Shown here one piece after another: positions 1 through 59,880 of a stretch of 59,880 nucleotides of DNA. The translations under genes were made by a program, and so were the position numbers. Source of the DNA: Minisyncoccia bacterium (GTDB lineage: Bacteria > Patescibacteriota > Minisyncoccia > Phycocordibacterales > Phycocordibacteraceae); assembly GCA_038212075.1 (NCBI GenBank), contig JBBQUV010000002.1:73343-133222 (forward strand), written 5' to 3'. Positions within the stretch are counted from its first letter, which is position 1; every line of letters starts with the position of its first letter. The notes under the pieces were generated by a model. The model was not told the DNA's origin and searched no databases. It saw only the letters and a list, made by a program, of their open reading frames with translations.

Positions 1-753
1 TCGGGTACGGGCGTCATTATTGACTCGCGTGGACTTATTCTTACCGTCGCCCACGTCGGTGAATATTTTCTGCTTGCAGATGGAACAAGGAGCGCGCCCG
101 TAACGTGTGTGATTCGCAAAGGTTCACCCGCAACCGATGCCTACGACGCAAAACTCGTGTATCTTTCTCCGTCATGGCTTTCCGCAAACGCAAACACTCT
201 TATTGAAACGGCCCCAAAGGGTACCGGAGAAAACGATTTCGCTGTTCTCGCTATTACAGGGAGTCATACCGACACGCCACTGCCTACGTCTTTCCCTTCT
301 ATCTCGCTTGGCACTGATGTGCCGAAGGTTGGTGAGCGTGTTGTTATCGGTGCTTACGCCGCGCAATATCTTGGTAGTACAGATGTAAAAACGAGTTTGT
401 ACCCAACACTAGTGTTTGACCCTATTACGAATCGCTATACGTTTAGTACTACTACGATTGATTTGATTTCAATAAAAGGCACGGCCGCCGCTCAAGAAGG
501 TTCGTCTGGTGGCGCGCTTGTTGATGAGCACAATCAAATTGTTGGGCTTATTGCGACAAGCAAAGTCGCAGGTGCCCTTTCCGATCACGTGCTTAATGCC
601 ATTTCATCTCGTCACATTCGCACGAGTTTTATGAACGATATGCGCCAAGGTTTTGATTCTTATTTTGCATCGCGTGATATTCCAACACTAATTGATGCGT
701 TTTCGGCTGAAGCAAGTACGTTACGCGCTATTTTGAGTCATGCGCTCTACTAA
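1..753 (+). CDS. trypsin-like (S1 family) serine protease, 5' end cut by window edge
   Basis: Frame 1 is open from nt 1 and in frame with ORF 109..753. Translation has SGTGVIIDSRGLILTVAHV (catalytic His context) and AAQEGSSGGALVD (GxSGG Ser motif). A hairpin plus T-run follows the stop. Confidence 0.7.
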   Translation, partial: SGTGVIIDSRGLILTVAHVGEYFLLADGTRSAPVTCVIRKGSPATDAYDAKLVYLSPSWLSANANTLIETAPKGTGENDFAVLAITGSHTDTPLPTSFPSISLGTDVPKVGERVVIGAYAAQYLGSTDVKTSLYPTLVFDPITNRYTFSTTTIDLISIKGTAAAQEGSSGGALVDEHNQIVGLIATSKVAGALSDHVLNAISSRHIRTSFMNDMRQGFDSYFASRDIPTLIDAFSAEASTLRAILSHALY

Positions 754-796
754 AGCGGAGAGTAATGAAACACGCTCCTAAGGGGCGTTTTTCATT

Positions 797-826
797 TAGT
801 CGGGGTGCGGAGAATCGGACTTCGTC
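797..826 (-). repeat. degenerate copy of a tRNA 3' end (T arm, acceptor 3' strand, A, CTA), 47 nt downstream of tRNA-Pro
   Basis: tagtcggggtgcggagaatcggacttcgtc aligns ungapped with the tRNA-Pro 3' end tggtcggggcgccgggaatcgaacccggtc (874..903) at 22/30. No matching 5' half is present. Confidence 0.5.
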
Positions 827-873
827 ATTTTTCCTACGGACTTACGGCTGTTGCTACGAGCCGATAAACTTTT

Positions 874-947
874 TGGTCGGGGCGCCGGGAATCGAACCCG
901 GTCATCTTGCTCCCAAAGCAAGCGTACTACCGGTATACGACGCCCCG
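874..947 (-). tRNA. tRNA-Pro (anticodon UGG), CCA encoded
   Basis: Hand-folded cloverleaf: acceptor CGGGGCG/CGCCCCG, D stem GTAT/GTAC, anticodon stem CTTGC/GCAAG with loop TTTGGGA, T arm CCGGG-TTCGATT-CCCGG, then A-CCA. 74 nt. Confidence 0.9.
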
Positions 948-1041
948 ACCAAAAAATTCATCCCACAGAAAGCGCACTACATAAACCACACTCTGATTTT
1001 CGATGCGCGGCAGAGCCGCGCAATTCAGCTATCCTACCACT

Positions 1042-1437
1042 TCATACGATTTGTGCTAAATACACCACGTGTGCCATCCCGTCACGGGTTCGTAACCACA
1101 CAAGGCACCCATCCACCTGCCAGTCCCCTTCCCACTCATGTTCGGCCACATACCACTCAGCAGTGCGAGCAACCTTTCGGATTTTCATCTCATGTAAGTT
1201 TGCTGATGGATCGTATTCATCACGCACTTGACTCGGGCCAGGGAATTCTTGGCAAAGAATCGATTTTACTTCTACAAAATGAAGGGTGTCGTCTTTGCGT
1301 GCAATAACATCAATCTCTCCGGTTTTTCGCGCCACATTCTTGGCAATAATCTCAAAGCCGCGCTTAACAAGATAGTGCGCAGAAACCTGCTCGCCGAGCG
1401 CGCCAATCTCCTTTCTTGATTTTAGAGACAAATCCAC
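1042..1437 (-). CDS. YraN-family (UPF0102) endonuclease-like protein
   Basis: 131-aa ORF. GEQVSAHYLVKRGFEIIAKN...GEIDVIARKDDTLHFVEVK matches the YraN/UPF0102 pattern. Confidence 0.75.
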   Translation of the reverse strand: MDLSLKSRKEIGALGEQVSAHYLVKRGFEIIAKNVARKTGEIDVIARKDDTLHFVEVKSILCQEFPGPSQVRDEYDPSANLHEMKIRKVARTAEWYVAEHEWEGDWQVDGCLVWLRTRDGMAHVVYLAQIV

Positions 1438-1563
1438 GACTTTTTAAAATATGGCTTATTTACAATGTTTTGGAAAGACTTCTCATGTATTCTTCATAAA
1501 AGTGCTGTCCTTTATCCCCAGTGTACACACCTTTATCCACTTTTGTGTGGAAATGCACAGAAA

Positions 1564-1594
1564 GCAAAAACGAGCCGTTGCGGCTCGTTTTTGC
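1564..1594 (-). terminator. intrinsic terminator closing the minus-strand tRNA-Arg / tRNA-Gly / element A unit (bidirectional shape)
   Basis: gcaaaaacgagccg-ttgc-ggctcgtttttgc: perfect stem flanked by A- and T-runs. Confidence 0.6.
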
Positions 1595-1608
1595 TAACCA
1601 AAGTAGCT

Positions 1609-1773
1609 GTGCGGCTAAGGAGAACCTCGATTACGATTTCGGTCACGGATAACGCCTATGCCGCCGCTTAGGCATTTCCGCGACCCCGGCTCGCCGTTTT
1701 GGCTTACTAGCCAAAACATGCTCTGCCTTCCGATTCTCCACAGACGCCAGCAGATGGCGTCCTTTAGCCGCAC
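1609..1773 (-). ncRNA. unclassified structured element A (tRNA-Gly 3'-end mimic; candidate ncRNA or miniature mobile-element relic)
   Basis: About 13-bp closing helix (gtgcggctaagga / tcctttagccgcac). 1609..1624 is identical to the tRNA-Gly 3' end at 1796..1811. 1729..1739 tccgattctcc is an inverted exact copy of the tRNA-Gly T loop plus T stem. Internal hairpins lie at 1743..1761 and 1697..1718. It sits between tRNA-Gly and a terminator. Strand and RNA status are unproven. Confidence 0.45.
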
Positions 1774-1796
1774 AAAATCTCACGTTATTCGTTTTG

Positions 1797-1867
1797 TGCG
1801 GCTAAGGAGAATCGGACTCCTATCTCATCCTTGGCAAGGACGTGTTCTACCATTGAACCATAGCCGC
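1797..1867 (-). tRNA. tRNA-Gly (anticodon GCC), no encoded CCA
   Basis: Cloverleaf: GCGGCTA/TAGCCGC acceptor, D stem GTTC/GAAC, anticodon loop TTGCCAA, T arm AGGAG-TCCGATT-CTCCT, discriminator A. 71 nt. Confidence 0.9.
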
Positions 1868-1920
1868 TTCCTGAACATACTCGCACACCTTTCGCACCTG
1901 TTCAATGTCTTTCTCTCTAA

Positions 1921-1995
1921 TGGTGCCCCGGCCAGGACTCGAACCCGGAACAGCTGATCCGAAGTCAGCCGTGATATCCATTTCACCACCGGGGC
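1921..1995 (-). tRNA. tRNA-Arg (anticodon UCG), CCA encoded
   Basis: Cloverleaf: GCCCCGG/CCGGGGC acceptor, anticodon stem GCTGA/TCAGC with loop CTTCGGA, T arm CCGGG-TTCGAGT-CCTGG, A-CCA. 75 nt. Confidence 0.9.
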
Positions 1996-2055
1996 GTATC
2001 CAAATACTACGCGGTAGCTAGGAAAAAGACCATACGGGTATTACTATTTTAGGCA

Positions 2056-3519
2056 ATGCACTTCCCTATCCCCCCTGAAGTATCAAAAGTTGCGGAAGGA
2101 CTTCGCTCCAACGGCTTTGAAGCCTATCTTGTAGGCGGCTGTGTTCGCGATCTTTTGCTCAATCGAAAACCGAAAGATTGGGATGTCACCACAAATGCAA
2201 AACCTGAAGATATTCAAAGAGTCTTTCCTGATTCTTTCTACGAGAACGAGTTTGGCACTGTAGGGGTTAAAACAGACTCAGGAGACGAGACTACAGCAAT
2301 TGTTGAAGTAACCCCCTACCGTACTGAATCTACGTACTCTGATAAGCGTAGACCCGATGCTGTTGCGTTTGGAGATTCTCTTGAAGCCGACCTTGCCCGT
2401 AGAGACTTCACCATCAATGCTCTTGCCCTTGATGAATCTAAAGGACAAATCATTGACCCTTATAAAGGACAAAAGGACATAGAAGCGAAGGTTGTTCGAG
2501 CTGTCGGTGACCCATGTGTCCGTTTTGAAGAGGACGCCCTTCGTCTTATGCGCGCAATACGCCTTGTGGCAGAGCTTGAGTTTGCGCTTGATGCTGAAAC
2601 TGCGGCCGCAATACAGGAAAAAAGCTCAAACCTAAGGCATATTTCAAAGGAACGTATTCGCGATGAATTGGTACGCATTTTGAACTCTAGCCAGCCAATG
2701 ATGGCGCTTACGCTCGCCCAACAGCTTGGCGTCCTAGAATTTGTCGCTCATGACCTTGTGCGTGGTATCGGCATTGAACAAAATCAAGCCCATAGCTACG
2801 ACGTTTTTGGGCATTTAATGCGCAGTATGCAACACGCCGCGGATAAAGACTGGGACTTTACACTCCGCCTTTCTGCCCTATTCCATGATGTAGCTAAGCC
2901 AGAAACTCGTCGCTGGTCGGACGAAAAGAAAGAATGGACCTTCCATGGCCACGAAGTTGTGGGTTCACGTGTAACTCGTAAGGCGTTAGAAGAACTGAAG
3001 TTTTCACGTGAAATTATAGATAAAGTTGTGAAACTAGTTAGGTGGCACATGTTCTTCTCCGACCCAGACCAAATCACTCTTTCAGCGGTACGGCGCATGA
3101 TTACAAACGTTGGTGAGGAGAATATCTGGGATCTTTTGAATTTACGTATATGCGACCGCATTGGAACAGGCCGACCAAAGGAACAACCCTTCAGATTTAG
3201 GAAATACAAAGCCATGGTAGAGCAGGCACTTCGGGATCCTATTTCAGTGGGAATGCTTAAAACAGACGGGAATAGACTTATGGAGCGTTTTCACGTGCAA
3301 ACGGGCCCACGTATAGGATGGACACTCAATGCTCTACTTGAAGAGGTTTTAGAGGATTCTGAAAGGAATACCGAGGATTACTTAGACGAAAGGACAAAAG
3401 CGCTTTTAGCGCTCAATGATCCTGACTTAATGGCTCTTGGGGAATCAGGCAAGAAAAGAAGGGAAGAAGAGGAAGAGGCGGCAATCAAGGGCATAATGGA
3501 CAAACATCACGTTTGCTAG
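2056..3519 (+). CDS. cca: CCA-adding tRNA nucleotidyltransferase with HD domain
   Basis: 487 aa. N-terminal GGCVRDLLLNRKPKDWDVTT (pol-beta nucleotidyltransferase head), RRDFTINALA, then HD-domain FHDVAKP...HGHEVVG. Confidence 0.85.
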   Translation: MHFPIPPEVSKVAEGLRSNGFEAYLVGGCVRDLLLNRKPKDWDVTTNAKPEDIQRVFPDSFYENEFGTVGVKTDSGDETTAIVEVTPYRTESTYSDKRRPDAVAFGDSLEADLARRDFTINALALDESKGQIIDPYKGQKDIEAKVVRAVGDPCVRFEEDALRLMRAIRLVAELEFALDAETAAAIQEKSSNLRHISKERIRDELVRILNSSQPMMALTLAQQLGVLEFVAHDLVRGIGIEQNQAHSYDVFGHLMRSMQHAADKDWDFTLRLSALFHDVAKPETRRWSDEKKEWTFHGHEVVGSRVTRKALEELKFSREIIDKVVKLVRWHMFFSDPDQITLSAVRRMITNVGEENIWDLLNLRICDRIGTGRPKEQPFRFRKYKAMVEQALRDPISVGMLKTDGNRLMERFHVQTGPRIGWTLNALLEEVLEDSERNTEDYLDERTKALLALNDPDLMALGESGKKRREEEEEAAIKGIMDKHHVC

Positions 3520-3568
3520 TTTTCACGTGTAACGTCTCACGCGAAACATTTCGTAGGATAGATAACAA

Positions 3569-3668
3569 AAAACCGCCTGTAGACATTTTTTTGTAGAGAC
3601 TCGGGGAAGGAGCAGGGGGCAAAAGTAGTGAGTCTCCACGAGATGTAAGTCTGGTGGCGGTTTTTATT
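3569..3668. other. expanded terminator-like hairpin: aaaaaaccgcc ... ggcggttttt enclosing about 77 nt with an inner 7-bp stem
   Basis: Outer arms aaccgcc (3571..3577) and ggcggtt (3655..3661) flanked by A/T runs. Inner stem gagactc (3597..3603) / gagtctc (3631..3637). Lies in the 415-bp gap between convergent cca and xth. Confidence 0.35.
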
Positions 3669-3934
3669 TTTTTTATTCGCGCTGTGTATCGGCACCAAGC
3701 AGAATCCAATATTTTGGGTGCTATTTGGTACCGACAACCCGTTAGATGGCAAAACCACTTATATATGCGGGGATACGCCCCGAATCGTTGTTTTTGCCTT
3801 TTTACGTTTCTGCGCGCTGATAGAAAGAACTCGCAAGGTGCAGTAACGCCCAGTCGCCCTCTAGGACATATAATACTCTCAATAAGGTGCCAGTAAAGGA
3901 CACCACTGTGGATAATGTCCTTTATATATGTCTT

Positions 3935-4729
3935 TTAAGACAAGGTAATAGAAACAGGGCAGTGGTCAGACCCCATAACTCCCGGATGGATTTCAGCTTT
4001 CTTTATCTTGGGCATAAGAGATTTGCTTGCGAATATATAATCTATGCGCCATCCAACATTGCGTGCACGGGCATTGCTCCAATTACTCCACCACGTGTAT
4101 TGCTTTGGTTCTTGGTTGAAATGGCGGAAAGTGTCCACAAATCCTGCACTAATAATGTTGTCTATTCCTTCACGTTCTTCCTTGGTATACCCGTGCCCTC
4201 CTTCGTTTGCTTTTGGATTTTCAAGGTCTATAGGTTGATGGGCAACATTTAAATCACCACAGAAAATAACGGGCTTCTCTTCTTCAAGACGCTTCATATA
4301 AGCGAGGAAAGCAGGGTCCCACTGCTTATGCCGAAGCGAGAGGCGAGAGAGATCGTCTTTGGCGTTTGGGGTGTACACGCTTGTTACGTAAAAAGGTCCA
4401 ACATCCACTGTCGTGACCCTTCCTTCATCGCTCGGGTCTCCGTACTCATCGCCACTTAGCTTATATTTCTTCACAATGTCTGCTGGCATGCCAAAAAGGG
4501 CATTTTCCGGTGTACGTTTTGTAAAAACGGCGGTGCCGCTATAACCCTTCTTCTTCGCGGAACTCCAAAATTCTTCGTAGTCAGGTAAATCAAGAGGGGA
4601 CTGCTTTTGTTCCGCCTTTGTTTCTTGAAGGCAGAGCACGTCAGGTTTGAATTCTTTCAAATACGGTACAAAAACCCCTTTTCGATGTACCGCCCGTATA
4701 CCATTAACGTTCCAGGATGCAATTCTCAT
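3935..4729 (-). CDS. xth: exodeoxyribonuclease III (AP endonuclease)
   Basis: 264 aa. MRIASWNVNGIRA...LCLQETK...SDHCPV matches the ExoIII/EEP family. Confidence 0.9.
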   Translation of the reverse strand: MRIASWNVNGIRAVHRKGVFVPYLKEFKPDVLCLQETKAEQKQSPLDLPDYEEFWSSAKKKGYSGTAVFTKRTPENALFGMPADIVKKYKLSGDEYGDPSDEGRVTTVDVGPFYVTSVYTPNAKDDLSRLSLRHKQWDPAFLAYMKRLEEEKPVIFCGDLNVAHQPIDLENPKANEGGHGYTKEEREGIDNIISAGFVDTFRHFNQEPKQYTWWSNWSNARARNVGWRIDYIFASKSLMPKIKKAEIHPGVMGSDHCPVSITLS

Positions 4730-4746
4730 ATCTGCATTCTACCGCA

Positions 4747-5517
4747 CTAGGGTTTCGAGAGTTTCCAAAGCGCTTCAAAGAATTCACGATACCCATCTGC
4801 CATGGCTTTGTTTGTAATGGTGAAAGAAAGGATCGGGTCGCCGAACATATTGAAGGTAATGTTGTCGGTCCAAATGTCGGTATCAACAAGTCCGGTCGAG
4901 ACTCCGCCGGGAAGGATGCGGTATTCCCAGAGCTTGCGCCACCCCTGCATCTTTGCGAGCTCTTCTCTTTGTGGTTCCATGCCGATGTATCGCACATTAA
5001 GGCCTTTCTTAATACGTTCCTTCTCAAATTCTTCTGATTCTGTCCCAAAAGTAAACAGATATTTCTCGCTTGGCCCACAAATAGCATCTACCGTCGAGTT
5101 TTCAGCTACTTGTTCAAGTAGGTCGTATTGGTGAGCCATGAAAGCGTTTTCCCCCTGGAATACTTCAAAGTTCTGTTCATGCTGGCCGCTGTAGCGCACT
5201 TGGAGTTGCTTCGCTATCGCCTGCGCCGCTAGGCGTTTCTCCTCGACAATAGATAAGAGACGCATTGGAGGATTGGCACTGAACTTCTTCCGGCCGTTCT
5301 GAATAACATGCTTTGCGAGCCCTAATTTCTCTAGGCGCTCTAGGGCGTCATATACAAACTGACCATGGAGGCCTGTGGCATGGATAATTTTTGAGCTGCC
5401 GACGTCGTGGCGGGGGAGAAGGGCGAGATATACCAAGGATTCTTTTTCAGAAAGTCCTATATCTTTGAGCTTATCTAACAAGTCTTTGTCGGCTATTTCA
5501 TCAAAATTTACTGACAT
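4747..5517 (-). CDS. TrmB-family HTH transcriptional regulator
   Basis: 256 aa. N-terminal LSEKESLVYLALL...GSSKIIHATGLHGQFVYDALERLEKLGLAKHV winged-helix typical of TrmB, with a C-terminal TrmB-like effector region. Confidence 0.65.
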   Translation of the reverse strand: MSVNFDEIADKDLLDKLKDIGLSEKESLVYLALLPRHDVGSSKIIHATGLHGQFVYDALERLEKLGLAKHVIQNGRKKFSANPPMRLLSIVEEKRLAAQAIAKQLQVRYSGQHEQNFEVFQGENAFMAHQYDLLEQVAENSTVDAICGPSEKYLFTFGTESEEFEKERIKKGLNVRYIGMEPQREELAKMQGWRKLWEYRILPGGVSTGLVDTDIWTDNITFNMFGDPILSFTITNKAMADGYREFFEALWKLSKP

Positions 5518-5577
5518 ATATACAAAATACCCTATATTTATATAGCTGTTTTGTCAATATTTCATCATCATAGATAT

Positions 5578-5606
5578 TTGACATTAAGTAATTATTACGC
5601 TATACT
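5578..5606 (+). promoter_or_regulatory. sigma70-type promoter for ORF 5658..6161
   Basis: TTGACA (5578..5583), 17-nt spacer, TATACT (5601..5606). About 50-nt leader with GGGAGGG upstream of the ATG. A TTGACA on the opposite strand (5552..5557) may serve the divergent TrmB gene. Confidence 0.5.
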
Positions 5607-5657
5607 TATCACAGAAATCAAGTTCACTTCAACTAAAGGCCTGGGAGGGCCAAGCTA

Positions 5658-6161
5658 ATGAAGCTCACAGGATTCCTCGACTTTCAGTCTCCTCTCCTTA
5701 GCGATGAGGAATGGATGCTTCGCGCCAAGAAGGTGGCGGGCAATGAAGGTGGCCAGCGTATGGTCCCTGCAATGTTCCAGACCGTGAAAGAAGTAATAGA
5801 AGAAGCTCGTAAGGGAAGGGTTATGGAGATTCCGGTGTGGGAAGAGGGGAAGCCCTACGACTTCGACACAGCGGAAAAGATGCAGAAACTCAATCTTCTC
5901 GCCATGCACGCCTACGTGACAATCACGCTCACCAAGAAAGCTTGTTGGGAAGGCGGATATCAGTTGCGCGGGTGGGTAAGAAACCCTGGTTTTTCCGGAT
6001 CGCGCGATTGGGATATGCATGTCGATGGGTTTGGACACGGCGCCCTCTTCGAATTTCGCGGAGGTGGGAAGATTGATGGCCTCAAGAGTCTTGTCGACCA
6101 GTATCTCGTGAATAGCTGGGGTCGAAGATTTGAGGACGATCTCTACGTCGTCTGGGTATGA
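5658..6161 (+). CDS. hypothetical protein (167 aa)
   Basis: Has its own promoter, SD GGGAGGG and a downstream terminator at 6272..6304. Preferred over the antisense ORF 5655..6233, whose composition is H/C/R/L-rich. Confidence 0.55.
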   Translation: MKLTGFLDFQSPLLSDEEWMLRAKKVAGNEGGQRMVPAMFQTVKEVIEEARKGRVMEIPVWEEGKPYDFDTAEKMQKLNLLAMHAYVTITLTKKACWEGGYQLRGWVRNPGFSGSRDWDMHVDGFGHGALFEFRGGGKIDGLKSLVDQYLVNSWGRRFEDDLYVVWV

Positions 6162-6271
6162 ACGGAGTGGGGTGATATCCCGCTTGGCAACAGAAGGTCC
6201 GAGTACTCGCAAGAGGCAGTAGGACCAAAACAATCACCGTAAGGCAACGCTACGGTATATAAAAGGTCGGC

Positions 6272-6304
6272 AACCACGTCTCACAAACGTGGTTTTCTTT
6301 TTTG
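6272..6304 (+). terminator. intrinsic terminator
   Basis: aaccacgt-ctcacaa-acgtggtt followed by ttcttttttg. Confidence 0.55.
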
Positions 6305-6320
6305 GGCTACAAATACTCAC

Positions 6321-6380
6321 AACCCCTTTTCGATGTACTGCTCGTATACCATTAACGTTCCAGGATGAGATGCGCATATC
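6321..6380 (-). pseudogene. duplicated 5' fragment of xth (start codon plus 19 codons)
   Basis: 54/60 nt identical to 4673..4732. Encodes MRISSWNVNGIRAVHRKGV versus xth MRIASWNVNGIRAVHRKGV, after which homology ends. Confidence 0.65.
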
Positions 6381-6450
6381 GATATACTACCAGTGAGATA
6401 CAGAAAAGGCCTTGGCGTGTGTGCGCCAAGGCCTTTCTTCCGTCCTGCGG

Positions 6451-7341
6451 TCATGCAGACACGGATTGGTCGCGAACGAGTTTGTCGACGCGTCCACGCA
6501 CCGCTTCTTCGGGGGCTCGAACCAGATCGTAGGTCAGGCCGAAAAGGGACAATGTCCAAATCAGCCATTTCCCAGGATCAGGGTCGTACCACCGTCGTCC
6601 AAGTCGATAGTCATGCGGAGCAAGGTGGTGTTCGTGATGGAACGCTTCGCCACCAGTGAGAATGGCCAGAGGTACACTGGTTCTTGCGGAACCAACCGGA
6701 GCGTATCGTCTTGCGCCAAACGTATGGGCTACCGAGTTGATAGACCACGTGAGTTGGTACTGAACGAAAAGACGCAGAAATCCGGCAACCAGAAGCCCGC
6801 CGAGCCAGTCGCCCCATAACCCACAAATAATTGTGGGGAAGACAAAACTTACGGTCACTGCAAGTACCGCGTAGTTTCGCCGTTGCCACGCAAGTGCGGG
6901 GTTTTGCACGAGAGATCGCGCCTCTTTTGTCGTAAGTTCCTTGCGATCGTGCCACATCCACCGGATGTGTGCCCACCAAAAGCCGTGGAGCGCACTGTAC
7001 GGATCGTTTGGACCATCGGAACTGCCATGGTGGCGCCGATGAAGCGCCGCCCACCAGTCCGTGAATCCTTGGAACGCCGCAGGTAGGACTGCCGCAAAAA
7101 CGTACTGTAGCCACATAACCATTTTGAAGGCTTCGTGTGAGTACAGCCGGTGTGCTACGACGGTGATTGCTACCGTGATTACGGAAAATTCCACGAAGGC
7201 TACGCATACGGTCGCCCACGAGAAACGAATCGCAATCATGTACCAGACGGCGACAATGGCGCCAACAAGGACGAAGCTGAACCATCCTACGACGGCCCAG
7301 CGAATCGGCAGGGAAGCTGCCGGGCTTACTGCAGAGGTCAT
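6451..7341 (-). CDS. membrane fatty-acid (acyl-CoA/acyl-lipid delta-9 type) desaturase
   Basis: 296 aa with the three histidine boxes HRLYSH, HRRHH and HHEHH, plus N-terminal TM helices. GC-rich, with long shadow ORFs in other frames. Confidence 0.85.
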   Translation of the reverse strand: MTSAVSPAASLPIRWAVVGWFSFVLVGAIVAVWYMIAIRFSWATVCVAFVEFSVITVAITVVAHRLYSHEAFKMVMWLQYVFAAVLPAAFQGFTDWWAALHRRHHGSSDGPNDPYSALHGFWWAHIRWMWHDRKELTTKEARSLVQNPALAWQRRNYAVLAVTVSFVFPTIICGLWGDWLGGLLVAGFLRLFVQYQLTWSINSVAHTFGARRYAPVGSARTSVPLAILTGGEAFHHEHHLAPHDYRLGRRWYDPDPGKWLIWTLSLFGLTYDLVRAPEEAVRGRVDKLVRDQSVSA

Positions 7342-7642
7342 GGTTTTCTCCCTTCGACCTATGTTTCTGAAGCGAAAATGTGCTCCGAGGCTATGGTAGC
7401 ACCGCTTTGGTAATGAAGAAGCTCCGACGGAAGTCAGAAACTTCCTCGGAGCTTAACGGTGACGTCTGGTTGAATCGCGATGCGACCGATAACATTTCCC
7501 ACAGAGGCAATGTTCCTTGTCGGCAACACTACCTCGACCATTCCACCTTGGGACCACTATGGCCCGACCGCATTCGCAGTAATTGGCCATCGGGAACCCT
7601 TTCTTTGTGCCATTTTGATCCTACCAAACAGATAGTAAAAGT

Positions 7643-8539
7643 CTATCTATCGCGACCGTGGAATTTTTTATGGATTTCGCGAAGATGAGAGTCGGTAACA
7701 TGTGTGTAAATTTGCGTGGTGTTAATGGATGCATGGCCAAGGAGTTGCTGTACGGAGCGAATGTCGGCACCGTTTGAAAGCAAATCCGTTGCAAATGAGT
7801 GACGGAGAACGTGGGGGGTAACTTTTTTCGTGATACCGGCCTTGGCGGCGTACACTTTTATAATTCGTTCAATGGAACGTGGGGTGATGCGCTCACCCCG
7901 CTCGCGTCCCTTCGCAATATTTACAAAAAGTCCTTCGCCCATGTCTTTACGCGTTTTCAAATAGCCAGAGACCGCCGATTTTGCGGTGGGGGACAGAAAC
8001 ACCACACGTACTTTATCGCCCTTACCACGCACCGAGAGTTCGTCGCGGGTAAGATCCATATCGGAATCAAGTGCACAGAGTTCTGAAACACGCAGGCCGG
8101 TGGAAAAAAGAAGTTCAAACATTGCACGGTCACGCATGGATTTTTCATCGTCGCCGTCGGCCGCTTTCATTAAGCGGTTCAGTTCCGTCGGAGTGATGAG
8201 GTCAAGTGAGCGCTCAGGAAGCTTCGCCAGTTCAATGCGTTCGGGAGAAATGCATTCAATACCGCGTTTACGGAGAAATTTTAGGTACGCGCGAAGCGCG
8301 ATAAGGTAGTAGTTTTGCGTACGGCGCTTCATTGAGCCGTTCATGGTGCCCGGTTGGCGATTCAACCACAGTCGGAATTCGCGGATATTTTCTTCAGTGA
8401 TGTCTGCAACCGATGCAATCTTCATTTGTGTAAAGTAGCGGGTGAGGTATCGATCGTAGTTCTCAATCGTCTTCACCGAGCGCCCGCGCTCAATTTCTAT
8501 GTATTCCAGAAACTGTCGCTTCATTGTTTCCGCGTTCAT
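7643..8539 (-). CDS. tyrosine site-specific recombinase, XerC/XerD-like
   Basis: 298 aa. N-terminal SAM-like domain (FLEYIEIERGRSVKTIENYDRYL) and C-terminal HVLRHSFATDLLSNGADIRSVQQLLGHASINTTQIYTHV (R..HxxR..Y catalytic set). Confidence 0.85.
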   Translation of the reverse strand: MNAETMKRQFLEYIEIERGRSVKTIENYDRYLTRYFTQMKIASVADITEENIREFRLWLNRQPGTMNGSMKRRTQNYYLIALRAYLKFLRKRGIECISPERIELAKLPERSLDLITPTELNRLMKAADGDDEKSMRDRAMFELLFSTGLRVSELCALDSDMDLTRDELSVRGKGDKVRVVFLSPTAKSAVSGYLKTRKDMGEGLFVNIAKGRERGERITPRSIERIIKVYAAKAGITKKVTPHVLRHSFATDLLSNGADIRSVQQLLGHASINTTQIYTHVTDSHLREIHKKFHGRDR

Positions 8540-8608
8540 GTGCCAATTTTACCACCATAACGTCGCACATTATTCACTTCGTCAGCAGGTAATCGGACCG
8601 CACCACTC

Positions 8609-8637
8609 TTGCAAGAATAATCAAGGTGTGGTAGAGT
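8609..8637 (+). promoter_or_regulatory. candidate promoter for rpsO, giving a near-leaderless transcript
   Basis: TTGCAA (8609..8614), 17 nt, TAGAGT (8632..8637) preceded by TGG (extended -10). The ATG at 8647 is 9 nt after the -10 and has no SD. Confidence 0.4.
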
Positions 8638-8646
8638 ACGTGGCAC

Positions 8647-8913
8647 ATGCTTACTACGAAGAAAAAGGCGACGGTCATTAAAGCTACTGCACGTCACGAG
8701 AAAGATACGGGTTCTCCCGAAGTTCAGGTTGCCGTTTTGTCACGTCGCATCGACGATCTTACGAAGCACCTCAAGAAAAATACGAAGGATGTTCACTCCC
8801 GTCGTGGACTTCTTCAGATGGTTGCTGATCGTCGCTCCCATCTTCGCTACCTTGAGAACAACGACAAGCGCCGCTATAACGCGCTTGTGAAGAAACTCGG
8901 TTTGAAGAAGTAA
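8647..8913 (+). CDS. rpsO: 30S ribosomal protein S15
   Basis: 88 aa. DTGSPEVQVAVLSRRIDDLTKHLKKNTKDVHSRRGLLQMV is the S15 signature. Confidence 0.95.
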   Translation: MLTTKKKATVIKATARHEKDTGSPEVQVAVLSRRIDDLTKHLKKNTKDVHSRRGLLQMVADRRSHLRYLENNDKRRYNALVKKLGLKK

Positions 8914-8915
8914 GA

Positions 8916-8946
8916 CATGGCCGGCTTCGCCGGCCATGCGCTTTTC
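8916..8946 (+). terminator. intrinsic terminator after rpsO
   Basis: catggccgg-cttcg-ccggccatg followed by cgctttt. Confidence 0.6.
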
Positions 8947-9009
8947 AGGGTGGTAGTATGTATGGGTAGCCTCCGCTACGTTTTTAATAAGTATTTCTAA
9001 TTTATTTTT

Positions 9010-9525
9010 ATGGCAGTAATCAAACATTCAGCGCAACGCGTTGGAGTATTTATAGACACACAGAATCTCTATCACAGCGCAAAACACCTTTATAAGACTC
9101 GCGTAAACTTCGCCAACGTACTTGAAGAAGCCGTAGGGAATCGCATTCTCGTGCGTGCAATCGCCTACGTTATTTCTACGGAAAGTGGGGAAGAGAAGGG
9201 CTTTTTCGACGCCCTTACCAAAATCGGCATCGAAACCAAAGTGAAAGATCTTCAAATCTTCGCCGATGGTGCAAAAAAAGCTGACTGGGACGTTGGGCTC
9301 GCAATTGATGCGGTGAAAATGTCACCAAAGCTCGATACCATCATCATTGCCTCAGGCGACGGTGACTATGTTCCACTCATTGAATATCTTGATATGAACG
9401 AAGGATGCCAAGTGGAAGTTATTTCCTTTGGTAAGTCTTCTTCGGCAAAACTCAAAGAAGCGGCGCACGCCTTCACTGATATGTGTGAAGACCCGCGCAA
9501 GTTTCTTATCGGCTATCGCGGGTAA
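9010..9525 (+). CDS. NYN-domain (LabA/DUF88-like) protein
   Basis: 171 aa. VGVFIDTQNLYHSAK...IIIASGDGDYVPLIEYL matches the LabA-like PIN/NYN pattern. Confidence 0.7.
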   Translation: MAVIKHSAQRVGVFIDTQNLYHSAKHLYKTRVNFANVLEEAVGNRILVRAIAYVISTESGEEKGFFDALTKIGIETKVKDLQIFADGAKKADWDVGLAIDAVKMSPKLDTIIIASGDGDYVPLIEYLDMNEGCQVEVISFGKSSSAKLKEAAHAFTDMCEDPRKFLIGYRG

Positions 9526-9534
9526 GGACACTGC

Positions 9535-9576
9535 GTGCACGAAAAACGGCGGGATATCCCGCCGTTTTTCGTGCAC
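9535..9576. terminator. long perfect-palindrome bidirectional terminator
   Basis: gtgcacgaaaaacggcggga-ta-tcccgccgtttttcgtgcac (20-bp arms). Confidence 0.6.
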
Positions 9577-9629
9577 TGACAAGTGCTTTTGTTTGTGGTA
9601 CAGAGTAGGTAGGCACAGAGGGCAGGTGA

Positions 9630-9896
9630 ATGGAAAAAGAATATCGTGTTGTTTTGCGAAAGGGCGATAAGGCGGTCATGTCAGCGACGTTTCCGAATCG
9701 TTGAAAGTTCAAGCGGTGGTTTACTCGCAATGGTGACGATTTCGAAATCGTTGAAAAAGGGGTGACACGGGAGCGTGCTAAGGCGCTTCTCTCGCGCGAA
9801 CGGAACATGGTAAACAAAAAAGGAACAGGCGGCATTGTCGTGCTTGGAAGCCCGACACCACGTAACCGTGATCACCGCTGGTTTGACGGTACGTAG
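9630..9896 (+). pseudogene. 88-codon ORF interrupted by one in-frame TGA at codon 25 (pseudogene, readthrough, or two peptides)
   Basis: Hand translation: MEKEYRVVLRKGDKAVMSATFPNR-TGA-KFKRWFTRNGDDFEIVEKGVTRERAKALLSRERNMVNKKGTGGIVVLGSPTPRNRDHRWFDGT-TAG. GAGGG/AGGTG lies upstream of the ATG. Confidence 0.3.
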
Positions 9897-10026
9897 ACTT
9901 TCGCCAAGTAATGGTGCGCAAAAGGGGAGGCTTCGCGTCTCCCTTTGCTGTACTTGAACTTTCTTTCAAGGGGAGTAGGGTGGTTTGATACCGAACCGAT
10001 GAACGGTTTGGTACAAGGAGGACACT

Positions 10027-10167
10027 ATGTCATCTCGCACATTCAAAAGTGGCGCAGCAAGTTCCGCGAAGCCGGACCCGATCTGGAACGGCAAAACACT
10101 TCTGCTCGCCATCGTCGTCGTTGGGTTTTTGGTGCCAAAGTTCTGGCACTTCCTCGGCGTCGGCTGA
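10027..10167 (+). CDS. small membrane protein (46 aa)
   Basis: AAGGAGG lies 6 nt upstream of the ATG. Product MSSRTFKSGAASSAKPDPIWNGKTLLLAIVVVGFLVPKFWHFLGVG has one TM helix. Terminator at 10209..10232. Confidence 0.5.
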   Translation: MSSRTFKSGAASSAKPDPIWNGKTLLLAIVVVGFLVPKFWHFLGVG

Positions 10168-10253
10168 TCAGCAGTCTGCCTGACTCTTTGGGGTCGGGTT
10201 CAGTGGAGGGGCGACAAGCTTGCTTGTCGCCCATTTCCTTTGGACACCCCTAT

Positions 10254-10282
10254 TTGCAATTATCCTCGCATTTATATATAGT
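10254..10282 (+). promoter_or_regulatory. candidate promoter of the rpsL-rpsG unit
   Basis: TTGCAA (10254..10259), 17 nt, TATAGT (10277..10282). Followed by hairpin gaccc-acgc-gggtc (10289..10302) and a T-rich tract up to the ATG. Confidence 0.5.
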
Positions 10283-10314
10283 GCTTTTGACCCACGCGGG
10301 TCTTCTTTTTCTAA

Positions 10315-10722
10315 ATGTCTACCATCAATCAGCTCACCAAGAAGCGCCGCAAAGATAAATCGAGGAAGACGAAAGTCCTCGCTCTTGGCCGTGGCTTCAA
10401 TGCGCTTGAGAACCACCCTACGTACTACCCATCGCCCTTCAAGCGTGGTGTATGTACCAAGGTAACGACAAAGACTCCCCGCAAACCAAACTCCGCTATT
10501 CGTAAGATTGCTCGTGTTCGCCTCACAAACGGTATGGAAGTAACCGCCTACATCCCCGGTGAAGGCCACAACCTTCAGGAACACTCTGTGGTGCTTCTTC
10601 GCGGTGGCCGCGTGAAGGACATTGGCGTTCAGTACACCATTGTTCGCGGAAAGCTGGACACAGCAGGTCTTGAGAAGCGCCGCAAGGGACGTTCTCGATA
10701 CGGTGCTAAGAAACCTAAATAA
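10315..10722 (+). CDS. rpsL: 30S ribosomal protein S12
   Basis: 135 aa. PTINQL...[31 protein letters not shown] is the S12 signature. Confidence 0.97.
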
Positions 10723-10724
10723 TC

Positions 10725-11189
10725 ATGCGACGCCCTCTTAAAAAACAGCGCACCTGGCGCCCCGACCTCAAATACGGTTCGGAGACACTTACTCGTTTTA
10801 CAAACGCCGTCATGTGGGACGGAAAGAAAGATACTGCTCGTAAAGTGGTGTACGCCGCTCTTGATAAGGTAAAGGAATCCGGTGTTGATCCGCTTGAAAC
10901 GTTTGATACAGCAATTCGCAACGTGGCTCCCTTGATGGAAGTTCGTTCTCGCCGCGTTGGTGGTGCAAACTATCAGGTTCCTCGTGAAGTTCCACAGGCA
11001 CGTCGCCTTGCGCTTGCGTTCCGCTGGATTATTACCGGCGCTCGCAATGTGAAGGGAAAGCCTATGGCCGAAAAGCTTGCCGCTGAACTTCTCCTCGCCG
11101 CAAAGAATGAAGGCAACGCCATTAAGAAGAAAGACGATATGCACCGCATGGCAGAATCGAACAAAGCATTCGCCCACTTCGCGTGGTAA
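10725..11189 (+). CDS. rpsG: 30S ribosomal protein S7
   Basis: 154 aa. VEVRSRRVGGANYQVP...ESNKAFAHFAW is the S7 signature. Follows rpsL by 2 nt. Confidence 0.97.
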   Translation: MRRPLKKQRTWRPDLKYGSETLTRFTNAVMWDGKKDTARKVVYAALDKVKESGVDPLETFDTAIRNVAPLMEVRSRRVGGANYQVPREVPQARRLALAFRWIITGARNVKGKPMAEKLAAELLLAAKNEGNAIKKKDDMHRMAESNKAFAHFAW

Positions 11190-11205
11190 TTTTAAAACCT
11201 CGTAC

Positions 11206-11229
11206 AAAACCGCCCGAAAGGGCGGTTTT
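11206..11229. terminator. terminator hairpin aaaaccgccc-gaaa-gggcggtttt (copy 1 of 3 identical)
   Basis: Perfect 6-bp GC stem with GAAA loop, flanked by A4/T4. Identical at 17053..17076 and 18409..18432. Confidence 0.7.
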
Positions 11230-11397
11230 GTGTTACTGTCTGCATGGTTGTTCATTTGCGTTGCTTCATGCGACGCCCATCTGTGCCCGGTACCGGAAGG
11301 TTAAGAGGAGGTTACCTACGCTTCAGAGGTGTATGTGCCAAATCAGGAACCCTGGTAAACGGCGACCGTAACTATAACGGTCCTATAATGAACAACC

Positions 11398-11427
11398 CCC
11401 GGCCGCGCGCATTTGCGGCCGGGTTTT
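11398..11427 (+). terminator. intrinsic terminator ending a roughly 200-nt unit with no convincing ORF
   Basis: cccggccgc-gcgcattt-gcggccggg followed by tttt. Confidence 0.5.
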
Positions 11428-11511
11428 CATTTCCTATATTGTTGGGGATTACCCACCAAATAATTTCTAGCGGGCGTAGGATGGTGCTCAGGTGATCTTG
11501 GAGCACGTGCC

Positions 11512-11703
11512 ATGAAAATGATTGGCGTTCTGCTCGGTGTTATTGCCTTTGCCATGACCGCGTTTATTGTGATTGCCTTCACGTTTCGGATTGGTGGCCC
11601 GGCCGCTTCCGACCTGCTGAAGGTTGTCACGTGGTGCGCCGTAGGCGTTTTTGCTCTTGCGAAAGCGCTTATGTGGTATTCGGACAAAAAACATCTGGGC
11701 TAA
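11512..11703 (+). CDS. small membrane protein (63 aa, two TM helices)
   Basis: MKMIGVLLGVIAFAMTAFIVIAFTF...VVTWCAVGVFALAKALMWY. GGAG upstream; hairpin plus T-run after the stop. Confidence 0.45.
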   Translation: MKMIGVLLGVIAFAMTAFIVIAFTFRIGGPAASDLLKVVTWCAVGVFALAKALMWYSDKKHLG

Positions 11704-11791
11704 AATCGGTCACACGAATACGTGGCCGATTTTGCTTTTCGTTAGTTTCGAGATGGTAGGATTGATAGGCACTTAAAAATAAGTCACATCC

Positions 11792-12061
11792 ATGTCTTCA
11801 GAAGAAATAAAATCAGAGGAGGGAGGTATTGAGACACGCCCGATTCTCATGAATAGCCATGAGTTTGACGTCCTCTCTACAGGCCTCTCACCCATCGATA
11901 ATCCTGAGCGATTGGCTGTCATGAAAGCATACGGCGTAGAGTTTAACTCTGGCTTTGCAAAACTAAAGGTTGAGGGAGAAGTGAAATGGATCAACACCGA
12001 TAAAGAAGATTTTGGAACTGTCCTTACTCCTGAAACGGTCGCAGAGCGCGGACTAAAATAA
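11792..12061 (+). CDS. hypothetical protein (89 aa)
   Basis: ORF followed directly by the terminator at 12071..12098. No recognisable family. Confidence 0.45.
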   Translation: MSSEEIKSEEGGIETRPILMNSHEFDVLSTGLSPIDNPERLAVMKAYGVEFNSGFAKLKVEGEVKWINTDKEDFGTVLTPETVAERGLK

Positions 12062-12070
12062 AAAGAACAA

Positions 12071-12102
12071 GCAAAACGCCCCGTACGGGGCGTTTTGCTT
12101 TT
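12071..12102 (+). terminator. intrinsic terminator
   Basis: gcaaaacgcccc-gta-cggggcgttttgc followed by tttt. Confidence 0.65.
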
Positions 12103-12159
12103 CTGGCGATTTCCGCTATATTTCAGGTAACGCCTTGGCGCTTTTATTTTTACCTATTT

Positions 12160-14307
12160 ATGAACAGAGATTATCCCCTTGATCACGTACGCAACTTCGG
12201 AATCATCGCCCACATTGACGCCGGCAAGACAACGACGTCTGAACGCGTGCTTTTCTACACTGGGTCCCAACACAAGATTGGGGAAGTGCACGAGGGGGAA
12301 ACTACCACTGACTGGATGGAGCAAGAACGCGAACGCGGCATCACTATCACTGCCGCCGCCATCACTTGTTTCTGGACACAATCAACCGAGCCAGACAAAA
12401 AAGACCCCGCAAAGAAAACTCGCTTTAACGTTATTGACACCCCAGGTCACATCGACTTCACCGTAGAAGTGAAGCGCTCCATGCGCGTGCTCGACGGCGC
12501 AGTTGTGGTATTCGACGGCGTTGCCGGAGTAGAGCCACAATCTGAAACTAACTGGCGCTATGCAGACGAAGCTGGTGTGCCACGCCTTTGTTTCATCAAC
12601 AAGCTCGATCGTACCGGCGCGTCTTTTGAACGCTCATACGCGTCTATTCTTGATCGTCTTTCAAAGAAAGCGATTCGCATGCAGATTCCCATTGGTGAAG
12701 AAGCACAGCATGAAGGCGTCGTAGACCTTCTTAAAATGAAGGCCTACTACTTTGAGGGCAATATGGGCGAGGAAGTGATTGAAAAAGAAGTTCCGGCTGA
12801 ATACGTAGAAGAAGCAAAAAAATATCGCGCACTTCTTGTTGAGCGCATTGTTGAAAACGATGACGTTGCCATGAGCGCATATTTGGAAGGCAAAGAACCA
12901 TCGGTTGAGGAATTGAAGAAAATTCTTCGCAAGGCGGTTATTGGTAATCAGATTTTTCCGGTGTTTACCGGTTCCGCGCTTAAGAACAAGGGAGTACAGC
13001 TTGTACTCGACGCTGTCGTGGAATATCTTCCTTCACCAGTTGACCTTCCCCCTGTTACTGGTATTAACCCAAAGACCGGTGAAGCCATTCAGCGTAGTGC
13101 ATCAGATGACGAGCCATTTACTGCGCTCGCATTTAAGCTCCAAGCAGACCCGTTTGTGGGCCAGCTCACCTTCTTCCGTGTCTACGCAGGTACGCTTGAA
13201 GCAGGTTCGTATTTGTACAACTCCACAACTGGCACTAAAGAACGCGTCGGCCGTATCGTACGTCTTCAAGCAGACAAGCGTGAAGAAGTGAAAAAAGTAT
13301 TTGCCGGAGAAATTGCCGCCGCGGTGGGACTCAAAGACACCAAAACATCGCACACGCTTTGTGATGAAGCGAACCCAATCATTCTTGAAACGATTAAATT
13401 TCCAGAACCAGTGGTGTCACTTCGTATTGAACCAAAAACAAAAGCTGACCAAGAGAAAATGGGTATGGCGCTCAAGAAGCTTTCTGATGAAGATCCAACC
13501 TTCCGTGTGACGAGTGATGATGAAACCGGGGAAACTATTATTTCAGGAATGGGTGAACTCCATCTTGAAATTCTCGTTGACCGCATGAAGCGCGAATTTA
13601 ACGTGGGTGCAGATGTGGGCAAACCACAAGTTGCGTATCGCGAAACAATTCTTGGAAGTGCTGACGCAGAAGGTAAGTACATCAAACAAACGGGTGGTAA
13701 AGGTCAGTACGGCCACGTGAAGATTAAGATGAAGCATCTTGAACCAATTGACCCAGAAGCCAAAGTGCCGAAGAACGTTACTCGTGAAGATCACTTTGAA
13801 TTTATTAACAACATCAAGGGAGGAGTGATTCCTCAGGAATTTATTGCGCCGGTTGAAAAAGGTCTTCGCGAATCTATGGACCGCGGAACACTTGCCGGAT
13901 TCCCTATGGTGGATGTTTCCATCGACCTCTACGACGGCTCGTACCACGATGTGGACTCGTCCGAAATCGCCTTCAAGATCGCGGCATCTATGGCCTTCAA
14001 AGAAGCCGCACTTAAATCAAAGCCGGTTATCCTTGAGCCGATTATGAAAATCGAAGTGGTGGTTCCAGAGCAGTTCATGGGTGACATCACCGGAAATCTT
14101 TCCGGAAAGCGTGGTGCTATCGACGGTATGGAAGACCGTGGCATGAACAAAGCTATTAAGGCAAAAGTACCGCTTTCAGAAATGTTCGGATACACCACAA
14201 CACTTCGCTCTATGACGGAGGGCCGCGGTTCCATGACTATGGAATTCGATCGCTATGATGTTGTTCCGGCAAACGTTGCGCAGGATATTATTGCCAGCAG
14301 GAAATAA
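12160..14307 (+). CDS. fusA: elongation factor G
   Basis: 715 aa. AHIDAGKTTTSERVL, DTPGHIDFT and NKLDR GTPase motifs plus EF-G domains IV and V. Confidence 0.97.
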   Translation: MNRDYPLDHVRNFGIIAHIDAGKTTTSERVLFYTGSQHKIGEVHEGETTTDWMEQERERGITITAAAITCFWTQSTEPDKKDPAKKTRFNVIDTPGHIDFTVEVKRSMRVLDGAVVVFDGVAGVEPQSETNWRYADEAGVPRLCFINKLDRTGASFERSYASILDRLSKKAIRMQIPIGEEAQHEGVVDLLKMKAYYFEGNMGEEVIEKEVPAEYVEEAKKYRALLVERIVENDDVAMSAYLEGKEPSVEELKKILRKAVIGNQIFPVFTGSALKNKGVQLVLDAVVEYLPSPVDLPPVTGINPKTGEAIQRSASDDEPFTALAFKLQADPFVGQLTFFRVYAGTLEAGSYLYNSTTGTKERVGRIVRLQADKREEVKKVFAGEIAAAVGLKDTKTSHTLCDEANPIILETIKFPEPVVSLRIEPKTKADQEKMGMALKKLSDEDPTFRVTSDDETGETIISGMGELHLEILVDRMKREFNVGADVGKPQVAYRETILGSADAEGKYIKQTGGKGQYGHVKIKMKHLEPIDPEAKVPKNVTREDHFEFINNIKGGVIPQEFIAPVEKGLRESMDRGTLAGFPMVDVSIDLYDGSYHDVDSSEIAFKIAASMAFKEAALKSKPVILEPIMKIEVVVPEQFMGDITGNLSGKRGAIDGMEDRGMNKAIKAKVPLSEMFGYTTTLRSMTEGRGSMTMEFDRYDVVPANVAQDIIASRK

Positions 14308-14325
14308 GTCAGTAAATTTTAATCC

Positions 14326-14355
14326 ACAATGGCCACCTGAGAAGGTGGCCATTGT
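14326..14355 (+). terminator. hairpin after fusA
   Basis: acaatggccacc-tgagaa-ggtggccattgt (12-bp stem), weak T tract. Confidence 0.5.
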
Positions 14356-14391
14356 GCTATCGTTAGAAAGTATTAGTCCTAATACTTCACC

Positions 14392-14745
14392 ATGTTTGAA
14401 AGTTTTAAACGCTCATTCACTCGCAAAGGAGAAATTACTCCACAGGATATAGATGATATGAAGCAGAATAGGGCAGGTGCGCTGTTTGCTGCAAGTGTCG
14501 GGGCTGCTGCTGTCGCTGCCATAAACCAGGCACCCGTTACCGACCTTCACCAGTCTCCCAAACAGGCTCAGGAGCAGAAGATGACGGCGCCCGAGATGCA
14601 GAGCATGCAGGAGAAGGGTCCTCAAGGAGCGACCGTAACCATTAATCCGGAAACAGGCAACGCAACGGTAACAATAAATCCGCAGCCAGAGAAGCCAGTC
14701 TCAATAGATTTGAGTGAGAAGCAGGTACCTATAGACCCGAAGTAA
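14392..14745 (+). CDS. hypothetical protein (117 aa) with one hydrophobic segment and a duplicated ATVTINP motif
   Basis: ORF bounded by hairpins at 14326..14355 and 14754..14771. No family recognised. Confidence 0.45.
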   Translation: MFESFKRSFTRKGEITPQDIDDMKQNRAGALFAASVGAAAVAAINQAPVTDLHQSPKQAQEQKMTAPEMQSMQEKGPQGATVTINPETGNATVTINPQPEKPVSIDLSEKQVPIDPK

Positions 14746-14812
14746 CAAAATCAGCCGCCCGGAAGGGCGGCTTCGTGCTAGCATTACAAGGAAGCAGACA
14801 CAGGGGAGACTG

Positions 14813-15256
14813 ATGCTTCGGGATAAAATCCTTCAGTTCCTTGTCAGTATTGGTGCCGAGATGCCGCCGGCTACGACGGACGATATAAACGCCCCAACGC
14901 CTTTCTATCTTCACATCGCCAGTGAGCGCCGTTTCTGTATGGTTGAAGCCGTTCCCGATGAATCTTCGTTCTTTGAGTTCTCGTTTTTCCTTGATGAGGA
15001 TGCCGAGGACTACATTAAGCGACTTATTCCGCATTTTCGGACCGGCCTTAACTTCTTTGGCACTCTTGGCCCGATGAATGGCCAGCTTTTCTACTGTTTT
15101 GAGCAGGCTTTTACGGAACATGACTATGAACAGCTTCTGCAACTAACCATTGCGCGAGCTGAACGAGACATGCGCCGTATTGAGTCGCGTATCCGACGCC
15201 CTGTCCCCGAAGGTGCAGAACCTTCATGGGTCGGCGTCGAGGTAGGTCATGCCTAA
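14813..15256 (+). CDS. hypothetical acidic protein (147 aa)
   Basis: AGGGGAG SD upstream and a hairpin plus T-run after the stop. Acidic and Phe-rich, possibly a YbjN/chaperone-like fold (weak impression only). Confidence 0.5.
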   Translation: MLRDKILQFLVSIGAEMPPATTDDINAPTPFYLHIASERRFCMVEAVPDESSFFEFSFFLDEDAEDYIKRLIPHFRTGLNFFGTLGPMNGQLFYCFEQAFTEHDYEQLLQLTIARAERDMRRIESRIRRPVPEGAEPSWVGVEVGHA

Positions 15257-15444
15257 AACGAGAAACCCCCACCTGCTTTCGGGCACGTGGGGGAACGTTT
15301 TACCTTTTTAAACCTTGCGCGTTTAGTAGCTGTGCGGTACATTGACCCTAACGCACCACCGCGTGTTCTTTGTCGTGCCGCGGTTGCGGGCTGTGAGTTT
15401 ATTAAACATTGCGCCCTTTGGACGCATAGACTTATTCATCTTTT

Positions 15445-16644
15445 ATGGCAGATTTTGATCGCAGCAAGCCGCACATGAACGTAGGCACCATTGGCCACGT
15501 TGACCACGGCAAGACAACCCTCACCGCAGGCATCCTCAATGTCCTCAACTTGAACTCAGGCGCTGGCTACAAAGCTCGTGTTGAAAATGTTGAGAACATC
15601 GACAACGCTCCAGAAGAAAAGGCGCGTGGTATTACCATCGCGCTTCACCACTCGGAGTACGAGACCGCAAATCGTCACTACGCGCACATCGACGCACCAG
15701 GACACGCCGACTACATTAAGAACATGATTACGGGAGCCGCTCAGATGGACGGCGCCGTACTCGTTGTTGCGGCTACTGACGGCGTGATGCCCCAGACCCG
15801 TGAACACATCCTTCTTGCAAAGCAGGTGGGACTTAAGAAGCTTATTGTCTTCCTAAACAAGGTAGACATGGTTTCGGAGCCTGAACTCATTGACCTCGTT
15901 GAAGAGGAAATCCGTGAGCTTCTTACGAAGCAAGGCTTTGACGGTGCTACCACCCCTATCATTCGCGGTTCAGGCCTCAAGGCTCTTGAAGCAAAGGATG
16001 CAGGTGATGAGTACGCCCTTAAGGTGAAGGAGCTCGTTGATACGATGGATTCGTACTTCGATATTCCTGAACGCGAAATCACCAAGCCGTTTCTTATGCC
16101 AATTGAAGACATCTTCTCAATTGAAGGACGCGGAACAGTGGTTACCGGCCGTATCGAGCGTGGCGTTGTGAAAGTTGGCGAAGAAGTCGAAATCATCGGC
16201 CTCCACCCCACAATGAAGACGACCATCACCGGTATTGAAATGTTTAACAAGCAACTTTCAGAAGGTATGGCGGGCGACAACGCCGGTATCCTTCTTCGCG
16301 GAACGAAGAAAGAAGACGTTCACCGCGGTCAGGTGCTTGCAAAGACGGGTTCGGTTACGCCGCACACCGACTTTGAAGCAGAAGTCTACATTCTTTCTAA
16401 GGATGAAGGCGGACGCCACACTCCATTCTTCACAGGCTACAAGCCGCAGTTCTACGTTCGTACGACGGACGTAACGGGTGAAGTAACGCTTCCGGAAGGA
16501 AAGGAAATGGTTATGCCAGGAGACACCGTTACCTTCAAGGTAAAGCTGGTTGCTCCAATCGCACTTGAAGACAACACACGCTTTGCAATCCGCGAGGGTG
16601 GCAAGACGGTGGGCGCGGGTGTGGTTACGAAGATCGTTGCATAA
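15445..16644 (+). CDS. tuf: elongation factor Tu
   Basis: 399 aa. [20 protein letters not shown] and NKVD motifs; full-length EF-Tu. Confidence 0.98.
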
Positions 16645-16664
16645 GCCAAAAGACATTTACTTGT

Positions 16665-17036
16665 ATGGCAACCGCTGAAAAAACGAAGAAGACTCCAAAG
16701 AAGGCAGCTCCAGCAGGAGCCGCAGGTGCGGAGCCAAAGCTTCGCATTCGCGTACGTGCCTACGAGCACAAGATTCTTGATATGTCAGTGAAGCAGATTA
16801 TGGACACTGCCGCGCGTTTCGACGCAAAGGTTGTGGGCCCTGTTCCGCTTCCAACTGAAATCAAGCGTTGGACCGTGAACCGCTCAACCTTCGTCCACAA
16901 AGACGCACGAGAGCAGTTTGAAATGCGTATTCATAAGCGCGTTATCGACATTCTTTCGCCAAACGCGAAAGTGGTTGAAGCGCTTACGAATCTCAACCTT
17001 CCGTCCGGTGTCACCATCGACGTGAAGATGGTCTAA
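16665..17036 (+). CDS. rpsJ: 30S ribosomal protein S10 with about 25-aa basic/Ala-rich N-terminal extension
   Basis: 123 aa. LRIRVRAYEHKILD...GPVPLPTEIKRWTVNRSTFVHKDAREQFEMRIHKRVIDI is the S10 core. Confidence 0.95.
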   Translation: MATAEKTKKTPKKAAPAGAAGAEPKLRIRVRAYEHKILDMSVKQIMDTAARFDAKVVGPVPLPTEIKRWTVNRSTFVHKDAREQFEMRIHKRVIDILSPNAKVVEALTNLNLPSGVTIDVKMV

Positions 17037-17113
17037 ACAAAAAAGAGTTCACAAAACCGCCCGAAAGGGCGGTTTTGTGTTTTCCACGTCTGTATATTTA
17101 GATTCAAAATAAG

Positions 17114-18256
17114 ATGGTAGTATGTGCGCATACCAATTTACCGTCTCGCATGAATCCATTTCAGGCACAATTTCCGCTTAGTCCTCGCAAGTTCTGGAAA
17201 AAGTTTCTCCCAACCATTATTCCATCGGTGCTTTTAAGCGCGATTCTTGTATTTCTCTTTCTTGCAGTGCTCGCCGCACTCAATAAGCTAGACACCGTTT
17301 CTTCAGCACTTTCACTCGGTATCGGTTTGCTGTTGGTATTTACCATCGCAATTCTTGGAATGTATGCGTGGTATTTCAAGGCGTACATCCGTACGTATTT
17401 CTATGAAGGTGGCGATAATTTCATGACAATTCGCAAAGGCGTGTTTGCGCCTCGTGAAATTCATATTCAGTATCAAAAAATCCAAGACGTGTACGTAGAC
17501 CAAGATCTTTTGGATCGCGTCATGGGCTTGTATGACGTACACATTGCAAGCGCGACGGTTGCTTCAGGAATGGAAGCACACATTGACGGTGTGGAAGCAG
17601 TAGAGGCAGAAGGACTCAAACAGTTTTTCCTTGCGAAAATTCAAGGAAGCTCTATGCAACCACCATCCGCTATGCCGAACATGCAGGGCGGTGCACCAGC
17701 GCCTACAGCTCCTGTCGCCGCATTTAACGGAAATATCTCGAGCGATACGTATCCACTCCAGCCAGCGTGGATGACCAAAAGTATCGTTAGCGTTCTTTTC
17801 TCCAGTGTTCTGTTCGGTTTCTTTGCCTCACTCTATATTTGGGCAAAAACAGCGGATGGTCAGTTATTCTCCGTATCATTTCTCCCAACCTTCCTCGCCG
17901 TGACTGTTGTGTGGTTTATTTTCCACATAATTGGTGTGCTCCTCTGGAAGAAAAATTACCGTTTCGCATTTATGCCGGAATACATTCAATACCATACGGG
18001 TATTTTGAGTGAATCAGAACGACACCTTCCGTACAAGAGCATTCAAGACGTGAATATGACACGGCCTTTGATTGACCGTATGTTTGGGTTGGCAAATGTC
18101 ACCATTGAAAACGCGGCACAAATGGCAATGGTGGGCAATCGAGCCATGCCAAACAATATTATGATTGTGGGACTCACTCCGACCCAAGCAAATGAAATAA
18201 CCGAAGCGTTAAAAGCGGTTATTCTCACAAAAAATTCCTCCCAAATGGGACTCTAG
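17114..18256 (+). CDS. membrane protein with two bacterial PH (bPH_2, YdbS/YdbT-like) domains
   Basis: 380 aa. The pattern TM pair followed by RKGVFAPREIHIQYQKIQDVYVDQDLLDRVMGLYDVHIASA occurs, and a second copy reads LPYKSIQDVNMTRPLIDRMFGLANVTIEN. Start is uncertain (17114 or 17150). Confidence 0.65.
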   Translation: MVVCAHTNLPSRMNPFQAQFPLSPRKFWKKFLPTIIPSVLLSAILVFLFLAVLAALNKLDTVSSALSLGIGLLLVFTIAILGMYAWYFKAYIRTYFYEGGDNFMTIRKGVFAPREIHIQYQKIQDVYVDQDLLDRVMGLYDVHIASATVASGMEAHIDGVEAVEAEGLKQFFLAKIQGSSMQPPSAMPNMQGGAPAPTAPVAAFNGNISSDTYPLQPAWMTKSIVSVLFSSVLFGFFASLYIWAKTADGQLFSVSFLPTFLAVTVVWFIFHIIGVLLWKKNYRFAFMPEYIQYHTGILSESERHLPYKSIQDVNMTRPLIDRMFGLANVTIENAAQMAMVGNRAMPNNIMIVGLTPTQANEITEALKAVILTKNSSQMGL

Positions 18257-18259
18257 TCT

Positions 18260-18388
18260 ATGGAACTCTGGAATCAATTGATTGAGTATATGGTTAATTC
18301 TGATAATGGGGTGATGTGGCTCTCGGTCGTTGTGCTTGTAGTGTGCGGCTTGTCGCTTTTGTTCGCGTTCAGTCGTCGCGCCGATTAA
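18260..18388 (+). CDS. small membrane peptide (42 aa), in frame with the preceding gene across its TAG stop
   Basis: MELWNQLIEYMVNSDNGVMWLSVVVLVVCGLSLLFAFSRRAD. The ATG is 4 nt after the TAG of 17114..18256, in the same frame. Confidence 0.35.
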   Translation: MELWNQLIEYMVNSDNGVMWLSVVVLVVCGLSLLFAFSRRAD

Positions 18389-18491
18389 TTTTTTATCTCA
18401 GAAAAAGCAAAACCGCCCGAAAGGGCGGTTTTGCTTTTATTTGTTTTTGTGGTATTTTACGGACAGGAGCACACAAAGGAGGGCTCCAGAA

Positions 18492-19022
18492 ATGATCCAA
18501 CCGCAGTTCGGCGACTATCAAGAAGCAGTCGCACAAGTAAACATTACCGTTGCGAACCGTATCTTCCAGCAGATGCTCAAGCATCCCTTGCTCGAGAAAA
18601 TCTGTCGGGAAGAAGGGCGCATGGGTGGCTACTTTTGCGACGGCCCGAACGACAACGAAGACCCAGCAAACCGGCTTGTCGCCCAAGTCGGCGACCCGAA
18701 TCAAGAAAAGGCGCAGAAGTATTTTGACTACTGCGTTGAGAAGGAGTGTCGTCTGGGCCAACATCCAGAAGATCTTCTGAGTCGGGACAGTCGTGTTCCG
18801 GAAGAAGGGAAATGGGGCGGGGCTGTCCGCGGGAATAAGCGCCGTGGCTCTCTTTCCTGCCTTCCTGAGCAGGCCGACGAGATCTTCGGGTATGCCTACC
18901 TTGTCGCCATTGGCGATCTTGAGGTTCCCGAAGTTCTCGACCGGCTCGAACGATCGCCGAATGACTTTGAAACGGTCTTCTACGACCTCGAACTGAAAGA
19001 TCTGTTCAAAGCTCCATGCTGA
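18492..19022 (+). CDS. hypothetical protein (176 aa), GC-rich orphan
   Basis: AAGGAGGG SD upstream of the ATG at 18492 and a plus-strand terminator at 19047..19075. The antisense shadow ORF 18393..19103 has no such signals. Confidence 0.5.
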   Translation: MIQPQFGDYQEAVAQVNITVANRIFQQMLKHPLLEKICREEGRMGGYFCDGPNDNEDPANRLVAQVGDPNQEKAQKYFDYCVEKECRLGQHPEDLLSRDSRVPEEGKWGGAVRGNKRRGSLSCLPEQADEIFGYAYLVAIGDLEVPEVLDRLERSPNDFETVFYDLELKDLFKAPC

Positions 19023-19046
19023 AGGTGGCGACTTTCCGCCGGTTTT

Positions 19047-19075
19047 GCCAGGTGTACCTAACACCTGGCATTTTT
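19047..19075 (+). terminator. intrinsic terminator
   Basis: gccaggtgt-acctaa-cacctggc followed by attttt. Confidence 0.6.
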
Positions 19076-19085
19076 GTACCCTTTC

Positions 19086-19114
19086 TTGCATCTTTTTATC
19101 CATGACTGTATAGT
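19086..19114 (+). promoter_or_regulatory. candidate promoter restarting the S10-operon genes at rplC
   Basis: TTGCAT (19086..19091), 17 nt, TATAGT (19109..19114). About 90-nt leader ending in hairpin gcgcc-ctagt-ggcgc (19182..19196) plus a T-run just before the ATG. Confidence 0.5.
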
Positions 19115-19207
19115 CCCTAGGTCGCTATGTACGTCCTGAAAGGGATGGACCAATGGCCGGAAGGGTTTTTTTAACCCCTACGCGCCCTAGTGGCGCTACT
19201 TTTTTAT

Positions 19208-19828
19208 ATGAAATTCATTCTTGCTCGCAAAGAGCGCATGACGCAAATCTTCACGGACGATGGCCGTGCAGTGGCTGGTACTGTACTTTCGGCTACCCCG
19301 CTCACGGTTACCCAAGTGAAGACCAAGGAAGGGAAGGACGGCTATTCTGCCCTTCAGGTTGGCTTTGGCGATCGTAAGCTTTCTCGCCTTTCAAAGGCGG
19401 AGCAAGGACACTTCAAAGGCAAAGGATTTAAGCACGTTCAGGAATTTCGTACGGAGGATACTGCTGGGGTAGAGGTGGGAAACGCTATCAGCGTAGACAC
19501 ATTTGCCGCAGGGGACGTTGTTCAGGTTTCGGGCATCACCAAGGGTAAGGGTTTCCAAGGTGGCGTGAAGCGCCACGGCTTTAAGGGCGGAAGCCGTACG
19601 CACGGTCAGAAGCACTCTGAACGTGAAGTTGGTTCTATCGGTGGTTCGGGTGGCCGCGCCGGAGGCCGTGTCGCAAAGGGTATTCGCATGGGTGGCCGCA
19701 TGGGTGGCGACCGTGTAACCGTAACGAACCTTAAGGTTCTTGCGGTGGATGCCGTAACAAACGAGATTATCCTCTCAGGCGCTGTTCCCGGAGCACGCGG
19801 AACCGTGGTTGAAATCATCTCCAAGTAA
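19208..19828 (+). CDS. rplC: 50S ribosomal protein L3
   Basis: MKFILARKERMTQIFTDDGRAV...KGKGFQGGVKRHGF is the L3 signature. Start chosen at the internal ATG 19208. Confidence 0.95.
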   Translation: MKFILARKERMTQIFTDDGRAVAGTVLSATPLTVTQVKTKEGKDGYSALQVGFGDRKLSRLSKAEQGHFKGKGFKHVQEFRTEDTAGVEVGNAISVDTFAAGDVVQVSGITKGKGFQGGVKRHGFKGGSRTHGQKHSEREVGSIGGSGGRAGGRVAKGIRMGGRMGGDRVTVTNLKVLAVDAVTNEIILSGAVPGARGTVVEIISK

Positions 19829-19838
19829 TCATTTTCGT

Positions 19839-20648
19839 ATGGCACCAACCGCAAAAAACAAAGAAAAGAAGGTCATGAAGCGTCGTTCAACGTCGCGTGC
19901 TACTCGTGGAGGCACTTCACGCGCAGTTAAGGCTCGTGTTGCAACACCAAAAGCAGTGAAAGCGAAGACGATGCCTATTTCAGGCGACATGACTATTTTT
20001 GCCATGGACGGAAAGAAGGCGGGAACCATTACGCTTCCGGAAAACATTTTCGGTGTGAAGTGGAATGCCGATCTCGTTCACCAAGTGGTTGTGGGCATGC
20101 AGGCAAATGCTCGTTCGATTACTGCACATACCAAAAACCGCGGTGAAGTACGTGGAGGTGGTAAAAAGCCATGGAAGCAGAAGGGTACTGGCCGCGCTCG
20201 TCACGGCTCTACTCGCTCACCAATTTGGAAGGGTGGCGGTGTTACTCACGGTCCACGCGCAGAACGCGTGTTTGCAGTGAAGATCAACAAGAAAATGCGC
20301 CGCGCGGCACTTCTATCAGTACTTTCTCGTAAAGCAAAAGACGGCGAACTCATTTTTGTTGAAAAACTTTCTTTTGACGCACCAAAAACAAAAGAAGCAA
20401 AAGCAATGATCGGTGCTCTTGCAAAGGCGGCAGGTGCAAATGCTATGGTCACAAAATCAAAGAATGCGGCACTCATCGCTTTTTCTGAAGTAAACGAGAA
20501 TGCAAAGAAAAGTCTTCGCAATATCGGGAACATCAAAATGGAAGAAGTACGTAACTTGAACCCTGTTGATTTGATGACGAGCCGCTATCTCGTGATTGAG
20601 AATCCAGTGAAAGCAATTGAATTGCTTTCCGCCCGACTCGCTAAATAA
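19839..20648 (+). CDS. rplD: 50S ribosomal protein L4 with about 60-aa basic N-terminal extension
   Basis: GGGKKPWKQKGTGRARHGSTRSPIWKGGGVTHGP is the L4 signature. Start at 19839 lies in a ttttcgtATG context. Confidence 0.92.
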   Translation: MAPTAKNKEKKVMKRRSTSRATRGGTSRAVKARVATPKAVKAKTMPISGDMTIFAMDGKKAGTITLPENIFGVKWNADLVHQVVVGMQANARSITAHTKNRGEVRGGGKKPWKQKGTGRARHGSTRSPIWKGGGVTHGPRAERVFAVKINKKMRRAALLSVLSRKAKDGELIFVEKLSFDAPKTKEAKAMIGALAKAAGANAMVTKSKNAALIAFSEVNENAKKSLRNIGNIKMEEVRNLNPVDLMTSRYLVIENPVKAIELLSARLAK

Positions 20649-20653
20649 ATTAT

Positions 20654-21001
20654 ATGGCTATCTTCGGAACAAAAAAATCAACGCCACCCGCCGCAGTACG
20701 CGAGGTGAAAGATGCGGCAGGAAAACTGTCAGACGTCCTTCTTGCTCCGTGGCTTTCGGAGAAAGCACTTATTGGCACCGAGAAAGGCGTATACGCTTTT
20801 CATGTACCCATGACAGCAAACAAGCACGATGTTGCGCTTGCTATCAAAAAAACCTACGGCGTAACCGCACGCAAGGTAACGATGGTAAATCTTCCAGGAA
20901 AGAAGGTTGCCATGCGTACGCGTCGTGGCACGGGTACTCGCGCTGATCGTCGCAAGGCATACGTGCACCTTAAAAAAGGTGACACCATTCAGTTCGCATA
21001 A
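20654..21001 (+). CDS. rplW: 50S ribosomal protein L23
   Basis: 115 aa. YAFHVPMTANKHDVALAIKKTYGVTARKVTMVN; position between rplD and rplB. Confidence 0.93.
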   Translation: MAIFGTKKSTPPAAVREVKDAAGKLSDVLLAPWLSEKALIGTEKGVYAFHVPMTANKHDVALAIKKTYGVTARKVTMVNLPGKKVAMRTRRGTGTRADRRKAYVHLKKGDTIQFA

Positions 21002-21009
21002 ATAATTTT

Positions 21010-21858
21010 ATGAAAACATACAAGCCAACATCAAAAAGTCGTCGTCACATGACCACGCTTCCCTACAGGGAGCTTCTTTCGGGTGACCGACCAATGAAGC
21101 AGTTGATGAAGGGAAAAAAGAATCAGGCTGGACGTAACGGTTTTGGACGCATTACGGTGCGTCACCAGGGCGGCGGGCACAAACAGAAGCTTCGTGATAT
21201 CGACTTTGCATACGACAAGAAAAATATTCCTGCACGTATCGAAACGATTGAATACGACCCATTCCGTTCCGCATTTATCGCACGCACGCTTTACGCCGAC
21301 GGTGCTCGCCGTTACGTTATTGCGCCAAAGGGAATGAAGGTTGGCGACACGTTTATGGTTTCTGAAGACGCACCGATTAAATTCGGCAATCGTATGCCGC
21401 TTGGCAAAATTCCTGTTGGTACGTTTGTGTACGGCATTGAACTAAAGGCTGGTGCTGGTGCCATTCTTGTTCGTTCCGCTGGAAACTACGCAGAGGTTGT
21501 TGCACATGACGCTGGCTACGCACAGGTGAAACTTCCTTCAACAGAAATTCGTCGCGTGTCCGACCTCTGCTGGGCATCTATTGGTGCCGTTGGTAATGAA
21601 GAATACAACCTGGTGAATCTTGGAAAGGCAGGACGCAGTCGTTGGCTCGGTATTCGCCCAACAGTGCGTGGTACGGCCATGAACCCGGTTGACCACCCAC
21701 ACGGAGGCGGTGAAGGCCGTCAGGGCCGCGGTTTGCGCCGTGCTAAGAGCATGTGGGGCAAACCAACAGGCAAGGGTCAGAAGACGCGCACGCCAAAGAA
21801 ATACTCCAACGTCTTCATTGTTTCTCGCCGCAAAGTGGGCAAGAAGCGAAAGGGATAA
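21010..21858 (+). CDS. rplB: 50S ribosomal protein L2
   Basis: 282 aa. GRNGFGRITVRHQGGGHKQ...VRGTAMNPVDHPHGGGEG is the L2 signature. Confidence 0.97.
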   Translation: MKTYKPTSKSRRHMTTLPYRELLSGDRPMKQLMKGKKNQAGRNGFGRITVRHQGGGHKQKLRDIDFAYDKKNIPARIETIEYDPFRSAFIARTLYADGARRYVIAPKGMKVGDTFMVSEDAPIKFGNRMPLGKIPVGTFVYGIELKAGAGAILVRSAGNYAEVVAHDAGYAQVKLPSTEIRRVSDLCWASIGAVGNEEYNLVNLGKAGRSRWLGIRPTVRGTAMNPVDHPHGGGEGRQGRGLRRAKSMWGKPTGKGQKTRTPKKYSNVFIVSRRKVGKKRKG

Positions 21859-21867
21859 TTTTACAAA

Positions 21868-21897
21868 GCAAAAACCCGCCACGTGGCGGGTTTTTGC
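21868..21897. terminator. bidirectional terminator between rplB and the convergent HIT gene
   Basis: gcaaaaacccgcc-acgt-ggcgggtttttgc. Confidence 0.65.
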
Positions 21898-22329
21898 TTA
21901 TATATTTTTGCGAATTTCTTCCGCAGTAGTTTTAAGTTCTTCGTCAGGCGATACGGCACGGGAACCTGGGCGGTACAAAAATTTTCTTGGTTCATACTCG
22001 TGAACACCTTCATCACCTTCTTTGCGGGGAATCATATGCAAATGAAAATGGGGAACTGACTGGCCATCAATAGGTTCTTCGTTCCATGCGTAGTTAAATC
22101 CTTCCGCACTGAATGTTTTTTGGAGTGCTGATTTTACGTGCATACGGAGTGTTTCTATAGATTCTTTTTCATCACTTGTTACTTCCTCGTAGTACTTCAC
22201 GTGCCGTCGCGGAATGATAAGCGTGTGCCCAGACACAATAGGAATGTTAGTGAGAAATGCGATTGCGCGTTCGTTTTCGCCAACGATTCTTATTTTTATA
22301 TTTTGATCTTCGCAAAAAACACACAGCAT
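21898..22329 (-). CDS. HIT-family (histidine triad) hydrolase
   Basis: 143 aa. SGHTLIIPRRHV and the HFHLHMIP triad. Confidence 0.85.
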   Translation of the reverse strand: MLCVFCEDQNIKIRIVGENERAIAFLTNIPIVSGHTLIIPRRHVKYYEEVTSDEKESIETLRMHVKSALQKTFSAEGFNYAWNEEPIDGQSVPHFHLHMIPRKEGDEGVHEYEPRKFLYRPGSRAVSPDEELKTTAEEIRKNI

Positions 22330-22331
22330 AC

Positions 22332-23144
22332 TTACGATGTGTAGTCGGGTTTCAATCCAGGTATATCAGTGGTCGGAATAGGAAGTTCAAGCGAGCCGAG
22401 CACGTAGGGGCCAACGGCGTAGGGAGAGAAAAGAAGGACGAAATTACTTCCATCGAAGTAGAAATTCTGAAAGTTTTCATCCTTAGGTGTTGTGCCGTCA
22501 GTAAGCATTTGTGGATCGACTTGCGACACGTCCACCTGTTCACGTTCGGCAATCATAGGAAGAAGTTTTGCTCGGCTGTAGGTACTTAAGAAGTCGAGAT
22601 AGGTTGTTCCAGATGCGAACAAATCTGGAAGCAAGAGTTTGGTGCCGGTTTTTGTATCGAATACAAACGTCGTGTAGAAACCGTTTGGATGCGCACCACC
22701 CGTGTATTCTTCAATTTGAAATACGTACGAAACGGTGCGATGGGACTGATACATTTTGTATGTAATGTTCAAATACAAATTTTGGAATGACGCAGGAATC
22801 TCTTCGCCCTTCGCTTTTAACTCTTGAATCAACTGATTATTGCCATCCACGCTATTTTTAAAATCAGAAATTACGCTCCCTGCAAGGTATGTTTTCATAG
22901 CGCCAACAGCTTTTGCATCAGCATCAGCACCCACAAGTGGCGTAACGCTGGGGTAATCGGCGTCAATGGTGTAGTACTCACCTTTATCAGCTACGTGTGT
23001 AGGAGTGTCGGTTTGACGAGCGGTGGAGACCGATGTTGGTGGGTGCGCGATGACGTACCAAAAGGCAAGAGCGACAATAATGGTAAGGGTGACAAAACCA
23101 ATGATTGCATCGCGGGATAGGGTCATATGCAAAGAGTCTAGCAC
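22332..23144 (-). CDS. membrane-anchored DUF3298/DUF4163 (RsiV/PdaC-like) protein
   Basis: 270 aa. N-terminal TM helix, YYTIDADYPSV, YTGGAHPNGFYTTFVFDTKTGTKLLLPDLF, LLFSPYAVGPY. Confidence 0.65.
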   Translation of the reverse strand: MLDSLHMTLSRDAIIGFVTLTIIVALAFWYVIAHPPTSVSTARQTDTPTHVADKGEYYTIDADYPSVTPLVGADADAKAVGAMKTYLAGSVISDFKNSVDGNNQLIQELKAKGEEIPASFQNLYLNITYKMYQSHRTVSYVFQIEEYTGGAHPNGFYTTFVFDTKTGTKLLLPDLFASGTTYLDFLSTYSRAKLLPMIAEREQVDVSQVDPQMLTDGTTPKDENFQNFYFDGSNFVLLFSPYAVGPYVLGSLELPIPTTDIPGLKPDYTS

Positions 23145-23169
23145 CCCACCCCAAGCAAGGTCGCATCAT

Positions 23170-23198
23170 TTGACGCTTTTAGCCGTTTCCTGTACATT
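23170..23198 (+). promoter_or_regulatory. candidate promoter restarting the operon at rpsS
   Basis: TTGACG (23170..23175), 17 nt, TACATT (23193..23198) preceded by TG. Confidence 0.4.
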
Positions 23199-23233
23199 TC
23201 TCTTATCTCGCCTCGTGCGGGCTTTTAATTACC

Positions 23234-23572
23234 ATGTCCCGATCACTCAAGAAAGGTCCTTACGTGGACTTCAAGCTTTTGAAGAAAATCGCCGGCAAAA
23301 AGCCGTCGGCTTCTTCGGTAATCAAGACATGGGCACGCGGCAGTCAGATTGCTCCTGAAATGGTGGGTTTCACCTTTGGCGTCCACAATGGCAAAACCCA
23401 TGTGGATGTCCTCGTTTCTGAGGAAATGGTAGGGCATCGCCTTGGGGAGTTCTCTCCAACCAAGAAGTTCACCCGTCACGGCGGTAAGATGCAGAAAGAG
23501 CTTGAAACCAAGCAGGCGGAGTCTGAAATTGCCGCCGCAAAGGCCGCAAAAGAGCCCGCAACCAAGAAATAA
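23234..23572 (+). CDS. rpsS: 30S ribosomal protein S19 with about 20-aa C-terminal extension
   Basis: [12 protein letters not shown]...[30 protein letters not shown] is the S19 signature. Confidence 0.96.
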
Positions 23573-23575
23573 GCC

Positions 23576-23893
23576 ATGAAAGCCGAGCTTCGTAACTACA
23601 ACCAGTCACCCCGCAAGGTTCGCCTTGTGACTAACCTTATGAAGGGTAAGAAGGTGGCCGTAGCCCTTGAACAGCTCGCCTTTCTTCCTAAGCGCGCCGC
23701 TGAGCCAGTAAAAAAGCTCATTCTTTCAGCTGTGGCTAATGCAAAAGCAAAGGGTGAAGACGTGGAGAAGCTCCGTGTGACGAACATCACTGTTGACTCG
23801 GACGGCATGATGGTTCGCTATATGCCCCGCGCTATGGGCCGTGCTACCCCTATCCGCCGCAAGAAAAGCCGTGTCGTGGTAACCCTTTCGTAA
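23576..23893 (+). CDS. rplV: 50S ribosomal protein L22
   Basis: 105 aa. SPRKVRLVTNLMKGKKV...MPRAMGRATPIRRKKSRV. Confidence 0.95.
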   Translation: MKAELRNYNQSPRKVRLVTNLMKGKKVAVALEQLAFLPKRAAEPVKKLILSAVANAKAKGEDVEKLRVTNITVDSDGMMVRYMPRAMGRATPIRRKKSRVVVTLS

Positions 23894-23897
23894 TTTT

Positions 23898-24629
23898 ATG
23901 ACACATACTGTACATCCCTACGCCCACCGCCTTGGCATCATCCGTGACTGGAGGAGTCGTTGGTTTGCTGGCGATAAGAAGAATTTTCGTGAAAACATCA
24001 AGGTAGATGCGGCTATTCGCTCGTTCCTTCTGAAGCGCCTTCGCGGCATGTACGTAAGTCAGACCGAGATTGAGCGCTCGGCTAACGAAATTCGTGTGGT
24101 TATCAATACTGCCCGCCCAGGCCTCGTTATTGGACGCTCCGGTGAAAACGCTACCAAGCTTCGTAAAGAAGTGACCGACGTCATTCGCAAGGCCGCTCCT
24201 GCCCATGGTCGCACGGTGAAGCTCGACATTATGGAAATCCGCCAGCCGGAGACTGATGCCGCAGTGGTTGCTTACATGGTGGCTGAAGGCCTTGAAAAGC
24301 GTCTTCCGTTCCGTCGCGTACTTAAACAGACTATTGAGAAGGTGATGGCCGTTCGCGAAGTACTCGGTGCCCGCGTTGTTATCTCCGGCCGCCTTGGTGG
24401 GGCAGATATGAGCCGCACAGAACAACTTAAGAAGGGACGTATCCCACTCCAGACCTTCCGTGCAAACATCGATTTTGCTCATGAACGCGCCTATCTTCCA
24501 TACGGCACCATCGGTATCAAGGTATGGATCTACCAAGGAGAGCAGTTTGAAAAGGATCAAGTTCGTTCTGCTCCCGTTGAGGCTCGTCAGCCTGGCTATT
24601 CAGGAGCTCCACGTACACCTCGTGGCTAA
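23898..24629 (+). CDS. rpsC: 30S ribosomal protein S3
   Basis: 243 aa. [19 protein letters not shown]...[31 protein letters not shown]. Confidence 0.97.
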
Positions 24630-24637
24630 TTTTTCGT

Positions 24638-25057
24638 ATGTTGTTTCCTAAAAAAGTAAAACACCGCAAGTGGCAGACTGGACGAAAGTCTCCAGCACGT
24701 CGTAATCGTCCTGATACGCGCGGCATTACTATTGCTTTTGGTTCGTTTGCGCTGAAGGCGACTTCTGGTTCGCGTATGACAAGCAACCAGATTGAATCCG
24801 CTCGTAAAGTGCTTGCTCGCGCAACAGGGAAGGGAGGGAAGATGTGGATTCGTATTTTCCCCGACCGACCGGTTACTGCCAAGCCAGCTGAGGTGGGAAT
24901 GGGTTCCGGAAAAGGCGACCCAAAAGGTTTTGTGTTTGAAGTACAGCCCGGCCGCGTACTTTTTGAGCTTGATGGCGTTCCAGAAGTTTCTGCTCGTGCC
25001 GCACTTCGCCAAGCTGGTATGAAGCTTCCTATGAAGACCACGGTCATCGCCCGATAA
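24638..25057 (+). CDS. rplP: 50S ribosomal protein L16
   Basis: 139 aa. [16 protein letters not shown]...[22 protein letters not shown]. Confidence 0.97.
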
Positions 25058-25061
25058 TCCT

Positions 25062-25253
25062 ATGAAAAAGAACTCATTTCTTGAAAAGACTCCGGCAGAA
25101 CTTACGAAGCTCATTGCTGAAAAGCGTGAAGCGCTTCGCGTTATGCGTTTTTCTGCTGCCGGTTCACGAGCAAAAGACCCATCCGCACAGGGAAAAATTA
25201 AACAGGACATTGCACGTATTATGACCGTGCTTGCCGCTACTAAGAATGCATAA
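25062..25253 (+). CDS. rpmC: 50S ribosomal protein L29
   Basis: 63 aa. Position and the EKTPAELTKLIAEKREALRVMRF pattern. Confidence 0.9.
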   Translation: MKKNSFLEKTPAELTKLIAEKREALRVMRFSAAGSRAKDPSAQGKIKQDIARIMTVLAATKNA

Positions 25254-25257
25254 TCGT

Positions 25258-25530
25258 ATGGAAACAAAAATCGCAAAACCACAGACATTCTCGGGTACGG
25301 TCGTAAAGACCGCGATGAAAGACACGGCAACCGTGGCAGTGGATCGCTATGTGAAGCATCCAAAATACAAAAAGTTTCAGACGCTCACAAAAAAATACCT
25401 TGTACATGACCCAGGAAACACCGCAAAGGTTGGCGACAAGGTTACTATCGTTGCGTGCCGTCCTATGAGTAAGCTCAAACGCTTCAAGCTTGCGGGAGTA
25501 ACGATGTCCGTCGCAGACGACGCCGAATAA
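25258..25530 (+). CDS. rpsQ: 30S ribosomal protein S17
   Basis: FSGTVVKTAMKDTATVAVDRYVKHPKYKKF...GDKVTIVACRPMSK. Start at the internal ATG 25258. Confidence 0.93.
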   Translation: METKIAKPQTFSGTVVKTAMKDTATVAVDRYVKHPKYKKFQTLTKKYLVHDPGNTAKVGDKVTIVACRPMSKLKRFKLAGVTMSVADDAE

Positions 25531-25534
25531 TTCT

Positions 25535-25912
25535 ATGTTACAGCCACAAACTATCGTTACTGTTGCAGATAACTCCGGCGCAAAAGTTGCGCGCATCTTC
25601 AAGGTGCTTGGTGGTTCGAAACGCCGCTATGCGTATATTGGTGACGTTGTGGTTGTCTCTGTACAAACCGCAGAGCCACGTAAGCTCGTAAAAAAGAAGG
25701 ATGTCTTCAAAGCCGTTGTTGTTCGCCAAGTGAAGCCAATGCGTCGTAAAGATGGATCCTACGTTTCTTTTGATGACAACGCTGTTGTGCTTATTGAAAA
25801 ACAAGGAAAGGAAATGGGTCCAAAGGGTAATCGCGTGTTTGGTCCTGTTCCTCGCGAGCTCGTTGAGCGCGGATGGGGCAACATTGCCGGTATCGCTCCT
25901 GAAGTCGTCTAA
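25535..25912 (+). CDS. rplN: 50S ribosomal protein L14
   Basis: 125 aa. MLQPQTIVTVADNSGAK...IGDVVVVSV...RFDDNAVVLI type pattern. Confidence 0.97.
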   Translation: MLQPQTIVTVADNSGAKVARIFKVLGGSKRRYAYIGDVVVVSVQTAEPRKLVKKKDVFKAVVVRQVKPMRRKDGSYVSFDDNAVVLIEKQGKEMGPKGNRVFGPVPRELVERGWGNIAGIAPEVV

Positions 25913-25915
25913 TTT

Positions 25916-26308
25916 TTGAATATGCAAAACCGCCCACTTAAATCACGTAACAAGAAACTTTCACGCTTTGCAAAGCGCCATATTCGCCCTGCGGCAATGA
26001 AGATGAAGATTAAAAAAGGTGACAACGTCATGGTTGTTTCCGGCAAAGACAAAGGAAAGACGGGTGCAGTGCTCCGCGTATTTCCTCGCGTTGGTCGCGT
26101 TATTGTGGAAGGTGTTGCAGTGCACAAGCGTCACAGCAAGAAGATTGCCGGCCAAACCGGCCGTATTATTGATATCTTGCTTCCAATCAGCGCAAGCAAC
26201 GTGATGGTGATGGACCCAAAAGAAGGGAAGCCAACTCGCGTAAAGCGCGTAATGGACGGTAACAAGCGCGTTCGTGTTGCTCACAAGAGCGGCACCACCC
26301 TCGCATAA
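25916..26308 (+). CDS. rplX: 50S ribosomal protein L24 (start uncertain; conserved core begins MKIKKGD near 26003)
   Basis: KIKKGDNVMVVSGKDKGKTGAVLRV KOW motif. The 28-aa basic N-terminal extension exists only if the 25916 start is used. Confidence 0.9.
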   Translation: MNMQNRPLKSRNKKLSRFAKRHIRPAAMKMKIKKGDNVMVVSGKDKGKTGAVLRVFPRVGRVIVEGVAVHKRHSKKIAGQTGRIIDILLPISASNVMVMDPKEGKPTRVKRVMDGNKRVRVAHKSGTTLA

Positions 26309-26318
26309 TATTTTTCGT

Positions 26319-26855
26319 ATGATGATGACTAAAGAACGACAGCAGACCGCCTTTGAGGCACTTTCTGCAGATATGGGCTACAAGAACCGCATGGCCGCTC
26401 CACGCGTCCAGAAGGTCATCGTATCTACGGGTGTGGGTAAAAAGCGCGATAAGAAAGTGCTTGAGCTTATTCAGGGTCGTCTCGCACGCATTACTGGTCA
26501 GAAGGCCGCTCCGCGTTCCGCTCGCATCTCCATTGCATCATTCAAGGTGCGTGAAGGTGACGTAGTGGGCTACCAAACCACGCTTCGTGGCGCACGTATG
26601 TATGACTTCCTTGACCGCCTTATTCACGTCGCTATCCCTCGTACGCGCGACTTTCGCGGCATTCCGGGAACTGCCGTAGACGATATGGGTAACATCACTA
26701 TTGGTATAAAAGAGCACACCATCTTCCCGGAGACCTCCGATGAAGAAGTGAAGGACGTTTTCGGCCTTGCGGTCACCATTGTCACCTCGGCAAAGTCCAA
26801 AAAGGAAGCAGTGGCCTTCTTCAAGCACCTCGGCGTTCCGCTTCGGGACAAGTAA
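26319..26855 (+). CDS. rplE: 50S ribosomal protein L5
   Basis: NRMAAPRVQKVIVSTGVG...RDFRGIP...GNITIGIKEHTIFPE. Start lies in a ttttcgtATG context. Confidence 0.96.
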   Translation: MMMTKERQQTAFEALSADMGYKNRMAAPRVQKVIVSTGVGKKRDKKVLELIQGRLARITGQKAAPRSARISIASFKVREGDVVGYQTTLRGARMYDFLDRLIHVAIPRTRDFRGIPGTAVDDMGNITIGIKEHTIFPETSDEEVKDVFGLAVTIVTSAKSKKEAVAFFKHLGVPLRDK

Positions 26856-26925
26856 TTACTGGCTCGTTTGACACTCGTCCATAACGCTGATAGATTATCT
26901 TCACGCTCCTCGGAGCTATTTTTGT

Positions 26926-27195
26926 ATGGCTAAAAAGTCCCAAATCGCCCGACTCGCTAAGAAGCAAAAGCTAGTCAAAAAGTACGCTGTTAAGCGTGCG
27001 GCTCTTAAGGCTGCTGGTGACTGGGAAGGCCTCCAAAAGCTTCCGAAAAACTCCTCCCCCGTTCGCATTAAAAACCGTTGTGCGGTCACCGGCCGTTCCC
27101 GTGGCTATATGCGGGCATTCGGGCTTTCCCGCATTCAATTCCGCGAGCTTGCTCGCGAGGGTAAGATTCCGGGTATAAAGAAAGCATCATGGTAA
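26926..27195 (+). CDS. rpsN: 30S ribosomal protein S14 (long, non-zinc type)
   Basis: 89 aa. [17 protein letters not shown]...[39 protein letters not shown]. Confidence 0.95.
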
Positions 27196-27581
27196 GCGAC
27201 CGCGTCGGGGACTTCATCATTCGTCTTCAAAACGCCGGCGCGGTAGGTAAGGCCGTTGTCGCACTCCCATACTCTGCCCACCTTGAAGCTATCGCCAAAA
27301 AGCTTCGCGAACTTGGCTACGTTGCAAACGTTGAAACGGCATCAAAGCCACAGAAAACCCTTGAAGTTACGCTTGCCTATGACACGCACGGTAAACACCT
27401 TATTCATGGTGTGAAGCGCATTTCCAAGCCAGGTCGTCGTTTGTACATTCCTGCGCGTGATGCACACAACGTGAAGAACGGAACGGGCGTTCGCATCATT
27501 TCAAGTCCGAAGGGTATTCTTTCAGACGCAGAAGCACGTAAGGTTCGTGCAGGTGGTGAAAACCTTTTTGAAATATGGTAA
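27189..27581 (+). CDS. rpsH: 30S ribosomal protein S8
   Basis: 130 aa. [13 protein letters not shown]...ISKPGRRLY...[19 protein letters not shown]. Confidence 0.96.
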
Positions 27582-28120
27582 ACGAAACCAGTCGTCTTGC
27601 GAAAAAGCCGATTCCCGTACCGGCAAAAGTCGAAGTCTCTGCTTCGGCTGATACTATTACTGTAAAGGGAGCAAAGGCAACTCTTTCAAAGCCACTTCAC
27701 CCATCAGTGGGTATTTCCGTAGATGCTGAAGGCGTGCACATTACTGCAAAAAATAGCTCACGTCTTGCAAAGGCACTTACCGGCACCTACGCCGCGCACG
27801 TTCGCACCATGATGAAGGGTGTTGAGACACCATTCAAACGAGGACTTATTCTTGAAGGTGTTGGCTACAAAGTTGAACTCAAGGGCAAGGAGCTTGTATT
27901 CACAGTTGGATTTTCTCATCAAGTTAAACTCGTTGTTCCGGAAGGCCTTACCGCAATTGTTGAAAAGAACAGCATCACTATTGAAGGTTGTGATAAACAA
28001 ATGGTGGGACAGTTTGCGGCAAACGTTCGTGACGTGAAGCCACCAGAGCCATATCTTGGAAAAGGCATTCGCTACAACGACGAAGTTATTCGTCGTAAGC
28101 AAGGCAAGAAGGCTGTATAA
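27575..28120 (+). CDS. rplF: 50S ribosomal protein L6
   Basis: 181 aa. SRLAKKPIPVPAKVEV...LEGVGYKVELKG...PEPYLGKGIRY. Confidence 0.96.
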   Translation: MVNETSRLAKKPIPVPAKVEVSASADTITVKGAKATLSKPLHPSVGISVDAEGVHITAKNSSRLAKALTGTYAAHVRTMMKGVETPFKRGLILEGVGYKVELKGKELVFTVGFSHQVKLVVPEGLTAIVEKNSITIEGCDKQMVGQFAANVRDVKPPEPYLGKGIRYNDEVIRRKQGKKAV

Positions 28121-28126
28121 AATACT

Positions 28127-28477
28127 ATGGGTAAACTTTCTACAACTAAACGAGATTCACGCATTCGCCGTCACAAGCGCGTTCGTTCGCGTATTTCCGG
28201 TACCGCAGAGCGCCCACGTCTTACGGTTTTCCGTAGCAATCGTTTTGTGTCCGCGCAGATTATTGATGACACTAAGGGTGTAACCCTTGTTGCCGCACAT
28301 GGTCGCGACACAAAAGGAACACTGACGGCACAGGCTGGAACAGTGGGGAAGGAGATTGCCGCACGAGCAAAGGAGAAGGGAATCACTGCCGTTGTGTTTG
28401 ATCGTGCAGGGTATTCCTATGCCGCGCAAATTAAAGCACTTGCGGACGCCGCACGCGAAGGCGGACTCGCTTTTTAA
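28127..28477 (+). CDS. rplR: 50S ribosomal protein L18
   Basis: 116 aa. [37 protein letters not shown]...[28 protein letters not shown]. Confidence 0.96.
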
Positions 28478-28483
28478 TACACT

Positions 28484-29074
28484 ATGGCTGACACTGAAAC
28501 CATGACGAATGATACAGAAGTAGTAGCTACTCCCGTAGTTGCTGAAGTAGCACCCGCTCTCCCTGCAGAGAGCATGCGTGATCGTCGCCGTGGCGCACGT
28601 AGCGAAGGACGCGGCCGTGGCCGTGGCCGCGAAGGCCGTGAGCGTAGCGAGTTTGATTCAGTCACGATTGAAGTGCGCCGTGTTGCTCGTGTGATGGCCG
28701 GCGGACGTCGCTTTAACTTCAGCGTCTCCATTGTTATTGGCGACAAGAAGGGTCGTGTGGGTGTGGGTCTTGGGAAGGCGGCAGACACTGCCCTCGCTAT
28801 TGAAAAAGCAACACGCGATGCAAAGAAACACATGATTACGGTGAAGCGCACGGACAACAATTCCATTTCGCACGATGTATCGGCAAAATATGCTTCCTCA
28901 ACGATTATGATTACACCTTCCACTGGTCGTGGGCTTGTGGCAGGTAGCGCAATGCGCACCGTGCTTGAACTTGCCGGTGTGACCGACGTCATCACAAAGA
29001 TTCTTTCTCGTACGAAGAACAAACTTACCATCGCGCGCGCGACGGTAGCGGCACTCAAAAAGCTGAACGGATAA
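28484..29074 (+). CDS. rpsE: 30S ribosomal protein S5 with about 55-aa acidic then RG-rich N-terminal extension
   Basis: 196 aa. VRRVARVMAGGRRFNFSVSIVIGDKKGRVGVGLGKA is the S5 core, preceded by RRGARSEGRGRGRGREGRERSE. Confidence 0.96.
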   Translation: MADTETMTNDTEVVATPVVAEVAPALPAESMRDRRRGARSEGRGRGRGREGRERSEFDSVTIEVRRVARVMAGGRRFNFSVSIVIGDKKGRVGVGLGKAADTALAIEKATRDAKKHMITVKRTDNNSISHDVSAKYASSTIMITPSTGRGLVAGSAMRTVLELAGVTDVITKILSRTKNKLTIARATVAALKKLNG

Positions 29075-29078
29075 TTGT

Positions 29079-29519
29079 ATGCAACTCAACACCCTAAAAG
29101 CAAAGTCAAAGCGCGTCACCAGCATGCGTGTTGGTCGTGGCGGAAAGCGTGGTAAAACCTCAGGCCATGGCGGCAAGGGGCAGACTGCTCGCGCCGGTCA
29201 CAAAATTCGTCCAGAAATTCGCGATCTCATCAAGAAAATCCCAAAGCGTCGTGGTCACGGAAAGAACCGCGCACGTACCGTACGCCCCCGTGTCGCTATT
29301 ATTCCTATAAACGTAGTTGCTCTTGCTGCTGTTTTCTCTGCGGGCGATGTGGTAAACCCAGCAACACTTGCAAAGCGTGGTCTTACGCGCGGCAAAGGCA
29401 TTCGCGTTAAAATTCTCGGTACCGGTACCCTTGATAAGGCACTTTCTGTTTCTAACTGTGACGTATCCGCATCGGCGAAGGCGGCAATAGAAAAAGCGGG
29501 CGGTTCGGTACTCTCCTAA
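29079..29519 (+). CDS. rplO: 50S ribosomal protein L15
   Basis: 146 aa. RVGRGGKRGKTSGHGGKGQTARAG. Starts 4 nt after rpsE, so no rpmD lies between them. Confidence 0.95.
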   Translation: MQLNTLKAKSKRVTSMRVGRGGKRGKTSGHGGKGQTARAGHKIRPEIRDLIKKIPKRRGHGKNRARTVRPRVAIIPINVVALAAVFSAGDVVNPATLAKRGLTRGKGIRVKILGTGTLDKALSVSNCDVSASAKAAIEKAGGSVLS

Positions 29520-29523
29520 CGGT

Positions 29524-30798
29524 ATGATTGGTACTTTCTTCAAGAAAGTCCATCTCGTCTTTACGGATGCAAGCATCCGTAATCGTGTGCTTTTTGTTCT
29601 CGCGGCGTTCGTCGCTTTTCGTTTTCTCGCGGCGATCCCTATTCCGGGAGTTGACCGTGCGGCACTTGAGGCATTTTTTCAAAACAATCAGTTCTTCGGC
29701 CTCTTGAACGTCTTTTCAGGTGGCGGTTTCTCACACCTTTCGCTCGTGATGCTCGGTGTTGCCCCGTACATTACGGCTAGCATCATCATGCAACTTGCAA
29801 CGATTTTGTTCCCAAAGATAAAGCACATGTACACCGAAGAAGGGGACGCTGGGCGTGCAAAGTTTATTGAGTGGAGTCGTATTCTTACTATCCCGATCGC
29901 GATCGTACAAGGCGTTGCCTTTCTCTCGCTTCTTCAGAGCCAGGGTATTCTCGGGCACCTTTCCTCTATCGCATTTGCGAGCGATATCTTGCTTGTTGCC
30001 GGCGGCTCGCTTCTCTTGATGTGGATTGGAGAACTTATGACCGAGTTTGGTATTGGTAACGGCGTATCGCTCATTATCTTTGGCGGCATCGCGTCTCGTA
30101 TTCCAAGTAGCATTTCACAGGCGTTATACACCGCAACGGCGGCAAACATTCCTTCCTATCTTGCTTTTGCGGCGCTTGCAGTACTCGTGATTTATGCGGT
30201 GGTGATTGTTTCTGAAGCAGAACGTTCTATTCCGATCGCCTACGCCCGCCAAGTACGTGGTGCGGCAAATGCCTCTGGTGCGGCAACGTATCTTCCGATT
30301 CGTCTTCTTCAAACAGGCGTGATTCCTATCGTGTTTGCGCTCTCACTCCTTTTGTTTCCGCAGATGATTTTTGCGGCGCTTTCTGCCATCGGTTTTGCGT
30401 GGGTTGCGCCACTTTCAAGTGGTTATGCACGTTTTGCCGCAAACCCGTTTGAATACGGCGCGGCCTACTTCCTACTCGTTGTGATGTTCACCTATTTCTA
30501 TACATCCATTACTTTTGAACCAAAGCGTGTTGCTGAAAACCTTCAGAAGTCTGGCGCATTTGTGCCGGGTGTTCGTCCTGGTCCTGAAACGGAACGCTAC
30601 ATTAGCGCAGTTGTTTCTTACATCACCTTCCCTGGAGCAACCTTCCTTGGTCTCGTTGCCGTTGCCCCATTCATTATTCAAGGACTCACGGGAGTTACTG
30701 CCATTCTGGTCGGCGGTACGGCACTTTTGATTGCGGTGCAGGTCGTTCTCGACCTTGTGCGCAAAATTGACGCACAGGTTTCGCTTCGCGAATACTAA
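29524..30798 (+). CDS. secY: preprotein translocase subunit SecY
   Basis: 424 aa, about 10 TM segments. LGVAPYITASIIMQL and GELMTEFGIGNGVSLIIF motifs. Confidence 0.96.
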   Translation: MIGTFFKKVHLVFTDASIRNRVLFVLAAFVAFRFLAAIPIPGVDRAALEAFFQNNQFFGLLNVFSGGGFSHLSLVMLGVAPYITASIIMQLATILFPKIKHMYTEEGDAGRAKFIEWSRILTIPIAIVQGVAFLSLLQSQGILGHLSSIAFASDILLVAGGSLLLMWIGELMTEFGIGNGVSLIIFGGIASRIPSSISQALYTATAANIPSYLAFAALAVLVIYAVVIVSEAERSIPIAYARQVRGAANASGAATYLPIRLLQTGVIPIVFALSLLLFPQMIFAALSAIGFAWVAPLSSGYARFAANPFEYGAAYFLLVVMFTYFYTSITFEPKRVAENLQKSGAFVPGVRPGPETERYISAVVSYITFPGATFLGLVAVAPFIIQGLTGVTAILVGGTALLIAVQVVLDLVRKIDAQVSLREY

Positions 30799-30835
30799 TT
30801 TCTCGCGACGCGTCGCGAGGTGATAAAATAAAAAT

Positions 30836-31402
30836 ATGGAATCTCGCACTATTCTCTTCATGGGCAAGCCCGGTAGTGGCAAGGGTACACAAGCAAAACT
30901 CCTTTCAGGTGTAGCGGGCTGGCCTGTTATGGCATCCGGCGATGCTTTTCGCGCTATCGCAAAAGAAGAGAGTGCTGTGGGACGAAAGGTGAGCGATGAA
31001 ATGAATCAAGGCTTTCTGATGCCTGATTGGTTTGCGATGTATTTGTTCCAGCGTTCTATTTTTTCTATTCCTGCAGAATCAGGTGTTATTTTTGACGGAT
31101 TTGGACGCAAGCTTCCAGAAGCGCAGATGGTAGCAAACGTGCTCGCGTGGCTTGGACGAAAACTCGAAGTGCTCTACATCAATGTTCCCGACGAACATAT
31201 TTTAAATCGTATTGAGAAGCGCAAAGACATCGAGGGTCGTGCAGATGACGCAAGTGTGATGAAACGACTTGAAGAATTCCGACTCTATACAGAACCATCA
31301 CTCGCATTTTTCCGTGAATCTGGTTTTGTGACGGAAATTGACGGCACTCCAGATATTGAAACGATTCATACCGATATTGTTGCGAAACTTGGACTCAAAT
31401 GA
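30836..31402 (+). CDS. adk: adenylate kinase (short type, no zinc lid)
   Basis: 188 aa. GKPGSGKGTQAKLL P-loop and DGFGRKLPEAQ. The TGA stop overlaps the map ATG (ATGA). Confidence 0.9.
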   Translation: MESRTILFMGKPGSGKGTQAKLLSGVAGWPVMASGDAFRAIAKEESAVGRKVSDEMNQGFLMPDWFAMYLFQRSIFSIPAESGVIFDGFGRKLPEAQMVANVLAWLGRKLEVLYINVPDEHILNRIEKRKDIEGRADDASVMKRLEEFRLYTEPSLAFFRESGFVTEIDGTPDIETIHTDIVAKLGLK

Positions 31403-32178
31403 TTCTACGAAACGACACTGAACAGGCAGACATTGTTGAAGCAGGGAGGCGTTTGGGCGTCATTCTTGAAGAAGTCGCAAAAGAAGCAGAGGCAGGAGTT
31501 TCCACTCTTGAACTTGATGCGCTCGCTGAACAGCTTATACGCGCCGACGGAGACGAGCCGGTGTTCCTTGGGTACACCCCTGAAGGCGCCGCCCGCCCGT
31601 ATCCGGCAACGTTGTGTGTATCCGTGAACGACGAAGTCGTTCACGGCATTCCGAATGAATCCCCACGGATTTTGAAAGAAGGCGATATCGTTGCGCTTGA
31701 TCTCGGGCTTACGCACAAAGGCCTTATTGTTGACTCAGCCATCACGGTAGCTGTCGGGCGCATTGATTTTTGTGCGAAAGCGCTTATGGACGCTACGAGC
31801 GAGGCGCTTGAGGCAGGCATTGACGCTGTGCGTGTCGGAAACCGCATTGGCGATATTTCAAATGCTATCGAAGAAGCGTACAAGGATACGCAGTTTTCTA
31901 TCGTGAAGGTGCTTGGCGGGCACGGGGTAGGGAATCAGGTACACGAAGAACCGTTTGTGCCGAATTTTGGACATGCGGGCACCGGGGAAGAAATTGTAGA
32001 AGGTATGGTGCTTGCGCTTGAACCTATCGCAAATGAAGGGAAGGCTGGCGTGGTGATTGCGGGCGACGGATATACGTACCGCACCAAAGACGGTTCACGT
32101 AGCGCACATTTTGAACACACCGTGATTGCTCAAAAAGACGGACCCCTTGTGATTACCCGTCGCCCAAGTGAACAATAA
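31399..32178 (+). CDS. map: methionine aminopeptidase type I
   Basis: 259 aa. VHGIP, DIVALDLG, GGHGVG, LEPI and FEHTV metal-ligand contexts. Confidence 0.93.
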   Translation: MILRNDTEQADIVEAGRRLGVILEEVAKEAEAGVSTLELDALAEQLIRADGDEPVFLGYTPEGAARPYPATLCVSVNDEVVHGIPNESPRILKEGDIVALDLGLTHKGLIVDSAITVAVGRIDFCAKALMDATSEALEAGIDAVRVGNRIGDISNAIEEAYKDTQFSIVKVLGGHGVGNQVHEEPFVPNFGHAGTGEEIVEGMVLALEPIANEGKAGVVIAGDGYTYRTKDGSRSAHFEHTVIAQKDGPLVITRRPSEQ

Positions 32179-32254
32179 CTTCATAAAACCTTAATGATGG
32201 GCAAGGTATACTTTCTGGGTAACTTCTTTACGAGCTAGCAAATCATGTATCTTT

Positions 32255-32497
32255 ATGGCAACTATTATAAACAACCCGGGACCTGAACGTGTTGTTGAGG
32301 TTTCCGGTTCGGGAGATTCAGGCGGTTGGGCGGTAGCGGTTATTGTGCTTATCGCTGTTGTTGTGGGAGTTGTTGGGTGGTCTTACTACCACCGTGGGGC
32401 GCCCGCACCAGCTCAACAGGGTCCAAGTATTAATGTAACGCTCCCAGCTCCTTCCTCGGGCAGTGACAACACGAACTCGCCTCCAGCAACGCCGTAA
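32255..32497 (+). CDS. small membrane protein (80 aa, one TM, Pro/Ser-rich tail)
   Basis: GGWAVAVIVLIAVVVGVVGWSYY TM helix. Terminator at 32516..32548. Confidence 0.4.
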   Translation: MATIINNPGPERVVEVSGSGDSGGWAVAVIVLIAVVVGVVGWSYYHRGAPAPAQQGPSINVTLPAPSSGSDNTNSPPATP

Positions 32498-32515
32498 GGT
32501 TTTCAAATACGGCAG

Positions 32516-32548
32516 AAAACACCTCCGCACCTGTGCGGAGGTGTTTTT
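32516..32548 (+). terminator. intrinsic terminator
   Basis: aaaacacctccgcac-ct-gtgcggaggtgttttt. Confidence 0.65.
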
Positions 32549-32617
32549 GATTTCAACCATAGTTTTGTGTATACTCCTTCTATTAACGCCCTGCGGGCGC
32601 TTTTTAACAAAGATTTT

Positions 32618-33229
32618 ATGGACCAGAAACCACACCCAAAAAAAGAACGCACGTTTGTGATGGTAAAGCCTGACGGCGTCCAGCGTGGACTTATTGGTGA
32701 AATACTTGGCCGCTTTGAACGTACTGGCTTGAAGCTCGTTTGTCTTAAACTCACTCTTTTGGACGAGAAGAAGTTGTGGGAACACTATGGCAAAGACGAC
32801 GCGTGGTTTTTGAAGAAGGGGACGAAGATTGCCGAAGATAAAAAAGCAGCTGGTCTTCCGCACGATAAAGACCCAATGGAATATGGTAAAGACATCATTC
32901 GCGTGCTGGTGAAATTTATGACCTCCGGTCCTGTGGTGGTGATGGTGTGGGAAGGGAATCAGTCCGTTGCGGTGGTTAAAAAGCTTGTGGGCGAGACCGA
33001 ACCAGCAACGTCAGACGTAGGAACCATCCGTGGTGACCTTACTATTGATTCCTACGCTATTGCGGCCGTAGACGACCGTGCTGTGCGCAATCTTATTCAC
33101 TGCTCGGATGCTCCAGAAGAAGCGGAGCGCGAAATGGCTCTCTGGCTCTCGGAAGGTGATCTTATTTCCTACGGTATTGTGGGAGAGAAGATTCTCTACG
33201 ATATCAACTTGGATGGGATTCTGGACTAA
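32618..33229 (+). CDS. ndk: nucleoside-diphosphate kinase, long variant with internal insertions and a C-terminal extension
   Basis: ERTFVMVKPDGVQRGLIGEILGRFERTGLKLV, TSGPVVVMVWEG and NLIHCSD (catalytic His). Start chosen at the internal ATG 32618. Confidence 0.85.
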   Translation: MDQKPHPKKERTFVMVKPDGVQRGLIGEILGRFERTGLKLVCLKLTLLDEKKLWEHYGKDDAWFLKKGTKIAEDKKAAGLPHDKDPMEYGKDIIRVLVKFMTSGPVVVMVWEGNQSVAVVKKLVGETEPATSDVGTIRGDLTIDSYAIAAVDDRAVRNLIHCSDAPEEAEREMALWLSEGDLISYGIVGEKILYDINLDGILD

Positions 33230-33442
33230 GGTGTATAATTCTACCGGAGCCGTTTCTTAAAAAAGCAACTACTTTTTTCTCGGGAACTTTGTATTCAGAC
33301 GCCTCAGCGAGTTCGCAAGAATTCCAGCAGTCGTCGTTCGGGTACCCACTTAGAATATACAGTTGCGTCTGGGGAGCGGTTCCAGCAAAAAATACCTCTT
33401 GAAAGGTATTTTTTGCTTTTCACTGAATGTTACAATTCATAC

Positions 33443-33808
33443 ATGCGTTTATATTGGTTTTTGGGAGCACTTGCTGCTGTCGCGCTTCTCGCGACACTCC
33501 ACATATGGGCACTTCGCGATTTTTTATATTGGCAGTACCGGTGGTTTGATACACCGATGCACCTGCTTGGCGGCGCGGCGATTGGTGCATTTACCGTAGG
33601 TCTTCTCCACTCGTGGCGGCCGTTTCTCTATTTGTCAGCCATCGTCTTCGTTTCCTTTTCTTGGGAATTAATGGAATACATCTTTGGTCTTACTGGTGTA
33701 AACAGTATCGACTACACATGGGATACTGCACACGACTTATTGAATGATGCGATTGGCGCAACGTTCGTATATGTTCTTGCTCGCTACACTCTATGGCGCT
33801 CCGCGTAA
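33443..33808 (+). CDS. hypothetical integral membrane protein (about 121 aa, 4 TM)
   Basis: MRLYWFLGALAAVALLATLHIWAL... Start placed after the hairpin plus T-run at 33384..33416. Overlaps the next gene by 16 nt. Confidence 0.5.
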   Translation: MRLYWFLGALAAVALLATLHIWALRDFLYWQYRWFDTPMHLLGGAAIGAFTVGLLHSWRPFLYLSAIVFVSFSWELMEYIFGLTGVNSIDYTWDTAHDLLNDAIGATFVYVLARYTLWRSA

Positions 33809-35187
33809 CCTTCTGCGGCGGTGCGGAAACGGTCACCGGTTCCAATTTTTTGATTGAATCCGAGAAAGGAAAAATGCTTATTGACTGCGGTATAGAACAA
33901 GGTGCTGATTTTTCTATGCAAGAGGTGTACGGACCATTTCCGTACGACGCATCTTCTATAGACGCTGTGGTGTTTACGCACGCTCACCTTGACCACGTTG
34001 GTCGCGCGCCAAAACTCGTGAAGGACGGTTTCCATGGCAAGGCATATATGACCGCACCCACACGCGATTTGGCAGAGCTTATCCTTACTGACAGCATCAA
34101 CATTCTCGCCGAAGAAGCGAAGCGTCTTCATCGCGAACCACTCTATTCCGCTGAAGATGTTACGAAGTTTTTTGCACTCGTAGAAACCATTCCGTATAAC
34201 CAAGAAAAAGTGGTTGCGCCCGGGCTTTCTGTGTATCTGCGCACCACCGGCCATATTCTTGGTTCTGCGAGTGTCCGCATTAAGGCTGAAGATGGCACCG
34301 CCATCGCGTTTACGGGCGATATAGGCAACAGCCCGTCGCCGTACTTGTATGACCCCGAACCGATTCCGGACGCCGATGTGATTTTTATTGAAAGCGTGTA
34401 TGGCGACCGCCTGCACCAGCATCGCGACACGAGAACGGCAGAACTACGTGACGCGATGAAACTTGCTCTTGAAAAGGGTGGTGTGGTGCTTATGCCTGCT
34501 TTTTCTATGGAGCGTACGCAGTTAATGCTTTATGAGCTTTCAAATTTGTTTGAATCAGGAGACCTACCAAAAGTTCCGGTGTTTCTTGATTCACCACTGG
34601 CGATTGCGGTTACCGATGTATACAAAAAGTACGCAAACGACTATTTCAAACCGGAAGTGCAGGATGAACTCCATCGCGAACACGATTTATTTGGTTTTCC
34701 GTTTCTCACTAAAACGGCGGATAGAAAAGAATCAGCAGAAATTGATAAGGCACCGAATCCAAAAATCATTATTGCTGGCGCGGGAATGAGTCATGGCGGT
34801 CGTATCGGAAGACACGAAGTCCGATACTTGCCCGACCCCTCCACTACGCTCTTTATTGTGGGCTACCAAGCTCCTGGAAGCCCAGGACGGCTTCTTCAAG
34901 AGGGTTCGCCTAAGGTACGGCTTGATGGGCAAGATGTTCATGTGCGTGCAAAAGTACAAACACTCTCGGCATGGTCAGCGCACGCCGATAGGGATGGACT
35001 TATCGCGTTTGCGGACAAATGTCTTGAGGCCGGAAGAACGAAACTCTTTTTCGTTGGACTTGGCGAACCTTCTTCTGCACGTTTTCTTGCACAACGCATT
35101 CACGACTATCTTGGCACCAAGGCCGTAGTCCCCGTAGCGGGGGAGAAGTGGGAGATTGCAAAAGGGAGTTTCAAAAAAATCTCCTAA
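33793..35187 (+). CDS. MBL-fold beta-CASP family RNA-metabolising hydrolase (RNase J/CPSF-like)
   Basis: 464 aa. FTHAHLDHVGRAP (HxHxDH), later GDIGN..., ESVYGDR, SAWSAHADRDGL (beta-CASP motifs). Confidence 0.8.
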   Translation: MALRVTFCGGAETVTGSNFLIESEKGKMLIDCGIEQGADFSMQEVYGPFPYDASSIDAVVFTHAHLDHVGRAPKLVKDGFHGKAYMTAPTRDLAELILTDSINILAEEAKRLHREPLYSAEDVTKFFALVETIPYNQEKVVAPGLSVYLRTTGHILGSASVRIKAEDGTAIAFTGDIGNSPSPYLYDPEPIPDADVIFIESVYGDRLHQHRDTRTAELRDAMKLALEKGGVVLMPAFSMERTQLMLYELSNLFESGDLPKVPVFLDSPLAIAVTDVYKKYANDYFKPEVQDELHREHDLFGFPFLTKTADRKESAEIDKAPNPKIIIAGAGMSHGGRIGRHEVRYLPDPSTTLFIVGYQAPGSPGRLLQEGSPKVRLDGQDVHVRAKVQTLSAWSAHADRDGLIAFADKCLEAGRTKLFFVGLGEPSSARFLAQRIHDYLGTKAVVPVAGEKWEIAKGSFKKIS

Positions 35188-35192
35188 AGCCT

Positions 35193-36155
35193 ATGGAAGG
35201 TCCTAAAAGGCAGGAAGGTAGCCGCATAGAAATTCCGGCAGGGACACGGATAACTATAACGAAGAAAAGTCTTCAAGAAGGGAAGGACTCAGTTGTTGCT
35301 GTAGGAGAAAGTACGACTGGCATTCTGCTTTCGCCTGTTGCGGTCGGCAGTTTTGCGGCGCTTGATAACGGTTTACGTACAAGCACTATACGAAACGTAC
35401 GACATGAAGGCGGTAAAACATTTATAACCACCCATACATCGCTTTACGAGATTTCGCCAGAATTTAATGGCCTTACTTATCACTCAGAGACTGGTGACAT
35501 AACCTTGCCACGAGATGCACACATTGCTCCTTTGCGAGAAGGCAATGCGCCATTGTTTGAGGCGGCACCTTCAAGTTCGGTGGAAGCCGTTCGAGTGAAG
35601 ATAGATCGTGAAGCCCTGCAAGGAGTTTTGCTGGAAGTTGGAGGAGGTGTGGTGCATGCCATTGATGAACGATACTTTGTACTCGCAAAAGTAGGGAACG
35701 CACATATTCCTTTTTACCGTTCTTCAAATGGCACGAGTGGAAAGAAACGTGGCGCGTGGTATCCATTTTTTGGCCATACGGGAAGCTGGGTAATAAAAGG
35801 AGATATACAACCTAATGGGAAAATGCCTTACCACCCAGAAATTACAAGAGTGAATGATCTTCTCAATGAACACCTTACGTTGCCAGATCCGCGCTATGTC
35901 GACACTGAATACAAATTGCGCACTAAAGACGGAAGGGTGCTCTATGACATAAATAAAGAAATTCCGATGCGAGACATGCGCAACACTCCAGAATGGAAGG
36001 AACGAGGTATGCTCGATTACAAAGTAAAGGCATACGTTGAAAGAATGACCGGATATGCCCCGCATCGGCTGGATGACTACCATCCTTATGACGGTGATTC
36101 CGCACGCGAAAAAGCCGCAAGAGAATGGATTTCAGCCGTCGTTACAAGGATTTAA
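35193..36155 (+). CDS. hypothetical protein (320 aa)
   Basis: Long ORF ending at the bidirectional terminator 36158..36186. No family recognised. Confidence 0.55.
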   Translation: MEGPKRQEGSRIEIPAGTRITITKKSLQEGKDSVVAVGESTTGILLSPVAVGSFAALDNGLRTSTIRNVRHEGGKTFITTHTSLYEISPEFNGLTYHSETGDITLPRDAHIAPLREGNAPLFEAAPSSSVEAVRVKIDREALQGVLLEVGGGVVHAIDERYFVLAKVGNAHIPFYRSSNGTSGKKRGAWYPFFGHTGSWVIKGDIQPNGKMPYHPEITRVNDLLNEHLTLPDPRYVDTEYKLRTKDGRVLYDINKEIPMRDMRNTPEWKERGMLDYKVKAYVERMTGYAPHRLDDYHPYDGDSAREKAAREWISAVVTRI

Positions 36156-36157
36156 TG

Positions 36158-36186
36158 CAAAAAACCGCCCTTTCGGGCGGTTTTTT
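36158..36186. terminator. bidirectional terminator aaaaaaccgccc-tttc-gggcggttttttt
   Basis: Same ccgccc/gggcgg stem as the 11206 family, with a TTTC loop. Lies between convergent ORF 35193..36155 and rplT. Confidence 0.65.
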
Positions 36187-36188
36187 GT

Positions 36189-36536
36189 TTATACGACCTG
36201 CTTTGCTACTCGGGTGAAAATTTCTGGGTGGTCTTTTGCGAGGGTAGAGAGTACTTTGCGATCAAGCTGGATACCACCTTTCTTCAATTTGCTAATGAAG
36301 GTTGAATACGACTTGTGGCCGTTGTCACGCACGGCGGCATTAAGGCGCACAATCCAAAGCTGGCGGAAGTCCGTTTTTTTATCTTTGCGGTGATTGAACG
36401 CGTACTTTCCCGCGTGTACGAGTGCTTCTTTTGCAAAACGTTCCTTTTTGGAACGGATACCGCGGTATCCTTTCGCGCGCTTTAATATGTTGCGGCGGCG
36501 TTTTGCGGCGATGATTCCTCCTTTGACTCGTGACAT
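36189..36536 (-). CDS. rplT: 50S ribosomal protein L20
   Basis: 115 aa. MSRVKGGIIAAKRRRNILKRAKGYRG...DRKVLSTLA. Confidence 0.96.
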   Translation of the reverse strand: MSRVKGGIIAAKRRRNILKRAKGYRGIRSKKERFAKEALVHAGKYAFNHRKDKKTDFRQLWIVRLNAAVRDNGHKSYSTFISKLKKGGIQLDRKVLSTLAKDHPEIFTRVAKQVV

Positions 36537-36562
36537 ACGATTGAATTAAATGATTATTGAAA

Positions 36563-36748
36563 TTACACTCCCGGGAAGAAGCGACGGCGTGCTTTGTTGC
36601 TGATAGCAAGTGACACTGTGCGACGCTTCGCACCCTTTGTGCTACTGCGCTCTTTTGCGTTGAAATGGTTCTGACCTTTTGCGCGCGCGATAAGCTTTCC
36701 CGTCTTAGTGACGCGAATACGCTTGGTGTATGACTTATTTGTTTTCAT
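36563..36748 (-). CDS. rpmI: 50S ribosomal protein L35
   Basis: MKTNKSYTKRIRVTKTGKLIARAKGQNHF. Start at the internal ATG 36748. Confidence 0.9.
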   Translation of the reverse strand: MKTNKSYTKRIRVTKTGKLIARAKGQNHFNAKERSSTKGAKRRTVSLAISNKARRRFFPGV

Positions 36749-37304
36749 GGTTGGTTGTTTTTTCTGTTTTCTCTCGCTTCGACTGCGCCGCAAGGTCGCG
36801 TTCTATCACTCCAGCAAATCCTTTCGGGCTTCTCCCGACCGGCTCTGCCATTTTGTACGCGTACGGGATCAGCTGGAGAAATTTCTCAAGGCGAGCCTTA
36901 AGAAATGCCTCGTCCATTCCTTTGTAACGGCCCTTAAGGAAGAGCTCAGCACGTACGCGGTGCCCTTCAGCGAGCCATTCAGCTCCCTTTTTGGCCTTAA
37001 GCATCATATCGTGCTCCCCAGTGCCCACCTTAATCTGAACCTCTTTGGTTTCTGAGACCTTGGCTTTGGCGCGTGCGGCGCTCTCTTTCTTGCTCCGTTC
37101 GTACTCAAATTTACCATAATCCATCACTTTCGCAACGGGCGGCACCGCTGAGGGCGAGATCTCAATAAGGTCCAAACCGGCGTCTTCAGCCGCCTTTAGG
37201 GCCTCAGATAGCGAGATAACCCCAAGGTTCTCACCTTGGGCGCCTATGACTCGAAGCTCCTTCGAGCGTATCTCACGATTGATGCGTACGGGTTCGTTTA
37301 GCAA
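36735..37304 (-). CDS. infC: translation initiation factor IF-3 (non-ATG TTG start) with Lys/Glu-rich C-terminal tail
   Basis: INREIRSKELRVIGAQGENLGVISLSEALKAAEDAGLDLIEISP...KVMDYGKFEYE. Operon order is infC-rpmI-rplT. Confidence 0.93.
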   Translation of the reverse strand: MLNEPVRINREIRSKELRVIGAQGENLGVISLSEALKAAEDAGLDLIEISPSAVPPVAKVMDYGKFEYERSKKESAARAKAKVSETKEVQIKVGTGEHDMMLKAKKGAEWLAEGHRVRAELFLKGRYKGMDEAFLKARLEKFLQLIPYAYKMAEPVGRSPKGFAGVIERDLAAQSKREKTEKTTNHENK

Positions 37305-37321
37305 GGGAAGTTCGTGTCCGT

Positions 37322-37350
37322 GACTATAGCACGCAGTTATACACCCGACA
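37322..37350 (-). promoter_or_regulatory. candidate promoter of infC-rpmI-rplT
   Basis: On the minus strand: TTGTCG (37350..37345), 17 nt, TATAGT (37327..37322), about 18 nt before the TTG start. Confidence 0.4.
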
Positions 37351-37370
37351 ACTCGTATGGACGAAAAATC

Positions 37371-37598
37371 ATGATAGTCTTCGCCTGTTCAGCTTGGGAG
37401 GAACAGGTGAGAAACAAACCGTTCGTATGGGAGCGTACCGCAACACCTGCGGAAGACGAGTGGAAGGCAGAGCTTGCGACTGACATCTTTCTTGGCGTCA
37501 TCGCACTCAGCGCCGCTGGGGTTTTCCTTGTTTACGCATATTTCGTTTCGTACGGAGTGGTCGCGCAAGCGGCAAGTCAGCACTGGCTGTCCCATTAG
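37371..37598 (+). CDS. small hypothetical membrane protein (75 aa)
   Basis: C-terminal TM DIFLGVIALSAAGVFLVYAYFVSYGV. A 13-bp-stem hairpin plus T-run at 37621..37660 follows on the plus strand. Confidence 0.4.
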   Translation: MIVFACSAWEEQVRNKPFVWERTATPAEDEWKAELATDIFLGVIALSAAGVFLVYAYFVSYGVVAQAASQHWLSH

Positions 37599-37654
37599 AA
37601 GGACTCCAGACTTTTCTTCCGCAAAGGTTCGCTCTTTTTGGGAGCGGACCTTTG

Positions 37655-38386
37655 TTATTTTTTACGGTCCTTCCTTTTGTTTTTACCCAAAAGTCCAGCA
37701 ATGAAAGGAAGATACATATCGTCTTCTGGAGAAATACGCAGTTCGTTTTTGTTCACTCGTTCGGCGAACACGACCGGCGCGTCTTCGATTACGGCAAGTG
37801 GCTGAGATTCATTTCCTTCGCCCATCACGAGTGCGGCGGCGGTTGAAAGGCTGTCGACAACACCTACGCGTTCAAATTTAAACAAACGGCCAAAAATGTC
37901 GGGTGTGCCGCGATAATCACGTAGCCCCTTCATGCCGGCATAGCCAAGCGCGAGTGCCATCACTCCGGCACGAAGTGGAACGGTTCGACTGTCTGGAATA
38001 ATCACGCCAAGATTTTTCACACCGTATGCCTTCATCAGTACAGTACGGAGTTTCGCGGCAGACTTATAGCAATCTTTGGGGAGCAAGATAAATTTGCCGT
38101 GTTCAGAATTTGATTCATCAATACCTGCAGAGGCAACAACGAGGCCGTCTTTGAGGGTGAGCCACACCCATTTGGTGGGTACGGCGTAATCGCTTTCTGC
38201 ACGAATCAGTTTTTCTTTGGTAGTTAAGTCGACACGTTCGTGGGTACGCCCTTCAGCAAGCGCGACGATTTTACTGGTCACCACGAGTACAGAGTTTTCT
38301 TTTAGTTTTGGAATGTGCTCGCGGATAAATGTTTCAAGATTTTCGTTTTCCTTGAATACTCGCGTTTTAATTGGACGTACCTGCAT
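37655..38386 (-). CDS. F420-0:gamma-glutamyl ligase (CofE)-like family protein
   Basis: 243 aa. LVVTSKIVALAEGR, ASAGIDESN and GVIIPDSR match the CofE/F420_ligase fold pattern. Confidence 0.65.
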   Translation of the reverse strand: MQVRPIKTRVFKENENLETFIREHIPKLKENSVLVVTSKIVALAEGRTHERVDLTTKEKLIRAESDYAVPTKWVWLTLKDGLVVASAGIDESNSEHGKFILLPKDCYKSAAKLRTVLMKAYGVKNLGVIIPDSRTVPLRAGVMALALGYAGMKGLRDYRGTPDIFGRLFKFERVGVVDSLSTAAALVMGEGNESQPLAVIEDAPVVFAERVNKNELRISPEDDMYLPFIAGLLGKNKRKDRKK

Positions 38387-38390
38387 GGGA

Positions 38391-39038
38391 TTATTCAGTG
38401 GTTATCGGTTTCGCACGCAACAAGTACAGACCAAGATAAGAGAGGGGAGTGTAGAGAATGCCCATTGCAATCTTAAAGAGCCACCAGCTCACCATAATTA
38501 CCACCAGTTTTTCGTTTGGGTAGACGCCATAGAGTGCGATGGTCATGAAGATAATCGTATCGAAGGCTTGCGACCAAATGTTTGAAATCGTTGAACGAAG
38601 CCAGAAATATTTTGCTACACGGGATTTTACAAAGAAGAACGAAATAACATCTTGGTATTCGCCAACGGCGTAGGCAATAAGAGACGCGATAGCGAAGCGT
38701 GCAGACACGCCAAAGATAGTTCCATACGCACTTTGTGCCCATGCGCCGTCTGGCGACCATGGTGCCGCAAGTGAAATAAGCGTGTATGCAAGATAGAGTG
38801 CGGTGGAGATAAGTCCGGCAAGCACAAAAAACTTTGCCATCTGTTTGCCGTATCGCTCACCAATCACGTCGGTCATGATGAACACGATAGGGAACATAAA
38901 CACGCCGACAGAAAGGTGCAGACCAAATGGCCCCGGCATAAGTTTAATGCCAAGGGTATTCGCCGCCATAAGCGAGGTGATGTAAATGGAAAGAGCAATC
39001 AGAATGTTGCGGTAATCGCGAGTAGAAAGAGTAGGCAT
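38391..39038 (-). CDS. queuosine-precursor transporter, YhhQ/VUT (DUF165) family
   Basis: 215 aa, 6 TM. FPIVFIMTDVIGERYGKQMA...YAVGEYQDV...SQAFDTIIF. Confidence 0.75.
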   Translation of the reverse strand: MPTLSTRDYRNILIALSIYITSLMAANTLGIKLMPGPFGLHLSVGVFMFPIVFIMTDVIGERYGKQMAKFFVLAGLISTALYLAYTLISLAAPWSPDGAWAQSAYGTIFGVSARFAIASLIAYAVGEYQDVISFFFVKSRVAKYFWLRSTISNIWSQAFDTIIFMTIALYGVYPNEKLVVIMVSWWLFKIAMGILYTPLSYLGLYLLRAKPITTE

Positions 39039-39081
39039 TTCGCCAGCTTACGGCGCGAACTGGTTCCTTGCAAATGGAGAT

Positions 39082-40116
39082 ATGTTCGTTGGTATACTGA
39101 CGGCAATGAGCGAAACATTTGAACCTGGAGCGTGGCGCAATGAGAAAGCGCCTGAAGAAATACCGTTTGGGGAACGGTTACGGCTCTTGCGTCTGCGTAT
39201 TGGGAAAGCAGAGCAGCGCTCTGATGATCAAGAAGTTAGGCTCCTTGAGGCCGAGATACGTGCGACGGAAGCAGGGAAACTATTTGATCGTGAGGAATTT
39301 CTCCGTGAAGAAGAAAAAAAGAAACAGCGATCAAAAAGTGATGTACTCCGTGAAATGCAGGGTCTAAATGGCTCGGGAGAAAAAGATATCTGGAACTATG
39401 ACGGTATGTACTCCGAACATTCTGAAGCTGGTTATGACGAAGCGTTTTTAACACTGCTACATAAACTTAATTATGAAAGCATTGCCAGGTTAGTTCATGA
39501 ACGAGCTGGTGAACTAAAACGTCCGCTTTAGGTATTGGATTTGTTTGGCGGAGCATATTTCCTCACTAACTTAGAAGATGTTTCAACTATTACCGGAGCA
39601 AGGTTGAAGAACGTAGACGAGGATATGCGGATTGAAGCCGAGGCTAATTGGATTCGTGCTCACCGACAACAAGAGCTTGAAGATCTCGTTTCGAACCCTA
39701 AACGTGAAATCATTGAAGGGAATCTCTACACCAGTAAGTCGTGGAATCGTATTAAAGAAAAGATACAGAACGAAACAGATGGGTTTGATCTCATTGCGTG
39801 TCGTCCGCAAGGTCCGTTCGGACACTTCGCATCGAAGCAAACAGAAACTATTCAAGATGTGATAGAAACAGACTCCAACTCAAAGGAAGAGCTATTTGTC
39901 ATGCTATTAGAAAGGACACTCAAACTACTTTCTCCCGATGGCGGCATCTTGCTCACGCAAGTTCCTGTGATGGGCACAAAGCCAAAAATTGCCGCCGCTT
40001 TTTGGAAAGAATATTTGGAACGGAAGCATGCCGAAGGGTACGAATTTATTTTTGAAAGTGATCATCACGAAATGGGGGATAGTATGGCGGTAATTCGTCG
40101 TCGTATATCACCATAA
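39082..40116 (+). pseudogene. class-I methyltransferase-like gene split by a single in-frame TAG (39529..39531) just before motif I
   Basis: ORFs 39082..39531 and 39535..40116 share one frame. Junction reads ...ELKRPL-TAG-V-LDLFGGAYFL (motif I-like VLDLFGG). Later FDLIACRPQGPF and LKLLSPDGGILLTQVP are motif IV and post-I like. Confidence 0.45.
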
Positions 40117-40180
40117 CGGGTACGGTATTGGTACCCCACACAGTAATTGTGTTTTTTGTAAAAAATGGCAATATGTCCTT

Positions 40181-40837
40181 ATGTCACTATTCACGAAATA
40201 CCGCACCTTTATTATCGTTGTGCTCGCCCTTATTATCATCGCTCTTGTGTGGATGTTCGGCTTTTCAGCCCCAGACAACACTCCTGTAGTCCGTTCCACG
40301 CCCGCAGTGGGCACACAGTTTAAAAGCGGTAACTTCTCGTTTTCCTATCCTTCAGGAAGCGACCCCAAGGAATATGCTACCGGTGTAGTGTCTGTGGGAG
40401 GTAACACCAAGAGCGGCGGCTTCATTTCGATCGTTGACGTTGTTCGCTACAAAAGTGACCTTCAGTCCACGGCTCCAGTGAGCTTTGACGCCTATATGAA
40501 AACACAGGCGGCATCGTTCTGCGGTTCAGATAGTGCAAAATATGTTGTGACGTGTACCAATCCAGTTGTGACTCCTTACAAAAACGGCACAGGGGCTACT
40601 GCATATCAAATGTCTCTAACGCTCTCAAAAAAAGATACTGCGACAGGCAAGACAACGACGTCTACGTACTCGCCTATCTACGTGTTTAACACCACGCAAC
40701 CAGCAACAGCAGGAGAGAAGACTCGCTATGAAGGCATCTTCATTTACCCAACGTTCTCTACGTTTAGTTTGGTCGGTACGACCTCTCCCGCACTCGTAGA
40801 AAGCATCGCATCCTCAATGGTGGTTACGGGAAGTTAA
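40181..40837 (+). CDS. membrane-anchored extracytoplasmic hypothetical protein (218 aa)
   Basis: N-terminal TM FIIVVLALIIIALVWMF followed by a Ser/Thr-rich beta-type sequence. Terminator at 40897..40924. Confidence 0.55.
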   Translation: MSLFTKYRTFIIVVLALIIIALVWMFGFSAPDNTPVVRSTPAVGTQFKSGNFSFSYPSGSDPKEYATGVVSVGGNTKSGGFISIVDVVRYKSDLQSTAPVSFDAYMKTQAASFCGSDSAKYVVTCTNPVVTPYKNGTGATAYQMSLTLSKKDTATGKTTTSTYSPIYVFNTTQPATAGEKTRYEGIFIYPTFSTFSLVGTTSPALVESIASSMVVTGS

Positions 40838-40896
40838 GAAGGTTCTCTGCCCGCTAAGGTTTATTCCGTATTGGTTGTGGAAGAAGGTGGAATAAT

Positions 40897-40924
40897 AAAA
40901 AAACCGCCCAAGGGCGGTTTTTTT
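40897..40924 (+). terminator. terminator aaaaaaaccgccc-aa-gggcggttttttt
   Basis: Same ccgccc/gggcgg stem family. Confidence 0.65.
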
Positions 40925-41032
40925 ATTTGTGAACCCTATACCATTTTGATACGTGCGTCCTACAGGCGCTAGGTGTTATGTGGTATAGTTTTTGCAGTTC
41001 ACCACACTTATAAAAAACACCACCCCTCTTTC

Positions 41033-42349
41033 ATGAAACAGTTTACTCGCATTGCCGTTATTTCATTCATATTTTTATTCACATTTTTTCCTGCGCTGGC
41101 ACAAACGAGCAGTACGCAAATGCAAATAACAGCGCTCCTTGCGCAAATTAAACAGCTACAAGCGCAACTGATGCAGTTGCAGGGACAGACCAGTGAACAG
41201 TCCAACTGCGTTGATCTCTCAAGCGATTTAACGCTCGGTTCAACCGGAAGTGATGTGACGAGTTTGCAAAATTACCTCATCAAAAGTGGCGTTCTGAGCG
41301 CGCAGTACAACACCGGATATTACGGGTTCCTCACTGCTCAGGCAGTAGGAAAAATCCAAATGAATCTTAGTGTGCTTACTTCCGTAACTGATTCTTCGTA
41401 TGGCATCACAGGCCCTAAGACACGAGCCGCGCTTAGCTGTCATAGCCCCACGAGTGTCCCTCCGGTGGCGCCCGCGCAGTCTTCTCACTCACTTACGGCA
41501 TCCTGCACAGGCACACCGTACAACAGCGGAACTGCTGGAACGAGTTGGCACGTAAGTGCCTCAGGCGGCACCGGCTCTTACTCCTACCAATGGACTCTTG
41601 CGAATGACAACATGAGTACCGGCATTAGCGGCACGTCGGCTGACTTGCAACAATCAAGTCTCTTGGCAACCTATGGCTCCACTGGAACAAAGAGTGCCAC
41701 GGTCGTTATAAGGAGCGGTAGTCAAAACGTCACTGCTGGTTGTTCGGCAACAATTAGCGGCCCTACACCGACACTCAGTAACATCACTCCAAGCAGTGGT
41801 TCAAATAACACCGCAGTGATGCTTTACGGCACTAATCTTTCCAAGGCGACTGAGGTTGATTTCTATCACTCAAACGGCCTGCTTGGTTGGACAGTGCCTT
41901 CTTCCGCTTCCAACATCTCTATTTCTGCCTACAGCATCACCATCACTATTAGTGGAGCTGTTCTTGGGCTGGCTGGCCCCGATGTATATCAGGCTAAAGT
42001 AGTGACGCCGAGTGGCACAAGTAATGCAAAAAGCTTCACGCTCACCGCGCAATCATCCTCAGCCCCCACACTTACCAATATCAGTCCGACGAGTGGTGGA
42101 GATCATACGCATGTTACGCTCTCCGGAACCAATCTTGGCAACGCGACCGAGGTTGATTTCTACAACTCGAGCGGCCAACTTCAGGCGACGATTCCGTCGA
42201 CTGCTTCGAACATTTCCATCTCTGCCAACAGCATCTCCATTACCATTGAAGGTGGTTTCGTGGGAATGGTAGACGCCGGTATCTATCAAGTGAAAGTACT
42301 GACGCCAAATGGTACGAGTAATGCAGAGAGTTTTACGCTCAATCACTAA
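41033..42349 (+). CDS. secreted surface protein: signal peptide, Gln/Leu coiled segment, PG_binding_1-like domain, two IPT/TIG-like Ig repeats
   Basis: MKQFTRIAVISFIFLFTFFPALAQT signal. LGSTGSDVTSLQNYLIKSGVL...GYYGFLTAQAV. Two units of about 95 aa read PTLSNITPSSG...TEVDFY...SFTL and PTLTNISPTSG...TEVDFY...SFTL. Confidence 0.65.
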   Translation: MKQFTRIAVISFIFLFTFFPALAQTSSTQMQITALLAQIKQLQAQLMQLQGQTSEQSNCVDLSSDLTLGSTGSDVTSLQNYLIKSGVLSAQYNTGYYGFLTAQAVGKIQMNLSVLTSVTDSSYGITGPKTRAALSCHSPTSVPPVAPAQSSHSLTASCTGTPYNSGTAGTSWHVSASGGTGSYSYQWTLANDNMSTGISGTSADLQQSSLLATYGSTGTKSATVVIRSGSQNVTAGCSATISGPTPTLSNITPSSGSNNTAVMLYGTNLSKATEVDFYHSNGLLGWTVPSSASNISISAYSITITISGAVLGLAGPDVYQAKVVTPSGTSNAKSFTLTAQSSSAPTLTNISPTSGGDHTHVTLSGTNLGNATEVDFYNSSGQLQATIPSTASNISISANSISITIEGGFVGMVDAGIYQVKVLTPNGTSNAESFTLNH

Positions 42350-42363
42350 CATATCTTCCATCA

Positions 42364-42411
42364 CAGAAAAAAGAAAAACCGCATAACGCGGTTTTTCTTT
42401 TTTCTGTGGAA
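42364..42411. repeat. 48-bp perfect direct repeat, copy 1 (40-nt palindromic terminator hairpin plus ctgtggaa)
   Basis: cagaaaaaagaaaaaccgcataacgcggtttttcttttttctgtggaa is identical at 43818..43865. Confidence 0.9.
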
Positions 42412-42420
42412 GTGGGGGAG
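42405..42420 (-). repeat. tmRNA 3'-end-like fragment, copy 1
   Basis: tgtggaagtgggggag compared with the ssrA 3' end ggtggaagtggggag (44803..44817). Identical to 43633..43648. Confidence 0.7.
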
Positions 42421-42464
42421 TGGAGAAAAGAGAAAGGCGCCCCCACAAGGAGGAGCGCCTGTTC

Positions 42465-42821
42465 TTACTGTATGCCCGTAGTTGTTCGTAGTGCTTCTGC
42501 GCCCCACAATTTATAAAAACTGTCAGGGAGCGGAAGAAGCGGCGCAATCTTATTGTCCATGAAGAATTTGTGTTCCTTCTGGGCAAGCTCCGACGTTTCG
42601 AAGAACGCGATGAGCGGGTGTTGCATGCCACAGCAGAAGATAAGTCCTGCCGGCTGTGTGTAGAGGGTGTCGTCGTCGGGGTACTTGACGAAGACGGCGA
42701 CCTTCCCTGCACAGAACAGTTTTCCGCAGGTAGGGCAGTGCTGTCTCATGTTTTCTGGATGCTTGTACGCACCAACAAGCATTTTGCCTTTCGTTACAGC
42801 TTCCTTGATCCGGTCATTCAT
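42465..42821 (-). CDS. hypothetical protein (118 aa) with a CxxC pair
   Basis: ORF with a hairpin plus T-run downstream on the minus strand (42433..42460). Contains HCPTCGKLFC. Confidence 0.45.
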   Translation of the reverse strand: MNDRIKEAVTKGKMLVGAYKHPENMRQHCPTCGKLFCAGKVAVFVKYPDDDTLYTQPAGLIFCCGMQHPLIAFFETSELAQKEHKFFMDNKIAPLLPLPDSFYKLWGAEALRTTTGIQ

Positions 42822-42935
42822 TGAAAGAACTCCTTTGAGAACTTACGAAGCTTAGATGTCGCTAAGTAGAAAACCAAATTTTTAATCAAATTATACGGAA
42901 TTGTATCTTTTTGTTATAAATGATAGTTTGTTGAG

Positions 42936-43580
42936 ATGAAGACGATACAAGACTCTGTTCATCAGCTCATATACAACGATGAAGAGGCACTCTATGCGCT
43001 TGCAAAGGGCTATATGAACCTCTCCGCGTACGCTGACATTATCCATACGCAGGTGGAGACCGAAACGATGAAGGACGTAAAGACACCGAGCATCGTGGTC
43101 GCACTCTCGCGTATCCAAAAGACAATCGGTGCTGTCCACCCGCTGGTCGAGAATGTCGAACTCAAGAACATCACCACCAAATCACCACTCTCCGAAATTG
43201 TGTTCGAGAAAACAGAAGTACTCCTTGACGAACTCCCGGCATTCTATGAAAAAGTACGTGCAGGGAGTGATGATTTTTTGAGCACAATACTCAGCACAAC
43301 TGAAATCACAATGCTCTGCTCCGATCGCATTCGAAAAGAAGTGCTTTTCCATTTCAAACAGAAACCAAAAGTAATAACGGGGAACTTGGCATCTATCGGG
43401 CTCTCGATAGATGAAAAGTACTACCCGATGTCGAATATCACGTTCTCGCTACTTCGCAAGATTGCAGAGAAGCACATTCCTCTGGCAGAAACAGTGACCA
43501 CACATGCCGAGATAATTTTCGTCTTTGACAAGCAATACCTTGCAGAAATTGTTGGACTCTTCCAGGACAACGTAGGCTAG
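42936..43580 (+). CDS. hypothetical protein (214 aa), possibly ACT-like repeats
   Basis: ORF followed by a hairpin at 43604..43627. The ACT-like suggestion is an impression from the sequence pattern only. Confidence 0.45.
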   Translation: MKTIQDSVHQLIYNDEEALYALAKGYMNLSAYADIIHTQVETETMKDVKTPSIVVALSRIQKTIGAVHPLVENVELKNITTKSPLSEIVFEKTEVLLDELPAFYEKVRAGSDDFLSTILSTTEITMLCSDRIRKEVLFHFKQKPKVITGNLASIGLSIDEKYYPMSNITFSLLRKIAEKHIPLAETVTTHAEIIFVFDKQYLAEIVGLFQDNVG

Positions 43581-43632
43581 TTTGGTAGTGCGTCGCACAA
43601 GACAAAAAGCCGCTTTCGCGGGTTTTTATCTT

Positions 43633-43820
43633 TGTGGAAGTGGGGGAGAACCGCGATTACGCATTTGGTCACAGATAATTTTCTGCTGAAAATTTCTGCG
43701 AAGCCTTGCGCTTGATTTTCTAACTCACTAGTTCGTAACAAAATCTACGCCCGCCTCGCGCCGTCGCGCTCCGGCTTTCAATTCTCCACGCACGTTCTCC
43801 CAGAACGTGCTCCACTCCAG
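43633..43820 (-). ncRNA. unclassified structured element B, homologous in architecture to element A but matched to the tmRNA 3' end
   Basis: 43633..43650 is a tmRNA 3'-end copy. 43646..43678 is 28/33 identical to 1620..1652. 43777..43787 ttcaattctcc is an exact inverted copy of the tmRNA T loop plus T stem. Hairpin at 43790..43810, then tccactccag, an inverted acceptor-like end. RNA status is unproven. Confidence 0.4.
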
Positions 43821-43865
43821 AAAAAAGAAAAACCGCATAACGCGGTTTTTCTTTTTTCTGTGGAA
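43818..43865. repeat. 48-bp perfect direct repeat, copy 2
   Basis: Identical to 42364..42411. Followed by ttggttattcc instead of gtgggggag. Confidence 0.9.
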
Positions 43866-44051
43866 TTGGTTATTCCAGGTTAGAACTTCGCTGATACTAA
43901 ACAGCTCCTCATATTTCCTACGAGTGGTGGATGAGTGGGTATCATCTTGAGTACACAAAAGCCAATATGTTCCTACAGTATGTTGAAAATGAGCGCGAGA
44001 GATTAGAACCTACTACCAAACAGGATATAATCGAAGTCATGAAGGGATACT

Positions 44052-44714
44052 ATGAATAAGAACATCGCCATCACTATCAGTGCATTCGATCGCTCGCCCG
44101 ACGGTGGCAAAGGGTTGGCGCGCGACACGCGTGTCCGCTGGGCGCTTGAAGAAGTTGGCCAGCCCTATAATATTCTTCCCGTCTCATTCAAAGAGCTGAA
44201 AGAGCCTGCATATCTAGCGCTCCAGCCTTTTGGCTCAATCCCTATGTATAAAGAGGGCGATCTTGTCTTGTTTGAGTCGGGATCAATCGTGCTCCATATC
44301 GCCGAGAACTATTCGGGACTCTTGCCGAAGGAGATCAATGCCCGGGCCCGCGCGATCACGTGGATGTTTGCGGCAGTTAGCACGGTGGAACCGCCGATTC
44401 TTGACCTCTCCATTGTTAGGGTCGTGGAAAACAATGAATCATGGAGCAAAGAGCGCCTGCCCTTGGTCATGGACCGTATCCGCTCCCGCCTGGAAAAGCT
44501 TTCCGCCCGCCTTGGCGATGCCGACTGGCTTGATGGCGAATTCAGTGCGGGCGATCTCATGATGGTGTCGGTGCTGCTCCGAGCAAAGTCGTCGGGTGTT
44601 CTAGATGAATACTCGAATGTTGCTGCCTATGTCGCGCGAGGCGAGGCACGCCCGGCCTATAAGCGCGCGTTCGCCGCTCAATTGGCATTTAACACACGCG
44701 ACGCTGGAGTGTAA
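44052..44714 (+). CDS. glutathione S-transferase family protein
   Basis: 220 aa. PFGSIPMYKEGDLVLFESGSIVLHIAE (thioredoxin-like N domain with the ESxxI motif) and a helical C domain. GC-rich relative to its flanks. Confidence 0.8.
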   Translation: MNKNIAITISAFDRSPDGGKGLARDTRVRWALEEVGQPYNILPVSFKELKEPAYLALQPFGSIPMYKEGDLVLFESGSIVLHIAENYSGLLPKEINARARAITWMFAAVSTVEPPILDLSIVRVVENNESWSKERLPLVMDRIRSRLEKLSARLGDADWLDGEFSAGDLMMVSVLLRAKSSGVLDEYSNVAAYVARGEARPAYKRAFAAQLAFNTRDAGV

Positions 44715-44802
44715 TGGCATAAGATAAGCGTAGTTTTAAAGTAGAAAACCGCCTCACGGGCGGTTTTCTAATGTTCTATATGTTTCCATATAGTTCTATA
44801 TC

Positions 44803-45201
44803 GGTGGAAGTGGGGAGAATTGAACTCCCGTCCGAGAATGGTACTTGAAACGCTTCTACGACGCATAGTCAGTGTTGGTGATTCAGTATGGACATAAGAA
44901 CACTGACGAAAGCGTCCATACCTAATCCCTTATTTAAATTCGGGGGCGGGAAGTCCCTGAATCGATCTTATAGGTTATTCCGCCCGCAGACTCCGCTATA
45001 AGAACCGGAGACTGAAGACGTCGCTTGTGCGAAAGCGCGAGGCTTTTACGCAAGAGCGAACGCGAGGTTTCCCATGTAGGGAGACTTCACGCTTGCAGTG
45101 TTTTTGTTTGCAAGTTTGGTGCCCACCAGTTTTAAGTGGTGTGTGGGCGTTCACTGCGTCGCGCATTTTCAAGGAACAAACCGTCGAAACCGATCACTCC
45201 C
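44803..45201 (-). ncRNA. ssrA: tmRNA (SsrA)
   Basis: 5' GGGAGTGATCGGTTTCGACGG. 3' T arm GGGAG-TTCAATT-CTCCC, acceptor CACTTCC-A-CC with G3:U70. Internal tag frame GCA AAC ... GCT CTT GCG TAA (45111..45046) encodes ANKNTASVKSPYMGNLAFALA. Directly downstream of smpB. Confidence 0.85.
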
Positions 45202-45242
45202 TCACAACACATCTTCTCACAAGCTGTGCTTTGAGCGAGCGA

Positions 45243-45692
45243 CTAAATCTTGCGTTTCAGTACTCGTGCCGCTTCTCGTTTCGCATCTTTTTGTTTCAAA
45301 TCTTCGCGTTTGTCAGCTTTTCCTTTGCCGCGAACGATGGCCACCCGTACCTTCACCAGATTTCCTTTATTATACACCTCAATTGGGACTGTTGTCAAGC
45401 CCTTCTTTGCCTCGGCTTCGGCAAGCTCCCGTATCTCGTTTTTGCTAAGCAATAGGCGGCGAGTGCGCTCTGGCTCGTACCCTTCAGGGGTGTTTGCAGA
45501 TTGATAGGGAGGGATGGTAACACCCACAAGGTATGCCTCGCCTGCACGCACAATTACCCTAGAACCGTCCAGTTGGCCGTGTTTTGCCTTTAGTGCTTTC
45601 ACTTCATGTCCAAATAGCTCAATACCCGCCTCAAATTCCTTGAGTCGTTCGAATTTTAGCCCCGCCTTTTTGTATTCGATGAGCGTGCTCAT
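45243..45692 (-). CDS. smpB: SsrA-binding protein SmpB
   Basis: KFERLKEFEAGIELFGHEVKALK...GEAYLVGVTIPPY...RTRRLLLSKNEI. Start at the internal ATG 45692. Confidence 0.93.
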   Translation of the reverse strand: MSTLIEYKKAGLKFERLKEFEAGIELFGHEVKALKAKHGQLDGSRVIVRAGEAYLVGVTIPPYQSANTPEGYEPERTRRLLLSKNEIRELAEAEAKKGLTTVPIEVYNKGNLVKVRVAIVRGKGKADKREDLKQKDAKREAARVLKRKI

Positions 45693-45734
45693 AGTTGAAA
45701 CAGTACGTGATTTATTGTATATTGTATAGCAATT

Positions 45735-47711
45735 ATGGCGCCACAAGCGAACAAACAACCTTCTGAAAAGAAGGCAAAGAAAACAACGCCCCGCGGGCCC
45801 CACGACCCCCGCCGATTCCTCCCTCAGGGCGGCCCTGGCTTCACTGGAAATCTCCTGTCCACCATCCTTATCTTTTTGATTTTGATGAGCGCATATACGC
45901 TTCTGGCGACAGGGGGAACCAAAAAAGAAGAAATTTCTCTTTCTCAGGTGGCCAAAGATGTAAAAACTGGTGCAATTTCTGACATCAAAATTTCAGGCGA
46001 ATCACTCGACCTTACCTATGCTTCAAGCACGCCGAAGGTTGCGACGAAAGATCCGTTTGCCGGTCTTCCAGAAACACTCGCCACCTATGGCGTGACACCG
46101 GACGAAATGCAGAAAGTGTCTATCACTATTGTTACGGATTCTGGCTGGAAGTTTTGGCTTGAAACACTTGCACCGTTTATTCTCCCGGTCATTTTCCTCG
46201 GTGTGTTGTTCTGGTTCCTTACGCGCCAAGTGCGCGGGGCAGGAATGCAGGCGTTTACCTTTGGGCAATCCAAGGCGCGCATGATTGATCCTGCCGACAC
46301 GAGCCAACGCGTTACTTTTGCCGATGTTGCGGGCGCAAAAGAAGCAAAAGAAGAATTGGTGGAAATTGTAGATTTTTTGAAAAATCCGAAAAAGTTTTTG
46401 GATATTGGCGCACGCATTCCAAAAGGTATTTTGCTTATGGGCGCACCGGGAACAGGGAAGACGCTTCTAGCTCGCGCCGTTGCTGGTGAAGCGGGTGTAC
46501 CGTTTTTCTCCATTAGCGGTTCAGAGTTTGTAGAAATGTTTGTGGGTGTTGGAGCATCGCGCGTGCGTGACCTTTTCCAGATGGCAAAGAAAACCGCGCC
46601 GTCTATTATTTTTGTGGATGAAATTGACGCGGTTGGTCGCGTGCGTGGCACGGGTGTAGGCGGCGGCAACGACGAGCGTGAACAAACATTGAACCAGATT
46701 CTCGTGGAGATGGACGGCTTTGAGCCAACCGAAAAAGTGATCGTGATGGCGGCAAGTAACCGTCCAGATGTGCTTGACCCCGCACTGCTTCGCCCCGGCC
46801 GTTTTGACCGTCGTGTGGTTATTGATTTGCCGGATAGAAAAGATCGCGAAGATATTTTGAAGATCCATGCGCGCAAAAAGCCCTTTGGCCCTGATGTAAA
46901 TCTTTCAGTGGTTGCTGAACGCACTCCTGGATTTTCTGGTGCAGAACTCTACTCGCTTATGAATGAAGCGGCGATTTTGGCTGCACGCGAAAGCAGAAAA
47001 GAAATTACGCAGTACGACCTCATTCGCTCTATTGAAAAAGTGATGCTTGGTCCCGAGCGTAAAAGCCATTTGCTTACGAAAAAAGAAAAAGAACTCACGG
47101 CATACCACGAAGCGGGGCATGCGCTCGTGTCTTCAGTGCTTGAATACGCAGATCCCGTGCACAAAATTTCTATCATCAGCCGTGGCCGTGCGGCAGGGTA
47201 CACCCTGAAGCTTCCGTTTGAAGATAAGAAGATGCAGTCAAAGAAACAATTCCTTGACGACATTGCGGCAACACTCGGCGGCTACGCCGCAGAAGAAATG
47301 ATTTTTGGTGACCTTACTACGGGCCCTTCGAACGACCTTGCGGTTATCACCGCGCTTGCGCGCAATATGGTGTCTCGCTACGGAATGTCAGACAAAGTGG
47401 GTCCCGTTGCCTTTGCAACAGACGATGGATTTGGTGGTGATCGCTACTCGCAGGAAATTGCCGCAAAGATTGACGGAGAAGTAACGCGCATTTTGGAAGA
47501 GGCAAAAGTACGTGCCAAGAAGGTTCTTATTGACCATCGCAAAGCGCTTGATGCTATCGCAAAAGTACTTGTTGAGAAAGAAACAATAGAGCGCGAAGAT
47601 TTCGAAAAAGTGCTTGTATTGAATGGGATTACACCGAAAGTAAAAGAGGAATACTCAGCGGGGGAGGGCATAATCATAGCGCCAACTCCCGAAGGCGACA
47701 TCACGGTTTAA
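45735..47711 (+). CDS. ftsH: ATP-dependent zinc metalloprotease FtsH
   Basis: 658 aa. Two TM segments, [27 protein letters not shown], and the HEAGHA zinc motif. Confidence 0.97.
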
Positions 47712-47806
47712 TGTAGGTTCTTTTTGCTCGCTTGCGCACATTCGTGATCGGTTTTTGCACAATCAAGTGTTCACGAGGTAAGTAATCTGTATATAATGGT
47801 TCGTAT

Positions 47807-48481
47807 ATGGCATTACGAATCAAGAAACTTGAAGCCATACGGATGCGTAAAACGGGTGCAAGTTATAGTCAGATAAAAGAGGTACTTCATGTAAGTAAAA
47901 GTACACTGAGTCTGTGGCTTAGTAGTATGCCGCTTTCAGAAAAACGCATAAGAGAGTTACGGGACTTTAGCGAACTACGAATAGAAAGGTATCGAGAAAC
48001 ACGCCGTAGAACTAAAGAAAAAAGACAAAAAGATGTTCTTGGTCGTGTGGGAAAAGAAATAGGCACGTTGAGCAAACGGGAACTCTTTGTCGCAGGTCTG
48101 TTTCTGTATTGGGCAGAGGGAGGCAAAACAGTTGATACTTCCGTATGTGTCTCGAATGCAGACCCTGCTATGTTGATTTTCTTTATTCGCTGGCTTGAAC
48201 TTCTTGGAGTATCTAAAAGTCGACTTAAGGTGAAGATTCATCTATACAAGGATATGCGTGTCCGTACAGAATTATTGTACTGGTCAAAAGTTCTCGATAT
48301 CCCCTTATCTCAATTCAGAAAACCATATATCAAAAACTCATCAAGGTCAGGTCTGTCGTATCCTCAACGGTTTACTCATGGTACTGGCAACGTGATATTT
48401 GGTAACCGAGATGTATCAGAGAAGGTTCTGCTCAGTCTCGACTACATACGGTCAATGTTTGCAGAGGAAGGGTCTGTGTGA
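47807..48481 (+). CDS. HTH plus LAGLIDADG-like (homing-endonuclease-type) protein
   Basis: 224 aa. N-terminal GASYSQIKEVLHVSKSTLSLWL (resolvase-type HTH). RELFVAGLFLYWAEGGKT resembles a single LAGLIDADG motif. Ends 14 nt before tRNA-Ile. Confidence 0.45.
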   Translation: MALRIKKLEAIRMRKTGASYSQIKEVLHVSKSTLSLWLSSMPLSEKRIRELRDFSELRIERYRETRRRTKEKRQKDVLGRVGKEIGTLSKRELFVAGLFLYWAEGGKTVDTSVCVSNADPAMLIFFIRWLELLGVSKSRLKVKIHLYKDMRVRTELLYWSKVLDIPLSQFRKPYIKNSSRSGLSYPQRFTHGTGNVIFGNRDVSEKVLLSLDYIRSMFAEEGSV

Positions 48482-48495
48482 TTCGATAACAATAC

Positions 48496-48568
48496 GCGTC
48501 CATAGCTCAATGGTTAGAGCACTCGGCTTATATCCGAACGGTTGCAGGTTCGAGTCCTGCTGGACGCA
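48496..48568 (+). tRNA. tRNA-Ile with unmodifiable-type anticodon UAU (ileX-like body), no encoded CCA
   Basis: Cloverleaf: GCGTCCA/TGGACGC, D arm GCTC-AATGGTTA-GAGC, anticodon stem CTCGG/CCGAA with loop CTTATAT (anticodon TAT), T arm GCAGG-TTCGAGT-CCTGC, discriminator A. 73 nt. Confidence 0.85.
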
Positions 48569-49402
48569 CTATTTAGGAAACACGTCAGTGAGAAGGTTGG
48601 AGTCGTAGAAATCCCCAGCGAGCCCACCGAAACTGTATTTGTTAGTACCAACATCAATTTCTGCGCCTCCTATTTGCGGGTTGGCGTTTGGATTTGAATG
48701 AGTAAAGCCGATGTTGAAAAGCGTGGAAAGTACTGCTGGTTTATTGGCGATAGGAAAGCCGGATTTTGCCCACGCTGTCTCTATTTCTTTCAAATACAAT
48801 CCTGCATACACATAACTCCAATAATGGTCGTGTTCTGAGGTCATACGTGCAAAGCGCTCTTGTTTTATATCGGTACTTGAAGCGGTAGAGAAATCAAGCG
48901 CGTGCTCATACGCCGTGCCCGGATAGTAAGGTGATGCGGGATTTTTCAAATTGTTTTCAATTTGAATGGCGGTATCTTCTTTAATGCCCATCACTCCCCA
49001 TGAAAATTGCGTTTGTGAGCCGAGGATTTTAAGGGGAAGGAAAAATTGTTTGTATACCTCGCGCTCAGTAAAGAAAAGACGAAGCTGTTCCGCTACCAAA
49101 TTTTCAACAATGGCGCGCGCTGGAACTCCTGAATCTTTTGATGCACGATTTATGGCGCTGATGTCTTTTCGTATAGACGCATCAAGCACTCCCCATTCCT
49201 CAGTGGTGCTCCATGGAAGAAGCGGCGTGCTGTCGGAAGCAGGTACCGCGGCACTCGAGCCCTGAATAAACGCTTCACGCTGGGTATCAATAATTCCGGT
49301 AGTGTTGGTGATGCCGTACTTCACCGCAAAGTACATGGACACGAACAAAAAGCCGATGACGGCAAATATATACACCAGAATCTGGAACCCCTTTTTTATC
49401 AT
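48569..49402 (-). CDS. membrane-anchored hypothetical protein (277 aa)
   Basis: N-terminal TM ILVYIFAVIGFLFVSMYFAV followed by a large extracytoplasmic domain. No family recognised. Confidence 0.55.
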   Translation of the reverse strand: MIKKGFQILVYIFAVIGFLFVSMYFAVKYGITNTTGIIDTQREAFIQGSSAAVPASDSTPLLPWSTTEEWGVLDASIRKDISAINRASKDSGVPARAIVENLVAEQLRLFFTEREVYKQFFLPLKILGSQTQFSWGVMGIKEDTAIQIENNLKNPASPYYPGTAYEHALDFSTASSTDIKQERFARMTSEHDHYWSYVYAGLYLKEIETAWAKSGFPIANKPAVLSTLFNIGFTHSNPNANPQIGGAEIDVGTNKYSFGGLAGDFYDSNLLTDVFPK

Positions 49403-49447
49403 TACCTTCGGACTATACGCGAAGATACCTCTGGTGCAAATGAAGGC

Positions 49448-51619
49448 CTATTCCGGATGGATTTCGGCTTCGGCGCGAGAAGCAAGTTCGCGTAGTGCTG
49501 GGTGTTTAGAAAGGGTAGGGTCACGTTTCACTAGCGTTTGCGCTTCCGTGCGTGCCGCCTCTACCAGCCGGATGTTTTTGATGGCTTCCATGGCAATGTC
49601 TGACACGCCCCACTGACGCGCACCATACAGTTCGCCAGCGCCACGAAGCGCAAGGTCGTACTCAGCGAGTTCAAACCCATCTTTTGCAGACACAAGTGCT
49701 TTCAAACGATCTTTAGTTGCTTGACCGTATGATTCTGGAAGTACGAAACAATAGGCTTGGTGGGTGGAGCGGATAACGCGCCCACGAAGCTGGTGCAATT
49801 GCGAAAGTCCAAAACGTTCTGCGCCTTCAATCAAAATGACCGTCGCGTTTGGCACGTTCACTCCCACTTCCACAACAGATGTGGCAACCAGAATGTCGGT
49901 CGCACCAGATGCAAACCGATTCATCGCGTCTTCTTTTTCTGTAGGCTTCATTTTGCTGTGCAAAATACCAATGGTTGCGTCTTTAAATACATGTAGTTTC
50001 AAGCGCTCCGCTTCTGCCTTCACCGACCTTGCTTGGAGTGCGAGCTCTTTGTTTGGGTCAGGTTCGTTAATGCGTGGACAAATAACGTATGCCTGTCGAC
50101 CGTTTTTCATTTCCATGCGTACGCGTTCATAGGCGAGTTCACGTTTTTCAGGTCCAAGGATTTCCGTGATAACGCGTTTGCGACCAAGAGGCATTTCATC
50201 CAAAAGTGAAATATCAAGGTCTCCATAAATGGTGAGTGCAAGGGTGCGCGGAATAGGTGTGGCGGTCATAGAAAGTAAGTGTGGTGCAACAGCGTCTTTG
50301 CGGACAAGTTGTTGGCGGTGCACTTTTCCAAAGCGATGTTGTTCGTCGATAATTGCGTACGCCAGATTTTGAAATTGCAGGGATTTTTGAATCAATGCAT
50401 GAGTGCCAATCACAATAGGAATTTCGCCGTTACCCACCCATTTTTTAAATTGTGCACGTGAAATATGCGTAGATTCTTCGCGCCGGATTTTGCTTGGGAA
50501 CTTTCGGCACTCACTACCGGTGATAAGCCCAATTTGAATGGGGTGGTCTTTAAAGTACGAAATGAAGGTTGAAAAATGTTGCTTCGCAAGAATTTCAGTT
50601 GGGCACATATACGCCACTTGGAGTGTGCCCGAGTTTCGGTTTGGTGGGCGAGAGGTGGCAACTAAATACGCGGTTGCCGCGGCAACCGCTGTTTTTCCGC
50701 TTCCCACATCTCCTTCAAGAAGGCGGGTCATTGGGTGTGACTTTTCAAAATCTGCAACGACCGCTTCAATGGATTTTTTCTGTGCGTTTGTGGGAGGGAA
50801 GGGAAATGACCCAATAAATTCATTCAGTGCATTGCGATTTACGGTAACAGGAAGCGCGCGTGTTTCTGATGCTTCAAGTCGTTGGCGCGCCATACCAAGC
50901 TGAATACCGAACACTTCTTCAAAGGCGAACCGTTTGCGCGCCGCATCTGCATCCGTGCGTTTGCGAGGAAGGTGAATCCACACAAGTGCGGTGGAAAGGG
51001 TAGGCAAGTTATATTTTTCAAGCAATTCTTTTGGAATCGGATCAGGGATGCGTTCTTGAATCCCACTTTCAAAAACACGCTTCAACGCATGATGGATCCA
51101 CAATGAAGAAACGCCACGGCTTTCCGGATATATAGGAAAGAGCGCTTCACCTTCGGGCATTGAACCTGTCGCAAACAAATTGTCATGTATGTCTTCCGGA
51201 GACACGGGCGTGCGGTCAATTTCTGGGTTCGCTAAGTATATTTTGGTTCCCGTGCCACCCACGCGCCCTGTGGCTTTCACCACCATTCCGTCTGCAAGGG
51301 TTTTTGCGATGTAGGGCTGGGAAAACCACATCATTTTTATTTTTCCGGAAGCGTCTTCCAAATACGCTTCTGCAATCGGTCGTCGACTTTTCCATGTCTT
51401 GCGTATGTCCGGTTTACGAACTGTGCCGTAAAGAGTGACTTCCGCTCCTGCCGTTGCACCGGCAATGGTGCCGGTTGGCCCTGCCGCTTCATAGCGAGCG
51501 GGGAAGTGATACAGCAAATCATGAATAGTCCGAACGCCAAGTCGCCCGAGTGCCTTTTTTTGGTCAGGCTTCAGGCGAGTAAAATGCTTCTCGATAAGGT
51601 CGTGTGGATACACGTCCAC
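49448..51619 (-). CDS. recG: ATP-dependent DNA helicase RecG (GTG start)
   Basis: 723 aa. Wedge/OB N-terminal part, GDVGSGKTAVA, IIDEQHRFG, TATPIPRTL, QLHQLRGRV. Confidence 0.93.
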   Translation of the reverse strand: MDVYPHDLIEKHFTRLKPDQKKALGRLGVRTIHDLLYHFPARYEAAGPTGTIAGATAGAEVTLYGTVRKPDIRKTWKSRRPIAEAYLEDASGKIKMMWFSQPYIAKTLADGMVVKATGRVGGTGTKIYLANPEIDRTPVSPEDIHDNLFATGSMPEGEALFPIYPESRGVSSLWIHHALKRVFESGIQERIPDPIPKELLEKYNLPTLSTALVWIHLPRKRTDADAARKRFAFEEVFGIQLGMARQRLEASETRALPVTVNRNALNEFIGSFPFPPTNAQKKSIEAVVADFEKSHPMTRLLEGDVGSGKTAVAAATAYLVATSRPPNRNSGTLQVAYMCPTEILAKQHFSTFISYFKDHPIQIGLITGSECRKFPSKIRREESTHISRAQFKKWVGNGEIPIVIGTHALIQKSLQFQNLAYAIIDEQHRFGKVHRQQLVRKDAVAPHLLSMTATPIPRTLALTIYGDLDISLLDEMPLGRKRVITEILGPEKRELAYERVRMEMKNGRQAYVICPRINEPDPNKELALQARSVKAEAERLKLHVFKDATIGILHSKMKPTEKEDAMNRFASGATDILVATSVVEVGVNVPNATVILIEGAERFGLSQLHQLRGRVIRSTHQAYCFVLPESYGQATKDRLKALVSAKDGFELAEYDLALRGAGELYGARQWGVSDIAMEAIKNIRLVEAARTEAQTLVKRDPTLSKHPALRELASRAEAEIHPE

Positions 51620-51652
51620 AGTATACGGTGCAGTCGTATACTGTATCTATTC

Positions 51653-52933
51653 ATGAAACAGCCACTCCTCTCGCTATCGCTCGCCGTGAGCAGTTTCACT
51701 TTTTTGGCACTTGTGGCAATAAACGTGACGGAAACACCGGTTTTTTCTACGCTTCAAACATTTGAGCACCAACTACAAGCAGCGGTATACGGTATCGCAA
51801 GCATCACGGTTGCAGATTTTCAGAGTTCATATCACCAAGCAAGTACGGCACCACAACCTTCTTCAAACAAAGTACGTATCCTTATTGTTCCTGGCCACGA
51901 ACCGTTTGATGGCGGTACAGCCTTTCAGGGAGTCTATGAGCGCGAAATTGTAGTACGCATTGCAGAAAAACTAGCCGCATATCTTTCGGTGAATCCAAAA
52001 TATGATGTGATGGTTTCCCGCGGAGACACTGCGTGGAATCCAACGCTTGCTTCATACTTCACCAATAATGCCGCAAGCATCGCCGATTTTCGCCAGACAC
52101 AAACAGCACTTACTGAATCCTTGCTTGCAAGCGGCGCATTGCAAACAGATTCATACGAAGTGCAGCATAATGCTGCATCAAATACCGCCGCGCTTCATTT
52201 GTACGGCATTAATAAATGGGCAAGTGAAAACGGCATAGACATAACGCTCCACTTGCACATAAACGACTATGGCGGAAGATCTAATAATCGCGTGGGAATC
52301 CATTCCGGTTTTGCGGTGTATGTTCCCGACCACCAGTATTCAAACGCCGCGGCCTCGCTTCAGGTAGGGAAGGCGATTGCGGGACGACTGTCCTCCTATC
52401 ATTCAGCCAGCACACTTCCACAAGAAAGTGCTGGCGTTGTGGAAGATCAAGAACTTATCGCTATTGGTTCAAATAACACCGCGGATGACGCGAGTGTGCT
52501 TATTGAATATGGCTACATTTACGAACCACAATTTACGAATGCCGCGATACGCACTACCGCACTTACTGATTACGCGTACGAAACCTACCTTGGCCTGCAA
52601 GATTTTTTTAATGATTCTGGTTTGATTACAAAAGATTCCACCGCATTTCCATACGACTGGAACAGTGTGACTGCAAAAGATGGCGAATCAAGTGCGGGTG
52701 TTTATGCACTCCAATCAGCGCTTCATCATCTTGGTTTTTATCCCACAAGCGGAAAAAGTTTGAGTGACTGTCCGATTTCAGGAACGGTAGGGCCTTGCAC
52801 ACGTGCAGGGATTTCTGCGTATCAAAGCGCACGAGGTCTTGATGCAACAGGACTATTTGGACCACTCACCAAAGATGTACTCTCAAAAGACGTTGCTCCT
52901 GGCTTTACCCTAAATACTGGAGAAAGTTCATAA
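51653..52933 (+). CDS. N-acetylmuramoyl-L-alanine amidase (Amidase_3-like) with C-terminal PG_binding_1 domain
   Basis: Signal/TM LLSLSLAVSSFTFLALVAI. ILIVPGHEPFDGGT...EREIVVRIAEKLAAYL...ITLHLHIND. C-terminal VYALQSALHHLGFYP...ISAYQSARGLDATG. Confidence 0.6.
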   Translation: MKQPLLSLSLAVSSFTFLALVAINVTETPVFSTLQTFEHQLQAAVYGIASITVADFQSSYHQASTAPQPSSNKVRILIVPGHEPFDGGTAFQGVYEREIVVRIAEKLAAYLSVNPKYDVMVSRGDTAWNPTLASYFTNNAASIADFRQTQTALTESLLASGALQTDSYEVQHNAASNTAALHLYGINKWASENGIDITLHLHINDYGGRSNNRVGIHSGFAVYVPDHQYSNAAASLQVGKAIAGRLSSYHSASTLPQESAGVVEDQELIAIGSNNTADDASVLIEYGYIYEPQFTNAAIRTTALTDYAYETYLGLQDFFNDSGLITKDSTAFPYDWNSVTAKDGESSAGVYALQSALHHLGFYPTSGKSLSDCPISGTVGPCTRAGISAYQSARGLDATGLFGPLTKDVLSKDVAPGFTLNTGESS

Positions 52934-52955
52934 CAGGGAAGCAGAGAAACAGAAA

Positions 52956-52981
52956 GGCTCGTCTTTTTTCAAAGACGAGCC
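52956..52981. terminator. bidirectional terminator between the amidase and the RTX-like gene
   Basis: ggctcgtct-tttttcaa-agacgagcc. Confidence 0.6.
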
Positions 52982-53029
52982 GCTTCCGCACAAAGAACTT
53001 ATTGCCTCAACTCAGAGGGTTGGATGATC

Positions 53030-53764
53030 TCAGCCGATACCGCCACCGTACATATCGCCGAGGTGGATATTGACGGTGCCGTCGGTGAACATGTGCAGGT
53101 GGTGCCCACTCATGGTCACGTGACCCACGGCACCATTCGGGCCGACTTCGATGAACGAGTGGTCGCTGTCCTGAATGAAGGCGGTGCCGCCCGCATTCCA
53201 GACATCGATGTGCTCGCCTTTCTGCAACTCCGTGATGCTCACGTTGCCGCCGGTGTAGAGGTCGTATGTATCGGCCCCACCACCACCTTTCATGTCGACT
53301 TCGCCGTCACCGCCATACCAGATGAACCGGTCAGTATCGGCCCCACCATACATGTGGGTAAGGCCCGAGCCGCCGGCAACGAGCATGTTGTTGCCGGCAT
53401 TGCCGTAGAGCTCGGCGTTTCCAGGTCCCCAGTGGCTCAGGTAGTCGTTACCATCGCCGCCGAGAAACTTGTAGTTGCCGGCGCCATAGCCGCTGCCGTA
53501 GTCATCGCCGCCGAGAAGCTTGACGGTGATGCTGCCTTTGGCGTCGGTCGCAAAACTGTCATCGTAATCGGTGAGCTTGATGGTTTGCGGCGGCGGCGGC
53601 GCGGGGTCGGTCGTGACCGACAGATCGTTGGCGACCATGGCCGGGCCGCTGGTGTTGATCAAATCCAACGCGACGCCAGGATGGCTGTCGAAGTTGAAGG
53701 AATCGACCAACTCGGAGTGCGTAAGCGCATTGCCGGACACGCCGGCTTTGGAGATCGAATTCAT
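53030..53764 (-). CDS. RTX-type (hemolysin-type calcium-binding, GGxGxD) repeat protein
   Basis: LLGGDDYGSG, FLGGDGNDYL, LYGNAGNNML, MYGGADTDRF and MKGGGGADTY nonapeptide-like repeats. GAGGG SD before the ATG at 53764. Strongly GC-rich, with a full-length antisense shadow ORF. Confidence 0.65.
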   Translation of the reverse strand: MNSISKAGVSGNALTHSELVDSFNFDSHPGVALDLINTSGPAMVANDLSVTTDPAPPPPQTIKLTDYDDSFATDAKGSITVKLLGGDDYGSGYGAGNYKFLGGDGNDYLSHWGPGNAELYGNAGNNMLVAGGSGLTHMYGGADTDRFIWYGGDGEVDMKGGGGADTYDLYTGGNVSITELQKGEHIDVWNAGGTAFIQDSDHSFIEVGPNGAVGHVTMSGHHLHMFTDGTVNIHLGDMYGGGIG

Positions 53765-53966
53765 GTGGTAACCCTCGAAAGAAGACACTCTCATCCCCGG
53801 AGTGGGGCAGTAGTGCCGAAGTGCTAATCGTAGCATATCATACACATATTGTCAATACCATAAAAGCTATCAACACCAGGGCGTTGACGCCTAGTCAAAT
53901 GAATTAGATGATAGAGCGAAGCAGGGGGCAAAAGATTTACTCCGTTCGATAATCTTTGCTCGTAGT

Positions 53967-56471
53967 ATGAATTCAATTAAGACGTGCGTAACCGGACTTT
54001 TTCTTGGTCTGTTTTTTCTTGTTCCTTCTTTTTCGCATGCAACGACGCTTGGCGATATTCAAGCACAGATAGCAAACCTTCTTGCGCAAATTAGTTCACT
54101 CCAAACCCAGCTTGCGGCAACACAATCAGATGTTGTTCCTGGTACCGCACACGCTCCGTACTGCATGGAGCTCTCTCACACCTTTGGTTATGGTGCTACT
54201 GATGTGTCTGCGGGTGGCGAGGTTTCAAAACTTCAAACATTCCTCATCAATCAAGGACTTCTTTCAGGAACGGCCACGGGATATTTTGGCCCCCACACGC
54301 TTGCGGCGATTAAATCATTTCAATCCACGTATGGGATAAGTGAATCAAGTGATGCAGGCATCATTGATTCAGCGACACGCGCAAAACTTTCTGCGTGGTG
54401 CGACACCAATCCTATCGTTCCAACAGAACCAGAACTTACCGCAACACCTTCACTCAGTTACTCTATAAACATTCTCGCAGGCTTTACGGGTGATAGCTGG
54501 CAAGAGGGGAGCAATATTGACGGCGTTGTCCTTGATATCAAAAACACGTCAAACCTAAACCAAACAGCGATATTCCTGACCAGTTGCCTTGCAACATACA
54601 AACTGTATGACGCAAATGGAACGATGGTGTTTGATTTCGGTTCTGTTCAGCACTGTGTTTCAAACAAAACCACACAGACACTTACGCCAGGTAATCAGTA
54701 TGGCGTTCGTATTGATCATCTCGATTCCTATTTCCACTTGAAACCAGGAAAATATGTTATGAAGGCGCACGCGTTGAATGTAAATGGAGGAACAGCTCAA
54801 ACGTACTTCTATGTGAATGCGGCTTCTGTTCCCACGATCTCGCGTGTTGTTGCTCCTGCTGAAGCCGTGAATGTTATTCACCCAGGCGAGACAACGGCGA
54901 TATACGGAACGAATCTCGATATCTCTGGTTACTACGTACACATGGTAGGGAAGGCGTACACACAAAACGTCTCGGTGAAGAACACCGCATACGGAACACT
55001 CCAGTTTATTGTTCCTGCGGCAGACAACGGTGACTACACTATCCAGCTTATGAATTCGAATGGACAGACGAGTAATAAGGTTAGTGTCACGCTCACTAAT
55101 AATCTGGTTGCCAGCAGCGCAAAAATTACAGGACTAGATCATCATGTTGGTGGTACTACTGGTGAACATGATCCGGAAACGTTTACGGTATTCGGGAGTG
55201 GTTTTACGAGAGATAGCGTTCTTGCGTATACCGATACGTATGGGGTCAAAAGAGGCACCACTGGTACATTGACGTATGTCATTTCATTCTCAACAACCAA
55301 AATTATTTTTGCCGGCGACCTAGAGACTGGTAATCAGGCCAGTATCTACCGTGTCAAGTTAATCGATGGTAATGGAAATTCAAGTAATGAAATAGTGGTT
55401 GATACGATTCCAGGAACTGCATACAATCCTGTTCAAAGTAACCTTGCGAGTGCGTTGTCGGCACTTGAATCAGTGCTTGTCGCAATTGGAAATTCTGTTC
55501 ATGGTGTTGGTCAGGTGCTTGGCGCATCAACGCAAGCAGTATCTCCAATCCTGTCTCTTAGTGAGGATGCAAGTAATCCATCCGCTGGATATATGGTTGC
55601 GAAGGCAACAACGTCGTCAGGACCATTTTCGGTTCTCGCTTTTGATATAAACGACATTGCGACGAGTACAGACTTGTTGGTCTCCTCTCTCAAAATAAAT
55701 GTAACGAGCTTGGCAACAAGTACACCGGCAAATGCCATCATCAGTAGTGCCACATTGTCGGTGAACGGGAGTACAAGCACTGGTTTTGTTGGAAGCGACA
55801 ACACGATTACGTTTAGTGGCCTGCACATCACTATTGGCCATAGCTCAAAGGTGGTTGGAAGAGTTTCGCTCACTTTGTCTTCTCAAGAAGGGCACTATGG
55901 CGCCACCGGTGCGTCACTACGTCTTGTGCTTAAGAAAGACGGTGTTCAGGCGACAACGATGAATTCAGATCATGTTATCGCGGTGTCAGCAATGAGCGGT
56001 TCGGCGATGGGTAACAAACAGAAGATTGTTGTCGGGTCTATTGTTACAGTAAGTAAGGTTTCTGCTTCTGCTGTGCTTACTTACAACGCAAATAATCCAT
56101 CACGAAGCTACGGAACGTATGTTTTGAAATTTGATGTGACCGCCGTTGGTGGCGATATCTACGTTCCGAACATGGCGACCACCACCTCACTATCTGCCGT
56201 TATCTATGCAGTGAGCGGTACAGGAAGTTCAAGTTTCAAGGGAGCGTCAACTGCTTCTTTCTCTTCCACAGCAGATTCGTCTAGTAGTACACGATACATC
56301 GTGCATGACGGAGATACGAAAACGTTTACGCTCTCGGTCAGTGCAGACCCTACCACTACGGGAGATTACACAACGGGAATTTCAAAGATTAGATTCGGGA
56401 CGACTCCAACAGGCGTCTTAAAGCAGTTAAATTTTTCTGAAGTAACTGATTTTTTGCACATTCCTAACTAG
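53967..56471 (+). CDS. large secreted surface protein (834 aa): signal peptide, coiled segment, PG_binding_1-like domain, multiple Ig/IPT-like beta domains
   Basis: FLGLFFLVPSFSHA signal. IQAQIANLLAQISSLQTQL. GGEVSKLQTFLINQGLLSGTATGYFGPHTLAAIKSFQ. Ser/Thr-rich beta-repeat body. Confidence 0.65.
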   Translation: MNSIKTCVTGLFLGLFFLVPSFSHATTLGDIQAQIANLLAQISSLQTQLAATQSDVVPGTAHAPYCMELSHTFGYGATDVSAGGEVSKLQTFLINQGLLSGTATGYFGPHTLAAIKSFQSTYGISESSDAGIIDSATRAKLSAWCDTNPIVPTEPELTATPSLSYSINILAGFTGDSWQEGSNIDGVVLDIKNTSNLNQTAIFLTSCLATYKLYDANGTMVFDFGSVQHCVSNKTTQTLTPGNQYGVRIDHLDSYFHLKPGKYVMKAHALNVNGGTAQTYFYVNAASVPTISRVVAPAEAVNVIHPGETTAIYGTNLDISGYYVHMVGKAYTQNVSVKNTAYGTLQFIVPAADNGDYTIQLMNSNGQTSNKVSVTLTNNLVASSAKITGLDHHVGGTTGEHDPETFTVFGSGFTRDSVLAYTDTYGVKRGTTGTLTYVISFSTTKIIFAGDLETGNQASIYRVKLIDGNGNSSNEIVVDTIPGTAYNPVQSNLASALSALESVLVAIGNSVHGVGQVLGASTQAVSPILSLSEDASNPSAGYMVAKATTSSGPFSVLAFDINDIATSTDLLVSSLKINVTSLATSTPANAIISSATLSVNGSTSTGFVGSDNTITFSGLHITIGHSSKVVGRVSLTLSSQEGHYGATGASLRLVLKKDGVQATTMNSDHVIAVSAMSGSAMGNKQKIVVGSIVTVSKVSASAVLTYNANNPSRSYGTYVLKFDVTAVGGDIYVPNMATTTSLSAVIYAVSGTGSSSFKGASTASFSSTADSSSSTRYIVHDGDTKTFTLSVSADPTTTGDYTTGISKIRFGTTPTGVLKQLNFSEVTDFLHIPN

Positions 56472-56480
56472 TAAGTAGCT

Positions 56481-56522
56481 AAAAACAACACCGCGGCGCC
56501 TAGGCGCCGCGGTGTTGTTTTT
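56481..56522 (+). terminator. intrinsic terminator (17-bp perfect stem)
   Basis: aaaaacaacaccgcggcgcc-ta-ggcgccgcggtgttgttttt. Confidence 0.7.
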
Positions 56523-56541
56523 GCGGTATAGTGGGCGGACT

Positions 56542-57675
56542 ATGGATGCAAAACAAAAGAAGATTATCGCGACCTATAAAAAACAAGGCGCTCGGATAGA
56601 AACAAAAGCTCGCGTGAAGCTCGCGGGAAAAAAAGATTTTACGCTGTGGTATACGCCATCAGTCGGCACCGCCGCCGCACATCTTGCGAAGAACCCAAAA
56701 GACGCACGCCATATGAGCGTAAAGAAAAATTCTGTTGCCGTTGTTTCCGACGGTTCTGCCGTACTTGGACTTGGCAACATTGGTCCCTACGGCGCGCTCC
56801 CGGTGATGGAAGGGAAGGCGCTTATTTTTAAAGAGATGGCAAACATTGATGCGTGGCCGTTGGTGCTTGATACGCAGGACGCAGATGAAATTGTACGCAT
56901 TGTAAAAGCGATTGCGCCAAACTGGGGCGGGATTAACTTGGAAGATATTTCCGCGCCGCGCTGTTTTGCTATTGAAGCGGCGCTTCAAGATATTGGTATT
57001 CCCGTAATGCACGATGACCAGCATGGTACTGCTGTGGTGGTGCTTGCCGGACTTATGAACGCCGCAAAAGTAGTAGGGAAGTCTTTTCCAAAATTGAAGG
57101 TAGTCATTTCTGGCGCAGGAGCGGCGGGAACGGCAATCGCTAAACTCTTAAAAAACGCAGGCGTGAAGGATATGGTGATGCTCGACCGCACAGGAACTAT
57201 ATATAAGGAGCGTGGGGAACTTGTAGAGAATAAAAAAGAACTAGCATCCTTCACCAATCCACGCGGTGTTCGTGGAGGGCTTACTGAAGCCATAGAAGGC
57301 GCAGATGTATTCATTGGCGTGTCAGGGAAAGGGCTATTCAATGCGGCACACATAAAGAGCATGGCACCGAAGGCGATTGTTTTTGCGCTCGCCAATCCTA
57401 TTCCAGAAATTATGCCGGACGAAGCACGCAAAGCTGGCGCGGCTGTGGTTGCTACAGGACGTTCTGATTTTCCGAATCAACTTAATAATGCGCTCGTGTA
57501 CCCCGGTATTTTCCGCGGTGCCCTTGATAAGGGTATTAAAAAAATAACGGAGAATACGAAACTTCGTGCGGCAAAAGCACTCGCGGCATTAGTAAAGAAA
57601 CCAACAGCCGCAAAAATTATTCCCGATTTACTTGATCCTCGAGTTGTAAAAGCAATTGCAAAAGCAGTGAAGTAA
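56542..57675 (+). CDS. NAD(P)-dependent malic enzyme (short bacterial type)
   Basis: VVSDGSAVLGLGNIGPYGALPVMEGKALIFK, NLEDISAPRCF, VISGAGAAGTAIAKLL, and ANPIPEIMP. Confidence 0.88.
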   Translation: MDAKQKKIIATYKKQGARIETKARVKLAGKKDFTLWYTPSVGTAAAHLAKNPKDARHMSVKKNSVAVVSDGSAVLGLGNIGPYGALPVMEGKALIFKEMANIDAWPLVLDTQDADEIVRIVKAIAPNWGGINLEDISAPRCFAIEAALQDIGIPVMHDDQHGTAVVVLAGLMNAAKVVGKSFPKLKVVISGAGAAGTAIAKLLKNAGVKDMVMLDRTGTIYKERGELVENKKELASFTNPRGVRGGLTEAIEGADVFIGVSGKGLFNAAHIKSMAPKAIVFALANPIPEIMPDEARKAGAAVVATGRSDFPNQLNNALVYPGIFRGALDKGIKKITENTKLRAAKALAALVKKPTAAKIIPDLLDPRVVKAIAKAVK

Positions 57676-57694
57676 TCTTGCTATACTTTTTCGT

Positions 57695-58123
57695 ATGGCG
57701 CACAAACCACTACGGCGGAGCAGGGTAAATCACTTTTTTGTTATTCTTCCGAATTACCTGTATCCGTTTTCCGCTATGGTGGGCGGCAAGAAGGTGCGCG
57801 GGTGGCGCGCATACGAATATACGGTGTCAGTACACGAGCGGCGTTATGGGAAAGGGCATTGGGGAGTGTTCATTAATCTGTACCGTAGTTTTTTCCACAT
57901 CATCGGCTCACTTATCGTGATTACGCTGTTTGCGCTTATCGTGCGTGAATTGTTTGGAACGGAACGTGCACTGTATGCCGTACTTGGAGCGATGACGGTT
58001 GCCTTTGCGTATCAAGAATTTTATTACCACCGTCGTGTGTACGGACAAATTTGGAAAAAAGGAGTGGTGGACTGGCTTTCGTGGGTGGTGCCCGCAAGTA
58101 TTTACGTCTTTTTCAACAATTAA
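57695..58123 (+). CDS. hypothetical membrane protein (142 aa)
   Basis: Extended -10 TGcTATACT (57679..57687) lies 7 nt before the ATG. Three predicted hydrophobic helices. Confidence 0.5.
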   Translation: MAHKPLRRSRVNHFFVILPNYLYPFSAMVGGKKVRGWRAYEYTVSVHERRYGKGHWGVFINLYRSFFHIIGSLIVITLFALIVRELFGTERALYAVLGAMTVAFAYQEFYYHRRVYGQIWKKGVVDWLSWVVPASIYVFFNN

Positions 58124-58572
58124 TCGCGTTGTATTGCTTCTCGTACGCGTTCAAATACCGAGGCAAACCATGCGCGGTCTTTGGTGAACCAATCAGCATG
58201 GGGTGTGCCGAGTATTTCGGATACTTCGCGATAAGGAACCCATTTCGCTTCAAGAATCTCCATGGTTGGTGCAAGTGGTGCGTGGGGAGGCGCGGCAAAC
58301 AAAAACATTTTTATTGTTTTTTCTTCGTACCCGCTTTTTTCAAATGAAACACGCGGGCGAGTGTATTCGCCTAAGTCATCTAAATACTCCAAGTTGGTGA
58401 GCCCGGCTTCTTCTTGTATTTCGCGCCGTGCGGCATCTTCGTCGGTTTCTCCGGGGTCAACATGGCCTTTGGGGAAGAGCCATGACTTACTGTTTGTGCT
58501 CATCACCAGAGCAATGGTTCCGCTATCGCCAAGTACGATGCCGCCAGCTGAACGCGTGTATTTCGGTTCCAT
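58120..58572 (-). CDS. NUDIX hydrolase
   Basis: 150 aa. Nudix box GHVDPGETDEDAARREIQEEAGL. Confidence 0.88.
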   Translation of the reverse strand: MEPKYTRSAGGIVLGDSGTIALVMSTNSKSWLFPKGHVDPGETDEDAARREIQEEAGLTNLEYLDDLGEYTRPRVSFEKSGYEEKTIKMFLFAAPPHAPLAPTMEILEAKWVPYREVSEILGTPHADWFTKDRAWFASVFERVREAIQRD

Positions 58573-58593
58573 TGGGTGCAGTATACTTTAGCT

Positions 58594-58761
58594 ATGAATA
58601 GGAAGAAACTTATCTGGATCTTTATGCTGATCGGCTCCACTATTGGTGGACTCATTCCTGCCTTGTGGGGTGATGCCGTCGGGTTCTCTATGTCGTCAGT
58701 GTTTCTTTCTGCTGTGGGAGGTATTGGTGGAATTATGCTTGCCTTCAAACTCTGGCATTAG
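58594..58761 (+). CDS. small membrane protein (55 aa, two TM)
   Basis: MNRKKLIWIFMLIGSTIGGLIPALWG...VFLSAVGGIGGIMLAFKLW. Confidence 0.4.
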   Translation: MNRKKLIWIFMLIGSTIGGLIPALWGDAVGFSMSSVFLSAVGGIGGIMLAFKLWH

Positions 58762-59546
58762 GCGCCTGGCGTAAATGTTTCGTTGTAGGTGATGATGGTC
58801 CAGCCGCGGCTTTTGGTGTAACGGCCCCAAGGGCTATAGGAACAGACGGTGATGCCGGCGTTTTCCGCAGGACTAAAGAAACTCAGCTTTGCATAGTCCG
58901 CCGCCTGTAATTTTTTGCCATGAATCATGTAGGAAAGAAGAACCTGTAGGAATATTTTGTGGGTGACCACACACACTTCGTGGGGCCCACGGTGTTCTAG
59001 AAAGGTAAGACACATTTCGGAACGCTTTTTTAGGTCAGCAAAATTCTCTTCGTCGGACATACGAAGATTGTCTTCGTGAAAACTTTGATCCATCATTCCA
59101 ATTATTTTTTCTACTTCTGGATCGTGAAAACTTTTTCCGATGATATTTGTTGGGTTGCGGCGTTCGCCAAGAAGAGGGGAATAGATGGTAGGTACGCCGG
59201 ACAGGTGGGCGCCAATAGCCTCTGCAGTCTCTCTTGCTCGTTGAAACGTACTTGAACAAATTTCTTGAATATAAAACTGAGTAAGATAAAGACCTACCAT
59301 GTCCGCCTGCACTTTTCCTGCATCGTTTAAACTACCGGCTTCGCCCTGACGAACTTCAGCTTCGTTCAATAGTGTTTTGCCGTGCCGGATGAAGTAAAAA
59401 TGTTTGGTGCGCAGTCGGGATACGAGAAAGAGAACAAGGGAACCAACGACGACGATAGGGAACCAGTTGTCCATCAGCACCTGGTTCACATCGATAAGTG
59501 TGGGTGGGTGTACAAGGAACGCAATTACTGCTTCCTGAAATTTCAT
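58758..59546 (-). CDS. membrane-anchored histidine phosphatase (phosphoglycerate-mutase-like) family protein
   Basis: 262 aa. N-terminal TM, then FYFIRHGKTLLNE (RHG motif), ...RARETAE..., VVTHKIF. Confidence 0.8.
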   Translation of the reverse strand: MKFQEAVIAFLVHPPTLIDVNQVLMDNWFPIVVVGSLVLFLVSRLRTKHFYFIRHGKTLLNEAEVRQGEAGSLNDAGKVQADMVGLYLTQFYIQEICSSTFQRARETAEAIGAHLSGVPTIYSPLLGERRNPTNIIGKSFHDPEVEKIIGMMDQSFHEDNLRMSDEENFADLKKRSEMCLTFLEHRGPHEVCVVTHKIFLQVLLSYMIHGKKLQAADYAKLSFFSPAENAGITVCSYSPWGRYTKSRGWTIITYNETFTPGA

Positions 59547-59880
59547 ATACTTTCAGTATAGTACGCAGAAAAATATTCGCGGGGGTTATTCCTACTTTGT
59601 GAAATCAGAATTTTGTAAAAGCAAAAAGCCGCTTACGCGACTTTTTGTCTTGCGGTACCTTTTGGTTGAAATTCTAACTTTTTTTGAACAGAACCCCGAC
59701 TAATCACGCGCCGAGCGCGTGGTGGCTCTGAACTTAATTTTACGCTCGTAGAGCGTGGTAATTCAATCGGTGCGTTTCCGCTCGCCTCCGCTTCGCTACG
59801 GCGAACCAAAACAGAAATTTTTTCATTACATTTTTTATTTTTTAGCCCCCCATTTTTTTCTTTTAATAGGAGATGAAAAA

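Follow-up and report, generated by a model that had tools for sequence, protein, structure and literature searches.

Genomic islands, CIMEs and tycheposon-type cargo islands insert into the 3′ part of tRNA and tmRNA genes, supply a replacement 3′ end, leave the displaced end as a direct repeat that begins in the T loop, can form tandem arrays and, when small, carry no integrase. Structured RNAs with target-matching segments belong to other mobile elements. The bridge (seek) RNAs of IS110/IS1111 are ncRNAs of about 150-190 nt encoded beside a DEDD/serine recombinase, with two internal loops, each combining a sense (left) with an antisense (right) guide; the two guides of a loop match adjacent half-sites, of target or donor, around a shared core dinucleotide. 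The omega (re)RNAs of IS200/IS605 TnpB, and the PATEs, join a scaffold to a 3′ segment of about 16 nt that matches the flanking DNA; in omega RNAs, the scaffold overlaps the 3′ end of tnpB and the right end of the IS, with tnpB and usually tnpA adjacent. Insertion takes place beside a short motif (TAM), non-autonomous copies occur and there is no antisense copy of the guide. The 205-nt intron of Azoarcus tRNA-Ile is a group I intron, in which an internal guide sequence (P1/P10), an antisense segment near the 5′ side, pairs with both exon ends. Integron attC sites and the CTX-phage attP(+) hairpin are gene-less and strand-specific, folding imperfect inverted repeats of one strand into a mimic of their target, attI or dif. 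Finally, retron msr-msd ncRNAs of about 150-170 nt, with terminal inverted repeats (a1/a2), inner hairpins and a conserved G after the 5′ arm, lie directly upstream of a reverse transcriptase gene.

Here we analysed a 59,880-nt stretch of Minisyncoccia bacterium DNA, called the window below, which contains two homologous elements, A (1609..1773) and B (43635..43819), both on the minus strand; related loci are given by L numbers. We tentatively favour, at a little below an even chance, the reading that A and B are undescribed, ORF-less, non-autonomous mobile insertions of about 190-230 bp, specific for tRNA and tmRNA 3′ ends in Paceibacteria-type CPR bacteria, with an antisense arm as guide. 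We judge the family to be novel, and a full-text literature search found no description of such an element.

Table 1. Features of elements A and B and of their host genes in the window.
Feature	Coordinates	Strand	Basis or remark
Host tRNA-Gly(GCC)	1796..1867	-	ARAGORN; Rfam tRNA 67.8 bits
Spacer between tRNA-Gly and element A, 22 nt	1774..1795	-	Sequence; missing from empty-site relatives L144, L146
Element A, P1 5′ strand GUGCGGCUAA	1764..1773	-	Inverted repeats I3, I4
Element A, P2 hairpin	1742..1762	-	Fold
Element A, antisense arm GGAGAAUCGGA	1729..1739	-	Exact complement of tRNA-Gly nt 54-64
Element A, four-way-junction core	1627..1728	-	Alignments, covariance model R1, covariation
Element A, core P4	1725-1727 / 1688-1690	-	
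Element A, core P5 hairpin	1693-1721	-	
Element A, core P6 hairpin	1641-1685	-	
Element A, core GAAA linker	1637-1640	-	
Element A, core P7 hairpin	1627-1636	-	
Element A, linker GG (1625-1626) and distal sense copy of tRNA-Gly nt 59-75 (1608-1624)	1608..1626	-	Exact 17-nt direct repeat
Intrinsic terminator hairpin after distal copy	1563..1595	-	Inverted repeat I2
Element B, linker GG and distal sense copy of tmRNA 3′ end UUCUCCCCCACUUCCA	43635..43652	-	One C more than tmRNA
Element B, four-way-junction core	43653..43776	-	70.4 bits; one hairpin more than A
Element B, antisense arm GGAGAAUUGAA	43777..43787	-	Exact complement of tmRNA T loop (UUCAAUU) and T-stem 3′ strand
Element B, P2 hairpin (43790-43810) and P1 5′ strand UGGAGUGG (43812-43819)	43790..43819	-	
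Terminator-type hairpin directly upstream of B	43818-43860 (within 43818..43875)	-	Repeats D1, I1
tmRNA gene, host/target of B	44802..45202	-	ARAGORN, Rfam

The 165-nt block singled out in an earlier note on this DNA is real, and the strand that matters is the tRNA-sense strand. Its spacer to tRNA-Gly proved one nucleotide shorter than the 23 nt given there. Nucleotides 59-76 of the tRNA (1796..1813), whose T loop reads UCCGAUU, form the proximal copy of a repeat; the note had matched 1609..1624 (GTGCGGCTAAGGAGAA) to 1796..1811, an identity that in fact extends over 17 nt (1608..1624 = 1795..1811) and has two copies in the window against 0.00 expected from 100 shuffles. The segment described as an inverted copy is indeed the exact reverse complement of the whole T loop and T-stem 3′ strand (GGAGAATCGGA), its first 8 nt forming the 5′ strand of helix P3, and this complement occurs three times in the window against 0.01 expected. 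The third copy, at 809..819, lies inside a displaced tRNA-Pro fragment, and the window holds a decayed tRNA-Pro scar at 800..873. The hairpin at 1743..1761 and the inverted acceptor strand after it are both present, the latter at 1762..1773. The P1 5′ strand complements nt 65-74 of tRNA-Gly, namely the acceptor 3′ strand, the discriminator and C74, and in L121 this segment becomes GUGCGGCCAA, changing in step with that locus's own tRNA. The two ends do pair as proposed; instead of one helix of about 13 bp, they form an acceptor-like P1 of 10 bp and a P3 of 8 bp, split by the P2 hairpin, which sits where the acceptor-antisense and T-stem-antisense parts join. A P2-equivalent hairpin of other sequence occurs in B, L121-C, L126a and L136. 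The inner hairpins noted earlier are there as well, and the minus-strand RNA of element A has a folding energy of -95.3 kcal/mol (z = -7.3 relative to dinucleotide shuffles). The distal copy, which supplies the 3′ strands of P3 and P1, is probably the tRNA gene's original 3′ end, now displaced. It is followed by the terminator in the same order as in empty sites; a homologous terminator stands 7 nt past tRNA-Gly at the empty-site loci L144 and L146, and the one in the window is the native terminator of the tRNA operon.

A second element of the same architecture, placed by the earlier note at 43633..43820, exists and is homologous to A within slightly narrower limits, and its arms copy the tmRNA 3′ end, not that of tRNA-Gly, a point which had been overlooked. 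In B, the P1 strand complements the acceptor 3′ strand of the tmRNA except for a 1-nt deletion, which bulges a U. The tmRNA 3′ end occurs a third time, in degenerate form, above the upstream hairpin (about 43858-43871); we read this copy as the former proximal copy of B. The layout is that of L136, whose element comes straight after the tmRNA terminator. B now stands about 0.95 kb from the tmRNA gene, with an inserted segment (43876-44801) between the two that carries a GST-like gene (GST domains) on the opposite strand; this insertion is a later event. Comparison of the tmRNA locus through the flanking 214-aa protein returned homologues at most 66% identical, all in other neighbourhoods. Mimicry of G3.U70, the alanine identity element, was considered for tmRNA-type elements and set aside as ambiguous, the sequence being equally an antisense copy with a 1-nt deletion; the G3.U70-like feature is common to B and L136 by descent.

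Pattern scans of GTDB genomes and JGI/ENA metagenomes, retrieval of orthologous loci and a covariance-model search brought the family to at least 21 copies in 13 Patescibacteria genomes or metagenome contigs (the window and 12 other loci). The covariance-model search of relatives, which the earlier note had suggested, added four copies outside the building set. With this model, built from family members, A scores 118.6 bits and B 70.4, the rest of the window at most 17 and the opposite strand of A 14. A first pattern, GTGACCN5CGTAATCG (14 bases), was dropped, its matches in viral contigs (L001-L080) being due to chance; more specific patterns had no match in viral contigs, and the phage collection gave tRNA-Gly only. 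Matches of the working pattern in coding DNA (L125, L128, L133, L141, L142) were likewise dismissed as chance on inspection.

All 21 copies lie 3′ of a tRNA or tmRNA gene and on its strand, with a gap of 28-67 nt except for B (1013 nt) and the distal copy of a tandem array in L140 (239 nt), a genome in which two loci have a nearly identical core. The hosts comprise Gly-GCC, Gly-UCC, Pro, Arg, Leu, Ala, Glu and tmRNA, and ten different tRNA/tmRNA species were counted. Three parts make up each copy: an arm antisense to the host from T-loop nt 54, a conserved core of about 100 nt that forms a four-way junction, and a stretch repeating the host in sense orientation from nt 59. In 20 of the 21, the arm matches its own upstream tRNA by 8-19 perfect Watson-Crick pairs, against a mean of about 5-8 nt for non-cognate tRNAs; the exception, L139, has nine Watson-Crick pairs, one G.U and one mismatch. 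The arm pairs with both nt 54-58 and nt 59-7x of the host and ends at U54 in every copy. It follows even rare T-loop variants (UCC to GGA, UGC to GCA, tmRNA UUCAAUU to AAUUGAA), although the distal sense copy does not contain nt 54-58. Direct repeats, always beginning at nt 59, measure 7-24 nt within a fixed 28-nt window in the 20 copies next to their host gene, and about 63 nt by eye in L137. Copy number is low, one to three per genome. A retrovirus-like primer-binding site was also considered for the arm and rejected, as it usually falls short of the tRNA 3′-terminal nucleotides and runs beyond A58.

The core displays the signature of a structured RNA, with compensatory changes and one-strand G.U pairs. 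In an alignment that was itself fitted to the model, 93.7% of cells pair, where shuffled controls reach 72.9% and slid ones no more than 47%; both sides vary in 39 of the 43 pairs, and none of 500 shuffles reaches the observed values. Pairs of the G.U/U.G type number 56 and those of the A.C/C.A type four, which places the fold on the tRNA-sense strand. One G.U pair at a fixed position is conserved in 19 of the 23 sequences. The core also has conserved junction nucleotides (GAAA and GGAGC/CGAG).

Orthologous sites reveal gain and loss, a comparison that the earlier note had also called for. Between the UPF0102 and CCA-enzyme genes, the tRNA-Gly(GCC) gene of the window, L121, L145, L127 and L129 is followed by an element, and these elements represent at least three core subtypes. 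The site is empty in L144, L146, L122, L123 and L126, although the unusual T loop recurs in L144 and L146. The distal copy and terminator of occupied sites are syntenic with the tRNA end and terminator of empty ones. Because close relatives differ in occupancy, the element is gained and lost, and other genomes have their copies at Gly-UCC, Pro, Leu, Arg, Ala, Glu and tmRNA genes. This lineage contains in addition integrase-less insertions devoid of the core, namely the GST segment at the tmRNA and the tRNA-Pro scar. Decayed tRNA pieces of this kind (800..873, and the degenerate tmRNA end at about 43858) would suit a functionless origin of A and B, as a one-off duplication or inversion of a tRNA end or as the inert scar of a decayed island. 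With 21 homologous copies at ten tRNA/tmRNA species from 13 sequence sources, a conserved non-tRNA core and compensatory change in 39 of 43 pairs, this explanation is barely credible and already refuted; the local duplication or inversion that the earlier note named as its own possible refutation is overturned by the same family. The note's suggestion of the relic ends of a tRNA-matched mobile element with a guide-like segment is the best supported of its three readings, given ten different hosts each with matched arms, the patchy occupancy of orthologous sites and the synteny of distal copy and terminator with empty sites. The word relic does not apply, since the unit is intact and under structural conservation.

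The element has no conserved ORF. A 52-codon ORF spans A (1615..1773) and is not conserved in other copies; it was rejected as a gene because of in-frame stops in B, out-of-frame variation in helix length and compensatory substitutions. Searched against Rfam 15, both at the gathering score and at permissive E-values, the window yields the flanking tRNAs and the tmRNA and, over the element, nothing at E <= 10; five other members gave nothing over the element at E <= 1. The earlier opinion that tRNA, SRP RNA, RNase P and tmRNA do not fit was thus borne out, and 6S RNA, YrlA, known ribozymes, introns and omega RNAs were rejected with them for want of an Rfam match. Neither the 39 window proteins searched against Pfam nor the precomputed Pfam assignments at 10 related loci include a transposase, reverse transcriptase, TnpB/IscB or IS110 gene. 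No autonomous relative was found, and no copy is linked to a recombinase gene, a neighbourhood that the earlier note had proposed to look for. An Xer-like tyrosine recombinase gene (7643..8539) lies 6 kb from the element, is the only one in the 60-kb window and is syntenic also in relatives with empty sites.

Set against the systems outlined above, the locus resembles tRNA/tmRNA islands and CIMEs in having the direct repeat with an intact tRNA (17 nt, exact, in A) and occupied and empty versions of the same site. It differs from them by a size of about 200 bp, a covarying four-way junction and an antisense copy of the target; no ORF, and so no integrase gene, lies within it, and a helper may be encoded elsewhere. 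The presence of one core at ten tRNA species is unlike what the specificity of a protein-only integrase would predict. Bridge RNAs likewise carry target-matching segments, but their DEDD/serine recombinase gene has no counterpart in the window or next to any copy, the core has no guide-bearing internal loops of their type, and a single arm, contiguous or split, pairs with the sense copy, both representing one and the same tRNA stretch (59-7x). A likeness to omega RNAs would lie in a distal copy of 16-20 nt directly after the scaffold and in a target preceded by the T-loop motif TTCGA, TCCGA or TTCAA, which would take the place of a TAM, a pattern that integration at nt 58/59 explains equally. 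No tnpA or tnpB lies nearby, the window proteins include no OrfB_IS605 or Y1_Tnp, and the element bears no sequence likeness to omega RNAs. By omega-RNA logic, the restored tRNA gene would moreover be a perfect TAM-plus-target, i.e. self-targeting.

Retrons, which the element resembles in size, terminal inverted repeats, inner hairpins and the conserved G behind the 5′ arm, are set apart by their reverse transcriptase and by a1/a2 repeats that are not tRNA copies; here, UPF0102, other housekeeping genes or terminators lie downstream, and no RVT domain was found in the window. Nor does the family behave like MITEs, dispersed in many copies with element-specific terminal inverted repeats common to all of them and target-site duplications of short, fixed length: the inverted arms vary among copies and equal the local tRNA, repeats measure 7-63 nt, and the one to three copies of a genome all lie at tRNA or tmRNA genes.

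The conservation of the structure, including unpaired nucleotides, would also suit an ncRNA that serves the host in tRNA operons, an acceptor/T-arm mimic or antisense regulator whose arms co-evolve with the neighbouring tRNA. It could act as a decoy or sponge for tRNA-top-half enzymes or toxins, or the arm could switch between the tRNA 3′ half and the distal copy and so control maturation. The element always adjoins a tRNA on the same strand, two alternative arm pairings are predicted, and in A, B, L121-C, L126a and L136 the arms and P2 rebuild an acceptor stem stacked on a T stem. We nevertheless consider this explanation unlikely. The acceptor-antisense/P2 module is confined to this one subfamily, the mimicry is missing or decayed in most members, and the acceptor part of the sense copy is lost in L121-C, L131, L126b and L124b. 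Terminator-like hairpins stand directly before the antisense arm, between tRNA and element, in many members (B, L126a, L136, L131, L134 and the 'ACUAUGUUUUUGU' spacers). Mimicry is therefore not defining and co-transcription is not assured, which leaves the co-transcribed top-half mimic of the earlier note with a mimicry that is real in a single subfamily. B, moreover, stands 1 kb from its tmRNA with an opposite-strand gene between them, and the patchy occurrence among close relatives, the choice of a different tRNA from genome to genome and the tandem copies fit a selfish element better.

Terminators before the element, together with a promoter scan that was uninformative and in which no convincing promoter was seen, would be compatible with a site acting as folded single-stranded DNA. 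Here, arm and sense copy would mimic the double-stranded tRNA 3′ end, to be recombined by the resident Xer-like enzyme or a helper integrase. Sense and inverted target copies flanking a structured spacer, a strand-specific structure and direct repeats around the insertion are all expected of such a site, and the Xer-like gene is only 6 kb away. Its synteny in empty-site relatives weakens this last argument, and no ssDNA replicon or phage bearing the element was found in viral or phage collections. Besides, attC and CTX sites target attI or dif and not tRNAs, their spacers are not conserved multi-helix junctions, and the conserved G.U pairs and junction nucleotides of the element are typical of functional RNA. 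This makes the ssDNA site improbable; the G.U asymmetry and the conserved unpaired nucleotides likewise fit RNA better than the palindromic recombination site that was the third reading of the earlier note.

An RNA of another kind is suggested by the folds predicted for co-transcripts of tRNA and element. In 13 of 16, the lowest-energy fold is a swapped one, in which the 5′ acceptor and T-stem strands of the tRNA pair with the distal copy while its own nt 54-76 pair with the arm; the element then projects from the T-loop position as a compact domain, predicted at about 3-19 kcal/mol below the normal cloverleaf arrangement. The block from proximal nt 59 to the linker G(G/U) could accordingly be an autocatalytic intron between A58 and the distal U59. 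The arm would be an internal guide holding the end of the 5′ exon (54-58) and the start of the 3′ exon (59-7x), like P1/P10 of group I introns, and the four-way junction would be a small ribozyme of a new type, able to excise itself and to reverse-splice. With the 3′ exon present a second time in the element, the tRNA could be made even without splicing. An arm that spans the 58|59 junction and ends at U54 in all copies agrees with this view, as does the failure to find a protein partner; tRNA host, size and a predicted domain projecting from a tRNA loop recall group I introns further. This resemblance, visible in the guide of 21 of 21 copies, is one of logic only. The group I intron lies in the anticodon loop and not the T loop, and the element duplicates the 3′ exon, which makes splicing unnecessary. 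The core has no P3-P9 and no G-binding P7, gives no Rfam Intron_gpI match and shows no likeness to any known ribozyme or intron class. Neither the U.G pair of a 5′ splice site nor an invariant terminal G was found, as the pairs around 58|59 are all Watson-Crick and the 3′ junction may be preceded by G, U or A. Furthermore, L121-C and L131, with a truncated distal copy, cannot take the swapped fold, the ordinary cloverleaf should win in co-transcriptional folding, and the route from RNA back to DNA needs a reverse transcriptase, none of which was found. We give this intron little credence.

We thus return to the mobile insertion as the reading that we favour, and propose the following course for it. 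The inserted DNA would bring a substitute for the 3′ part of the tRNA, starting at T-loop nt 59, which keeps the host tRNA intact. Behind it would come a spacer, often with a terminator hairpin, then the arm, whose complementarity to the host starts at nt 54, takes in the T-stem 3′ strand and in some members continues into the acceptor 3′ strand, and then the conserved core. The displaced original 3′ end would follow and, by pairing with the arm, close the junction as helix P3. The structure lies on the tRNA-sense strand and would most likely be made as RNA by read-through from the tRNA promoter. As the arm covers sequence on either side of the insertion point (nt 54-58 | 59-7x), we infer that it is the target-recognition segment, the core presumably being a scaffold for a catalytic partner encoded elsewhere, either on a helper element or as a host recombinase, nuclease or reverse transcriptase. 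The match between arm and tRNA could also persist passively, through template switching or gene conversion in the tRNA-spacer-arm quasi-palindrome, with no need of a guide function. Ordinary integrase-mediated islands, too, are typically flanked by direct repeats of a tRNA 3′ end, which counts against the favoured reading, as do the lack of a linked enzyme and of an autonomous relative, the terminators before the arm and the low copy number.

A bolder version, which we hold to be possible but doubtful, sees in the element a self-contained module whose insertion is guided by nucleic acid. Its RNA, about 125 nt long, would have an exchangeable arm that programs insertion into the T loop or 3′ end of any tRNA or tmRNA gene. 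It would act as a new small ribozyme or would guide a recombinase or nuclease whose gene lies elsewhere in CPR genomes or on their mobile elements. In its ribozyme form, the module would splice and reverse-splice, amounting to a bacterial 'T-loop intron' with its own 3′ exon.

If the arm truly directs insertion, the family would represent a new and very compact means of programmable target recognition beside CRISPR, omega RNA and bridge RNA, or alternatively a new class of ribozyme or intron, in the poorly understood CPR bacteria. On the conservative reading, it is a new family of conserved RNA structure, missing from Rfam and with unusually clear covariation, which explains the recurrent tRNA 3′-end duplications of Patescibacteria genomes and, in organisms whose genomes are tiny, marks horizontal DNA traffic at tRNA and tmRNA genes. 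It makes testable how integrase-less micro-islands move, and whether a tRNA tolerates or uses a large domain in its T loop.

Element A, the structured stretch that follows tRNA-Gly(GCC) in the window, carries segments antisense to the 3' end of that tRNA and terminates in a sense repeat of it, here called the distal copy, the proximal copy being the 3' end within the tRNA itself. The earlier note had described this arrangement from the sequence, and all of its statements on element A proved correct: the 16-mer of the tRNA 3' end occurs twice (0.00 expected) and the inverted 11-mer three times (0.01 expected). The RNA fold of the element has a z of -7.3. The minus strand of the window carries four RNA genes, namely tRNA-Arg, tRNA-Gly(GCC), tRNA-Pro and a tmRNA. 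Judging by the source names of its nearest CCA-enzyme homologs, the organism is a Paceibacteria-type member of the Patescibacteria (CPR). A 52-codon GTG-initiated ORF runs through all of element A; it lacks conservation in other copies and was judged spurious.

Features of the window discussed in the text (numbers refer to window positions; arrows follow the minus strand)
Feature	Position	Strand	Remark
Older tRNA-Pro piece	800..873	-	3' of tRNA-Pro; contains GGAGAATCGGA at 809..819
tRNA-Pro	947->874	-	
Operon terminator	1595->1563	-	after distal copy of element A
UUCUCCUUAGCCGCACA, distal copy of element A	1624->1608	-	exact repeat of tRNA-Gly from T-loop nt 59 on
Core of element A	between arm and distal copy	-	~100 nt with three hairpins, then GG
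GGAGAAUCGGA, arm of element A	1739->1729	-	antisense to entire T loop and T-stem 3' strand
P2 hairpin of element A	1762->1742	-	followed by GU
GUGCGGCUAA, element A	1773->1764	-	antisense to tRNA-Gly acceptor 3' strand, discriminator and C74
52-codon ORF	1615..1773	-	spurious
Spacer	1795->1774	-	22 nt, between tRNA-Gly and element A
tRNA-Gly(GCC)	1867->1796	-	
tRNA-Arg	1995->1921	-	
Xer-like tyrosine recombinase	7643..8539		
Element B	43819->43635	-	
Degenerate tmRNA 3'-end copy	~43858-43871		right above the hairpin preceding element B
GST segment	43876..44801		~0.95 kb, between tmRNA and element B
GST-like gene	44052..44714		within GST segment
Terminator of GST segment	44742..44770		within GST segment
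tmRNA	45202->44802	-	
Gene of 224-aa protein	47807..48481	+	
tRNA-Ile(tat)	48496..48569		

A search pattern was derived from the stretch conserved between elements A and B (GAAAT N8-30 TTATCYGTGACC N5-10 GTAATC). Apart from a few chance matches in coding DNA, GTDB genomes gave five genuine copies with this pattern and metagenome contigs gave ten; the orthologous tRNA-Gly loci of relatives, fetched through the CCA-enzyme gene, provided two further copies, one with a divergent core. A covariance model built on 17 copies recovered all of them and revealed four that were not part of its input, after tRNA-Pro in L126, tRNA-Gly(UCC) in L121 and tRNA-Leu in L124, and as the third in a tandem array in L140 (L-numbers denote compared loci of other Patescibacteria genomes or metagenomes; a suffix marks a single copy). 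In the window, the model matched only element A (118.6 bits; 14 bits on its reverse strand) and element B (70.4 bits). No Rfam family matched the element, and a literature search found no description of such an element.

Every copy lies just 3' of a tRNA or tmRNA gene and shares its strand, the hosts being Gly-GCC, Gly-UCC, Pro-UGG, Arg-UCU, Leu-GAG, Ala-GGC, Ala-CGC, Glu-CUC and tmRNA. The plan that the copies share consists of an antisense arm, a 4-nt junction (GAAA or GGAA), a 3-bp P4, an internal loop GGA/GA, a P5 hairpin of variable length followed by GG, a P6 made up of a lower stem of 9 bp that includes a conserved G.U, a single-nucleotide bulge and an upper stem that varies, then GAAA, a P7 hairpin with a GUAAUC loop (in two divergent copies this hairpin is missing or replaced) and G(G/U/A), after which the sense tRNA copy begins at nt 59. 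Helix P3, in which 8 or more nt at the start of the arm are paired to the sense copy, closes a four-way junction. In an alignment that was itself fitted to this model, standard pairs filled 93.7% of cells, compared with 72.9% after shuffling and at most 47% with partners slid, both sides had changed in 39 of 43 pairs, and none of 500 shuffles reached the observed value for any covariation measure. An inert one-off duplication is refuted by the family and its covariation.

The excess of G.U and U.G over A.C and C.A pairs (56 versus 4) places the structure on the tRNA-sense strand, in the form of RNA or perhaps of single-stranded DNA. The latter would correspond to a folded recombination site of the attC or CTX kind, with which the element has a folded inverted repeat in common; we consider this reading quite improbable. 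Terminator-like hairpins immediately precede many copies, which is a weak point of the reading favored below. The repeat reaches into the spacer hairpin in several members (27-63 nt). In one subfamily (L124, L137, L140, L145, L135), located at five tRNA species, a two-tier hairpin that is conserved in the spacer (AAAAACAAYGAG ... CGACUAUGUUUUUGU, for example on the minus strand of L137 at 584..530) separates tRNA and antisense arm; it recurs after the distal copy in L137 and L124, producing 63-nt terminal direct repeats.

Of the 21 copies, 20 have an arm perfectly complementary, by Watson-Crick pairing, to their own upstream tRNA over 8-19 nt, or over 11 plus 8-10 nt if P2 interrupts the match. 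L139 is the exception, with one mismatch and one G.U beside nine Watson-Crick pairs. Non-cognate tRNAs match over 5-8 nt on average. In every case the end of the arm lies precisely opposite U54, and the arm sequence follows the T loop of the host: UCCGAUU (Gly-GCC tRNAs of this clade) is met by AAUCGGA, UGCGAUU (L134) by AAUCGCA, UUCAAUU (tmRNA and the L126 tRNA-Pro) by AAUUGAA, and UUCGAGU (L131) by ACUCGAA. Likewise, acceptor pair 6-67 of tRNA-Gly is C-G in L121 versus U-A in the window, and the L121 arm is altered to suit. As the sense copy lacks nt 54-58, three to five extra arm matches are of no use to the internal helix; their counterpart is the tRNA gene itself, across the nt 58/59 boundary. 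The match of the arm to the tRNA is always at least as good as that to the distal copy. The acceptor part of the distal copy is decayed or deleted in L121-C, L131, L126b and L124b; the T-stem part, from which P3 is formed, persists in all copies. Template switching within the quasi-palindrome of tRNA, spacer and arm could maintain the match passively, but a purely passive origin is disfavored by the invariable end at U54 and by the fact that P2 is kept between two segments, each matched separately.

With regard to the T loops, the clade's tRNA-Gly(GCC) has a C at position 55 (window 1806..1816; L121, L127, L144, L146), element-free relatives included; U or pseudouridine is nearly universal at this position. 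The L134 tRNA with the UGCGAUU loop is a tRNA-Ala. Since L144 and L146, both with empty sites, share the UCCGAUU loop, it is native rather than generated by the element.

Within a conserved synteny (trypsin-like gene, tRNA-Pro, UPF0102, tRNA-Gly, tRNA-Arg, CCA enzyme), the tRNA-Gly(GCC) site holds an element in the window, L121, L145, L127 and L129, with three or more clearly distinct core subtypes among them, and is empty in L144 (85% CCA-enzyme identity), L122, L146, L123 and L126, as confirmed with the covariance model. The same terminator stands about 7 nt after the tRNA in empty sites and after the distal copy in occupied ones, so that the insert consists of the proximal nt 59-76 copy, spacer, arm and core or, equivalently, of spacer, arm, core and distal copy. 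Copies occur at other tRNAs in other genomes, and L121 and L126 each hold two, at different tRNAs. Two L140 loci have near-identical cores and distal copies and differ in spacers and arms. The array at L140:3464-3910 reads tRNA-Ala(GGC), spacer, arm, core, a tRNA-Ala(CGC)-type distal copy, the same spacer and arm again, and a divergent truncated third core. The presence of a tRNA-Ala(CGC) distal copy at a tRNA-Ala(GGC) locus demonstrates exchange between loci, in which core and distal copy are exchangeable and spacer and arm remain local. An RNA serving the host and linked to its tRNA, a reading that would suit the constant position of the copies, appears unlikely.

Element B has the same list of parts as element A, as the earlier note had recognized, while the link of its arms to tmRNA had been overlooked: they are copies of the tmRNA 3' end, with GGAGAAUUGAA complementary to the T loop UUCAAUU and stem, and UUCUCCCCCACUUCCA equal to the 3' end plus one additional C. 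In L136, a B-type element directly follows the tmRNA terminator. In the window, the tmRNA 3' end is present a third time, in degenerate form; from this we infer that element B once adjoined tmRNA in the same way. The GST segment, bounded by the tmRNA 3' end and this degenerate copy, is a later, separate insertion and appears to be an integrase-less micro-island at the tmRNA gene.

Other variability was observed beside tRNA genes. The older tRNA-Pro piece is a displaced, mutated 3' third of the gene (~33 nt, variable loop to 3' end), lies ~45 nt from the complete tRNA-Pro and matches the 3' end of the L121 tRNA-Pro; we read it as an integration or replacement scar without structured core. The interval between tRNA-Arg and tRNA-Gly(GCC), 53 nt in the window, is a further variable spot beside a tRNA 3' end, with unrelated cargo at L121:2615-3865 (a 268-aa protein without Pfam domains and a small ORF) and L123:2345-3867 (an Orn/DAP decarboxylase and a small ORF). 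The 224-aa protein, encoded 15 nt upstream of tRNA-Ile(tat), combines an HTH_23 domain at its N terminus with a LAGLIDADG-like 'LYWAEG' motif. Its homologs (28% identity, E 6e-19) are the ORFs L146:2256-2936 and L143:1-729, insertions that lie directly 5' of tRNA-Arg at a place taken up by just ~60 nt in the window. Possibly, this is a homing-endonuclease-like mobile gene targeting the 5' side of tRNA genes.

When tRNA and element were folded jointly, the MFE structure differed from a cloverleaf plus closed element in 13 of 16 members. In the predicted swapped form, the 5' acceptor strand and T-stem 5' strand of the tRNA pair with the distal copy, and the antisense arm pairs with the tRNA's own nt 54-76; the element would then form a compact domain at the T-loop position, its first helix starting from U54 and stacked directly on the G53 pair. 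Thermodynamic prediction favors this form by roughly 3-19 kcal/mol, owing to the extra pairs with nt 54-58. The swapped fold is impossible in members with truncated distal copies, and co-transcriptional folding would prefer the ordinary cloverleaf. Formally, the modeled architecture equals an intron between A58 and U59 carrying its own 3'-exon copy. An autocatalytic intron-like RNA in the T loop is, in our view, quite improbable; group I introns have exon-bridging guide logic in common with the element, which has no group I core.

Genes for a recombinase, transposase, reverse transcriptase or RNA-guided nuclease were found neither inside nor beside any copy, and the failure to find a partner protein is a weak point of the reading favored below. 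The viral contigs and phage collection searched contained no copy of the element. The 39 window proteins scanned are housekeeping or uncharacterized (EF-G, EF-Tu, ribosomal proteins, RecG, FtsH and others), except for the Xer-like tyrosine recombinase, which is also syntenic in empty-site relatives. The integration signature is that of tRNA-integrating islands and CIMEs, but the element has no integrase. IS110 bridge RNAs and TnpB omega RNAs share with it the idea of a target-matched non-coding RNA; it has neither a DEDD/serine recombinase nor a two-loop guide layout, as in the former, nor the TnpB of the latter. Reverse transcriptase and element-specific terminal repeats are likewise absent. 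As it lacks what defines each of the known systems compared, we classify the element as being of a new kind and as a member of none of them.

What is established is a new structured element, conserved and strand-specific, which carries no gene, always sits at tRNA or tmRNA 3' ends with arms specified by the host tRNA, and has been gained and lost among close relatives. The reading that we tentatively favor, with slightly less than even confidence, is a non-autonomous mobile insertion, whose transcript would recognize its target through the antisense arm bridging the insertion point and would serve as the scaffold of an enzyme partner whose gene lies elsewhere.

Follow-up and report, generated by a model that had tools for sequence, protein, structure and literature searches.

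We identified a family of small elements, about 170–190 nt long and without any ORF, that lies downstream of tRNA and tmRNA genes in Parcubacteria and has two members, A and B, in the window (the whole 59.9-kb stretch of DNA analyzed here). On balance we favor the reading that A and B are copies of an integrative or homing element specialized for the 3′ halves of Parcubacteria tRNA and tmRNA genes. The family is best filed as a tRNA/tmRNA-targeted integrative element with a structured, probably RNA, core.

Regions 43631–43822 (element B) and 1606–1778 (element A) align with 73% column identity. An initial annotation of the window had assigned the two to one family, citing a 33-nt arm shared by 43646–43678 and 1620–1652. 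The arm is indeed 28/33 identical, and a degenerate pattern of it matches the window at the A and B sites only (0 matches expected, 100 shuffles). A covariance model of the core recovers exactly these two copies, scoring A at 126.8 bits, B at 80.3 bits and everything else in the 59.9-kb window at no more than 20 bits; it found no third full copy there.

The core covariance model (R1) was used to search syntenic loci obtained through the YraN and FtsH homologues of window proteins; the source names of these homologues include Minisyncoccota, Paceibacterota, Parcubacteria and Kaiserbacteria, which places the host among the Patescibacteria (CPR). Pattern scans of GTDB genomes and JGI metagenomes contributed the true homologues L005, L014, L015 and L016 (two copies). 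Most genome matches to a 19-base pattern were chance or coding matches (Halorubrum and others), L005 alone being genuine, and L012 and L013 from the metagenome scan were likewise chance matches. Among the sampled loci we found a total of 21 copies in 10 Parcubacteria/Paceibacteria genomes or metagenome bins, associated with eight kinds of gene: tRNA-Gly-GCC (n = 6), Gly-TCC (n = 5), Pro (n = 2), Arg (n = 1), Ala-CGC (n = 1), Ala-GGC (n = 2, one of them in tandem), Ser (n = 1) and tmRNA (n = 3). All 21 lie downstream of the tRNA or tmRNA gene and on its strand. Helix P2, which closes the core, begins 30–77 nt past the gene end in 17/21 copies; two copies are tandem, placed after the 3′-half copy of the preceding element, and two (B and one L030 copy) are parted from their target gene by an inserted gene. 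The initial annotation had seen in A and B that the gene-derived modules covary with the neighboring gene and that the non-host core is conserved, a pattern that extends to the 21 copies and 8 target kinds.

The ssrA locus and element A

The tmRNA gene ssrA lies at 44803..45201 on the minus strand (ARAGORN; Rfam RF00023, 105.9 bits) and has the 5′ strand GGGAGUG. It is the target whose 3′ half (T-loop, T-stem 3′ strand and acceptor 3′ strand) recurs in element B, about 1 kb downstream on the same strand. Between the two is an unrelated islet (43871..44802) with glutathione S-transferase (GST) Pfam domains in the ORF at 44052–44714. The end of the islet (43858–43948) shares homology with that of a 7.5-kb ssrA island in L026 (aligned L026 1497–1612). 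A degenerate remnant of the ssrA 3′ end, ACCAAUUCCACAG (43858..43870, minus strand), would be the 3′ half that adjoined B before the islet. Because the element sits immediately behind the tmRNA gene in L014 and L024, the ancestral layout, we infer that B was inserted beside ssrA and was separated from it by the later arrival of the GST islet.

On the minus strand B is preceded by a terminator-like hairpin (43820..43857), the apical part of the palindrome that the antisense module makes with the old ssrA end. A terminator hairpin is found within the palindrome in L014 and L024 as well, and a second copy of the B hairpin occurs at 42366–42404 (repeat family D5, 93% identical). The antisense module comes in two parts on this strand. 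The acceptor part, CUGGAGUGGA (43811..43820), is the 5′ strand of the outer helix P1 by fold and by the complementarity table; the T part, GGAGAAUUGAA (43777..43787), is the exact complement of the tmRNA T-loop and T-stem 3′ strand, and its first 8 nt form the 5′ strand of P2. A GC hairpin, H1 (43790..43810), interrupts the module between the complements of tRNA positions 65 and 64; the sequence of H1 differs unrelatedly from copy to copy and its pairing is always kept. The core follows with P3/P3a (43753..43775), in which the middle pair of P3 covaries (C-G, G-C, A-U), a B-specific 43-nt hairpin (43708..43750) that bears the tandem-G.A motif ACGAACUAGUGAG, P4 (43667..43705), which has a bulged A and is the minus-strand view of the 33-nt arm, and P5, GCGUAAUCGC (43653..43662), defined by alignment and covariation. 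The 3′ strand of P2 (43645–43652) runs into the direct copy of the ssrA 3′ half, UUCUCCCCCACUUCCACA (43633–43650), the two together occupying 43633..43652, and an intrinsic-terminator-like hairpin with a U-run (43602..43628) follows the element; all of these features are on the minus strand.

Most of the initial reading of this locus agrees with the sequence. It had B start at 43633 with the ssrA 3′ end plus one extra g, and 43633–43650, tgtggaagtgggggagaa, does reproduce, reverse-complemented and with that insertion, the ssrA 3′ end from 44803 on. The string ttcaattctcc (43777–43787) is, as it had stated, the inverted tmRNA T-loop and T-stem 3′ strand, with the tRNA-Gly version tccgattctcc in A; in both copies it leads into "ac", a GC hairpin unrelated between the two and then an acceptor-like strand in inverted form, and a hairpin with a T-run (1564–1595 and 43602–43628) comes after each copy on the minus strand. 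The proposed match of the acceptor-like strand to the tmRNA 5′ strand needs revision in one respect: GGAGUG does occur within GGGAGUG, but no G:U position is kept and a bulged U is found instead. GGAGUG in B is the perfect complement GGAAGUG with one A deleted, and the L024 tmRNA copy keeps the perfect complement.

Two ORFs without family matches lie between the 43602–43628 terminator and a further ssrA 3′-end copy at 42357..42425 (minus strand), which is coreless and carries the same terminator and a partial antisense start. This copy has the same extra C as the one at 43633–43650, and it marks the far end of the ssrA insertion array. Plain displaced 3′ fragments and other islets occur at the same loci as the elements: window 795–822, 42357–42425, the GST islet and the L024 tRNA-Ile.

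Element A (1606..1795, minus strand), the sister copy of B, lies directly behind tRNA-Gly(GCC) (1796–1867, minus strand; ARAGORN, Rfam). Its minus-strand parts are a spacer (1776–1795), antisense (1764–1775), H1 (1742–1762), antisense-T (1729–1739), P3 (1688–1727), P4 (1641–1685), P5 (1627–1636), the P2 3′ strand (1619–1626) and the direct copy (1608–1624), then the terminator (1564–1595). When the tRNA-Gly and A were folded as a co-transcript, the minimum free energy structure (−130.7 kcal/mol) paired the 5′ part of the tRNA with the distal copy and sequestered the proximal 3′ half against the antisense module. Such a fold would suit a T-loop intervening sequence or split tRNA, in which the mature tRNA takes its distal 3′ half after removal of ~190 nt. 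We consider this the least probable of the explanations weighed, given that the proximal gene is intact, contiguous and complete. The distal copy is without an acceptor strand in L017 Gly-GCC, L023 Arg and L023 Pro, it misfits the gene in L016b and in the L024 tmRNA copy, and Rfam gave no group I intron signal.

Fold of the core and strand specificity

Folding of the tRNA-sense (minus) strand gave one architecture common to A and B (z = −8.6 and −4.6). The outer acceptor-like helix P1 is followed by the GC hairpin H1 and the T-stem-like helix P2, and a terminator follows the element. P2 is formed by the pairing of GGAGAAUC with GGUUCUCC, and it closes a four-way junction that holds the hairpins P3/P3a, P4 and P5. 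In a 19-copy alignment, whose pairing statistics carry the caveat that it was fitted to the covariance model, 94.7% of cells are paired as compared to 27–47% with partners slid 1–3 columns, and compensatory (both-side) changes occur in 23/33 pairs; the observed values were reached in 0/500 shuffles. An independent 7-copy MAFFT alignment has 98% of cells paired and 11 pairs with compensatory changes.

The same covariation bears on the proposal that A and B are inert scars that have no fold of their own, being either the att arms left by larger islands since deleted or members of a common terminator-type or REP-like repeat. The loci do hold plain displaced 3′ fragments and other islets, as such scars would lead one to expect. 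However, size and architecture are constant in 21 copies, 23/33 core pairs have compensatory changes, the wobble pairs and GA motifs are strand-specific, and the core is no terminator, yielding only noise in Rfam, so that we regard inert scars as very improbable. The initial annotation had also set its reading apart from a terminator or REP-like repeat, and the four-way-junction core bears this out; in the 59.9-kb window there are 2 copies, both tied to tRNA or tmRNA, and the real terminators form repeat families separate from the element core.

Core cells contain 47 G-U/U-G pairs and 6 A-C/C-A pairs. A G.U pair in P4 is retained in 17/19 copies and a U.G pair in P2 in 12/19. Scored with the covariance model, the minus strand of element A reaches 126.8 bits and the plus strand 19.7 bits. 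A tandem-G.A hairpin (CGAAC-GAA-GUGAG and CGAGC-GACG-GCGAG are examples) is found repeatedly at the same two sites, just past the tRNA and at the P4 tip; in B the one that other copies have past the tRNA lies inside the B-specific insertion. The motif was counted 36 times on the sense strand and 2 times on the opposite strand (shuffles, 6.1 ± 2.6), and its fourth pair covaries. The strand-specific wobble, bit-score and G.A evidence therefore indicates that the element acts as the tRNA-sense single strand. From this modeled fold, the core most likely works as a single strand, with RNA the natural candidate. Folding with DNA parameters gives a structure identical to the RNA fold (z = −8.2), which keeps single-stranded DNA (ssDNA) among the candidates.

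P1 is present in A, B, L014 and L005, where it pairs through the discriminator, and is missing or disrupted in L016a, L017 Gly-GCC, L023 Arg and L023 Pro. A minihelix that RNase P, the CCA-adding enzyme or AlaRS might accept therefore does not appear to be conserved across the family, which weakens a suggestion to that effect in the initial annotation. P2 is conserved even where the adjoining acceptor copy has decayed, and this retention is no less compatible with a function in place than with a purely selfish element.

Perhaps the element is a host-serving non-coding RNA that rides tRNA operons, its core a protein-binding or catalytic RNA made from strong tRNA promoters and freed by RNase Z or RNase P, as in plant tRNA-snoRNA dicistrons. 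The tRNA-like P1/H1/P2 stack would serve processing, CCA addition or stability, and the spread over many tRNAs would be ancient and incidental. The strong conservation of core structure and sequence, including the P4 G.U pair and the GA motifs, speaks for this explanation, as do the maintenance of P2 despite a decayed acceptor copy and a P1-H1-P2 topology corresponding to that of acceptor stem, D and anticodon arms, and T-stem in a tRNA. Orthologous Gly-GCC copies also persist across divergent genomes (core G+C 0.56–0.64). It is nevertheless an unlikely explanation on the rest of the record. Presence among tRNAs is patchy and P1 is unconserved. The related genomes L029, L031 and L028 (the last at the ssrA locus) had zero copies at the sampled loci with the covariance model. 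The family includes tandem copies and copies of foreign alleles, and the tmRNA copies have a terminator before the core. Finally, the antisense complements the gene and its trailer, not the CCA end, as expected for a sequence derived from DNA or a precursor and not for a designed mimic.

Gene-derived modules and the spread of the element

Read in the tRNA sense, each copy is made up of an antisense of the 3′ half and trailer of the gene, the core P2–P5, a direct copy of the 3′ half and usually a terminator. The antisense module is perfect and is usually split by the GC hairpin. In 17/17 copies examined it complements the 3′ half of the upstream gene plus the non-tRNA trailer better than it complements the downstream copy (exact complementarity of 11–30 nt upstream versus 0–20 nt downstream). 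The upstream match spans the whole T-loop, which varies among tRNAs (TCCGATT, TTCGATT, TTCAATT, TTCGAAT), and takes in the copy-specific trailer (AAAA, ATTT, ACATAAGT, AGAAAAGAAAAAAC and others). We rejected P1 as the main partner of the module, the upstream gene and trailer always pairing better. To judge from these matches, the inverted copy is the palindrome partner of the gene and not primarily an acceptor-stem mimic.

Gene end and antisense form a perfect 13–17-bp palindrome free of wobble pairs. Set against the G.U-rich core, the wobble-free gene stems suggest that templating or hairpin correction of DNA creates the palindrome or keeps it intact. The same stems, perfectly Watson-Crick as DNA templating or hairpin correction predicts rather than selection on RNA, are one reason to consider a folded ssDNA recombination site like an integron attC or the attP hairpin of CTX phage. 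The antisense and the 3′-half copy would rebuild a duplex target, a trans-acting recombinase or HUH enzyme would recognize the core and GA hairpins, and RNA would be uninvolved. The identical DNA-parameter fold agrees with such a site, the strand bias suits a bottom-strand-type substrate, the tmRNA copies have their terminator before the core, and the ssrA locus resembles a cassette array. We nonetheless hold a purely ssDNA site to be distinctly unlikely. Tandem sheared G.A pairs and a conserved G.U pair are features more usual in RNA, the constant orientation along a strongly transcribed gene and the site upstream of its terminator suit RNA equally, and no IntI-like, Xer-exploiting or HUH gene was found linked to the element in Pfam, PHROGs and NCBIfam profile searches. 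The same searches of the ORFs round B, the L026 island and the window linked no recombinase or reverse transcriptase to the element. The sole recombinase in the window is an Xer-like gene (7643–8539), which lies in conserved synteny and is present also in genomes copyless at the sampled loci.

The direct repeat is 8–27 nt long and starts at about T-loop position 59. In the tandem arrays (L020 Gly-TCC and L016) each antisense matches the 3′-half copy just upstream of it. The downstream copy comes from a different allele in L016b and in the L024 tmRNA copy (CCCGCC versus CTCCCC), and it is cut to the P2 strand only in L017 Gly-GCC, L023 Arg and L023 Pro. Of 10 copies checked by eye, 7 have a clear terminator behind the element. 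By these sequence features the direct copy behaves like a resident 3′ end displaced at an integration site, and with the displaced 3′ half and the gene's own terminator at the far end, att-site duplication explains it. The initial annotation had judged simple att-site duplication an unlikely cause; this does not stand for the direct copy, which is an att-type remainder. The inverted copy is a separate module complementary to the gene. The pairing of an antisense to the upstream gene with a displaced downstream copy is the signature of an incoming unit that recombines within the 3′ half.

On the integrative reading, the travelling unit would start with a segment O, a replacement 3′ half (from about T-loop position 59) with a short trailer, which would complete the target gene after insertion. 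O would be followed by a short loop, often a small tandem-G.A hairpin, then by a perfect inverted copy of O, usually split by the GC hairpin, and then by the four-way-junction core (P3, P4, P5). Entry would occur by recombination within O, moving the resident 3′ half downstream together with the terminator that belongs to the gene, and the displaced resident T-stem strand would pair with the antisense module to give helix P2 and close the core. The recombination may depend on a trans-acting recombinase or on homology-driven knock-in after DNA uptake; in the latter variant the tRNA would be one homology arm and the 3′-half copy the other.

Since the element lies between the gene and the old terminator, it should be co-transcribed with the tRNA and freed by ordinary 3′ processing. 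Against the integrative explanation in this form, a strong terminator hairpin lies between gene and core in 3/3 tmRNA-linked copies, so that transcription there needs read-through or an unseen promoter; a promoter scan detected none in the vicinity of B. The chance that the element is mechanistically new is substantial. Tentatively, and with less confidence than we attach to an integrative element as such, it could represent an ORF-less homing class in which a structured RNA or ssDNA with an antisense guide directs or licenses tRNA/tmRNA recombination, in the manner of an att recognition by integrase but guided by nucleic acid, or else a Parcubacteria ribonucleoprotein RNA that exploits tRNA transcription and processing.

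Comparison among loci points to movement. Empty sites, with the terminator directly after the gene, were found for example in L018, L023 and L028, and orthologous tRNA sites are filled in some genomes and empty in others. Core subtypes cut across target identity. A short P3a and the P4 tip UUUUCAGCAGAAAA unite B at tmRNA with L017 at Gly-GCC and with the second of the L020 Gly-TCC copies, and the long form is common to A, L015, L005, the L020 Gly-GCC copy and the first L020 Gly-TCC copy. In L020 the loss of P5 is common to two copies at different tRNAs, and one L030 copy has a Gly-GCC-type antisense, yet is located behind Gly-TCC. The L020 tRNA-Arg has the same 5′ module with an unrelated interior. 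Part of the mismatch between subtype and target could be mimicked or explained by gene conversion among copies. Near-identical cores behind unrelated tRNAs still call for a spread of the element much later than the divergence of those tRNAs. Among the sampled loci we saw no excised or circular form and no pair of empty and filled sites within one species.

Relation to known systems and meaning

Rfam 15 matched only the tRNAs and the tmRNA at the gathering threshold, leaving the element unmatched, and gave only terminator-type noise at E ≤ 10. Element A had no BLASTN match in phage and plasmid collections, pattern scans of IMG/VR viral contigs returned 0 matches, and no description of the element was found in the searchable literature.

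Genomic islands that integrate into tRNA and tmRNA genes restore the gene and leave behind a displaced fragment of it (PMC4383910), and direct-repeat arrays at ssrA are documented in Dehalococcoides (PMC2764846). The element resembles these Islander-type islands in its targeting of tRNA/tmRNA 3′ ends, in gene regeneration by element-borne sequence, in tandem accretion and in the displaced 3′ fragment at the far end as a direct repeat. Thus the regenerated gene and displaced 3′ direct repeat that define an Islander are present, whereas the internal tyrosine or serine integrase gene that also defines one is missing from the ORF-less element. It differs further in its size of ~170–190 nt, in its perfect inverted copy of the att segment and in a core with covariation-supported, strand-specific secondary structure.

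Non-autonomous integrative elements (CIMEs) and MITEs are ORF-less, short, multicopy and polymorphic for presence, and presumably rely on functions supplied in trans. The element is likewise ORF-less, short, multicopy and variably present, with a presumed dependence in trans. Unlike theirs, its ends are derived from the target and are not family-specific terminal inverted repeats (TIRs), and its interior is a conserved multi-helix fold instead of filler. In place of family TIRs with a short target duplication we find inverted segments that are copies of the local tRNA and a duplication of 8–27 nt.

In integron attC sites and the CTX-phage attP(+) hairpin, inverted segments pair into a duplex target core, the fold is better conserved than the sequence, and it matters which strand folds. 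The element shares inverted segments able to rebuild a duplex copy of the target, in a fold known by prediction, but its interior is conserved in sequence, its target is a tRNA 3′ half instead of attI or dif, and no link to IntI or Xer was found.

tRNA-like structures act in processing or tagging in MALAT1 mascRNA, plant-virus TLS and bacterial YrlA, and in plant tRNA-snoRNA dicistrons a non-coding RNA behind a tRNA is released by tRNA-processing enzymes. The element has a predicted coaxial stack resembling acceptor and T-stems and a position behind the tRNA like that of such non-coding RNAs. Its 3′ strand, in contrast to the tRNA-like structures, is a literal copy of the neighboring gene, a four-way junction replaces the T-loop, and the acceptor helix is unconserved. 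Papers on the plant dicistrons are among those cited in PMC12045711.

The element also resembles a retroviral or LTR primer-binding site, with ~18 nt antisense to the tRNA T-loop, T-stem and acceptor 3′ strand. We rejected a retroviral-type site derived from a mature tRNA: the complement in the element continues into the trailer, not into CCA, and was therefore copied from DNA or a precursor, and no reverse transcriptase is linked. A TIGR-Tas array was rejected as well, TIGR arrays being processed into 36-nt guide RNAs and having an unrelated layout.

The genes for tRNAs and tmRNA are classic integrase landing sites. Here such sites are occupied by an element that is tiny, has no protein gene, folds into a structure backed by covariation and brings its own antisense copy of the target. 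Should this fold or the antisense copy play a role in insertion, the family would represent nucleic-acid-guided targeting of tRNA genes without a protein gene. If the element is a host RNA, it would be a new abundant structured RNA of the little-understood candidate phyla radiation that is expressed by hitch-hiking on tRNA operons. In either case the covariance model gives annotators an explanation for many "tRNA fragments" and odd intergenic repeats near tRNA genes in these genomes.

Islands and other features at ssrA

The last ~11 nt of ssrA serve as the integration target of a separate island family, whose members include the insertion carrying a glutathione S-transferase gene in the window (GST islet, 43871-44802) and a 7.5-kb island in the related locus L026 (family sites at L026 1497-1612 and 1520-9057). 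The two islands have a conserved end in common (…TGTGGAAGTGG|…AGGTTAGAAC…ATTTCCTACAAGTAGTGGACGAGTGG). Among the products of the L026 island are Phage_rep_O and HTH proteins; a further ORF of 620 aa on it gave no family match. Adjoining the far end of this island is a degenerate fragment of the element core (…TTTCGGCACGGATAAC…, L026 1290-1370), which was not detected by the covariance model of the core.

Two copies of the ssrA 3' end, both with the same extra C, flank a further pair of ORFs in the window (42426-43632), one of 214 aa on the plus strand (42936-43580) and one of 118 aa on the minus strand (42465-42821). Neither ORF has a match in Pfam, PHROG or NCBIfam, and the pair resembles the cargo of another integrated unit. 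In its 3' portion, approximately 170 nt upstream of ssrA, the smpB ORF contains a promoter that matches the consensus perfectly (TTGACA, 18-nt spacer, TATAAT; 45369-45398, minus strand).

Displaced 3' parts of other tRNAs

A displaced tRNA-Pro 3' half (UCCGAUUCUCCGCACCCCGAC) resides at 795-822 on the minus strand, ~52 nt downstream of tRNA-Pro (874-947), and its allele type is similar to that of the tRNA-Pro of the related locus L017. Because no structured core separates tRNA-Pro from this displaced half, the two mark a small replacement of another kind. In the window (48496-48569) as in all relatives, a tRNA-Ile with the anticodon UAU, unusual for bacteria, is conserved beside ftsH. In L024, where this gene lies at 12047-12120, a displaced 3' stretch of 34 nt from a tRNA-Ile follows about 60 nt downstream.

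Conserved gene order and other repeats

The tRNA-Arg/Gly cluster directly adjoins a gene (2056-3519) whose product is of the CCA-adding enzyme or poly(A) polymerase family, and a Xer-like tyrosine recombinase gene (7643-8539) is found at a distance of 5.8 kb. The two genes are members of one synteny block (NYN, rpsO, xer, exo/endo/phosphatase, cca, tRNAs, yraN), which is kept whether the element is present or absent. A direct repeat of 71 nt (4673-4743 and 6321-6391, 86% identical) occurs around the TrmB-like gene region. Near-identical bidirectional terminator hairpins (AAAACCGCCCGAAAGGGCGGTTTT) form a family recurring across the window (11198-11235, 17045-17082, 18401-18438, 36153-36190, 40890-40927, plus others).

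The 5' module and the core

Behind a tRNA-Arg in the related locus L020 (9153-9345), we found an element in which the 5' module of the family, comprising the loop motif, the antisense copy, the GC hairpin and a 13-bp P2, is combined with an unrelated interior. This arrangement suggests that module and core can be separated from each other.
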